A stretch of 64,000 nucleotides of DNA, taken from Amoeboaphelidium protococcarum X5. Its lineage: Eukaryota; Fungi; Aphelidiomycota. The notes beneath the pieces were generated by a model that saw only the letters and a list, made by a program, of their open reading frames with translations, did not search any database and had not been told where the DNA came from. The stretch's first letter is position 1. Each line of letters starts with the position of its first letter. The stretch spans positions 295,345 through 359,344 of the forward strand of contig JALDTO010000266.1 in NCBI GenBank assembly GCA_023515725.1, read 5' to 3'. The translations under genes and the position numbers were made by a program. Below, piece by piece: positions 1 to 64,000 of this stretch.

Positions 1-90
1 GTTTCGGAGACAAAGAGGGGAAAGCTGTTAGCTTATTGTAACATCTCTTCTTACTGTACAATCATATAAACGTTGTTGAATATCTAGAGA

Positions 91-1323
91 ATGCCAACGG
101 AGTCTTAATAGTAGCAGTAATAATAAGCGGCTACTGTGCTTTTGGTAACTGCGTCGTATGATAGAACTATCAGATTCTGGGAAGCTCTTTCTGGTATTTG
201 TTCGCGCACGGTTTAGCATCCAGACAGCCAGGTGAATAGAGTAGCTATTAGTACGGATAAGAAGTATGTGGCTGCAGCTGGTAATCCGAACGTAAGAATA
301 TATGAAGGTCTCACCAATAATGGAAATCCCATCGCTACTTTTGAAGGTCACACCGCTAATGTTACCGCTGTCTAGTTTTAATCTAATGCAAAGTGGATTG
401 TAAGTGGTGGTGAAGATGGCTTCGTTAAAGTATTTGATATGAGAATAGGGAATGCTGGTAATAACTCACAGCAATAATAATCTGGCGGTAAAAGCGCAGC
501 TTAAAGAGAATATTCTCATGATAAAGTTGGAGTAGCTGATGTTGTTATTCATCCGAATCAGGTTGAATTGATCAGTTGTGATCATGGTGGAGCGATCAGA
601 GTATGGGATCTACGTGCTGGGCTTAATTCATCTTTTAATAATTATAGCAATAGCAACTCTGGAAATCTTAGCGGTAGCTTTAATGCTAGTGGAAGCGGTG
701 GTAATACCAGTCAATATGCCAAGAATGCTTGTTCTCATGAACTTATACCAGAAGAGGATGCCATGATGAAGAGCCTGTCCATCGCCTCTGACTCTTCTCT
801 GCTCACCGCCGGTACTCACAAAGGTAACGTGTATATATGGAAGTTGTCCAATTAGTCGAGTATGTTCAAAGCTGAGCAGCAATCGATACATGGCGAGTAG
901 TAATAGCAAAAGCTCTCGGGTACCCATACTGATTTCTTGCCAGTGTGCAAATTGAAAGCTCACAGCAATTACATGTTGAGGAGCGTGTTGAGTCCGGACG
1001 TTAAACATCTCGCCACAGCGTCTGCTGATTCTACTATCAAGATATGGTCGTTGCAATCTGGAGAAAATTATGATCCTAGTGAGTCTAATAATTCTAATAC
1101 TGGCAAGGGAGAAGGTATCAGCTTAAAGTTGGAAAAGACTCTTACTGGACATCAGCGATGGGTGTGGGACTGTGCGTTCTCTGCCGATTCAGAGTATCTG
1201 GTCAGTGCAGCATCTGATCATACGGCGAGACTCTGGGATTTAAGTAGCGGTGAAAGTATACGCTAATATCAAGGCCACCATAAAGCTGCTGTATGTGTAT
1301 CTCTCAACGACTACTCTATGTGA
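91..1323 (+). CDS. LST8: TOR complex subunit LST8 (WD40 protein), 410 aa
   Basis: With TAR=Gln there is one frame from ATG 91 to TGA 1321-1323: [50 protein letters not shown]...[31 protein letters not shown]...[18 protein letters not shown]. These are LST8 signatures. Confidence 0.96.
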
Positions 1324-1445
1324 TTTAAAAACTGTAAAATTCTATTTTGGCTGAATGAAATAACTAATTAATACCACTTTAGACCAAATTTATTCGAAAA
1401 AGACACATTAACTAATCAGACGGGATACAATACAAGATGGGGGAT

Positions 1446-4386
<2,941 letters not shown>

Positions 4387-4871
4387 GATACTTGAGAATT
4401 GCCAGTTAAATGCAATCTGAGAATTCAAAGAGTCAAATAAATGAGTGGTTAATGGAATAGTAAAAGTTCAAATAATACAAAACAGAACAATATCAAACTT
4501 GGAATCTAAAGCGATTGGTTGATATTCAAAGGAAGAAAGACGAAAGAAACGACTGAACGGACGGCGAAACCAAATTCCGCTCTTTCCGTTTCAAGCCTGA
4601 GAAATAACATTGTCGTCGATCAACTGCGATGAATAACATTGATCTGTCTCTCTATCTCTCTCTTTCTTTCTCTCGGTAAGGCTCAAACTAAGTAAAACTC
4701 CGACTAACTAAGCCACTGTGAAACACTGAACGTTTCAAACTTGACCTGTAACGTATACCAATAGTCGTCTGTTTGGTTCAGTCACAAGAAATTATTAAAT
4801 CACGATGCAACGATACAATGATGAGAAACTGTTAACACAAAAATATTTCATAGTCAGATTTACAATGCAAA

Positions 4872-5747
4872 TCATTCTTTAGATCCACTTTTAATACGAT
4901 TATCCCAGTCGATGCTTTGATTACCTTCTACGTACGCGCTCAACTCAAAGAACTCTGGTCCACCGACAAGACAAATTTCATTGCCATCCGCGTCGAGTAG
5001 AATTAAGACGGTCACTGTGGCTTTGCCTTCAGTCTCCAACTTGACCAAGTCAGTGTGAATCTTATGTCTCTTCTAAATGACGCGCTACTTGAACACCTTC
5101 TCAATGCTCTCGGTGGGTGTCACACTAATAGCCAATCGTCCGCCAGATTTATGGTGTTCAATTCTACTTTCACACTTTCTAATCAGCAGATAATGATCGC
5201 CACTCTAATTCTAATTCTTTGCTAATGGATATTAGAACTTGGTCAAATCATCATCACTGCTGACCACATTCATTTGCAGAATATCGCGGTAATAACTCAC
5301 ATTCTACTCATAGTTGTATGAATTCAAACAAACTCCAACAATCTCGGGATCTTTATCCACTTCCACCAACTTGAAAGTATAACCATCATTACTTGATACG
5401 TAATGCGTTCCATCATCCTCATTATGCTTGATTTCAACGCCATGCGATCTACATCTTTCAATTAGACCTCTACCGTGAATCTCGATCCATGCCAAATCAT
5501 TTCCCTTTTCATACTATGTTATACCATAATTGAATGCCAGTTCTAGAACAAAATCAGAGTCTTCATGTCCGTATCCCACCATAGTCTTGGACCAAGGACG
5601 CGCAAATGGACCATTGCATTACGCGGCACACTCAGACTTGAATTCTTCATGTCTCAGCACCTTCATACCCAGAACATTCACATACAGATCAATGTCCTTC
5701 TTTAGATTTCCGCTTCTTAATACCCAATGCAGCAATTGCATTTACAT
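4872..5747 (-). CDS. GLOD4: Glyoxalase domain-containing protein 4, 291 aa
   Basis: [51 protein letters not shown]...GRLAI...[18 protein letters not shown] matches the GLOD4 family. The frame runs from ATG 5747 to TGA 4874-4872. Confidence 0.92.
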
Positions 5748-5919
5748 TTTGAAAGTTGTTTTATTATTATTATTTTTTGTGGTAGTTGTTCGTGTATGGT
5801 TTGAATAAGATGATGATTGCTCGAAGATTGGGGATATTACGTCAGCGGATAAAAGTGCCGTGATAAAGATGATACAGTAGTAAATAATCAAAAGTAGAAG
5901 CCTGACAATGTATTGATAT

Positions 5920-8569
5920 TCATAGTAACGCTTAGTCAATCTTCTCCTTGTAGAGAATATACATCGTGGTAAAAGTCTCCATCAGCTGCTCCAAAGGCGA
6001 TTTCACTCCCATCTTACCATTCTTTGTATTGTCACCCTGAACAGTAGTACTATGATGATCTAGAATCGCAGAGTGACCAGAACTATCATTGAGCCACGTG
6101 TATAAACGATATTCTTCAGATGCGACCAAATTACACAATTCCAGACATTTCTCCAGATTATGGGGCATAACATTAATGGTCAACTTGTACAATTGACATA
6201 GACTGTCCACAACAATGGGAATGTACATTCTACGCAAAGTGTCAAGTTCCTCCTATCGCTTAAAATTCTCTTCGTCGCCATCAATATTTCCGGTAGAATG
6301 TACAACACCATCAACGCCAGTAAGCCATGCCTCTTCCTAATTCTAAATGAGACAGCGAAGACACGCAGTCTCAGCCCTGACAGTCAACTGCTCAGCATTC
6401 ATATCATCAGACCAAGAGATTATGTTCAACTTTAGCATCTACAAAGCAGCACCAACATTTTGATTCCATTACTAATTCACTGATAACGCTTAGATTAGCT
6501 CCAAGTAACACACCAACTCTTATTGATGGATGCGTGCTTTATCAGCGTGATTTCTATCCAACTATTGCATATACTCAAGAGACGCAAAGGTGGGTAGAAC
6601 TTCCTTCACTTTATTGATAAGACCATTTGCGGCATTAACATCGCCATTCATAAAAAAGTATCTCAGCAATTGATTTACTCTTAATAAGGCATCGAAATCC
6701 ATAGAGTCATCCGCAAACATCCACAATACGGCATCAATCATTTTCAGATCTAAATCATCCACAGCTTAGTCGATGCCTTTGATAATCTTTTAGATGAACA
6801 ATTTCTTGTTCTCAAATGCTGATGCAAATGCAAATCTACATGCAGCCTTGGCATCGAGGCCGTATAAGACCATGTATTAGAACATTTCCAACTTCTCTTT
6901 ATGTGGCATTTTAACCAAAGACAATAACATCCTACCAGCATACTAAGTCTACTCGACAAATCCAACTTTAGATATATAATCCAGTACAAGATCAACCTTG
7001 TTGTATCCGAGCAATTGCTCCACGTAAAGTCCAATCACCAACTATGATAACTCTGCGGTGCACAACTTCAAATTAGGTAACTGTTCAGCAATAGTCCAAT
7101 GCACAGTAACTCTGAGCACTTGCAAGAATTATCTCTTATCACAGGTCGGAGATCGGTGCAATTGCATAACATATTCCAAGGCAACCGATAAATTATTCTC
7201 AACCAAAGATTGAAATAGGAGAGAAAAAGGTGCATCGCGAGATTATGGATACAACTATCGTAATACTCCAACCATATCTGTAAGCGATATGACGTGAACA
7301 CTTTGTCCAACCAGGCCATGACTTTGTGATAAGAATTGCTCAGTAACAGCCACCAGAGACGCCTAGATCATGCACCATAGAGCATCTTACCAATTCTAAC
7401 AAGCCGGAAGCATATTATCCAAATCACCACAAAGAGATGCATATATAGCACGAACATAAACATCATGATGCGAGGATGAAGCAATTTGCTGACAGACGTC
7501 TAGAAATTACTTTCTATTAGCATTTCCACCAGGATAAAGATCCTCCTACATAGCAGTATCTACGTCAGTTACTTGCTATTCTATTCCATTATAGAGCGCG
7601 CCATTAAGAGACGCACATAGCCAATACAACTTTTACTCCCTGCAAAAGGCTATTGCATCCAAAAATCTACCACCTCTAATCATATTCCATATGTTCTGCA
7701 TAGATTATTATGGCGTTATATTCTGAGCATTACCATTAGATTGATATTAATTCCCAAACCCTTCATCCATGAGCAATGAACCAGTCTAAGATTAAAATGG
7801 CTATTACTGTTATTACTATTACTACTACTGCAAATCAAACTTGTAAGTACGCTCCAACCACTCCTTAACTATAACCTTTTCCATAACTGAATTATTGTTA
7901 TTATAAAACTAGTGTACCAGAGAGCGATCAGATGATCCAATATATTAACCTTCCATCGTAACATTAGCATCATATTACTTGTTAGGCTAGTCTTATTATT
8001 ACATCTGACGAACTAGTAGCAAGTCGTGCAACAAGGACCAAAACTACTTCTCCTAAATGTACCCAGCATCCTACTCCTACTCTCCATCACCAGATTCAGG
8101 ATTATAAGTGGACAGCAAGTGATAAAACTAGGCAAGCAAAGACTTCTGATCCCCACTTGATAACTCTTCACCACCATCCATATCAACAGCGAGACGATCA
8201 TCCTCAAGAACCAAAGAACATGATTCCAGGCAATCAGAAAACTGCTCCATCAGACGCATCTCACTCTCCACCTCAAATTGCTCTTCATCAATCACCTCCT
8301 GCGTCAAGTCGAACGCATTACTCTTTGCCACAGTACTATACTTAAGAGAACTAGAACGGTATGGTGTATGAGTATTGCGAAACTTTCTCTACGCCGGAGT
8401 AGCCAAAGCCTTCTTCAATGCAGACTATGACGTTCCTACTACATCATTCCAGAAAGAGAGATAATAACAATTAAATGAAAAGTTTGATAGTAATAATAAA
8501 CACCGTACCATTCTTTATATTCCTAGCCTTCTAAGCAGGTCTATGTGCAGCAGGTGTAGGAAATTCCAT
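5920..8569 (-). CDS. NUP107: Nuclear pore Y-complex protein Nup107/Nup84; intron 8439-8508 (alternative NAGNAG acceptor at 8436)
   Basis: Nup84/107 motifs VKEWLE, WNMIRGGRFLDAIAFCREQKLYWLCASLNG, RAIYASLCGDLDNMLPACQNWQDALW, and C-terminal LRRMYIP...LVASEEYRLY. The first exon is inferred from a frame-compatible GTACGG donor. Confidence 0.88.
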
Positions 8570-8665
8570 ATCGTGTACCAACTATCTCGACCAGATCTGT
8601 CAGTGTTCAATGAAGAAGAAACGGAGAAAGAAGAAATAACAGACGAGAACGGCAAAGAGGAAAAG

Positions 8666-8738
8666 TCTTTCTCTCTCTCACTGTCTCTCTCTCTCTCTCA
8701 CTGTCTCTCTCTCTCTCTTTCATTATCTCTTTCTCCTT
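8666..8738. repeat. (CT)n-rich microsatellite tract upstream of NUP107
   Basis: The tract contains the 20-mer ctctctctcactgtctctct duplicated at 8671-8690 and 8691-8710. Similar CT/GA tracts lie at about 4645-4675, 19411-19425, 19546-19566 and 57386-57408. Confidence 0.85.
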
Positions 8739-8766
8739 CGATCAACGGGGGCGAACACTTTAAGAA

Positions 8767-9200
8767 GAAGAGTTACGTGAATGTCCTTATGCTTTTTGTG
8801 GTGCAATGTTTACCTGGGATTGAATTCTATTTGCGACTGTGTTCAGATGCAAGTCTTGCTGGTTGTATTGACACGATGAAAGGTTAAACCGGATTACTCT
8901 TTTAAAGGTCTGATCTCATGGAATTCTGGAATGTTAGACTGCTGTTCATAGATCTATCTACTGCTGAGTCTGAATATGTATCTTTCTTTATCTGATTGTT
9001 CTGCTGAAGTCAAATGGCTTAGAATTATGCTATAAGAACTTGGTTTCTGGAAAGATCAACAAGTGGTCGTCTATGAAGATTAGAGAGCTGTTTGGATCTC
9101 GTAGCTGAAAAGGAGCTGGACGTTATAGGTACTGAACATATTGACATACAATGGCATTTTGTCAAGGAGCTTGTTGCCTATGGAGCTGTCAAGGTAGACG
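8767..9200 (+). mobile_element. Degenerate Ty1/copia LTR-retrotransposon RT-end/RNase H remnant
   Basis: Fragments across shifting frames: LRLCSDASLAGCIDTMKGQTG, LISWNS, LSTAESEY, EVKWLRIMLQELG, VVYED, TEHIDIQWHFVKELVAYGAVKV. They follow the order of the copia RNase H consensus (SDADWAG...ISW.S...LSTAEAEY...WLR.LL.ELG...IYEDN...TKHIDIRYHFVRE). There are several frameshifts and no LTRs were seen. Confidence 0.8.
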
Positions 9201-9654
9201 CGTCCGAAGAAATTCCTCAGTCGCCTACTCATGGGGTCATTTGATCTGCCATATCCTTTTGCTACCGTATACACGTAACTTGTTTTACTCCGCCTAATTC
9301 GAGTGTATGTAGAGCCTCTTCCGCAAGCTGTACGACTAAATGTTCGCAATTACTGCAAGAAATTATGGAAAAATGACCCTGGTAAGAATATCTTGAAAAT
9401 CTTGCGTACGTTCTCACCTAAAGTCTGATGTAGAGTCCAAAGGTATAATCGACTTGGAAGATTGTACTTAGGCTTTTGAGGTGAAATTCAACGCGCTGTC
9501 GAAGCAAGAGCAAGGTTAATATCGAAGTAAGGCAATGTTCGGGCCTTATCCGGCTGAATGGAGCCAAGAGATGTGTAAGATGAAGTTTTAGATATGATGT
9601 AATCTCTGGTAATGGCATTTATATCCCTTTGGCACAGTAATGGCTTTCAGTTAA

Positions 9655-10860
9655 GCGACTGTAAATCTGGAAATTGGCGCTGGCAAGACGGCTGCTGTAA
9701 TGGTTCCTGTTGGTTTAGAGCCGGGTCATGCATCAATCTTTGTGGTCCCTTCCCGTGCTCTCATGATAAACTTCCAGCTGATTCTTGGTCGCTTCTCTGT
9801 GGAAGTCTATCCTGCTTGGACTTCGACTCCTGGGCTGAAGCTGCTGTCCTCTGATCATTTCATGGATCATCAGTGCCTGCAGCAGACTAAATCATTATCA
9901 TAAATGTTCCTGCTAAGGAGAATTGTAATAGATGAGGCTTAGGAGTTGCTTTTGGCTGCGGAGTACCGGCCTGTCATGAACCACCTGCTGAGTCTTCGTT
10001 CCTAGTACTACCAACTGGTGCTGCTGACTGGCACTCTGACCAGCAAAATGATGCAGGTGTTTGATTGGTCTTTTTTTGGATTTCATTCAAGGTGATACGG
10101 TCTCCCAGCGCCCTCAATTAAAATCTTGCAATAACTTTGCAACGCTGTCTGGATGCGCTGGAGATGAATAGCAAGTTGATCATGGCTGTTGATGGATGTG
10201 CTGGTAAGATGGTAATTTTTACACAGTATATCTCTGATATGGCACATATCAAGGCAGTAGTTATGAAAGCTGCAGATCTGTATTAATGGTTTATGGCAAG
10301 CTTTCCACTGATGACAAGTTGGATATTGTCGGTGAGTTTGAAGATTCTGCTGATACAATTCTGATTGTTACTTCTGCGTTTGGGCAAGGAGTAGATGTAT
10401 GTGGCCTGAAAAATGTTGTTCATTTTGGTCCTCCTGCTACTGCCTTCGATTACATCTAACAGATTGGCAGAGCAGGTGGAATTGTGGAGGCTGGTGTTGG
10501 AAAAGCTGTCCTGCTCTACTCACCTCAACATATCAAAGCTGTGAGATCTGGTGAGGATTCATTTGGCGGGGCTGACTTGATGTAGTAATATTTGCTGGAT
10601 GATTAATGTATTCTTCCACGATTATGCTCTGCTCTGGATGCTCCTCAAGCCTGTTGTGCAATTGTCTCCTCAGATGATGCGCTGTGTAGCTGGTGCGTTA
10701 GACAGTCTGTAATTCCATCAGAACCGGTTCCTTCGTCTACATCTATAGAACGTACTGTATTGAGTAGAGCAGTGAATGGTCAATAATAATCCTCTCGTGC
10801 TAGAATTGCTCCTATTACATCTACTGCTCCTGCTTCTTAGTCAGTCGCATCATTTTTCTA
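9655..10860 (+). pseudogene. Frameshifted RecQ-family (SF2) helicase, probably mobile-element or TLH-type
   Basis: Motifs occur in order: GAGKT (9676-9690), VVPSRALM, IVIDEAQ (to 9942), YRP, LLTGTL, KMVIFT, VTSAFGQGVD, YIQQIGRAG (about 10451-10477), then an RQC-like Cys cluster ending CSWC (10685-10696). Frameshifts lie at the T-run near 10071-10080 and near 10277. No intact start was found. Confidence 0.8.
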
Positions 10861-12698
10861 ATTCATCTTCAGTTTCTCATGCTGCTGCTAATGTCTTATC
10901 AAGAGCTGGTACATTGTCTTCATCATTCCCCAACATTTTATGGTAATAAAAGGAAATTAGTAGATTCTGATTGGGAGTACAACCTGGATAAAGACCCAAC
11001 TTGCTGCGACCGCAGGGCAGGGCAGGGAGGCTGCGCTCTCGCCGGCTGCTTCATGTGATTTAGTATAGACAAGTAGTTTTCAAGTGTTTTAATGTTGCCT
11101 ACTCAGTGTGCTCTCAGATTCTAATTATTAGAATTTCTGAAGCGGATATTCTAAAGGCTAGTCTGCTCTCCCGCAACGCCAAAACTCATTCTGCGTATTT
11201 GCTAACTGCTCTAGATGATTCAGTATGGTCGATATATTATGTCCAAGTAGTTTTCAATTATGCTGAAGTTGGCAACTCGCTGTGCTGTTACATTCTACTC
11301 TTTAGGATCGCTCAGTAAACTCCACGTGAGGCGGCACCTAACCAGTGACTATTGAGCAGCATGGGTAGTAAGTAAGGGTAGAACACCATAAAGCTGCCAT
11401 TACTCAAAACTTAGTGTATTCTGATAGTGAAGCACCTGTCTTCTCTCTGATCTCAGCCTGGAATGTACAGTTTGCGGTTTTATAGCAACTCTATCAATTG
11501 ACAGACTTGATCGCCCCAACGCTGTCAATTGGCAGACTTCACACACCCGCATATGCTCACCATTATAACTCAATAATTTGTATAAAACAAGTATATCATC
11601 GGATGCGCTACAAGCTAGTACCAATGAAATTGGTCATTACTTGAGTATTGACATTGTTACCGCCAGTTGAACTCCAGATAACACCATGTGTGGCTACTTT
11701 TGCCCAATCAATCAACTGAAGTGTCAGCATAAAACACTCCTAGAACTTTGAGGACTTGATGGATCTATGAAGCAGACTATATAGAATCTATAGAGTCTTA
11801 CTTCAAGTGCGAATTCGTCAGCGTCAGAGGGTGAGATACTTTAGCCAGATTTTATGGCTAAAGTGTCTGGTACCATGGGGAGTGATGTTGAAACATTCAT
11901 ACTTCGATCAGAGGTATATTTTTGAATGCTCTTTAGAATGGTACCATTGAAAATGGCCAATCTCTAAATGGTGACACTTTTAGCAACGGATGAATGTCAA
12001 GATTGCACAGTCGCGAAACACTTTGCGTAATCAATCATGGGTCAGACCATCAGTTTTAACACTATCGGCAACAAAAGAAATGATACCTCATTCGTACACT
12101 GTAGATGGGCTGTTAGTTATTGTCTGACAGTTCCAACACTTTTATTCATGATTCCAGAAGCCAATATAGGTGCCACCTACTCTGGTAAATTCTCTAGAGT
12201 AGGTGGCAACTATTCTGGACATTAGCTCGATGAGAAAACATGATATGTGGTTGCAAATTACTATGTCCATACCTTATACACCACTTATGAAGAATCAATA
12301 GTGGATATAAGTAGTTAATCTATATGGGTGAAGGCATTGCACGGCGAGTCCCAGTTGCTTTCAAACACACATCACTCTAAGTGGTCAATCTGATGTGCAA
12401 TTAACAATATTAACAACAACGCGCAGTAAAGTTAATATATGTCTTTCCGGTATTGTAGGTAAGCGGTCTACGTTATCTGAGTATTCAAAGACATCTATCC
12501 ATGGTAAAACCAGGCGCTCATAATCAGGAGGGTGAAAGAGAAGTGGACTAAATCTACTAGATGCCAAACGTATATACAGTAGTTGAAGATGAATTAGCCT
12601 AGATGTAAACGAAGACAGAATAGTATTTCAATATTCATTTTTAATGACAATACTAAAATATCACTCTCAATTATCTCCCGCAAACTGGCAAAATAAAA

Positions 12699-15600
12699 TC
12701 ACAAGTGAATGATCACAGTTGGAACTTCAACATCTTCGCCGTTTCGATCATCGCAGCAAATCTCACACACCAGAGACTTTGCATGTGCAGGCACCGGTTT
12801 CTTGGACACAGACTCAATCAGGTCTGTCATCTTCATCCCCAGCCTGTCATCCATCTTCTTCTTAGGCATAAAGAAGGAGAACAACATGGAGGAGCCACTA
12901 GACAACATCGTAACACTCAATTCATGCTCCGTCTTGAAATAATCCAACAACTCCTTCAACGTGACATTTCCCTTAACATCAAACTTGCTCCATAAAGTCC
13001 ATTCCACTTCATGGTATTTGTATTTAGGAGCAGCAATAGGCTCACTAAATCCAAAGAAGGGCAGTGCCAAATTGACAAAGCCATTCTTATAATCTTCAAT
13101 CTTGCGAGGATTAGCATAGTGAGAAGACTTATCCTTTTACTAGCTGTTATCATACACAATCTTGAACAATTCCAAACATACAAGACCGGTGACCAGAGCA
13201 GTTGTTGTTGCGATGGCTGGAATAATTTTGCCAGCAATCCCTTTAGTCTTATGACGATCTGCAGGCTCAATCTTATAATTCACGGCCCTCAGATTAGATG
13301 CAGCGGTAATAAAATCAATGTGAAAGTTGGAATCGTCATCTTTCTCAAAGTCTGCAGGCTATACGCTCAGCTTTTGCAGCTGATCCTTCTAAGGAAGAGA
13401 GCCGATCAACTAATCCAAATTCTCACCAGTCTAAGCATCAGTAGAAGATCCATTCTACTAGGCCAACTCCGAGTCTTGCGTGGCAATCTTCACATTAGAT
13501 TTTGGGGTGAAATCTGGCACAATAACATTGCTAGCAACCTTTTTGGCATACTCAGCATCTCTATTAGCAGGCAGGCCGTAATTAAAGGCGCGCAAATTGG
13601 CCGCACTCAGAATAAATTCCATGTGGAGCTTATTATCGACATCAAACAACACTGGATCTGGTGCACGTTTAGGACCACTCCAGAACAGGGCGCCAGACGA
13701 GGTGACAGAGTCCTTTGGAAAATTATACAACATCTACTGAATGCTATTGTTGTAATACTCTTCAAACTTTAGTCTAGCCCAGCGGATACAATCATCAAAC
13801 GTCGACGGCTTATCACTGGTCAAATTACCACTCAATGTAGTCAAGATGGCCTTTGCGTTATGACCACCCTTAATAGTGTCATCCACAAAATTAGCCTCAC
13901 TCAGGTATAACTTCATGTCCATTATATTGTCAGTGAACAACTCCACAAACTTGTTACGCGACCACTCAATCGTGTGCTCAATAGCATTCGGAAAGTTGTG
14001 GAGCGTGCACATAGGGATAGACTTCTCAGGCGGATCTTAAGAAGATGAGTAGGACTCAGTCATATGAGGAATCACCACTTGCGTATTACCCTTAGTGCCC
14101 AAAGTACCAGATTCCAGCAGAGGTTTTTAAAAGAAGACGCATCTTCTATCAACGTACTATCTCGCCTGAACATTATCCAATGCGTTCGTAACAAAGTCGA
14201 GACTCTACCAGAATTGGTCATTGAAAATATTCTCCGTCTCAACGCCAACCCGATCCTGCTTAGCAATAATCTTGCCTTTAAGATTCTTATTCATGGCGCA
14301 TACAGCCTCAGCAGCAGTTGAACTCTTAAACTTGCCAACATCACCAGCACGGAATAGAAACTATCTGTTCAGATTACTCTTTTCAATAGTGTCCATATCA
14401 GTCACTTAAATACAACCATTTGGGCCAGTAGCAATACCCATCATCGCCCAATTCTTTAGCATCTCGCAACCAATAGCACCAGATCCAACCAGGAAGATTT
14501 TCAAGTTACTGAGTCTATCGCAGAACTTCTTACCAAACACTGCAATCTAAGCATCATATCTACTGTTCAGCGGCTAACAATCCTATTCGCTTGGCTCTTC
14601 TAGAGGCATCGATTCCAGAGAGTCAAAGTACAGATTTTGGAACAGAGGATGGAATTTACCACTCACAGCCTTTAGCACTTCCTAGGCAACAAATCCGCCA
14701 ATAACCGCCACCATAGGAGACAAGTCACCAATGGCATGGAAAGACAACTACGTAATCAACTTTTCATCTAATTCAATCTTGGCGTCAGACGCGAGCTTCT
14801 TAGCCAAAGCCACAACTTTCTGAGCATCTTTCACATTTCTAGGCTTAGGCAAGCGACCATCATTCTGCTCAGCAAACTAATGCAAAGCTTAAAATCCAAC
14901 ATGAAGTTGAGCAGGACGGTCAAATTTGGCAAAGTCTGTCACCAGAAATTCTGGATCTTTCAATCTATCAGCCAGGGATTTGAAGTGCAAAGTCTTTGGC
15001 ATCTTTACCTGGTGAAATTATCCACCAGACTTGTACGCACTTAAAGAATTAGTGTCTCCAATGCTAAAAGTATAAGGGCCTAAAACTTTAACCTTTCTAG
15101 GCTCACAATCGTTCAACTCAGACATGCCAACAATCTCTTTAAAGGTGACGTAATCTCCGTCTTCAAGGCCATGGCGGCTCTCATCCAGACAAGTGATAAC
15201 ACCCTCAGCGTCTTGTGACACACTGGCAATCATTCCATTCAGAGGCTGTTCACCAGTCACGTCACTAACGACAAAATTCTCACCAAAGTCACAGAATGCA
15301 GAGGCGAATAGACCATGTAGTTCAGAGGAGATGAAGCAAATGTTCTTCTTGTGCGTATAATCATTGATTTCCATCTGCTGCTTCTAAGGTAAATTGGTAC
15401 ACACAACAACTGAATACTTGTCCAAATCTTCAAGTTTCAACTTACCTTGTAGCACATGCACAGGTACATACTGGTTCAACTGTGCCAGCCTGTCTCTACA
15501 CGCAGCAGCTCTAGGCTTACCCAGATCACCTTCAGTCAGGTAGAACTGGGACGACAGATCTGCAATCACGGCAGGTTCATCATCGTGAATGGTCACGCTC

Positions 15601-15846
15601 TTCACACCGGCAAGTATAACATTCTTGGCTACATGATTGTATATATTTTTATGATGAAATATAATAAAATAAGTAAATAAAATACTTACCAATTTCAACA
15701 CCGAGACCATTCATGCCGATGATGAGCACATTGGACTGGCTCATTCTCTTCATAGCTTCATGACCGAGAACGTACAATTATCTAGAGTAGAGACCCTCAT
15801 CAATCGACTACTACTACTACTGAGTTTCCTGTCCCTTCTAAGTCAT
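12699..15846 (-). CDS. UBA1: Ubiquitin-activating enzyme E1, 1028 aa; intron 15629-15689
   Basis: [49 protein letters not shown], active site [41 protein letters not shown]. Stop is TGA 12701-12699. Confidence 0.98.
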
Positions 15847-16151
15847 TTTAAATTCAGCTGGTTAAGAGTGTAACTTATTCTGACAAGCACAGACGTTTCG
15901 TAAGAGTTATATAAAGTGAAGAGGAAAGAAAAGCTGTGAGTGAAATCGCGCGCGCGAGAGTTTCAGAACGACAACGAAGAAGAACGACAATCGACGGCTT
16001 GATAGACCGAGACAGGGAAGGGTGCTCTTATACCAGCGGTGGTGTTATAAATAATAATAATAATAATGAGAATAAAAAGGGATTAGCAAGTCTCTACTTC
16101 ATTCGCGAAATCATATAAAATTTTACCAAGAGTATATAATAATTAAAATAC

Positions 16152-19100
16152 TCAATTCCAAACAGGAAGACCATTAGTCATCTTGTGTGGTTTCCTGTAC
16201 TCGCCGAGCAGTGCGTGGCTGAGCAGGGCAATCTCCTCATGCTCGTGTTGCTTCTTGTTACCGGTGGCGACTGCTCCGGTTGGCTCTCTGCCAGCATATA
16301 CTGGACGCTTACCATTATGAGTCTTACTCTCGCGCATGGCCGTCTCTAATCTTGGATCAACATAGTCCCATGATCCCATATTCATTGGCTCTTCTTGTGC
16401 CCAGACAACTTGTGCATTTGGATACTTTTCGACTTGCTACTTTACTAGATCAAATGGGAACGGAGATATCTGTTCGACACGTACGATTGCCACATCGTCC
16501 ATACCATTAGCTTCTCTAGTCTTACTCAGAGCGTAATAAACCTGTCCAGTACAGAAGATGACTTTATTGACACGATCTTCGGCGCGCACCTAACCAGTTT
16601 CTGGAATAAGACGATCAAATCTGGTACTGCCAACCATGTCACTGAGAGGGCTCTTACACATTGGATGACGCAGTAAAGACTTTGAGACCATAACTACCAG
16701 AGGTTTCCTGAATCCACGATGCAGCTAGCGACGCAAGGCATGGAAGTAATTGGCAGGCGTCGAACAGTAGACCACTTGCATGTTACAATCCTGGATTTGG
16801 CGAGACTTTTCAGGGTCCATTGGTGGAAAGTGTTCAGGCTTGTCATCACACAACTGCAAGAAGATCTCCAATCTAGCACTACTATGTTCTGGACCAGCAC
16901 CATCAAAGCCATGAGGTAGCAAAAGCGTCAATCCAGTACGTTGCAGCCATTTCTTTTCACCACTAGCAATGAACTAGTCAATAATACACTGGGCATTATT
17001 AGAAAAATCACCAAACTGAGCCTCCCATAAGATTAAACTGTGAGGATTGACCAGACTGTAGCCAAGTTCAAAGCCCATGACACCGAATTCAGATAAAGAA
17101 CTATTACAGACGGTCAACTTGGCCTAGTCCTCACTCAGATGGTTCAGCGGAATGTACTATTTCTCATTCTACTGATCATGAAGCACGGCATGACGATGAC
17201 TAAAAGTACCTCTTTCCACATCCTGCCCACTCAGTCTAACATGTTTTCCCTCAGCAAGTAAGGAACCGAATGCCATAGACTCAGCAGTGGCCCAATCTAC
17301 TGGCTCATTGGATTCCAGAGTCTTTCTTCTAGCCTTGAAAATTCTGTTCAACACTGGATGGACATTAAATCCTTTAGGAATATCACAGGTTGCCTTACCA
17401 ATATTCATCAACTGCTCCATGCTAATACCAGTATCATGCGCCGGGAAAATCTTCTACTTCAAATCCTTAGGACTTGGCAAATCAGGCCAGTTGATGGACA
17501 CCCACTCGGAACGACTCTGTTTGTATCCCTTACTCTTCTCATAACTCTCCTCCAAGATCTACCAGACACGCTTCTTCATCGATTCAATCTCATCCATGGT
17601 GAATGTCTTCTCAGCGATCAACTACTCGATGTACTTATCCAACACTGATTTCTACTCGGCAATCTTCTTATACATTAGCGGCTGTGTGAAAGATGGCTGA
17701 TCAATCTCATTATGGCCATACTTTCTGTAACAGACGATGTCGATAACGATATCTTTCTTATACTTTTGACGCCATTCTGAAGCCACCTGAGCACTAAAGA
17801 CCACAGACTCAACATCATCACCATTCACATGCAGAATAGGAGCATGCACAGTCTTGGCAACATCAGTACAGTACGGAGTTGATCTCGCGAAGCGCGGATC
17901 AGTAGTGAATCCAATCTGGTTATTGATCACAATGTGAACTGTACCTCCAGTGGCATAATTGGGCAAATCAGAAAAACCAAAAGTCTCATAAACGACACCT
18001 TGAGCAGCAAATGCAGCATCACCATGCAACAACAGACCCATTGTGCGATCCTTGTTCTCATCATTCTCATAAAACTGAGCTGCCGCAACCTTACCCAAAA
18101 CAACAGGATTAGCAGCTTCCAGATGTGAAGGATTAGCAGCCAGTGACAAATGGACACGTTTACCAGAAGGAGTTGGACGATCGTAATTCATTCCCAAATG
18201 ATACTTGACATCACCACTTCCTTCCAATCCGGGCTCTAAATTACCGCTAAACTCACTGAAAATGCTCTCATTAGGCTTCCTGACCACATTGCTCAGCACA
18301 TTAAGTCTTCCACGATGTGCCATACCCATTGCAACCGAATTAACACCCAGGTCTACGGATCTATCAATCAGCGCCTTCATACCAGGGATCAGAGCCTCAC
18401 AACCTTCTAAGCCAAATCTCTTCACCGACGGATACTTGGTGGCCACAAACTTTTCAAAAGAATCGGACCAAATCAGACGATCCAAGATCATAGACTTCTC
18501 CTCCTTGCTGAACTTGAATCTCTGCGGGACTTCCAGACGTTCTCTGATCCAGTCACACTGAGCACGATCAGGAATATGCGTGTACTCTACTCCAATGGAA
18601 CCGCAGTAGATATCTTTCAAAATTTAAATAATTTCTCTCAGCGTATACTTATCCTTCACATGCTTATAGTGAGGAAGTACACCCTGCCCGAGATGAAAAG
18701 TTCTATCAAGGTCCTGGTCGGTAAACCCATAGTATTGGTACTCCAATTCTGGAGGATGAGAAGACTCCAAATCTGGTTCCAATATTCCCAGCGGATCTAA
18801 CTTTGCCAAATGATGACCACGTACTTGATAAGCTCTAACCATAAGCTACACTTTCATATGATCCAGAATCTCAGACTGTGCACCGGCTGGCAATGACTCA
18901 AGATTAGCAATGGCAGCACCTTCATGCTCAGCCATTTTTAAACTAGGCGGAGCTTGGAATGCAACTTTACTACTAGCTCCACTGTTAACATTACTAAAAT
19001 ACGACTACCAAGATACGTGAACAGACTTTGGATCCTTCTTCCAGGCTTCGTACATCTACTCAATGTATGGCGTCACTGATCCACCCAGAAACCCTTCACT

Positions 19101-19220
19101 AGCAGATGGAGGCTATTTAGTTCTATCATGAACACTTGACTAGCTAGCAAGACATCTAGACTATTTGGACGTCTAAATCCTCAGCCCTCTTGATGTATTT
19201 CTTCTCCACAATCTCAACAT
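16152..19220 (-). CDS. KGD1: Mitochondrial 2-oxoglutarate dehydrogenase E1, 1022 aa
   Basis: [30 protein letters not shown], ThDP motif [10 protein letters not shown]...[42 protein letters not shown]. The N-terminus ([14 protein letters not shown]) is Arg-rich like a presequence. Confidence 0.98.
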
Positions 19221-20042
19221 TTATACCTGACTATTATTTATGATGATGAAGAAGTGATAATAAATAAATGTTCAAATATTGAATGTTGAATAAAAGATAG
19301 CGTCACTGCTGTGAAAGAAACGAAAGAATAATTTCACACACGCAACGATGAATTTTTTGAGGATTAACAGAACAGAACGACGTCAGAGTGAATGAACGAA
19401 CGAGTGGGCAGGGAGAGAGAGAGAGCGCATAGAGGCAAAGACGAAGGGCCGGCCGACCTGTGCACTTCTTTTCATTCCACCAAGGAGAGAGGAAGAGTAA
19501 CGCGTTTGAGTGAGAAACTTTTGTCGCTCGGCCATTTGGGTTGATCTCTCTCTCCCTCTCTCTCTCGTCATTTTGTGGAAAGGAGAAGCACTGTAGTTTC
19601 AATTTGCCCTATTCCGACTTGAATACATTGATTACTGTATAAAGTGTGTGGAACTCTTGTTGATTACTGTTGTAGACTTAGATCTGCAAATTATTTTGAA
19701 TTCTTCTGATGTTAGTTTTTACTTTTATTTTTAAAAGGCTGTATTGGTCATTGATTCTACAGTGTACTGTGTAGTACGCCTCTTCAGTTTTGATTCATCA
19801 TGACAGTCTTTCCATACAATAAACTCTAAATCACACGTCCATATTCTAATTTCTTGAATGATATTTAACAGATATGAGAGAGTTATGACGTGAATGAACG
19901 GGCAGTGTCATTCCAATAACATTTCTTCCAGATATAGTTGAATGGAGATAGATCATCAGTCAACACTTTTTCTTTTCGTCGAATCTTCTTCACAGCGAGC
20001 TTAAACACTTCAATTGTTAACCTTAAAATAGTATAATAAATA

Positions 20043-20969
20043 ATGGACGCGGTGGAAGAGATTAAGAAGCCTAAAAAGACAGTCTCATTCTAGGATGATA
20101 GTACGTCGGATAAAGATGCTGGTAAATAAGAATAGAGCACCGATGCTAGTGAGCCGGCGGTGGATGAAGAAGATCCAGCTGCCATGTTCGCCGGTCTTAA
20201 GAAAAAGAAAAAGAGTAGTAGTAAGAGTAAGAGTAAAGCTGCTGTTGCTGCCGCCGCCGCTGCGGAGGATAACGATGATATGAGTAATCTGAGCTCTTAA
20301 GTGGACAATATGACTGTAGATTCTCAGGGCTCATAGCCGCAGCAGGCTCAAGATGAAGAAGTGCTGGATTTCAGCAAGATGAAGAAGAAAAAGAAAAAAT
20401 CCCGTTCTGATACTCTGGGTGATGATAACGTGGTGGATCCGAATGAGAATCCGCTCATTGAGAGTGAAGACGCCTGGTAGAAGACTGACAGAGATTACAC
20501 GTATCACGAGCTGTTGGATCGCGTCTTCCGTATCATCAAGTAGCACAATCCAGATTTTGGCGGGTAGAGAAAGGGTATAGTGATGACTCAGCCGGATGTC
20601 TATAAGGAGGGAAGTAAGAAGACTGCATTCGCTAATATTGTTCCTATTTGTCAACAAATGGGTCGACCTGTGGATCATTTAATCTCTTACCTATACGCTG
20701 AATTGGCCACGTAAGGTTCCACTGATGGTTCGGGAAGATTGATTATCAAAGGTAGATTTCAGCAAGGATAGATTGAGAGCGTGTTGCGTAAGTACATTGT
20801 GGAATACGTCCGATGTTAGACTTGTAAGAGCGCCGACACTGTCATGGTGAAGGAGAACAGACTTGTCTTTGTACAATGCAAAGCTTGCGGTAGTAGAAGG
20901 ACTGTCAGTGCTATCAAGGGTGGATTTAGAGCGTAGACCTCCAAGAGAAAGCTAATGCGCCAGCAGTGA
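20043..20969 (+). CDS. SUI3: Translation initiation factor eIF2 beta, 308 aa
   Basis: Poly-Lys boxes, [52 protein letters not shown]...[14 protein letters not shown] (C4 zinc finger). Stop is TGA 20967-20969. Confidence 0.97.
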
Positions 20970-21095
20970 TTATAATAAGGATTTGCGTCTTTATATTACA
21001 TCAATTTAAAGAATTTATAATAAAGCAAATGTGGTACTTAAAAGCAGATTATCTATTCCTTCACTATTTTCTATTACGCGCCTTGATGTAAGTAA

Positions 21096-22175
21096 TCAAA
21101 CCTACCACAATCTGCGATTATCATTTTGAGCAATAGCAGAAGCAGATCTCAAAGGGAATAGTTCTAAATGCATACGACGCTCCTCTTTAGTAGCCGTTCT
21201 GAGTGTACCGTCATTGTCACGGACCATCATGGCGCATTACTCTTCCGCCTTAGCCCATCGCTGATTCTCCATCTATTTCAGCTCCTGGTCCGTGTGCTCA
21301 GTCAAAGTCTTTCTAGCAGAAGAGACGTAAGCCTGTACTTCCGTACCTGGTGATACATCAGCTATTATAAATTTCCATCTCAGATTGGTCTCTCGCGGAT
21401 TCTATTTCTCTATAATTTATACTGGCTCCTCAGGCTCTTGCGCGATACCGGACAGAGGTAGAATGTAATTGCCATCTTTACGTCTAAGGAACCTGTCATT
21501 TCCCATCTTCTCCAATTACTTTGAGCTAATCAAAGACACATCCTATACAACTCCTGCCTTTATGGATTAAGATGATGATTTCTCATTTTCGCTAGAACTA
21601 TCATCATTGTCTTCATCAGAGGACATGACGAACAAAGGACGAGTATTAACGCGTTCATACTCGCGCAGATCTGGATGCTCCTTCAATCGAGGTTGATCAC
21701 CAACACCAAGCATTAGTTCCATCTTCTTGCTAAACGTCTTCTATAGTACGTACCCATTAGCAGCTTACTTCTTCTCTAGATGCTTCATTCGCAATATCGC
21801 TTCCACTCTGATTACAGATAGATCATACTTTAATGCCAGTTTGCGCACAGGAGTCTGCAGTGGATTGGATGCATAGTCCTGATAAATCGCCTCTTTCACC
21901 TTATCATCTACCGGAGTTTCTGGTACAAACCATGGATTACTTGGAAATGGACGCTTAGGGTGAAGCCAATTACGCGATGAAAGCCTATTGTACTATTGCG
22001 CCTCTGGAGAACTTAGCCACTGATCAGCCTTCTATCGCCACTACTATCGACGTGATGGACGCGCTACCTGCTTCTTGGTCTCTTCTCCAGCACTTTATTT
22101 GCTACTTTACTAAGCCGCAGCTGCTTTGGCGTATGTTCTTATCTAGATAACTGACGTGATTTTTGATCTAATCAT
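21096..22175 (-). CDS. Mitochondrial small-subunit ribosomal protein mS45 (Bot1/yeast Mrps35-like), 359 aa
   Basis: RPFPSNPWF...VKEAIY...VRKLALKYDLSVIRVEAILRMKHLEK and C-terminal VRDNDGTLRTA resemble the fungal Bot1p/mS45 family. The N-terminus is presequence-like. The gene is absent from the ORF track because of TAR codons. Confidence 0.8.
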
Positions 22176-22286
22176 AGTTGTATTTCGCTTAGAAAATCGC
22201 TCTGATGAGAACGAGAAGAGTTATTGAAGGAACATCGTGAAAAAGCTATAGAGAGATGATTTTTTTGAAATTTATATCTAATACTA

Positions 22287-23825
22287 TCAATCTTAGGTGA
22301 ATAATTCATATCTCTTCTAACACTCATCGCTGATGGAAGCAGTGCTTTTAACAGCGGACAATATCTTTTCAGACGGCTTCAGGTTGTAGCAGCGCGGATT
22401 GTCACTAGTCATCAAGTGATACATTTCATAAAGCTGAGAGACTTCATGCATAACGCGCGACTCTCTTCTCTAATTGTCTATGTGATCCTGCTCTTTCTCC
22501 GCCTAGTCGATCATCATCTTCAGCAACTTTCTCTAATCATCTGGCAGCAGTCTTTTGGTCTCATTATCATTGGGTAGTGACGGTAACTCTGACGTGAAGA
22601 ACTGCGACCAAGGCTCTGGATTTAACACAAACGGCATCTTCACATTGTAAAAGTAAAATCTAGGTGCCTATTTGAAAGGATAATCTTTTCTTGCGAGTCT
22701 CTTCTTGGTAGCAGACTATTGCAATACAGGAGGCACGGGAAGATCTTCTACAGCGGGAGCAACAGCCAAATTTTGTTGGTCTTACGTCAGTTCCTGAATC
22801 AATTCTGCCTGTCTAACCATCATCAGCTCGAATGAGGAAACTGATGGATTTAGCTTGTACACATGCCTATTCTTCAGCATACTATACGCGACTCCATTCA
22901 AATTCGATAGAACCAGCTGGCTGATAATCTAATCACTCAACTAGCGCGTGGGCTCTTGGAATTAATTGTTAATGTGTCCCATACACAGCCAGCGCCATCT
23001 CTCAACAGATGCAGGCAATATCTACGTCAAATCTTCCTTAGTCTTGCAAGCATCAACTATATGCATTAGCAATGATGAGTCTACAGAAGATTTGTCATCA
23101 ACTGCGCTAGAGGTAGACTCAACCTCCTCAGCTTGTCCACTCAGATAATTGTTCACATCGATATCTCCAGATATCAAAAAAGGATTACAGTTCTCATGCA
23201 AGGACTTGGCAAGAAGATACGCCTCAGCACTCATCCCTTCAGATTGAGGCGGAGCTTTAGGTGACTATCTCGCAAACTGATCGAATAACTTGATGGTCAG
23301 TCCACCATAGGTCATTCTACGCGGCTACAAACCACCCATTCTTCTTTTCAGACCATTGCACCAGTATGCCCAAGAGTCAACAATACGCTCCTCAGTAGCA
23401 AATTCACTAGAAGGATCCAGTAAAGCGTGAGCTTATCTGAATTGGCGATACTTTGCTTTCGCTTGAGGCGAAACCTTTCGGATAGGATCAAATCGACCAT
23501 GATCATCAATCTGCGCTTTTAAAATAACTGGATACGCTGCTCTCTATTTTACTTTATCAGGTATCGCCTATTCTGCAATATTATTAACGGCCCCAGCTTA
23601 TTTGGCCTTCAGCTACAGCGGATTCTATATAGATTTGATGTTTCCAACCAAGCGCGTATCGTTCTCTAACATTTACTGACGCGTCTCCAGATACCAATCC
23701 CGGGGACCAAAGAAGTTGGCTCTCAACTAGCGCTATGTATATCTCTCCCTGCCATCTTTAAAGTGCTTTGACGCGTATACCGCTGTAGTACCGCGTCTAA
23801 ACTCCTTAGCAAATGTGGCCGTCAT
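22287..23825 (-). CDS. Hypothetical protein, 512 aa (possibly mitochondrial, weak PPR/mS27-like segment)
   Basis: TGA-free frame translated from ATG 23825 (MTATFAKEFRRGTTAVYASKHF) to TGA 22289-22287. Function not recognised. Confidence 0.75.
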
Positions 23826-23996
23826 TTGTTGGTTAGCTGTATAGAATAGGCTGATCTCTGCTGAAAGCGATAAAAAACAGTGATTGACGCGCGATAATGA
23901 TCAACATACCAAGACAGAAAATCACATATAAAAAAATAATAAATTCAAATATTAGGTTATAAGATTCATTAGTTAGGATCTAATAAAGACTCAAAT

Positions 23997-24761
23997 TCAT
24001 TTCTGGTCCAGCGGATTAGTGATCAGTTCAGTTGCCTGCCACAAATCAGGAGTCAGGTAAGCGTAAGTGTTCTTGATAGCCATGAAAGTAGCCTTCAAGA
24101 AGTTACCCTGAGTACGAGTACTTCCTCTAGCAGTGGTATAACAATCCTGGATACCGGCAAACTGCAGCAGCTTCTTAGCGGTAGGTGCAGCAACGATACT
24201 AGTACCTCTAGGGGCAGGCACCAGACGACACAGCACAGAACCACACTTTCCGGTAACCTTGGCAGGGACAGTGTGAGGATCACCCAGAATGGTACCCCAA
24301 TAACCTCTACGCACAGGTACAACAGCCAGCTTAGCCAGGATGATAGCACCACGGATAGCGGTAGCGACTTCCTTTGCACACTTGACACCCAGACCGACGT
24401 GACCGTTCATGTCACCGACAATGACGAATGCCTTGAAGCGGGTACGCTGACCAGCGGTGGTCTGCTTCTGCACAGGCATGATGGACATGACCTCATCCTT
24501 CAAGTTTGGCAGAAAGTGATCAATGATCTGGTACTCCTTGATAGGCAGAGAGAACAAGTACAGCTCCTCCAAAGAGCGAATCTTGCCCTCCTTCACCAGA
24601 CGGCCCAACTTGGTGACTGGAACCCATTCCTTGTCCTCACCATCCTTGCGACCACCACGTCCTCTACCGCGTCCGCCACGTCCACCGCGACCTCTTCCAC
24701 GACCAAATCCACCTTCACGTCTTCCACCTTCTTGTCCGGCTGATGCTTAATTGTCGGCCAT
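23997..24761 (-). CDS. RPS2: 40S ribosomal protein S2 (uS5), 254 aa
   Basis: RG-rich N-terminus, [48 protein letters not shown]. Stop is TGA 23999-23997. Confidence 0.99.
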
Positions 24762-25220
24762 ATTAATTTTAAATAATCAAACTCTGATTCTTGCTTGAAA
24801 ATAGAACCGGAAGCGATGGAGAATTTTGTTTGATCTAAGGTTAAACTTTTTTCATGGAGCCGCTAAGGTTAATGCGCTTGATATCGAGTGGACTACGTTA
24901 GCCTACCACTAACCCAGCAGAAGAAAGGTTGAGATCAACCATTTGGTATGGTTTTATTTGTTAAATTACAGAAAATATTTAATACAAAAACTGAGATTAA
25001 ATTTGATGAGCTAGTGTGTATCTTGACCAGCAAATGCTAAGCTTTACTCTCTGCACATGCTGATTGACTGATGAAGATCAACGGCGATCACTTTGATTGG
25101 TTGACTCATTCTGACTCAAACTGATCCGACATTGTAAGTGTTTCAGCCATCCTGACTATTATACGTCTTTTCTTCATCTGCGCACTCTTATTTTATCAAA
25201 TTGTAATCTGTATAAATACA

Positions 25221-25541
25221 ATGCTTGCAAGAATTAATCTATTGGCTGCTGTGAGCAGGACCGGAAAGACATGCGTACCTGTTTTAGTTGTGACGAATGG
25301 CCGAGCTCAAAGTCAAGCGGTAAAATCTCGAGCGAAACAAGACGAAGAAGATCAATTGCAGCAGGAGGAGTTTGAAGAAGCTAATGCGCGCGCGTAGTTA
25401 ATGATGGAGTTGCATAATGTACCGTTTTCGCAGTCTCTTGGTGACGCTGTTGTACATTAAGCTGTTCTTAGCCATGATCAGTCGCCTGCGTCGCAATCAT
25501 ATGAAGATGTGGAACGTTCGGATGAATTTGACTACGAATGA
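25221..25541 (+). CDS. Small hypothetical protein, 106 aa
   Basis: The ATG has an A-rich context (aaataca ATG). Translation: MLARINLLAAVSRTGKTCVPVLVVTNGRAQSQAVKSRAKQDEEDQLQQEEFEEANARAQLMMELHN...SDEFDYE, then TGA. No family recognised. Confidence 0.55.
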
Positions 25542-26109
25542 TTATACTCCCTGCCCTTGAATTATGTTTATTGCACTGTACTGTTAATATAAAGTTGAAT
25601 TTTTTTGCATAATGCTTTCCATGTACTGTAATTATATCGTTTTGTCGCACTGTCTTCATTTAGATCACTTGAAACCTCCCAATATAAAGCAAAGGAAAAC
25701 GGTCAATGATTGTACTATAACAATTCGTGTTTTGCCAATAAGTTATATTTGAAGAGAATCATCCACAGTGATAAAGGTGAAACAACGACTGTTCCCAGCG
25801 CGATGATGGTAAACCGTAGATTTTAAGGTGTGTCGATCAAGTGACCAGAGAAATTACGGTTAGCTGTTACAACTGTTTGTTCAGACAGCACCACTTCACT
25901 GAATGTAATTTCTAATAAATTGAGTTTAAACTAACTGTCTGAGTAAAAATGTAGTGTGCAGTTGTGCTTTACAGGGAGAACCAGATCATTTCATCTCCAG
26001 TGATGGATGTCTCGCGGCATAAAAAGCCGAGTTTTCTCTTCTTTGAAACAGACAGAATCGCGTCTATAGTTTGAAAGGGAAATTGCACCATCACTTTAAA
26101 TAGTACAGT

Positions 26110-29100
26110 ATGAAGTCTGACAGCAAGTGGTCTTGGGTAAAGCAAGTTAATAGTCTTAATGATATTCTGGATGAGCATATCTTGATATCTTATGGACTTG
26201 ATGAGGAAGGTGGACGGTAATGTAAGAGTGTCTTTGAGATGGAATTGTAGTTGAGTGAGTTGATTGCCGCGTAAAATCTTGCCTCATAGTCAGAATAGTC
26301 TTCCAATAATGCACCGCGTAATAGCAAAAGTAAAGTCGATAAAGGTTTAGATGAAGCAGCAGATTTGAAGAATGCTATTAAAGAGATTAGGCGATAGATA
26401 TCCAATTAGAAGAGGTTATGTCAGAGGCATTGCGTCTCATCTAATCCCAGGTGTTTGAATGTACTTGGGATGGAGAAGTGGCTGGATCGTGACAAGTCAC
26501 TGGAATAGTATTATGAAGTCAACTAATTATATGAACGTGAACCTGAACGTGCTCGTTAATCTCTTAGTCCAGTTGGTCTGCGTAATCTTGGTGCAACGTG
26601 CTATGTAAATGCATTTCTTCAGACATGGTTCTTTGATTTGCAATTTAGAGGCGGAATATTCGGTATTAAGTCTCAGAATAATGAATCTCCCATCTATTAG
26701 CTTTAGCTTTTGTTCGGACATCTCTTATTGTCTCGGTAGGCAGTTTACAATCCGGCGCACTTTGTATAGTCTTTAGGACTGAATATGGGTGAGTAGTAGG
26801 ATGCAAATGAGTTTTATAGACTCTTTGTTAGTCTACTGGAGCGATATATTGATAGTCAGGTGCTGGAAGGGAGAATAGTCCATAATTTTCTGAGATCTCG
26901 ATTTGGTGGCTAGTATGCTCATAGTACAGTGTGCTCTGCTTGTGGTAATATATCTAGACGGGCCGAGGTGTTCACTCAGATTGAGTTGAATATTGTAAAG
27001 GCGAATGCATCCATCTAGGATTGTCTTGCTGATTATTTGAAGCAGGAAATGCTCTGTGACGACAATTAATACTTCTGCTCAGTCTGTGAGAGTAAACAAG
27101 ATGCTACAAGGTTCACGGAATTCCTAAATTTTCCCGCGGTGTTGAATTTCTAGTTGCTGCGCTTTTAGATGGACTTTAGTCGTGGAGAATTGAGGAGAAA
27201 GAAGGTGACACATGCAGTAAAGTTTCCTCTAGTTCTAGATATGGCAGAGTATGTGGATCGTAGCGGGGATGATCTCGAGTAGAGGCCTAGTCTTTTGTAT
27301 TAATTGCATGCAGTTCTTCTTCATAAAGGAGAGTCTGCTTACAGTGGCCACTACATTGCCCATGTCTATGACAGATTAAATGCGCGTTGGGTAAAGTGTA
27401 ATGATGAAGAGTGTGGGCCACTTCTTAGTAGTGGTACGAGGTCAATGTTTGATGTTAATGCTGATATTTTGGATGACTCAAGTATCTCTTCATAATAGTC
27501 TAGTTCTTAATAGATATACGATGATGATGGGAAGTTGTACTCCTCAAAGAACGTGTATATGTTGATTTATATAAGGCAAGACTAGATTTGTAGCAATGAA
27601 GATTCATTCAATCAGGTTCCGTAGTCGATTTCTGACAAGTGTCGTAGTGATAATTTAAGGTACGAGTAATAGATTGCGACGTTTAACAACTATAAAGCTA
27701 GTTTGGTTAAAGATTTTGAGGATTAAAGGCGATTAAAGTTGGAGTTTATTAAGTTGGCAGACTCTAAACACTAAGACTAGTATGTTTTCATTTCTACGTA
27801 ATGGTTATAGAGTTGGCTGTCTATTAGTAAGTAAATTGATGATAGAAAATTTGAGGGTACATCTATAAAAATGTCATCATATCTTTGTCAGCATGGTAAA
27901 CTGGATCTTAGTAAAATTGGTGATATGAAGGCTGTGAGTTCATAGGCCGCAAATTTTCTTACTAAGTAGAGTATTGTTTTTAATCCTTTCAGTTTACGGC
28001 AGAATGAATAATGCTTGTGTTTAGAATGCGTGAACATCAAGTACTAGGAGTATAGAGCGTAGTTTGAACATGATCTTTAAGTCTAATGTGTCAGACGGCT
28101 TTTAAAACTATTTGATTCTAGTAAAAGTTATGATATCGATGAAGTCGGAGAGCAGATGAAAGATTTCGAGATGTTTTCTGACGCTATCCTACTGCCTTAG
28201 TTTACCATGGACGGACCAGCGGTCTGGGTTTCTCAAGACGTACTGTAGAAGTGGCTTAGTGCTTAGACCCACGTCGATTTGGATCAGTCATTGGTTAGTG
28301 GAGGCGGTGTGCTATGTCAACACGGGTAACTCAGCAGCGATAAGAGCCGGCTTCGATTAGTACCTCAGTCAGTATATCAATTCTTTCAAGTGATTATACC
28401 TGATCTTTATAACTGTTTCCAAGAGATTGACATTACCGAAAATGCTTAATCTTGTAAGACATGCACGAGGAATGATAGGAAATTATAGTTCGAGCTGGAT
28501 CAAGTTAAAGAATAGGCTGCAGAAGAGAAACGAGAGCTAAAGTCGGTACTAACTTCTTCTTATGCTGTATCTGAACTCAGCCTGGCTGGTTTAAAGTCAT
28601 CTTATTATCTTCTACCCGCTCAATTTGTGGAAGACTGGAGCAAGTTTGTCCGGCGACCTGATTCGAATGAACGTCCTATTGTGGAATCGTATCCATCTCT
28701 GTTCTGTTCTCATAAAAGATTGAGATTTGATCTGAGTTTATTTGCTGGTTTGAAATCCGTAGTCAACTAGGAGACCGGATAGACTGCCTATTGGTGGTGG
28801 CAGAGCCAGCAGGAAACTGGATTGACTATGGCTTTACGACCAAATTTGCCTCTCGTTAATCTAGATTCGTAAATACTGGTAAAGTACCCTCCATTTTCAG
28901 TATGTTCTGAAGATGAATTCAAGAAATTGGTACAGTTTTATCCTGCTCTATATGACAACTCTTTTAAGTTCTCAATTTCATCTGTATTAGTACATTATGA
29001 ATAGACTGACTCAATCTCCAAGGATACTCTAATTGCTGGATATGATTCATAAGATTCCTAGTCCCATGTTGATTTGTACTGTTAGACATGTTGGAAGTAG

Positions 29101-29871
29101 CATCTGCTTGAATTTGCTGGCAATGTGATCACTATCTACTTTTAAGTACATCGTAATAAGCCGGTGGAGGATATGATGATGGAAGTTTCTTAGTATCGTT
29201 TTGAAGATTCTCCTGTGCAATTGATTCCTTCACAGTCTTCTGATTAGAATAACTCAGCCTCCTTCTCTTCTGTTAAACCCAAGCGAAAATCATCATACAG
29301 GGATGTATGTTATATCGATGTGGGTAGTGATGTAGATGATGAAATGCAGAAGCCAGCTGATAAACATAAAAAGCTTAAAACTGCCACCACTAGTAAAAAT
29401 GCGTCAGTTGATGCAGATAAGTCGAAACAATTGAAATTATCCTTCTCATCATCTAGTCTGTAATCTCCTACAAAATCTGGCCGCCTCAAGTCCTCTGGTT
29501 TAATTAAACTGCAATTTGATTTAGATAGTGTTGTCAGAGACCTTAAAGTTAAACTAATGAGTCTGGTTGACGCGTCTCCGATTAATTAACGCCTGTTTTT
29601 ACTTGGTAAAGAACTAGATTCCAATGAACGAACTCTGCGATCGTATGATGTCTTGGATTCAATGAAATTTGATGTACTAATCATTCCAGACAATGAAGAG
29701 CATTCTGATTTTATTGCGACCGACTAGAATGGCATTCGATAATCGTAAAAGAAGGAAAATGGCTTTTTGGGAACCGCTTTGGTTCAGTAATAGAACATGG
29801 ATTATAAACCTTTGACGCGTGAAACTATCTGCATTGCCGATTCTGATGATAACAAAAATACAATTGCATGA
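26110..29871 (+). CDS. USP48: Ubiquitin C-terminal hydrolase USP48-like, about 1253 aa
   Basis: N-terminal KWSWVKQV...HILISYGL...[13 protein letters not shown], Cys box [26 protein letters not shown], His box [14 protein letters not shown]...CNDE, CxHG/DUSP-like repeats, and a C-terminal ubiquitin-like domain followed by ENGFLGTAL. Confidence 0.9.
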
Positions 29872-30110
29872 TTATCTCTTATCAATGATTGCACTTTATT
29901 CTCTCGCATATTGTTCCAGTACATTATTCTTGATCTTTTGTCTATGATATTCAAGCACTGTGTTTGATAGTGTCATAGCTTCAAGTTTGGAGTGTACGAA
30001 TCTCCAGTGAAATTCCGATTGGAAACAATTGTGGAGCGACATCTCCTAACAACCAGCCTCAGAAATTCACGAGCGATCCAGTATTACAATACATACATTC
30101 AACGTGAATT

Positions 30111-31839
30111 ATGAGGATTCCACCTACGCTACTTGCAGACAGTTACAAAGCGAGTCATTATGTACTCTACCCGAAAGCAGCCAAGGTATTTATATCCTTC
30201 GAGTCCATTGCCTAATATTAGTTTCACCCCAAAAATGTAGATGTGCGCATATGGTGAATTTCGTCACTCGTACGAGAAGGATGAACGGGATCATCGCATG
30301 GTGTTCTATGGCATGCGTTACATTCTGGAGACTCATCTATCTACTCCGTGGACTATGAAAGATATTGAAGATGCGGAGAAGTTTTTCTACACGTTTGGCA
30401 TAGGAAATAGTCAGCACCCGTTTCCTTAGCATTTGTTCACAAAGATTGTCACGGAGCACGGCGGACACTTTCCTGTGAAGATCGAAGCGCTTCCTGAAGG
30501 TTCAGTGATCTATCCTCATATACCGGTATATTAAATCACGGCTGAAGGTGAATTCTCTCCTCTGGTAACGTGGCTGGAAACTTTGATGACCATGCTCTGG
30601 TATCCGAGTACGGTGGCCACTCTCAGTCGACGCATTAGGACTGTAATTGAGAAGGCTTTTGCATAGAGTGTTGACTCTGGTTAGTAGTACCTTATTGAGA
30701 GTAGACTACACGACTTTGGATTTCGTGGATGTACATGCGTGGAGTAGAGTGTAATTGGCGCTAGTGCCCATCTGCTGAACTTCTCCGGTACAGATACTAT
30801 GAGTGGCGCCTATTACGCTCAGATGTAGTTGAATGGTGGTTCGCCCGTCGCGTCATCCATACCAGCCACGGAGCATTCAGTAATGACTAGTTGGCCCTCA
30901 GAAAAGGTAATATTCTTGTTTAATGTTGTCTCAATACCGTGTAAGAGAATTAAATTAAGTTTGGAGGATTGTAGGAGGCGCTTATTAATCTTATAAATTA
31001 ATATGGCGAGGGGACCTTTGCTTGTGTTATGGACAGCTATGATTATGCGTTTGCACTGGAGAAGCTATTACCTGCTGTTGCATCAATAAAGACATCCAAA
31101 GGTGGTTTCCTCGTCCTCAGACCAGATAGCGGCGACCCTGTTGAGACTGTCATCATGGCTTTACGGTATTTATTGTCTATTGTATATTGTTATTTACAAA
31201 ATCTCAAATGATTTATGTAGTGCTGCGGATAAAGTGTTTGGATCCACTACTAACAGTAAGGGATACAAGGTTATGCACGGATGTTCTGTTATTTAAGGAG
31301 ACGGTGTTACGCATTAAGTGGTAGACAAGATTTTAGCGGCTACTCTGTAAGCTGGATACAGTGCAAGTAATGTAGCTTTCGGAATGGGAAGTGGCTTGAT
31401 GCAACAGATCCATAGAGATACTATGAACTTTGCTACTAAACTCAATTACATTCAATATAGGGACAAAGTAGATGATGCTGATCATCAGTAGAATGACGGC
31501 CGATCAGTGGACATTATGAAAATGCCGAAAACTAATTTCAATAAAAGCTCGCTACCAGGTAGACTGGCTGTTATCAAAGACGAACAAAGTGGATGCTTGC
31601 GCGTTACTCCTCTTGAAGATGCAAGTTAGGAGGAGAATCAGTTAAAAGTTGTGTACGATCACGGTAAGATGGCTCCATTCCCGACATTTGATCAAGTTCG
31701 GTAGTCATTACAATTGCAGTGGTAACAATTACCACCAGTGCCTCCTTTTGATGTCAGAACTGACTCTATGCTGCGCAAGATTAACAAGGTATCCAGAGAA
31801 CTTAATCAGCGGGCTTCTCAGATGAAGCTAGATGTCTGA
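30111..31839 (+). CDS. NAMPT: Nicotinamide phosphoribosyltransferase, 516 aa; introns 30186-30240, 30907-30974, 31166-31220
   Basis: ADSYKASH, WYPSTVATLS, LHDFGFRG, AHLLNFSGTDT, IPATEHS, LRPDSGDP, IQGDG, FGMGSGL, RDTMNFATK. Three GT...TGTAG introns restore the frame. Confidence 0.92.
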
Positions 31840-32106
31840 CTTCTTTATCCGCTCATGTTCTATTTAATTTGAATAGATAAGGTCATCTCTACTGATAGCT
31901 ATTACTCAATATTTTAATTAAATGCCGTTTAAATGGGTGTATAAATTACGCGTTATCCAAATTTATTACTAACGAGATGCTTTACAAAGACTTGTGATCT
32001 ACTGTAAATTGTGAAACATTTTAATCGCGACTAGAACGAAACTTTATCATCATCATCTTCAATTAGCATCATCTACTTGAGAAAACAAAACCATACCACT
32101 CAAAGA

Positions 32107-33259
32107 ATGAACAATCAGTCTATTCTATCCTAGTATGCTGACATTCTGAATGATAAAAATCCAGTCCCTCCTCTATAAGCCCCCTCTCCCTCTACAGCTG
32201 AACAAGAATCTGCACAAGAAACTGATAATGCAATGAATAATAACGATGATACTGCAGATAATGTTAGTGAAGACGACGTGGAAATTGACCTCACTGAGAA
32301 ACTGAGGCGACGAGTAAAGGCGAAGATTGTGGACGTTGAAAGTGTCCGTTAAAACTTTGAAACCATCATCAATATTCCTGCAATAGTAGAGGATAGTGAG
32401 TAGACGTGTATCATTGATTTTAGGAGAATGAACAAGCATCAAATACGAAAGTAACAGGGTATTCAGCAGCAATAAGGAAGTGCGCGTCGGCCGGTCGCTA
32501 AAACTGTTGTCGATGCAAAGATTGTGGAATTCAGTCAACAAGACCGGCTTGGTGGTAAGAAGAAATCTAAATCATTGTCAAGACTAAAGAAATAGAGCTA
32601 TATAATTAAAGATGATGATATCGGAGATTATGATTATGAAGATCCGTTTATTGATGATGAGCAAGACTTTTACCTTGAGCAGATGCTGCATCGACCGGAA
32701 GTTGAAGGCTATTTCGCATGGAAAGGAGCAGTTCCCACTCGTTTGATCAATGAAGATGAACTTTTAGAGTAAGCCTTGTTAACACTATGTTAGTATATTT
32801 ATCTAAAAATACGTAACTTGTAATTGTTATATATAATGCTATTGTAGAGGAGTGTCATCTGATGATGAAGTGGACGGTTAATAGGCTGCTGATGGCGATC
32901 GAGGCACGCGCGTTGATTCCGAAACGGCTTAGCCAAATGTGGACAATAACAACAAGACTGATTCAAGTGCTAAATCTACTCCAACCAAGGCGAAAAAGGC
33001 AAGGAAACCTCGAACTAATAAAGAACCAGGTGCAGATAGTAATAAGGATGGCACCGAAACCCCCAAGAAGAAGAGGCGAAGGAAGGAGAAGGTTGTAACG
33101 GCTGATACCATTGTTGCTCCAAGCAATAATGCCACCTCTATTCCTCCTAAAGACTAACAACGTTCCACCTCTGCGAATGCTGATGCACCACCGTAATAGC
33201 AATAATAATAATAGTAATAACCAGAATCATAAGAATTGCCCGAGTAAAATAAAGTATGA
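32107..33259 (+). CDS. HUN/HRD-domain protein (HPC2/ubinuclein-like HIR complex subunit), 357 aa; intron 32769-32847
   Basis: YDYEDPFIDDE...EGYFAWKG is the Hpc2-related histone H3.3-binding motif. A basic NLS-like PKKKRRRK follows downstream. Confidence 0.8.
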
Positions 33260-33443
33260 TGCTAACGTTATGATTACTGTAAAGATGGTGCCGTTCGTTT
33301 AGAACAGGGGCGATCGTGTTACGCTTGTCCATCTTTCTTGTTCTCCCTCAGTATTGTGGTCTTTTTAAACACCATACCAATATCACTTCTTTATAATAAT
33401 TTCTCAACCAATCTATTTCAGTATAAAATAAGATTGTTTGTAA

Positions 33444-36400
33444 ATGTCAGATTAGAGGACTTTATAGCGAAATACTGCGAATAAGAATATTAAGGATGAT
33501 CCGACTCTGAACAGATAGGCGGTACTGTCTAAACGTGTTGATTATCCTTAGTTGACAGCGTAAACTTTTAATAATAATTATTTCTAGACTGGAGTAGGCT
33601 CATAGTTGGCATCAGATACTTCTACTAGAAATGCTGATTCATTCAAGTTTGGCTACGATATTGATACCATGGCTAGAGTGCTGAACAGAGAAGATGTTTA
33701 GAGCAAGTAGTAATAATCATCATCGAGAGAAGTGAATGGAGTTGTATCGCCGTTATAATCTATGTAGAGAGACAATTATTATGGCAAGTCTGGTGGTACT
33801 CCGGCTACCACTGGTAGAATATTGTCTTCGAAAAAGTCAGGCAATGCTTATAACGTGCAATCATCGTAAAATGAGCCTGACGATATTCAACTGCCATCCA
33901 CTACCGGACGGATACCGAAGCAGTATGACCAGTCTTTGGATCCCTCGCTAATGAACAAAATAGCAGCTACTTTGAATAGAGTTAATCTCGTAGTATAGTA
34001 GACATCCAACTAGGCAAAATCGGTATAGATGGGGAAAGTGCAGAAGATTTAGATGGAGTAATTTGGAAGTTAACGTCAGCTTCAAGCTGCTGGATTATCC
34101 TCTATGAATGCTGATTAGACGATAAGGTAACAGCAATAGAATACTGAAATTGGTACTCACATTCCAACTAAAAGCTCTCACAATACTCATACTAAATATC
34201 CACCTAGCGCGAATGTGTAATTTGGTGTCGAGGATTTGAAGAGAACTGCGGGATAGAGAGTGCACGTTCCAATGGCTGATAATCTGGATTTCCCTGTTAC
34301 TGTGGCTGCATCATCTGGCGCAGTGTAGAATGTATTGGATGGTGTATCTGCCGGCTGGGAGTAGGAGGAGTCTGAATTATAGGCGGTGGCTTCCAGTTTT
34401 GAATTGCAAAGTGTCCGACATTAATAGATCAACTCCAACATAAACGGTCAATCTGTGGACCAGTAGATTCCATCTTATTACAATCCACCTAGTTAGCTTG
34501 TGGGTGAGAAAGGCAAAGCAAAGAAGCCCAGTAGATAAGTATTGTCTACAAAGGAAGTTAATATTCTCGTTCTATACACTGCCAGAATTGGTGACTTGGT
34601 ATCACTGCGAAGCTTGACTGCTCCAGTGAAGGTTGATGTCAATACGACAGATGATGAAGGTCGGACGCCGTTAATATTTGCAATTCTTGGTGGTCACTAG
34701 GAGTGTGTGTAGATGCTCATAGAGCGCGGCGCTCTCATTCATCAGGCAGATTTTACTGGTCGTACAGCTCTGCACTGGGCGTCATATCATGGCGAGTCGC
34801 AGATTGTACATATGCTGCTCAAAGCTGGTGGAGATCCAACGATGATCGACAATCAGGGCCGTTCATGTCTTCACTTGTCAATGTTCCCATCAGATCCTGA
34901 TGTGTCGCAGATTTTATTAAAGCGTAGTTTTGTGATGGAGAGTCTGAATCAGTAGGAAGATCTCGGTCTTACCAGTGCAATGTTAGCTGCCTAGAATTCA
35001 TCTTTTCATCAACTTCAGGCGCTTATATCTCGTGGTGCCAATCTACAGCTTAAAGATAAACATGGTAAGACTGTCTTGCATCACTGTGCGGAGAATAAAG
35101 TTACTCATGGCGTGAAGCAGGTGCTGGCCGTGGCTCCAGAGCTGTTGAATAACAAGGACAATTATGGTCGCACCTGTCTACACCTGGCGTGTCTGGATGG
35201 TAATATCGCGATCGTCTATTATCTGCTGACCATAGACCAAGGCATAATAAACGAGAAGGATGATTCTGATCGAACTCCTCTTCACTGTGCCGCCATATCT
35301 GGTAAACCATCAGTCCTTAAACTTCTCACTGAATTCGGAGCCAAATTAAACAAAGGAGATAAACATTTAGCCACCGCGCTGCATTATGCCTGCTCTTAAA
35401 ATCTGGTGGACTGTGTAAATGTTCTACTCCGAAAAGGTGCATCCACGTCAATCAAGGACGGAGAGGGGCGATAGTGTTTGATATGGGCAGCCATCAGAGG
35501 TCATTTCGATGTCATACGCTTGTTGTGCAGTACAGATCTGGATGTAAACGCTGCAGAAGATCATGGATTGACAGCTTTGCATTTTGCTGCTTACTCCGGT
35601 CACACCGCTTGCTGTATTTAGTTGATCAGGCGGGGAGCTAATGTGAATTGCACCGATTTTAAGAGTCACCCACCTTTATTTAGAGCTGCAGTGGCTGGAC
35701 AGACTGAGACTGTAATTGCATTAATCAGTGAAGGTGCTGACGTTCTAATGACTGATATCGCTGGCAGAACTGCTCTACACTGGTCGTGTTCCTCAGGGCA
35801 CATTGATGTAGTGAATGCCCTGTTGGATTACATGTAAGACATCAATGTGAGAGATGCTTAGGGTGCCACGGGTCTGCATGAAGCTGCATTTCATGGTAAG
35901 AGCGATGTTCTTCTATTGCTGATTAATAACGGTGCTAATGTGGATTGCGTTGATAAGAATGGTGTAACAGCATTGCATTGGGCCTCTGTTAATGGACACT
36001 TGAATTGCTGCAGACTCTTATTGTAGAATGGAGCATTCATCAACTCCATGGTGGAAGATTAGGACCGTGATACTCCATTGGATTACGCGTATCTGAATAA
36101 CAATTACGATGTCGCTCAGTTTCTTATTGACCAAGGTGCTTTATTAGCTGAAGAAATACTCTCTAGAGCTGCTCTTATCATTCAAAAGGCATGGCGATTA
36201 CACAAAGGATATAAGATTAGACATTTGAAGCATCAAGGATTGAGATAGCATGACAATAATGCGGCTGGAACGTAATTTTAAAAAATGCTCAGAGGAGCTG
36301 TAGTATAGAAAAGAATTGTGTCATAGTCTAAAAAGTTATAATCGCAGCAGTCGGCATTCCAAATCTCTTCGACGAAATCCTCAAAGTACAATGATCCTGA

Positions 36401-36509
36401 AATGGCAAAGTAAAAGATTGCCACTCTATCCCGGTAAATAGTAGCATCTCCTCCATCTTCTGATCTGGATGATAACACCAATCTATAACAGTAATAATAA
36501 TAATAATGA
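33444..36509 (+). CDS. Inversin-like ankyrin-repeat protein with IQ motif, 1021 aa
   Basis: A Gln/Ser/Asn-rich N-terminus precedes roughly 15-16 tandem ankyrin repeats from about 34570 (GRTPLIFA, GRTALHWA, GRTCLHLA, RTPLHCAA, GLTALHFAA, GVTALHWA, DTPLDYA), followed directly by AALIIQKAWRLHKGYK (IQ motif). This is the INVS/NPHP2 architecture. Confidence 0.8.
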
Positions 36510-36569
36510 ATGAATAAAAATGTTGATCATTTATAGCTTAACCTTATATTTTAAGCAATCAAATTTTCA

Positions 36570-37111
36570 TCAAAGTACGTTTTAATACATTTACTTTTGA
36601 GTGGCTTCGAAGTCAATACGCTTCTATTTCAAGTTGCGAGCAGCAGATATAATAGACTTGTCTCCTGGCACCAACTACACTCACGTCATAAAGTTAATGG
36701 CATCTTAAAACTTTGCAATTGCGATAGAGAATATCTCAAACATCCTACCTAGAGAGCCTTGTCGAGATAGTGTTATGATTCGTCAAAGTTTCCCAATTTC
36801 ATCGCGACGATACCCAACCGATACAGGGACTTGACATGATTAGGATCAAGCTCTAGGACGAGTTTACAATTGACCTCAGCATCTGACCATTCACCCAACT
36901 TGATATACGTAGCAGCGAGATTAGAACGAATTGAAATGAGAAGAGATCGATCCTGCTCTGAATGGAGATTGAGCTTAGCCAGTGCTTGAATGTAGTGACA
37001 TACAGCATCGTGATAGTTTTACGAATCGAACGCTTTATTCCCACATTTCTTCAGGTCTAATGAATCTAATTTATTATCTTCAAAAACTTTGGTAGATTCG
37101 CTTGACTGCAT
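36570..37111 (-). CDS. Small three-TPR protein (FKBP/Cyp40-type TPR domain), 155 aa; intron 36675-36748
   Basis: LKKCGNKAFDSQNYHDAVCHYIQAL...RSNLAATYIKLGEWSDAEVNCKLVLELDPNHVKSLYRLG...YLDKALQ|LVPGDKSI...QKQMYQNVL, then TGA. Not in the ORF track. Confidence 0.88.
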
Positions 37112-37183
37112 TAGTATTGCGAGTTAGTATTCGCTTGTTTTAATAACCAGGTCAGATGAAAGCAAATCTTAAAGAGAAATAAG

Positions 37184-38095
37184 ATGAAGACGATTTGGTC
37201 CTCATCGCTTCATGTCGTCAATTCTCGAGATATTTCATTCAAACCACTTTCAGTCTAGAGCGCATAGTCTAGTTCATAGTCCATGTGAGTTTTACGCCCT
37301 CAAACTTAGTATTGATAAAGCCAAAGCCAATGAGGACAAGTTCGTCCTCAAACGCTGAAGGTTGATCAAAATGAGGACAAGTTCGTCCTCATCGCTGCTC
37401 CTTGAATGCGCAATCAAGACATATCGCTCAAACTACTCTCTGTCTGCGGTGAATAGTGTAGTTGATAGTCTGTATAATTTTTACGCGATCAAATTCAGTC
37501 TGAGAGACGCTGTATTGAATGAGGGAGGACAACATGTCTGCAAATCGGATCGTGTGTTGATTGTCATAAAGTTGCATTAAGCGATTGGCATGAAGATGGC
37601 AAAGCGCCTCCTAGATTGAAGCAGAGTAGGCGCGACGCGTGTATAAATATTGAAAATCATGAGCGGATAGACTTTATTCGAATGGTTATCTCAAACTTTA
37701 TTAAAGTCCATTGCGTCTTTCTAACATTAATCAACTCGCAGACAGATTGTCCTCATTGCCGCAGTAAATCAGTTTTTGCGCTAGAGCATTCGAACTACTT
37801 TCAATCTATGGCGAATTATGTATTCCATGGTCGCTTCAAGTTTTGCGCCGTCTTACCGAGTTTTGGTGAGGTTAAGTCGAATGAGGACAGGTTCGTCCTC
37901 AAAACGTGTGATCGGATCAACATGAGGACAAGTTCGTCCTCATTGCTGCTTGCTGAATGAATAATCAAAGATCTCGCGCTCCGACTATACTCAATTTGTA
38001 GCGAATAGTCTAGTTCATAGTCCATAGCACTTTTGCGCCGTCAAACGTAGTTTTGGTGAAGCTAAGTAGAATGAGGACACCTTGTCCGCAAACGG
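37184..38095. repeat. Diverged ~190-bp tandem repeat array with paired palindromes (A)TGAGGAC-N6-GTCCTCA(T)
   Basis: Palindromes start at 37330, 37371, 37881 and 37922, with degenerate copies near 37184, 37519, 37738 and 38071. The exact 21-mer atagtctagttcatagtccat occurs at 37264 and 38005, with variants at 37453 and 37815. The period is 187-190 bp and two cassettes are offset by 551 bp. Confidence 0.9.
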
Positions 38096-38247
38096 TCAGT
38101 ATTTAGATCAGCAAATGTTTGCGACGAGTCTGAACTACCAAACTCGACATTGTTTAAACATGTTGAGTTCAAAGTACAAATATAAAAACATTTCAATGTT
38201 ATAACTTAAAGTTTAATTTAATAGTGGATCACATAATAAACAAGCTT

Positions 38248-41200
38248 TCAAGCACGCCGCACATTTCTGTTCATGCTGGCTAAGGCAACACGTCTCAATT
38301 ATTCAGCATCTCGCGCTTACTTTGACGACTAGGCCTAAGATTACTGGGATGATGACTATAGGCTCTGTGAGTGACTAGGCCCAGTTCTCGGCCCTGCGGA
38401 TGAAGTTGCAGGCCCCCGCGTATCTTGACGCCCACGATAGTCTCCAGAATAGCGTCGCTAGTTGGCATAATCGTCGCGATAGTCACCTGCTCTCCCTCTA
38501 CCACCACCACTTTGATCATCGTATCTGGATGAGCGTTGAGATTCCCTTGAAGCTGTCAAAGGTTGCTAATGGTGCGAGCGCGAGGATGAATCGAGCCTTG
38601 ACGCTGAGCTTCGTTATTCATAACCACGTTATGCCTAATGGTAGCGCTAATGTTCATCTTTAGATCGTTATGAACGGCTATAATATTCTCCACGCCCATA
38701 ACTACCAGAGTGAACCGATGTATATTATTGCTCAGGCAGCCGTCTTCTTTTGCCATCATCGTATGATTTAGAGTCCTCCACATGCACTCTCTTCTAACGA
38801 TTATCATCAGCTTTTAGGCTTCTACTACGTTCACTGGTACTACTAGCTCCACGGTATGGCGATTTCTCTCTAGAAATGCTACTACTACTACTACTACTCG
38901 CACTAGCTTAAGGAGTTGACTCTTTACGAGCGGTTTACCTCAGAGAAGCCGTAACTGAGTGAGGTTGCTCGGGCGTAGGACTAACATTCCATCCGGAGCG
39001 TCCGGTATCGAGTTTTAACGACATATCAGGCCGCAATTAAGATGGCGATCTAGAACGACTTTTCATCGAAGGAGACTTGACTGAGAAGGGTGCTTGACTT
39101 TACCCATCTTGTATCTCAACTTCTTAAGTTTCCTTAGCGCTTTTATCGTCAGCAATTGCTCCATCTTCAACGTCATTATTCGCATTATTCGTTAATTCCT
39201 CTTAAAGCATAGGCTCTTCAGAATCTTAAGATTCGCTAACTCCTTATTGACCCCACCCGGACACGTCAGTTGTATCCATCATTATAGACGCTTCATCTCT
39301 CATCTCATTGAGTACCGTCACATTGCCTTCTTCATACTCGCCCTCTTCAAAATCTATAGCTTCTTCTTAAGGATCATTTACAATATCAGTCACCTATATA
39401 TTCTCCAATTCCATTTATTAAGTCTAAGAAGACTCTTGGGATTGTTGATCCTCATAAAACTGTCGAGATTGATCTTCTCCTAATACCATAGAACTTTCAA
39501 CTTCTTCATTTTCAATTTTACTATCATCTTCATCGATATCCTCCTCAATATCGCTACGAGATCCAACAGAACCAGATGAAATCGACAAACTCATAGAAGA
39601 TCCGTCTAGATATAAAGCCACCTGACGTTTGTCAACTTCCACCTTGATCCATTACTATTTATTGCGACCCAGCACGGCAAGGTATCTAGTCAGTAGAACT
39701 TTCAAGTCATCACGATTCTCTGCAGCTAACGCCCGGCTGACTCTCTACTCCAGATTACTACCAATGAGCTAAAATAGAGGGTAGACATCTTTCATCTTAT
39801 CCAGCATGATGATACAATTCCGGATGCTGGTGTAACAAGTAGACTCAAGACTGGCCACGACAGCCAATCTGACACGCTTGAAGAATGTCTGTACAACGTA
39901 CTAAAAGTCCTGATACTTTAATGAAGTCTCTTCATCAGGCAATTGGCGATTCAGTTCAGCATCAGAGCTCCATTTCTATTTAAATCCGTGATGAAACTGA
40001 GCCTGCCCTTTGTACTTATCTTCGTCTTAATACCAGGTGGCCAACTTTGACAGAATATCGTTCAAGAATATACCCATATTAGCAGCCTCCATCTAGGAAC
40101 ATGAAAAGAAGCATATCTGTAAATCATGCACAATTTTGTCAACAACAGTCAGGTGAGAGAATAGAGGAGCATCTACGTAGAGCAATAGCCAGAAGAATCT
40201 TGCCGCAAACAGAGCATCCAATGGCGACAGAAGAGCTCTTGAGCGAAAACAGTAATGGTATGCCTAGGTGCCTATATCATTCCTATTATCCAAATGAATA
40301 AACAATTGAGTGGCGACTGCTTTCAAGTTTTACACCACATTGCGTACCTCAGATTAACGATTATATAACTCGCTTTGCAACGAATCAGCAATACCAAGTT
40401 TACCAGGCTCATTCTGATATTTACCAATCTGCTCTGCATACAACTCTGCGCAGTCATTAATCATACCAAGATCTAAAGACCAGAACAGTCTGTAGAACAA
40501 TTCATTACAAAGAGGCAACTACTCACAACGACTACTACAAATCACATCTGGAAGAGCCTGCAACTGCAAGACCAAACTACTTGAATAGCTACTACCTGCA
40601 TCAGCAGTCAACACATTGCGAAGTTGCTTTGACAAGGTACCACGATATACGTGCCAAATATCAGCATCCTGTACATTGAGCTCCAAAAGTCTATCTATAG
40701 ATGGCACAATATTCAGTAATTCACCATCCTCTACAATATTACACGTCAAAAAGTGCACCAAAAACAACAATGTAAGCTGCGTCTGATCATGTACAGAACT
40801 AATTAGCTTGACGTGCTTGTTATTACCATTTATGTCAAAGGATGGAATAGTTTTCACCACCAGAATACATTCAAGCAGGGAAGCGGCCAGATTCTATTTA
40901 GTCAACGCAGCGAGTAAGCGATCAGCGGCGATAGCTATTCTCCTAGGACTTATTTCTGATTGTAATTGCAAAAGTTGTGACTTCAACATGGGGCCACAAC
41001 TCATAGCCTCAAGTTACTGCATACTACCATTTTCTAATAGAATCGCATCCCCCACTACCAGAGACAGAATGTCCTTGAGGATTACCAAATCCACCACCTA
41101 GTCAGCAATCATCTACTTCAATACATACTACAGCAGACCAGTGAAATCAACATCGCACTTAATAATGAGATTACTAGTCAATGATGATAAAGAGCTGAGC

Positions 41201-42900
41201 CAACTTGACACGTTCATACCGTCATCTTTAATTCTGGATCCACCACTAGCGAGTTTGGAAACTATACAGTACATTAGAGTATCATAAGTCAAACTGGTCA
41301 TATAAGCAAACGAGTCAACCATTGGCTATATCATGTTCTCATACACCTGTAATTGGTCGAGAACGACATCAAATACTAGCAGTGGATTACAACTGCTTAG
41401 TTTCGCCAACTACCTCCCAAATTACCTCACATTGTCTTTACTTATTCTCCTCATAATCTTCTTGGTCTCTTGCACCACATCATCTTTCACGGCGGATAGT
41501 TTAGGTGACGCGTCGTACTTGGCCATCCAGTCACCGTACAGAGTGTATCTGACACTATATGACATTTCGCAGAATATATTCCATATTTCACTGCTAGTAA
41601 CACCAGGAGAGTCTTCATTCACACATAGTCCAGGTAAGAGACATTCTGATATGACGCGGAGCCAAAGTTTCCTATTACCAACGACAGAGTCTTTCATTCC
41701 AACAGCAGCCAGTTTGGAAAGCATTTGACATAATACTGAATTACAGCCAATAGATTCCTTCAAAATATTAAGTAATGGGAACACTTGTTTAATCAAAGTA
41801 TCCATATCTTACACTATCATTAAAGGTTATTAGCTAGCGGACTACTTGTTGAGGGAATTTACACCAACTAGGCGCGGCAACACACAACACGATTGATAGA
41901 GTGGACGGATAACGTTTACCAAGCAATAGCAGAACTCTTTCACCACGGCGGGAGAATATCGAACCAGATCTGGAAACTCATTCAAGATTATCAAAGCCGA
42001 TTATATATCACCAACTTTAAACAACTGAATACACAATCGAAACTTCGTCAACTCACTCCTCTGATCAATGTCATTATTATTATCCGTAGTAGCGGAATCA
42101 TCTGCACTGAATTCAAAGTCATCTTTTACTGGCGACAGATAACCGTAAAAATCTTCCATACTCATCAATCTGCCTTTAATAAGATATGCAGCCACAGCGA
42201 GAGTCAATTCGCCACCACCTTCGTGTCTGAGTTTAAACGCCATATGTGTACTCAGAGCTCTACTAAAAGATTCCAGTTCCGATCTATTGCTCCAATGACT
42301 AATAAGAGATATATACAGCTCATTCTACTGCAGATTATTGCCAAATGCATCCAACACTAGACTTAGCGTTCTATTCGGATCTAGGTTGAACTGACCAATT
42401 AAAGTCTCAATCTAAGGGAAGATATTGTTGTGCTCCGCAGCAACTTTACCAGAAAGAGTTTATACACTAGCATTCTCGACATCAACATTATATCGACTAA
42501 GAAGAGTTAGTAATTTCGAGTATCCTTCAGACTCTTCACACAACAAGTTGAACTTCTCCTACTTGTAGAAGAGACGCGTGCTGATCTTCACCGCCTTCCT
42601 GTGAAAAGCCTTGGCATCCACCAGATTCAGGTCCGCCAGTAAATCACCATCCAACTGTTATAGTAGCAGCTGTATGTCAACAAGCTTCTGCTCAAGTAAA
42701 TGATTAATCAAAGTGATTACATTCTATCGACCGCGATCAATGTCATATTAGATTTACGCCATGTGGAGCAACAATAGTAGGTCATCTTGTGGTAAGTCGC
42801 GATAATTCACCTCATCAACATTAAATTAATCAGAATTCAGTTTACTTATCCAACTTTGAATTAAGATTTGCTTGTCATCTTGAGCATTTAAATGTTCCAT
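38248..42900 (-). CDS. THO2: THO complex subunit 2, 1550 aa
   Basis: TRLFYKQEKFNLLCEESEGYSKL, LIGQFNLDPNRTLSLVLDAF, RYTLYGDW, TKKIMRRISKDNVRQFGRQLAKLSSCNP, RIKDDGMNVSSWL, YTSIRNCIIMLDKM, then a long acidic and RS/RG-rich tail to TGA 38250-38248. Confidence 0.93.
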
Positions 42901-43069
42901 AACTTTACGATTAATGAATATGAGCCTGTTCAATTAAATTTTGGTAAATTTCTGTAGAAGATAGAAGCGTGTCGGTAGTTGATCTCAACTTTCAACTGAC
43001 TATTAACACCACAGTAGACCACAACTCTAAAAAAGATGAGAGATAATATGAGAGATAATATTAAAATAA

Positions 43070-45358
43070 TCAATTCTATTTAGAAGTCTTTTCGCTGAAC
43101 TTCTTAATCAGTTCCTCTTGCTCCTATCTAGTTACCGGCCAGTGGTTCTTGTATTCCATCTGGAACTCGCCTTTTCCCTGGGTGGCGGATCTGAGATCAG
43201 TCACGTATCCAAACATCTAGCTCAGAGGAACATCCGCGGATAGATTGACATATCCATCCACAACTTCGCTGTCGTTAATAACACCTCTTCGCCTGTTCAG
43301 ATGCGTCATCACATTGGACTGAAACTCTTGAGGTGCAGACACACTGACACTCATGATAGGCTCTAGAATCTGCGGACCAGCTTCATTGTAAATCTGTCTC
43401 ATTGCACCAGTGGCAGCCAATCTGAATGCCAAATCACTAGAGTCTACGCTGTGAGCTGCACCATCCTCAAGCACAAATCTGATTCCAGATACCGGATGTC
43501 CAATCAATCTTCCCTTCTCACACGCCTCCAGGAAACCTTTCTCTACTGACGGAACGTACTGGCTAGGCATATTCAATCCGACCGTGACATCTTCAAACAC
43601 ATTGGTCATATTAGCAGCTAATTTACTCGTTTTACCACCGCTAGTCTCAGACTGCTAGGAACTCTCAGCTGACTATACAGATTCACCCTCTTCATCTACC
43701 AGCGGTTCAATATAGCCAATGATTCTACCAAATTGACCAGCACCACCACTCTACTTCTTATGGGTGTAGTTAAACGGAACTTTCTGCGTTATAGTTTCCC
43801 GATACGCAACTTGAGGACGTCCAGTCACGCAATCGACGCCATACTCACGCTTCAGACGTTCAACATAGATTTCCAGGTGCAACTCACCCATACCACTGAT
43901 GATTGTCTCTTTAGATTCCTTATCCAGGTGAACTCTGAAAGTTGGATCTTCTTTAGTGAATTTATTCAGAGCTTTTGCAAAATTGGGATTCTCCTTCTTT
44001 GGTTTAATCGCGTAAGATACGACAGGTGCAGGCACAAACATACTCGACATGGACCAGTTCAATGTACCATCAGTAAATGAATCACCAGAGGCGCATTCAA
44101 CACCAAAGATGGCACCAATCTCACCAGCGGGCAACTCATCAACTTCTTCCATCTCATCACTGTGCATACGTACCAACTTTGACAACTTGACTTTCTTACC
44201 CGTGCGAGTATTAACCAACTACATCCCCTTCCTAAGAACGCCTTGATATATACGCATATAAGTCAGCTATCCAAACTTGGTATCCTCCAGCTTAAACGCT
44301 AATGATACCATACTCTAAATCCTGTCCGGAACCAATGTAACTTCCGACTCATTACTATCGATATCAACACCTTTATTGACCTTTTCAGCTGGATTAGGCA
44401 AGTAATCAATCACCGCATTCAGAAGAGGCTACACAGACTTGTTCTTGAATGCTGATCCTAGCAAGATTGGAGTAAACTTCAGGCTGATCGTTGCTCTCCT
44501 AATCGCAGCTTTCAACTACTCCACCGATGGCTCCACTTCTTCAATAAATAAATCGGCAATCTCATCATCGCACTCTGCCAGTGAGGCAATGAGTTCAGCT
44601 CTCTTCTCCATGGCCATTTCCTTCAAATCATCAGGAATGTCAGCGACGCGCAAAGTCTCACCATTACTGCCGTCATTGTGCACAGCCTTCATCTGCACGA
44701 GATCTACAACACCGGCGAATGCTTCCTCAGCCCCGATAGGTATCTGAGTAAGAGCACACATCATTCCATTGGCGTGGAATAGCTTCTTTCTCATCATGTC
44801 AACCACTCGATACGGATTAGCTCCCATGCGATCCATCTTATTGATGAATGTGATTCTAGGAACATTGTACCTTCTCATCTAACGATCCACAGTCTAAGTT
44901 TATGACTAAACACCACCAACACTACACAGCACTAGAATCGCGCCATCCAGAACGCGTAAAGCACGCTCCACCTCTATGGTGAAATCAACGTGTCCCGGAG
45001 TATCAATGATATTCAAGCTATTACCATTCCATCTGGCATACGTGGCAGCACTCTAGATAGTGATACCTTTCTCTCGCTCGAGGTCCATGCTATCCATTTT
45101 GGCGCCCACTCCATCTTTGCCTTTCACGTCATGGATGGCCGAGATACGACCAGTGTAGTAGAGAATACGCTCAGTCAGCGTAGTCTTTCCTGAATCGATA
45201 TGCGCGGATATACCGATATTTCTAAGCTTTGATAATCTAAACAGTTCATCGGCAGATGGTTTATCACGAGCAAGTGATTGTTCTACCACAGATTTTTATG
45301 CTGTAGCAGCAGACGCGAACCGTCTCCAGATCTTGATAGTCAATGATGTTTTCAGCAT
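43070..45358 (-). CDS. MEF1: Mitochondrial elongation factor G1, 762 aa
   Basis: [94 protein letters not shown]. Presequence-like [16 protein letters not shown]. Confidence 0.97.
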
Positions 45359-45455
45359 TTTTGTTGATCAGTCAAACGAGAAGGAAACTACAGTACAGTA
45401 TTAAGGCGAAAGAGGTGAAGACAGTAAAGAGAATAAAGAGCATATTAAACGAAAT

Positions 45456-47174
45456 TCATTTTCTAGTAATCATATCAGTCAACTTCTTTTGCTTCTTGCT
45501 TTTACTGCTAGTAGTAGATGATTAGGATGCTTATGATCTTTTCTATCCGCTGACACTACTTGATGCGGTTTAATCAGCGGTCGTCTCAAAGTCATTTGAA
45601 TGTTCATCTTTCGAACCACCGAGCAGAGTTACATCTTTCTGGTCACCCATGATATGCAAGGCGTAAGCCTACTTCATCTTGTCAATATTCTCCTTTCTCA
45701 CAATATCATGATCAACAATCGGACGCGGATAATCTACACCAATAATACAACCAGCTTTCTTCTGCATCTCTTTCGGCATCTTCCACGGCTGATAGATGAA
45801 ATTCAACGGGACATTCTTCAATACGGGCAAGTATCGTTTGATATACACACCTTCCTTATCATACTGCTGACCAAAACTGATCGGGCTATAAATTCTAAAG
45901 TACTGATGAAAGAAGGCTGATGCTGATAGCCACATCCAATTACCAGCATTCAAGGCGTAATCAGCGTCCAACAGAAGTTCCTCAAAAACCTCAACACCCC
46001 GCTCCCAACTCACGTATAGATCGCCTCTAGTCAGAAAACATGCCACTGAATGTCTGGCCAGGTGGTGGATCCATCCTTCCTAACGTAGCTAAGTCATAAT
46101 CGCATCAATCCACGGATAGCCAGTCTTTGCATCGCGCCACGCTTCAAACAACTCCTTCTCCTTCAAATCAACTGGTTAATCTGGTCTGTACTTCCATGGT
46201 ATTTATAAGCACACCGGATTCCCCATCATTTTGTGAAAATTTGGATTCACAGAGCTGGCAGTGTAAAAGAATTCACGCCAGAACAGCTGTCCAAGCAGAG
46301 ATACTGGCGGCTTAGTGTAGTTTTTACGCTATTTACACACAGCCATCAAGTCATGGTAAAACTTACGCGATGAGAGACACCCAAACTTCAAATATGGGCT
46401 CAAAACTGTGGTAGATGCAGGTTTAAAAGCAGCAGGACTAGTTTTGGGCTTTTCAAAAGTCACAACTTTATCGACCTAGGCCAAAAACTACTCCAGTCTA
46501 TAGAGGGCCTCCTATTCGCCACCCTTATGCCTGCGTACTTTCTCCTCATCAGATAGTTCAGCGCCAATTAATTCACTCAGACTTGGAGGCATAAATTCAT
46601 TCTACTTGTCCATGCCAGGAATTTAGTTTAATGCCTTAGATACTACCTCATCAGACAATTAAGTAAGAGATTCAATAGCATCAGCGCACTTTCCAACCTC
46701 AATTCGCGACACTATATCCGTGAAAGATCTATAAGTGAGCGGAGCCTTGCCTTTATTCATATCTACCACCTGCTTGGTATCAAAGAGCGTGTGCCCAACA
46801 TTTCGATGCACAAATACTTTGTTCTATTGAGCCAATTTCTCAATGTCAGCATCACGTTCCACGGCATAAGGCTCAGTGTCCACTTCAAAGTACAGCGATT
46901 GAAACTGCTGGGATTCAAACAGGCGAGTAAATGTATCATGCGGATTTCCTCTAATCACATAAAGCCTACTACCAAGTGCTCTCAGTAACCTGTCCAAATC
47001 CAGAAGCGACTCTTGCAAGAATATCCATCTGTTTCTTCCAACTCTGGCGTGTTTTACAAAATATGGATCCAGTATGAACAATGGAAGGACGCCCGAACCA
47101 TCCTTGGCTGCCTAAAGAAGTCCTTCATTATCGTGTATACGAAGCGCTTTCCTAAACCAATATATTGATACCAT
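45456..47174 (-). CDS. (6-4) photolyase / animal-like cryptochrome family flavoprotein, 572 aa
   Basis: [91 protein letters not shown]. There is a basic C-terminal tail. Confidence 0.95.
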
Positions 47175-48567
47175 AATTATAACAATATTCCTTAAATTTT
47201 AAAGCTCTTTCTTGACTGATATAATTGTTAGAAGAGCGAGCACTATTAATGATGACGTATTGTGCGCGTTTCACAATTTTTCACCTACCACTGCATTACC
47301 AAGGAGGCCTTGAGCTAGAGCGGAAAGTCAGTCTAACGCAAATCGCGCGCTCCATTAAGCTGCTTTTGGAGTTGAAACAAAAACAAACAAACAAATAACT
47401 ATGGCGCTGAATATGATGATCAAACAATCAATCTTAAATCTATCCAAGATACCTGCCTACCATTAAAGCTTGTTTCTATCCCTCTATCTCACCATCTGTA
47501 TATTTTGTAATTTTATAATTGTTTCACCGCTTAAACAATAGAAATCACTATTTTGAATTCGTATCATGAACAGCAAGGATAAGAAAATATCTAGGATTGA
47601 TAGATGCTTGCCACGGAATTGCTGTTGCTGCATTTCATTAAGAACTGGCATTCTGACTGTCATTGTCTTGAACAGCGTAAGTTTTAATTTATCATTACTG
47701 TTTTGAACTATTACACTGCTAGTGAATGTAGATTGTCTAAATAGTGCTTTTGGCAAGCTTTTACAAGTATCAATTCACTTTGGGCGGTTTAGTTTGGATG
47801 GCTATCATCAGTGCCGTATCATTGGCAATTTATATTCTTGGTTTCATCGGAATTGTGAATTAGAAGAGGTTCCTACTTCGCATATTCACCTACTGGTACT
47901 CTATCATTGAACTCGGATTAACAATAGCCAATATTGTGTTGCTACCAGCTTTTCTAAATATGGGTGAGGCTGTGGATGCATGCTCAAAACAGTTGAACTA
48001 AACGGCCATTGTTAGAACACCTGACGAGATAAACTCAATCTGCGTCACAGCCACTAACACGTCAATTGCTTTTGGCATTTTAATTCCAACAATCTGGAAG
48101 TTTTACATCTCTGCCGTTGTCTGGAGTAAGTTTGTATTTTTGTTTTAAATAGTCGATAATTAACCGCGTATTGTAAATAAATGTAGGTTATTGGAAGCAA
48201 ATCAAGAATAATAGAACGGACACGGAAGGTATACCCCTTGGTGCTTCTGCTATTTGACACTGATGATGGCCTTTTGTGAATAAGTATGACTGTACTCTAT
48301 ATGATTAAATATAAAAATCTTGATTAAGATCGCGACCACAATTTTTAACTTTATCAATTGACGACATATAGAACTCTTGACAACTGATCATAATAAGAGA
48401 TTCGTTACCAAGAGCTCGTGACTAAAATTCGAGAAGAGAATTTTTGAGCTTTTCTTTCGATTTCGATCGCTCTCTCTTTTCCTTCATTTAGGACTTTTCG
48501 GCGCTGAGAATTTTAATTTTCTACAGAATCTGAGTAAAAGATATACACAAATACATTAGCATTAGAT

Positions 48568-49089
48568 ATGCCTAGAAGAAATCGCGCTGCCCCTTCACGC
48601 TCTGCATCATCATCGTCCTCATCTAGACCATCTGCTTTTGCATCTAGCGATAGTCGTAGAGAGAATAGAAAGCCTGCTCAGTAGACTCCTGCACCGGCAC
48701 AGAATGCTCAGCCGCCAATGATGTAATCTACTCCAATGTCCCAGCCGGCGCCATATCAGTAGCCTTAGTAGCCAAGTCTGCTTGGACAGGTAGCTTCTAC
48801 TGCTGCCGGTGTTGCTATTGGACACTCTGTGGGACATGCTATCACTGGAATGTTTAGCGGTGGCTCTAGAGAGGCGGCACCTGTGGACAATTATTAGTAG
48901 TAATAGTAGCAACAGTAACAGCCTACCACCACTCAAAGCTCTTATGCAGTGGATGCATGTGAGGGTGATAACAAGGCCCTGCTCAAGTGTCTGGAATAGC
49001 ATCCTAATGATATCGGAACGTGCCAAATGTACTTTGACATGCTCAACGAGTGCCGTAGATCTGTTCAGGATAATGTTCGCTTTGCTTGA
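48568..49089 (+). CDS. MIX17: Mitochondrial CHCH-domain protein MIX17/CHCHD2-CHCHD10 family, 173 aa
   Basis: MPRRNR..., [28 protein letters not shown], and twin CX9C ([11 protein letters not shown]...[11 protein letters not shown]). Confidence 0.94.
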
Positions 49090-49239
49090 GGTTAATGTGC
49101 GATGAACGTCAACAATTAATTCGGTGACATGGACAGTGAGCGATCAACGCCTTACTATGAATAAAATCTTTATTATATATACAGTTGCTAAATTCTCAAT
49201 TTTCCGTCATCAATTATGCAAACAATCATATCATTCATG

Positions 49240-51978
49240 TCAATCAAATCTATAACTTTACTCTCTCTTGAATGCCAACTCCATCATTAGTGATTCGAAT
49301 GCTCTGTCAAATGCTTTATCATAAGTGTTGGGAACGTGCTCAAGCAGAGCTGTACGCCGAACTAGAAACTCTTTGAAATTCTCAGCGGTGGACTTTTCAA
49401 CCAGCACGCCTTTATAAGTCTTGGCCTTCTTCTTCATTTCGGGTGTGAACAAGTTGATCGAAGGCAACTTCATGTTACTTTTCAATGATGTCGATGACGA
49501 CGACGAGGTACTGCCCAGGGTATTATGGCTATTGAGCGGTAAACTCACGGATTTCACCAGCTGTCTACTATTCTTCCAAGTCTAGTCTTTATACATAGCA
49601 TTTATAAACATTGCAGAACGCGTAGAAGAGACAGATTCTTCATTCACCTCAATCATATCATCCAGTAACTCATCAACATCGGGGTACTTGGGCATCATGG
49701 ACTAATACGGCCGTCGTTCCCTCTCATCATAGTACATGTGATAAATGGTGCCAGCAAGAGCCAGTTTTATATTCTCCATCTTGGGATCCCTAGGATGGAG
49801 AATAGAATCGCGAACATGGTCCAATTCTGCAAACATCAACTTAAGTTTCTCCTTGTCAGACCAGAGCTGCGTACTATTACTACTAGTCTTTTAATTGGAT
49901 GAGTTCTAGTTACTGTCGACACCGCTGCTATTGCTATTACCACCAAATGGTATAATCGATGTAAGCCAATTGTTCTTTTTAGACAATCCTCGAATGTACT
50001 TGTCAATTTCCAGCACCTCTGTAAGCATAATTTTGAAATCCATTATATGACCATATGACATGCGACACACAGCATCATCTTCTAGAATGAATGTGTCAAT
50101 AACATCCAGATACCGTTTTGATATACTCTCAGATACAACTGGTGGAGGCGCGTAAGAATAGCAATGTACTCTTAGAGGACGCTATTGACTAGAGAGTCGA
50201 TTGAGCTCATTCAAGCGATCTTGCATCATCATAGTTAGCATTGCAGCAGTTGCTCCGCCCAGAGAGTGACCAATCACGTTAATATTCTGGATATTGTGCT
50301 GGTCTGCAAGCTTAATGATACGAGGAACCACATTGTCCATAAATCGTTAAGCAGCCAGCATAATGCCACCATGAACAAACCCATCCTTCCACGGAGTGTA
50401 ATCACAAGCAAGATCCGTGAGGGCATCGATAGTGCTCATAGTTCCGCGGATACACATTGCAATAGAGTTTGTGAAAGAGTCTTTGACAACAAAATAGCTG
50501 GGACGATAGAGACCAACGTAATTCAGAGAGAAATCCAACATGACATCCTCAGTCAAATTCAAATACTCCATCACAGTCTTTCGATCGGCATCTTTACGCG
50601 CACTGTCCCGTACTATGCCCTGTCCTTTGCCAAAGAAGTTCAATCCTTTCCATCCATATGTGGCCAGAGCAAATCTGTAAAACTATCTGCCAGTCTGAAT
50701 TTTGTCCAAATCTTTCACAATATCACCTCCATAAAGGCCTTTAGACTCGGAGATATCACTGCGTATTGACTACAATTAATCTTTGTAATAAAAGTACTTC
50801 TCCAACAACAAATATCCTTTAATGAAATCCGCGTTACTTATACTGGAACCTTAATTCAGAGCCTAAAACATATTCTATATACCTTGAATAGCTTTAAAAG
50901 TCTCCTCCGACAGAATAACCGACCCAATCTGCTGGAATATAGTCTTACCACCACCACTAGATTCATCCATTAATTCAGTATAGCTTTTGTTCATCTGTAC
51001 ATCTTACGTAATTATACTACGTCCTAAGTGATGACCATCTTCCTCATCCGAAGAGGAGGAGGCATTATTAATCAAATCCAGCTAATTTTCTTTAAAAGTA
51101 CTAAGCTAATCAAATTGATGATCCACTACGACTTACACGGCTCCAATATTAAACTAATCTTGATCATGATGTTATTAATCTTGACCACCCTGCGAAAGCT
51201 TTCTCAATCTGCTCCGCTACCGAACCTATTGATAATGTGAGGGAGTAACCAATTCGAACCAACTTAAGAACTATGTGGGAACATCTTTCAGAAGCGATAA
51301 TTTCAACTCGGCGCGACCAAGAAGTAGAGGACTGAGCATGAATCTACTCTAATATAGATCAATGCAGAGCGTATTAAACAGCAACGAATGATATGGAACA
51401 TGGAATGTGAAGCTCTCATTCCATTCCAGCTCTTGATCAAGACGCAAAGTCTAGCCATGCTACTATGAAGTGATAGACTATTTCTAAATGTTACTACCAC
51501 CAAAACCAGCAGTGCCACTAGATCCAGCTACGACTTGAATCGTCGAAGTGTCAAATGACTAATGGCCAATCATCAATCGGAGAAATAGCGCGGCGGTCAT
51601 GGGCTTTTATAGCCGCAACTTTCTCACAGAAATCTTCATCAACTCCTTGGACAATTTCATATTTATCATCACTGGTTTATCGTCCTTCAGAGTAGAGCTA
51701 GTAAGTACAATATCACCACCTTATTTCCCCACCAAATCATCAGGAGAGGTAGAGGACGAGGATGAAACAATCATTTCCCGTTCAGATTCATCAATTTCCG
51801 AGTCATCGTCATCATCGTTAAAAATTACACCCCTATCCTAACCTTCGAATCCAACTTTCATTTCACTATCCTCACTCTCATCGACATAAGTATTTTTATT
51901 TTTATTCACAAAAACAAAATCATCGCCATTTTTAAATTCGATACTACTCCTTTACTAATCATTATCACCCATTTCCAT
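49240..51978 (-). CDS. C2-domain plus class 3 lipase (DAG-lipase-like), about 912 aa
   Basis: C2-like segment EWNESFTFHV...LLGRAELKLS...WFEL. Lipase_3 motifs IRGTMSTIDALTDL, VHGGIMLAA, VIGHSLGG, CYSYAPPP, DDAVCRMS. Confidence 0.87.
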
Positions 51979-52412
51979 TGATATGATGAACACGACGCAG
52001 AAAGAATTTAAACTCTGCCGAAAAGAAATTGCCATTTTGATTCGCTTTGGTCATCTTGGCTTCTGAAACGATTTCGCAGATCATTCTTCCTCCTATCAGT
52101 CATTCAGTCAGTCAATGAAGAGTAACGGGCATTCCGTTTCAGAATTGCATTCTCTCTTAGTACAGTGCAGTGGGTGAATGAGACGATTGTTACGCGATAT
52201 AATTGGCCAAGAAGACTGTTTTAAAAATTTTAATATTTCTTCCTCCTACCTATTCTATTCGGATTCCTTCGTTCTTCCTCTCGTTCATTCTTTTATTCTT
52301 TAGAGGCATAGTTGAGTCCGTTAGTTATCTAATAGCAAATTCATCTGGAATAGTATATTCACCCAGCATCTATATTAATTTTATTCCATTTAGAGTATAT
52401 CCTCAAAAAAGT

Positions 52413-54419
52413 ATGAGTCTCGAGTATAAGAATGTGAGATAAAGTCAGTTGGATGCTCTAGTGTAAATGTTAAACTTGAATCAGTCGGCGGACGAGTAAA
52501 AGTAGAGCTAATAGTCGTAACATCATCAACTCACTGTGTGGAAGGTGCTTATATACGACCGTAAAGGGCAAGATGTTATCGCTCCTCTGCTGAGATTGAG
52601 CAAGTTGAGAGAACTCTGCATAACTCTGCATCTTCTGATTGACTCACCAGATAGGGCGGCTGAGAGTGTCGAGGATGCACCTGCTATTTATTTTATAGAG
52701 CCAACACGGGAGAATATCAAACTGTTGGCACGAGACTTGTCTTTGAAATTGTATAGTGAGTTCTATGTCAACTTTTCCTATACAATCAGCCGTGATTTGC
52801 TTGAAGAATTGGCACAGTAGACTATTAATGATGGTTCCTTTCAGTTGATTCGCAGTGTATTTGATCAATACTTAGATTTTGCCTCGCTTGAGAAGTAGAT
52901 GTTTACTCTCAACTTACCGGACTCATATCAGGTACTTAACGACCAGAAGAGCACAGATTCAGTGATTGAAGCCTTCATTATTCAGATTGTCAACTCACTG
53001 TTCTGTGTATGTGTCACTTGTCACGTTGTGCCTATTATTCGCTGTCAACCTGGTGGCGCTGCAGAGATGGTGTCTCGTCAACTGGACTAGAAGTTACGTG
53101 ATTATGTTAGATCCGCTGGTAAAGATGCCAATAATAGTAGTTAGAACTAATAGAAGCAGGATTAATTTATGCAAGCTAAGCGTCCAGTGTTAATTATTCT
53201 CGATAGAAACATTGATCTGGCCACAATGTTGCACCACACTTGGAGTTATTAGTGCATGGTGCATGATTTGCTGAGCATGTCCGCCAACCGAATTACCTTT
53301 GTTGACCAGGAAGGTGGAAGGTAGGTTAAGCGTGTATATGATTTCGACTTGGATGACTACTTTTGGAGTGCTAATGCATTCAATCTGTTCCCGATTATGG
53401 CTGAGAATGTGGATGCAGAATTGACCAAGTACAAGCAGGAGACTGCGGATCTTACCAGATCATGTGGTGTAGATTCACTGGATGAAATTGAAGCTGCGAG
53501 AAGTGGATCCGCATCGTAATCTACGGCCAGCAGTTTGAAAGTGGCCATCTAACGTTTACCAGAATTGACTCAACGAAAGCGCATCATTGATATGCATATG
53601 AACATTGCCAGTCGACTGTTGAAGAGCATAAAGTCTAGACATCTTGATGACTTCATCGTGATTGAGGAGAACTTGAGCAAGGCTACGAAGTTGAACATTT
53701 TGGAATTAATCAATTCTGCCGACAAGGGATCTGCCAGTGATAAGATTAGAATGTTTATTGTTCACTATCTGGCTGGATAGATTGAGTTTACACCTAGTGA
53801 CATCACGGAGATTGAAGCGGCTCTGCAGGAATAAAATTGTGATACTGATGTTCTTAGATACGTCAAGAGTGTGTAGGCATTCAGTAAATTATCATCTAAT
53901 GCTGTTGGTAGTAGTCAAATGCAGAATTCATAGAATGCCTCCAATTTTTTGAATAGATTGTCATCTGTCAGGGAGAGCGCGTTCGGATCAGCACTTGGAA
54001 ATATTATATCTGGAGTTAAGAACATACTTCCGGCATCTACGAAGCTTCCCGTGACTAGAATTGTAGAGTCTATTTGTCAAGATTCTTCATCTGCTCTGAA
54101 CTCTGCCGCTTTACTAAGCTCAACTGGATTCTAGTCCTAGTAATCTACACCTGATGAGGAGTATCTGTACTTTGATCCTAAAGCTAAATAATAATAATAA
54201 AAGTAGTAGTAATAGTCTGCTTAGCAGAAGCGCGCCAAACAGAACTATGATGAAGGTTTCGTATTCGTCGTGGGTGGTGGTAATTATGTCGAGTATTAGA
54301 ATCTCATGGAATATGGCAAGCATGTTAACAAGAAGATCACCTACGGCAGTACTGAAATTATAAATGCTGACGGATTTTTGTAACAATTGTCACACCTGGG
54401 CAAGAGTATGGTGAAATGA
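52413..54419 (+). CDS. SLY1: Sec1/Munc18 family protein Sly1, 668 aa
   Basis: [89 protein letters not shown]. Confidence 0.96.
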
Positions 54420-54509
54420 ATTGAAACTATTATAATCATAACTTTTTACCAATTTACAATTACATCTTAGAATAAATATCGACGATTAATATATATATAT
54501 ATTTCAAGA

Positions 54510-55445
54510 TCACTCATTCATCACAACATCTTCAGATGCTGGTGGAGATGCTGTGTTAGCACCGGTATTCCATCCAAATTTGGCTCCCTCATTATGACTA
54601 CGCTATTGCAGTTGATCGCTGAATGATACAGCACCAGCATCTGGATTCATTGAGGAATCTGCGTTATTAAAAGCGCCATGAGATTGTTCGAATCTACGGC
54701 CGTCATCACGTTTATCATGGCCATCATGTCTCGGTCTGTGCTGACGACCATGACCATTACGATGACCTCCGCGACCACCACGCTGAAATCTATCACCGCC
54801 GCCACCACTTTTTCTATCATCGCGCCTTGGACCACTAAGACGATTTCTCATAGCTCCGCCACCTCCACTTCCACCTCCATGTCCACCTCTAATTCTGTCA
54901 TGAGACTACTAGCGACGGCGATTATTATTATGAGCAGCACCATTATCATCCTTCTTGGGCTCTCTGTATGGGATATTAAACCTCTCAGCACGACGCTTCC
55001 TTCTCTCTTCCTCGCTAATCTCAGAACTCAACTCCACTGGCGGAATCACAATAACTTTATGAGGATCCAGTGCAGGTTGCATAACAACATCCTTCTGGGG
55101 AGAGACTGGACTATCTACAGCAGGCTTTGTTGTAATGGCGGTACCATGTTGCATCTAAACATTTACACTCTGAGTCATCGCTGGAGGTTACTAGCTTGCA
55201 CTAAAGGATGCACCGCTCTACTATTACTATTACTATTACGGGGGATAAACTTGAGGTGACAGCAGCTACTATTAGTTGACTTATTATTACTACTACTATT
55301 GCTGTTATGCCAGAGACTGTAAATGGTTATACAATCGTTCAATCAACTCATCCTTCTTACCGCTCACAGGCAACTCATACTCTTGCAATTTCTCTTTCAA
55401 CTCGGCAACCTTTAATTTTTTCAAATCATCCAATTGCACTTCCAT
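54510..55445 (-). CDS. SAP-domain RNA-binding protein Tho1/SARNP-like, 311 aa
   Basis: N-terminal SAP domain LKKLKVAELKEKLQEYELPVSGKKDELIERL, the Tho1/MOS11 motif EEERRKRRAERF, and an RGG-rich tail. Confidence 0.85.
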
Positions 55446-55858
55446 ACTATCAATATTGATTTATTTTTGAAAGAAATCAAATGTCAATCCAATGTATTGT
55501 AATTAGAACTAAGTGGTTAACCAAAACACAGTCGAATAAAGAATGGAAACTAAGAATCCAGCACGATCAACAACAGACGGGAGGAAAGAAGGAAACACAT
55601 GACGCCGTTGACTGAAGCTCAATGAGAAATCAAAGTGGATCTGGCAAAAACTATTAGTTAATTTTACCTTTATCTTTAATGGAAATAAAAGTTCGCGTCT
55701 TCATCTTGATACTGTACAAGAAATGGCAAATTCCACATTAAAAAGTCTACCAAACAACTCTAACTAAAAGCTTTCGCTCTACATAAAGTACTTGCAGTAA
55801 CGATGCGATTGAGTTAATGACTCGATGTAGTATAGTATATTCATTCCTTTATGTCAAT

Positions 55859-57188
55859 TCAGTAATCCCATTTAATGTTGAAATTGACGTAAGGATAATA
55901 GTCCTTCTCCAACATTATGCCTTGCAGTTCAGATTCATCACCAAGATTATCATCCACTGTGCCATTCTTGGACACCTTGTTCTTATTCGCAGGATCAAGA
56001 TATGCATAATTCTAATACAATATCAGTCTTACTCTACTCTCCATCTTGTTATTGATAGGCTACACATTATTATATTTCATTAAAGAAAAACGATTAGCTG
56101 TGACAAAGACGCAGAAAATACCTTGACGGTGAATATTTAGAAATTAGGAGGCAGACCATAACGCAGGACACCTTCAACAAAGGAGCGGAGAACTTTCAAG
56201 TGGATCCAAGCACTGAAAACTTCACCGAAATTAACTCTGCACAATCTGATAAGAGAATTCTACACTTACAATGCGAATATAGTATCACAGATTTAAGACT
56301 AAGAGGAATTAGACAATAAATTACCTTCAACTCTCGATTCTGAATAGATAAATCAGCCAGTTCCTTCTTATCAGCATCGATTCTAGCTTGATCATACGTG
56401 TATTCTCGAGGTATAAATTTCAACTCTTTCAATTACTATATATACTCCTGCAGCACTCGATTAAAGACAACGACCGAGTATAAGAGATACTCATCATCTT
56501 CGGCAACTTTCTAAGCTGATCTAGGCACAACCATGTTGGCGAGACGTTCATATTTAGACAGAAACTCCTTCTACATCTGCTTCGGTACGGCTACTAGGAG
56601 AGTGGTCATATACTCTGAATCTTGCACAAACTGCTCCTTCCTCACTACGGAATCCAAATTCTTTACCGCAAGTGAGCCAGTCTACTTTCGCTCGATATTG
56701 GCAAGATTGTTCTTCACTGTGTTATACTAGGCCAGTTTGGACTTGATCATGGAGTCTATGGAGTTGACCTCGGCCAGAAGATTATCAGCAATATCCTTGA
56801 TGCTCTTATCATTCCTGTACTTTACCAAATTCCAACTGAATCCGCGCATCAAGTACTAGTCAGTGGAGACATCATTCACCGCCAGAATGGAATTGATAGA
56901 CTGAGAACTGGCGCCACTGCCAACACTAGTGCCACTATTCGTGAACTAGGAGTCCACCAACGACTTTAACGTCTCCACAATCTTCACGGCCTACTATTCC
57001 ACGATGGTATCCATCTTGCCAAGCTCATCTGAAATCACAATCAGAGAGTCCAGAGTGCCAACCTTGAATTCAGGTATTCTCAGATCATTAACATTGGCAG
57101 TCTAATTCAAGATACTCTTCACTTTATCCACCACTTATCTCTTATCCTGGCCCTATGTAGCAGGCAAATTTACCATAAAATACAACAT
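55859..57188 (-). CDS. VMA5: V-type H+-ATPase subunit C, 400 aa; introns 56260-56324 and 56060-56121
   Basis: [74 protein letters not shown]. Confidence 0.96.
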
Positions 57189-57882
57189 TTCTGCTTTATC
57201 CAATTTAAAATTAAAGATTGACGGATTACTTGAAGTATATAAATGCAATGTACCAGCAAAATAATTATAGTAAAAGTTAAGGTGTATCAACGAGAGCACT
57301 ATCTACAGTAATGCCAAGTCAATTCAGTCAGTAAGAGAACTGCAACGAAAGGAAAGGCCGAATAAACGGGGAGAACGCGAGAACAAGAGAGAGCGAGCGA
57401 GAGAGAAAGTTGATGTGTTCAAGTCACAGCTGATCGATTCTATGAAGTAATGTGCTTAATGTGAAGTTTTAATAAAAGACAGTGATAGAGAGGATCTGCA
57501 GTAAGATCGCGTCAACAGTTCAACAGGTATTGATAGAAAAGGGGATAGATATGATACGTTCCAAGCGATTATCCTGCCGGTCTGAAGTTGTGACAACTAC
57601 CTAAGATGAGCATGTAAAAAGGGCCATCACACCGATAGAAAGAAAATTTAAATACAGTAAAGGTTAAAACAACGCGGGTGAATAAATACTACGACTAAAT
57701 GTTCGTTTCGCTCGTCTGAACAAAAGTTCCTAAAGGGGAGATCATCGTGAAGCAGCAGCGAGCAAACTTTACTATTCTGTATTTTACATTTTCGTTAAAG
57801 GCATCACCGATCTACACAACTAATAAATTTAATTCATTCTCTTTAATATTGTCATCAATACGGTTATTAATTCAATATAAAT

Positions 57883-59070
57883 ATGATGTTTGAAGAAAGC
57901 AAGAAGGAGAAGCATAGCAGAGTTATCCAAGAGAGATTGGGCAAGATTGAGAGTGATTTTAATTTGAGGAAGGATCAGCTCTTTTAGTAGGCACAGTCAC
58001 TTTTGCTGGCTGAATTGGATTCTCTTAATGCATCATATGCAGCCTCTCTGAATGGAATTGATGGATACGGCAATGGGCATGGTATTTCGTAATAATAACA
58101 GCAATAGTATCCTGCGTCTTTGGAGAATTCTCATATTCATCCGTTGCTAAAGGCGAGGCACAGGGAGCTTGTCAGACAGTACCATCAACAGGTGAAAGAC
58201 GCCGAGGAGTGGAGAGCGTATTAGCTGGGCGTGTTGGAAAAGATACATAATAGTGATATTCAGTAGATTGAAGCCGAGTACTAGAGTGAGCGCGATGGTC
58301 TTAAGGATCGACTCGTCAAGATGGTGGAGAGTAAACGGAAAAAGTTGAGAGATGAACGCAATAATCTGGCTGTGGATGCTGATCTTAATTCTAGTCTGTT
58401 GGCGTCTTCTTTTATTGTGCATAACAATCATCCTCAAAGCAATGGTAATGGTAATCAATTTGCATCTGGTCAGATCAATGGTGGCGATTCAAGGCCTAAT
58501 GCTGGCGGAGCATGGAATACTAGTAATGCATCATCTGCAGCAACACAGGGTAGAAATGTCGGTAGTAGCTCTAGCAGTGTAGATAGCCATGATCTGAGCG
58601 TAGACTCTGCACTAGCTATTGGTAGATTTGAGGAGGAGAGACGGTTGCTGAGGAAGCGTAATAATGAGGAAATGGGATAGTAGAACCAAATTGGCGCCAA
58701 TTAGTCCCTACTGAATACTGTCTATGATTCTAATCCTTACAGTTATTCATACGGTGAGGCTGGTATTTCTAGTTTCATTTTCAAGGATGAGTTTGGGAGT
58801 GGTGGTGCTGGATTGGGAGGTGCGAATGGGTCCGGTGGTGGTGGTGTTTCTTCTGCCACAGGGTCCTCTAGAAATAAGAAGGGTGGTACAGGTGCGCAGA
58901 TGGCATGTCTTCCGTTCATACTAAAAGACTCTGAGATTATGTCCGATTTTGAAATGATGAATCAGTCCGGAGTCGCGTCTATTGCCATCAATGGATCATC
59001 AGGTGCATACGGTCAGTTGGGTGGTAATAATGCCAAGAAGGGATCGAGCAAACGTATGAGATACAGATGA
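57883..59070 (+). CDS. Sds3-like (Sin3/Rpd3L complex) coiled-coil protein, 395 aa
   Basis: IESDFNLRKDQLF...AELDSL...HP...QIEAEYQSERDGLKDRLVKMVESKRKKLRDER and C-terminal LKDSEIMSDFEMM follow the Sds3/BRMS1 pattern. The frame is open to TGA 59068-59070. Confidence 0.72.
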
Positions 59071-59253
59071 TTTTGGCATGTCTCGTTTACTCCTCAGTAC
59101 AGTGCTGTTGATTGAGTCTACTAAGAGATGATAGTGACACGATTTGTGAAAATGTTGAATATACTGACAATTGATCATGAATTGATAATTTTTTTTCATT
59201 GAATATTTACAAATGAGTTATAAATATAGTAGAAGGATGGAAGATTAGATACA

Positions 59254-61137
59254 TCATTACTGCTAGAGGCAGTATGATGGTTCATCCACCTGACAAATTG
59301 CAGCCCCTACTTTGGCATCGCATCCCTCTTCAGGTGTGGTGATAGCTCCAAATTAGCTCATCTGCAGGCACAATCCACCATAGTTACTTCCTTACCATGA
59401 GTTAATCCATGTTGACTGAGTGACACCACTAGCAGTCGAAACGTTTGCATTGTTGATAGGCTGGGATGGAATAACATTCTCAATGAGGTATAAACGGGTA
59501 TCATTAGAATCGACATTTACCAGACAGTTGCCGTCATAAGATGTACAATTCTACGAGCATGCATTGATAGCATCCTGAAACGTGTAGTCACCTACAACTT
59601 TATAGAAGCATGTTCCATTAGTTGGACTGGTTGAATTGCCGATACAGTTTTGACATACAGCAGATGGACATGGCGCGGTATTGCATGCTTTACTCTCTTA
59701 CAGATCAGATGGACAAGCTTCACCACCCAAGAAAGGGAATCTTATTATCGATCTAGTTCTGGTCTGAGTACCGGAACCACAAGGGGCACTACACTCGGAG
59801 AATTCTGACCATTCAGACACTACGCAGTCTTGTTTGCACTGGTATGGACGAGATACCACAGTGTCACCATTCTCAGTCCAGCTGAACAGCACAGCATTGT
59901 TAGCCAAACCAGTTCCAACCGGAATAGACTAAGTTGCCGATGGAGATGACGCCGAGGGGACAAACGCCTCTCCGATGCGCTCGCCACCCTCAGTAAACGA
60001 TGAGCCACTAATAGCAGAAGCACCACTGCTAGGATTAAAGGTATTGTAAAGAACAACGAAGGTTTAGTTTAGGGACTGCACGACATATGGTCCACTTTCT
60101 ATGAGATTAGTACCTGGATTCACTGCAAAAGGCGCTCCTTGAGGAGCCAGATTGTTGTCGTACAACTGAAAGTTGATCCTCGATACAGAGTCGGATGATG
60201 TAGATGACCAACTGATAACAAACTTGCCATTAGAGAGACCAGCAGCAGACGGGTTAATTTAAACATACTCACTGAATGGATTAACTTGGAACGGAGATCC
60301 GATAGGAACACCATTAGAATCGTACACGCGAGCTTGTACAGCTGACGCGGTACAACCGTATTAAGAAGACCAGGTTATAAGATTAAAGCCAGCAGATATT
60401 CCAACAACCTGCTAAGATGGAGTCACGTTGTCGCCAAGAGTATTAACGTTAAAACTCGACGATCTAGCAGTACCATCACTATTGAAAATTCTAGCATACA
60501 ATTTACCAGCGCCAATTCTACCATCAGTACCAGCATCATAGCTAATCCATGAAACAATAAAGCCATTTCTACCAGAATCTCCCTTCAAAGCAGCTACAGA
60601 AGGGTACTAGTCTTATCTTGTGGAATTAATATCATCATTCACCAAGCTCTCAGGACCTAGAGCTATTCCATTGGCATCAAACAGCTGGAACAGGATTCTC
60701 TCGTACCTTGGAACCGAGGATCCAGGAATCAAGGCAACCGAGCTCTAGTATACAATGACAAACCCGCCATTAGTCAGACCAGCAACAGATGGAATCTTTT
60801 GATCAAAGACCGACACTGAATTTACTTAAAATTGCGGAATGAGTACAGATACAGTTTATGAAGCCTGATCCAGCTGATACACTGTTGCAAAAATACCAAG
60901 ACCACTGCTGTCTTCCCCAGAGACTTGAGCTGCAACAACAAACGCACTGCCAACCTCTGCCTTGCTTCCAACGCCTTTCGAGATATTGTACAGGGCAGTC
61001 GCAGAAGAGGAAGTAGCTGGAAACTGGCCAGACTGGAATACCAGCGTGTTATCTGTAGAACCATAGTTACATACTTCCTACGCGCGAGCAAAGACCGCAA
61101 GAAGTGACGCTAGTATAGAGACAGACTGTATGTGCAT
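59254..61137 (-). CDS. Secreted modular protein: signal peptide, bacterial-type repeats, TSP1 and C-type-lectin-like domain, 627 aa
   Basis: Signal peptide MHIQSVSILASLLAVFARA. About five ~60-aa repeats (FQVN....DQ..PSVAGL.NGGFVI.W.S...AR.FD.NG). TSP1 DCVVSEWSEFSECSAPCGSGTQTRTR...CNTAPCP. CTLD-like TCFYKVVGDYTFQDAINAC...WINSWQGSNYGGLC...AICQ. Confidence 0.85.
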
Positions 61138-61514
61138 TCTCAACTCGCCCGAAATTATCTTCAAAGTACTTAACTTAAAGGATGGATAGATGCAACAAAT
61201 TATAAGAGTTACTAGCAGCAGTAAAGTAAGTTACAGAACTTGAGTTCAAGTGAGTGTCAAGAGCCCACGCGCGTAAAATTTCCTTTTCTAGAGATGTTTC
61301 AACAGATTTTGTTTTGAGATTTGCGCGTGTCATTCTCATTCTCATGCGCGTTTGTTAGTTCTACAGTGCATTTCGTCATCGCGTGTACGCTACCATGTTT
61401 CAACCTTGTAGCTAGCTCTCTCTTCGTTTATTCGTCGCGGTTTGGACAATCTTTCAGACGTTTCATATAATCCTTTGAAGTGTTTCCGCGAAACTTTGTA
61501 TCATTGGTGGTATA

Positions 61515-62286
61515 ATGTCGGTGTTTATTGGAGGGAAGTTGGCTGAATTCACTGCTAACAGAGGTGGCACATTGTAAGTCTTCTAGTTCTGCATACTGAC
61601 CGATTATCAAGTTTTGGGTCATACTTTGTAGTTTTGTTGAGCTGACAATAGTGGAAGTAAGTGAAAATGGAGAAGAGAATATACTGTAGATTGTAAAAAG
61701 TCAACGTTCCATTGCTTAACACCTAAGAGGAGAATTAAAATGTTACTTGGACTGTCCGTTATCACTGAAATCATCTACAGACAGAAAATTGCGATTCTAC
61801 GCGGTGGTGCGTGAAGTATTAAGTCTCGGTCGGTGTCCGGTTTATGGCTACTCCTATTAAGATTACAATCTCTAAAGTGAAGATGATGATCAAGTCGAGC
61901 TCTGCCTCGACGTTGTTTCACCCGTGCTGGATGATTAACTGGACGATCTTCAGTACTGGCTGTTGGGCATAAGTCCTGAATACGAATATTTTAGACCAAA
62001 CGCAGCTCAAGATCAACAAAAATAGACTTGGACGAATTTTTCAAATCGGAGGTATTAATAAATCATACACAGAGGACAGCTTACTATATCATTAATGTTC
62101 CTCAGACAGAAGGATCAAACTAAGATAGACGATTCTATTCTAGGCAATATTGTTCCACATAAAGCTGCTGCGACAAGCTAGCGCGTTCGCACCTCAGATG
62201 TGGACAAAGAGATCAAATAAACGGCTATCGCGCCGTCATCCAAGAAGTAGAAAAATCGCAATCTGTAGCAAGACTTGGTATACTGA
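61515..62286 (+). CDS. Divergent B9-C2 domain protein (MKS1/B9D1/B9D2 family), 237 aa; intron 61574-61631
   Basis: A GTAAGT...actgac...TGTAG intron joins MSVFIGGKLAEF to a frame containing VREVLSLGRCPVYGYS...LDVVSPV...LQYWLLGISPEY...NRRYQQIIHRGQLTISL. This resembles the B9 pattern (GYG...P...WF.G..PE...R......G.V). The CDS is well supported; the family call is tentative. Confidence 0.6.
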
Positions 62287-62715
62287 AGTTATCGAAACGA
62301 AATTTTTAAAACATGCTGTTTCTGTCTAGCACTCCTTCTGGCTACTAAGTCATATTTTGTGGACTGTTCATTTGAGTCATTAGCGTTACGTGGCACCGAG
62401 TGATCGCGTGACCAACCGAAGCGTTCTTTTTCCGGATCGACATGCTCAAACTCGTCTTCACTCTTTTCATTTCTCTTCCTTCTTCTCATCAATCAGCTTT
62501 TATTGTGATCCATCGACAGCAATAAAGCGTTATTTGAGCACCGTTGATTAAATATTTATTGTCACTATTCTATTTGCAATAGTGTCGATTATTCACAATC
62601 TAGCTTACTTTTTTCAATTGAGCTAAGAGAAGGTGTGTGTAATATCCATTTCTTATCGTTGCGTTTGCGCTAAAGATCAGAGAAATTGAATATAAAATCA
62701 TCAAGAAGAATAAGT

Positions 62716-64000
62716 ATGTAAGTGGAAGTAGGTAACAATATAAACAGAAGCGGCGATAATAACGCTTAGCTATCTAATGCAATTCAATTGCCCGTTTCTT
62801 AATCTGCTGTTGTCAGATAGTAATAGTAATAATTATAATAGTAGTAGTAATAGTAAATGTCGTTGTAGTCGAAAGAAAGCTCGTCTTCTTCGGCCGACTA
62901 TTTTTCCGTTTCGTCGGATCTACAAAAGTTAGTGGGCGCCTTCGGTGGCGTAAAATCAATTGATTTATGCAAGGAGTTTATGAAGACAATTTGGACAGCT
63001 AAGGAATCTTCTTTTAAGCTGCAAGCATTTCAGATTATTAATCGCACTAACAATCGCTCCATCTTGCAGAAGCTGGTGGAATTTCGTCTCGCAGAGTTAT
63101 TGAGAGTTTGGCTACGTGATGCTATCAAGAATGATTTTTTGGATTTTGTGAATGTTGCTCTAGATGTGTCTAGAAAATTACCAGTTAATACGGAGTAGGT
63201 AAAAGAAATTGGTAAGGTTGTTAAAGTGTCTCTTTCTAAACACGAAAACTTGGCTATTCGGGATAAAGCTCAAGACTTGCTTTCTTATTGGCTTTCTGTT
63301 GCCGCAAAGTCGTCTTCATCATCTTAAACTCTGTAATCTTAATAACAAGAGGAATAACAGGTAAGTGCAGGTATTGGCCGTGGCGAAGGTAAAGCGGCGT
63401 AATCAAAAGTCTCAGTCAGCACCACATCTTCATCATCTTCATCGTCAGCATTAGCGTCACCCAACTCTCCGACTGAGGTGAAAGGTAAAGTTGCTTCTGC
63501 TAAATACAATGATGTTGATATTTTTAATACACTTGATATTCTTGAACCTCGTAAGAAACCAAAGTTGATGTCCGGTAATGTGCCGTAGAGTAAATAGGTT
63601 GGCTCGGAGAATGTTAATCAGTCCGCAGGATCTTCCTCTGCGTAGTAGTAGTCATAATCTCAATCATAAACAGGATCTAACGCGTAAAAGGGCGCAGTGC
63701 CTGCAGTTCCATACAAGCCTAAAAAGACTGTCCGATGGAAACCGGATAGTTAGCTGTGCACTATTCATGAGATTGAGCGAATTGATTATTATGGTGGTAA
63801 GGCAGCTCAGTCATCTCTTAAAGATATGGATAAGTCTGAAGGTTCTGCTATCAAACGCGGATTTGTCGATGATGGTGGTGATTCCTCTGCACCTCAAGGT
63901 GGTGATATAAAATCGAATTCTGGCGAATAAGTGACATTTTAAGTGGGTAATAATCCTGTCTAGGCTGCTTCAGGTGTTGATGTCAGCTCTTTGTTAACTA
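62716..64000 (+). CDS. PNUTS/PPP1R10 (Ppn1)-like PP1 regulatory subunit, partial (runs off window)
   Basis: A poly-Gln N-terminus precedes a TFIIS-N-like helical domain (LAELLRVWLRDA...LDVSRKLPVNTEQVKEIGKVVK...IRDKAQDLLSYW) and the PP1-docking motif KKTVRWKPDSQLCTIHEIE. Confidence 0.75.

Follow-up and report, generated by a model that had tools for sequence, protein, structure and literature searches.

The palindrome-bearing array that separates the THO2 gene from a TPR-like gene in Amoeboaphelidium protococcarum X5 belongs, as an ordinary member, to a family of old, dispersed repeats with a relationship to the rDNA intergenic spacer. In the 64,000-nucleotide stretch that we analyzed (positions 295,345 to 359,344 of contig JALDTO010000266.1, the whole of which is called the window here), a sequence-only reading had singled out this array as the best candidate for an undescribed system. 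The locus is not unique, as the family occupies ~28 places in the genome, including the rDNA spacer. The explanation that we favor, with moderate confidence, is that the ~187-bp repeats, also present in the rDNA spacer, make up an old family, dispersed in low copy number, whose palindromes would have been kept by putative protein binding.

In the window sequence, perfect 20-bp palindromes TGAGGAC-N6-GTCCTCA start at positions 37331, 37372, 37882, and 37923, and a further copy with one mismatch starts at 37185. These five matches at up to two mismatches compare with 0.13 expected by chance, and none of 100 shuffled windows contained as many. The four perfect palindromes form two pairs, both with a start-to-start spacing of 41 bp, and are contained in four ~187-bp units in direct orientation, which are 60–74% alike. 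A repeat finder recovered direct-repeat spacings of 187, 189, 190, 362, and 551 bp, the first three being the unit periods of 187–190 bp reported previously. Tandem Repeats Finder, run on the window, gave no array output because of the low similarity between units. The two pairs of palindromes and the degenerate copies located one unit outward (the four outer sites given below) had thus been correctly described. The array has the following components:

37183–37369, + strand: unit 1, a-type, cassette 1 (nhmmer unit model, E 2.7e-51; unit alignment), with a decayed outer-left site (37185–37204) at its start, and palindrome P1 and a 21-bp linker at its end.
37331–37391, no strand: double palindrome of cassette 1, with P1 (37331–37350) and P2 (37372–37391), both TGAGGAC-AAGTTC-GTCCTCA.
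37370–37560, + strand: unit 2, b-type, cassette 1 (nhmmer unit model; unit alignment), with P2 at its start, and a decayed outer-right site (37520–37542) and linker at its end.
37735–37920, + strand: unit 3, a-type, cassette 2 (inverted-repeat find; nhmmer unit model; unit alignment), with an outer-left variant site (37738–37757, GCAGACAGATTGTCCTCATT) at its start and P1' at its end.
37882–37942, no strand: double palindrome of cassette 2, with P1' (37882–37901, loop AGGTTC) and P2' (37923–37942, loop AAGTTC).
37921–38111, + strand: unit 4, b-type, cassette 2 (inverted-repeat find; nhmmer unit model; unit alignment), with an outer-right variant site (38070–38089, AATGAGGACACCTTGTCCGC) and linker at its end.

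The box ATAGTCTAGTTCATAGTCC, which had been described as conserved in each unit, is exact in units 1 and 4 only, with three mismatches in unit 2 and about seven in unit 3.

The two unit types were defined from an alignment of 24–26 units. The "a" units start with a variant site (consensus TGCGGACAG-ATT-GTCCTCA) and finish with the perfect palindrome, and the "b" units start with the perfect palindrome and finish with the mirror variant (TGAGGACA-CCTT-GTCCGCA) followed by a linker of ~21 bp. A cassette is an a+b dimer of ~370 bp, in which the inner a|b junction forms the 61-bp double palindrome. The outer sites of one cassette are inverted repeats of 20 nt that are 80% complementary, and the same variant is found at other loci. 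At the loci with four units (the window and C205), variant sites alone are found at the b|a junction. The palindromes have a 7-6-7 layout (8-6-8 with the flanking A/T), with a spacer that is asymmetric and not palindromic, and in two copies the loop of P2 is flipped (CAACTC versus GAGTTG, and AAACTC versus GAGTTT).

The two cassettes of the window share only 68% identity. Higher values were obtained with copies from elsewhere, namely 90.5% between cassette 1 and the C135 copy and 88% between cassette 2 and a C205 copy, which led us to reject a local tandem duplication as their source. The linker separating the two cassettes is the insertion site of a second element, belonging to a family that we called family B:

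37562–37726, + strand: family B MITE, 165 bp, unrelated to the array (13 aligned copies; absent from the C114 sister locus).

The inverted ends of this element in the window are TGTCATAAAG... and ...CTTTCTAACA (the right-end family consensus is ...CTTTATAACA), and it is flanked by a 5-bp target duplication, TTGAT (37557–37561) and TTAAT (37727–37731). The 13 copies that were aligned with their flanks have sharp ends, inverted termini, and mostly a 5-bp target duplication. BLAST returned ~15 family B matches in the genome, with 76–91% identity, and other copies are found, for example, at L023:1501-1664, L025:1501-1682, and L027:1501-1668. From its TG...CA ends and 5-bp duplication, family B might also be a Ginger-type element or a very short solo LTR. 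At the corresponding site, the sister locus on C114 has an uninterrupted GTTGAT|CAAC and no MITE, and this copy of family B therefore inserted after the divergence of the two genome copies described below. The 551-bp higher-order structure of the sequence-only reading does exist as a spacing, but it is the product of this unrelated insertion between the cassettes.

In A. protococcarum TAA and TAG code for glutamine, and with TGA as the sole stop the genes next to the array are long open frames:

36570–37111, - strand: TPR-like gene (translation with TAA/TAG = Gln; TPR-like repeats judged by eye).
38251–42000, - strand: 3' part of the THO2 gene (open frame with TGA as the only stop; Pfam THOC2_N, E 2.8e-18, at 41422–41805).

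The earlier assignment of the flanking genes is confirmed by Pfam for THO2, whereas that of the TPR gene is by eye, since a Pfam search with one submitted piece of the TPR-like protein gave no match. The THO2 open frame ends (~38251) at ~140 bp from the right edge of the array, and the ATG of the TPR-like gene, at 37111, is 74 bp from the first array site. The array thus occupies the upstream region of the TPR-like gene, in the spacer between the start of this gene and the THO2 3' end. At C205 and C249:854k, as in the window, the array follows the stop of a long gene at a distance of 70–140 bp and is upstream of the gene that comes next, and its orientation relative to the neighboring long gene differs among the three loci. 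A tblastx comparison among all loci (TAA/TAG = Gln) revealed no shared neighboring gene, with similarity solely inside the repeat. Two other features were observed in these surroundings. A near-perfect hairpin is present at 38141–38169, ~80 bp past the THO2 stop, and its palindrome is not kept in the C114 sister locus. Next to the C249:854k array is an orphan open frame of 113 aa (L021:2345-2683, C249:~854.7k); this frame and the array are both missing from the sister locus C264:138.7k, and no relatives of the frame were found near other repeat copies.

Using a unit model built from sequence only to search the whole genome, we found 58 units of ~187 bp, distributed over ~28 places and at least 18 contigs. 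Several contigs have more than one copy, with three places each on C264 and C249. BLAST of positions 37150–38130 gave cassette copies at ~20 loci, which are 69–91% identical. Each locus comprises one to five head-to-tail units (0.2–0.9 kb), and there are no long satellite-type arrays. According to the sequence-only reading, one cluster of TGAGGAC-N6-GTCCTCA per chromosome would support a centromere, and many dispersed copies with target-site duplications would support a MITE. A pattern search of the whole genome (23.6 Mb) retrieved 16 perfect palindromes, every one within copies of the family; they are indeed dispersed, but show neither the one-cluster-per-chromosome pattern nor target-site duplications. 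Pairs 41 bp apart are present at C135:143.6k, C205:597.05k, C205:597.42k, C249:786.4k, C249:854.0k, and the window locus. This spacing is found at all intact loci, which number only five genome-wide, two of them 68 kb apart on C249. In the 1.5–3 kb next to the copies, we found no recombinase, binding protein, or partner gene at any locus, and genome-wide searches with palindrome and outer-site patterns for a larger or autonomous element with the same ends gave short copies and chance-level matches only. The double palindrome was absent from metagenome and viral contigs, where a looser palindrome pattern matched 41 contigs, none of them with similarity to the unit.

Five copies, >99% identical over 1.4–2.6 kb, correspond to the rDNA intergenic spacer beside the 28S, 5S, and 18S genes. 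Two rDNA loci carry the units as follows:

L050 (C162:1-10000): 28S at 1–2438; 5S at 2661–2780; units at 3125–3269 and 5854–6414.
L047 (C233:161000-170999): 18S at 3412–5203; units at 7642–8177.

The order on C162 is 28S, 5S, a partial unit 345 bp further on, and then three units ~3.4 kb downstream of 28S, and on C233 the units are located 2.4–3.0 kb upstream of 18S. In total the spacer has four units at two places. In the rDNA-spacer copies the palindromes have decayed, showing 1 and 3 mismatches in the stem, and thus any function of these sites does not hold at the spacer copies. The locus at C264:2.226 Mb shares with the rDNA an extra ~0.5 kb of non-repeat spacer flank (82% identity), whereas the other loci share the units only. 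At least this copy would have moved as a spacer fragment, or in the reverse direction.

Some further observations concern the rDNA itself. In L050, the 5S rRNA gene is in the intergenic spacer, ~220 bp after 28S and on the opposite strand. Spacer pieces that are >99% identical are also found on large non-rDNA contigs, in the interior or at an end (L048, C146:857000-866999, and L049, C211:291000-300999), where they stop 45 bp into a b-type unit and give way to another common 4-kb sequence that is 97–99% identical. In L047, a 1544-bp tandem duplication (762–3850, 99.9% identical) repeats the 5.8S gene and 3' fragments of 18S, and is either an assembly artifact or a variant rDNA unit.

For many loci, a second, collinear copy that includes the genes is found on another contig, with ~84–93% identity, and with 80–93% in the six pairs compared below. 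Such pairs look like two diverged copies of the genome, derived from a hybrid or an old duplication. The window region 36000–39372 is paired with L022 (C114:35468-38768), with ~87% identity on both flanks; other paired loci are L018 and L038, L039 and L040, L003 and L035, and L021 and L059. The arrays compare as follows:

Window (four units); sister C114: three units; part of the interior is deleted and the palindromes are decayed.
C135 (dimer); sister C179: monomer, a-type at the left end and b-type at the right end.
C249:786k (dimer); sister C200: a/b-hybrid monomer like that of C179.
C205; sister C211: a 33-bp end remnant only.
C154:578k (remnant); sister C264:2.299M: likewise a remnant.
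C249:854k; sister C264:138.7k: array missing, with ~150 unrelated bp in place of 1.37 kb and no clean empty site.

An array or its remnant is thus present in five of the six sister loci, and therefore most of the arrays compared are older than the split of the genome copies. The comparisons show that the arrays change through unequal crossover, by which dimers become monomers, and through exchange between copies. In an informative-site analysis, the copies are mosaics of one another, with breakpoints in the unit arms and near P1 or P2. Recombination precisely at the palindromes was considered and rejected, as the breakpoints are scattered along the unit.

The conservation of the double palindrome was evaluated in seven intact cassettes from five loci. 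No variation was seen in any of the 28 stem columns, compared with 33% invariant columns outside the stems, where the mean pairwise identity is 66%. The loops are 79% identical, the linker 63% (falling to 38–43% between some pairs of cassettes), and the outer sites 44–80%. The arms of the palindromes are therefore better conserved than their surroundings, as had been noticed from the window. The chance of 28 invariant stem columns out of 28 at the 33% background rate is ~3e-14, which overstates the constraint because the set of cassettes was partly chosen for intactness; the outer sites of the same cassettes provide an internal control that is independent of this choice. In the decayed copies, changes in one arm are never compensated in the other, and thus the constraint acts on the sequence, beyond pairing, which favors a protein site over a hairpin. 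Conversion alone is also a poor explanation for invariant palindromes around a linker with 63% identity.

Nevertheless, since the copies are mosaics, exchange rather than selection could account for part of this uniformity. In addition, 7 of the 28 stem positions are lost in the C114 sister, for a flank divergence of ~13%. Here the palindromes are less well kept than the flanks, in the direction that the sequence-only reading had given for a neutral local duplication, whereas those at the paralogous loci are perfect, which makes the outcome a mixed one. The previous proposal of selected sites for a dimeric protein is thus supported by the invariant stems and the 41-bp spacing, but not by the C114 palindromes, which decayed faster than their flanks. 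Overall, the data suggest that the central palindrome pair is under constraint, most likely through a dimeric DNA-binding protein, which is a reasonable reading given that both the constraint and the 41-bp spacing are kept at the intact loci.

In the mechanism that we propose, the dispersing entity would be the a+b dimer of ~370 bp, with the decayed variant TGCGGAC-N5-GTCCTCA at its left end, the mirror image at its right end, and two perfect 7-6-7 palindromes, 41 bp apart, at its center. In the window, two dimers of different subfamilies adjoin, and were later separated by the unrelated MITE. Purifying selection may hold the central double palindrome at five loci, where two dimers of a sequence-specific DNA-binding protein could be placed on the same face of the helix. 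The candidate binder would be either a host factor or a lost recombinase of the family itself, and the possible routes of spread include rDNA-spacer fragments, small circles, or a MITE-like transposon. A more specific version of this explanation, which we put forward tentatively, is that the 61-bp site belongs to a putative specific binder with fewer than ten intact targets, that it arose in a repeat present also in the rDNA spacer, and that selection maintains it in exactly one locus of each duplicated pair.

The family could instead be the relic of a non-autonomous MITE-like transposon, a dimer with TIRs of ~20 bp in which the palindromes are transposase or recombinase sites and no host selection acts at present. 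We regard this as rather unlikely. Like MITEs, the family is short, non-coding, and dispersed, with copies scattered through gene-dense DNA on at least 18 contigs, and has inverted terminal sites, namely the 20-nt, 80% complementary outer sites of the cassette; a true MITE, family B, is present in the same spacer. Cassettes of different subfamilies abut at the window and at C205, suggesting insertion beside an existing copy, and the 7-6-7 layout with its asymmetric spacer is similar to that of recombinase core sites, which have inverted arms around a short asymmetric spacer. However, the flanks of 13 arrays display no target-site duplication or sharp common boundary, and homology fades into linker or unit remnants. 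There is also no clean empty site in the six sister-locus comparisons, and no larger element with these ends, such as an autonomous partner, anywhere in the genome. Unlike in MITEs, the best-conserved sites are internal, and perfect inner sites with decayed outer ones are the opposite of what transposition competence requires. Moreover, the window copy predates the split of the genome copies and its sites are still perfect. The inverted outer ends agree with the transposon option raised by the sequence-only reading. A Helitron end was rejected by eye, as the outer right ends AAACGGTCAG lack CTRR and identical hairpins are found on both sides. Helitrons have a 3' hairpin followed by CTRR, a 5' TC, and insert at A/T; a CTGA is present 5 nt past the hairpin at the inner junction.

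A second alternative, which we consider unlikely, is that the copies are neutral debris of rDNA-spacer subrepeats, dispersed as pieces or small circles, with palindromes conserved via exchange and self-correction of hairpins. The 240-bp spacer repeats of Drosophila are an example of subrepeats of this kind. In tomato, repeats derived from the rDNA spacer are documented at other chromosomal loci (PMC2679016), and these spacer subrepeats and dispersed satellites resemble the present family in the nucleosome-size tandem units in the spacer, the short arrays elsewhere, and the unequal crossover. The four units at two places of the spacer, the dispersed locus that also has a non-repeat spacer flank, the mosaic copies with unit numbers altered by unequal crossover, and the flipped P2 loops are all in line with such an origin. 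As to the latter, small inversions driven by hairpins flip loops. Against this alternative, the 63% identity of the linker (38–43% in some pairs) would demand conversion tracts confined to each 20-bp palindrome, and self-correction preserves the complementarity of the arms, not one and the same sequence at five loci. In addition, the spacer copies, the supposed source, have the worst palindromes. The family differs from rDNA-spacer satellites also in having only 1–5 units, in gene-dense DNA, and in that the non-rDNA copies keep the double palindrome that the spacer has lost.

The palindromes were also compared with sites of recombinases and origin-binding proteins. The core sites of tyrosine recombinases are organized as 13-8-13 in loxP and FRT and as 11-6-11 in dif, and the EBNA1 sites in oriP are paired palindromic sites of an origin-binding protein. 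The double palindrome resembles these in its inverted arms, its short asymmetric spacer of fixed length (6 bp), and the pairing at helical-phase spacing. In contrast to them, it has no linked recombinase or origin-binding gene, and the points of exchange are scattered and not confined to the sites. The recombination site suggested previously is thus supported by the architecture of the palindromes, and not by their context.

A gene for a structured non-coding RNA or a small-RNA hairpin, one of the candidates of the sequence-only reading, is very unlikely. The palindromes do fold (DNA z-scores of -4.0 and -3.3), but the whole cassette is barely better than its shuffles (z -2.1), the stems have just 7–8 bp, the arm changes of decayed copies are not compensatory, and an Rfam search (E up to 1) gave no matches. 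Another possibility was that of a centromere, since a ~180-bp repeat with a protein-site-like motif at one junction out of two, and with dimeric periodicity, recalls the CENP-B box, which is present in alternate alpha-satellite monomers; unlike the latter, however, the family has no long arrays, is not distributed as one per chromosome, and has no link to centromeres. Although the 187-bp unit and a 146-bp spacing are nucleosome-sized and the intact sites recur at alternate unit junctions, a short sequence-defined centromere or replication origin is hardly credible, because ~28 places, three each on C264 and C249, with two intact loci 68 kb apart on the latter, exclude a one-per-chromosome centromere and are far too few origins for 23.6 Mb, because the genome has just five intact loci and sister loci without the sites, and because the arrays are only 0.2–0.9 kb long and lie 70–140 bp from gene ends.

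The aphelids form the sister group of fungi, and to our knowledge their repeats are essentially undescribed. The analysis removes a false lead, as the array is neither a centromere nor a unique higher-order array. The ~10%-diverged sister loci can be used as a built-in conservation test for non-coding features of this genome. The repeat family itself constitutes a natural experiment, in which unit arms, linker, loops, and outer sites drift while the 28 stem positions and the 41-bp spacing are fixed at five loci, and these fixed positions provide a short list of candidate protein–DNA contacts. If the tentative proposal of a specific binder is true, the 61-bp site may act as a fork barrier, insulate closely packed genes from one another, or mediate chromosome pairing.
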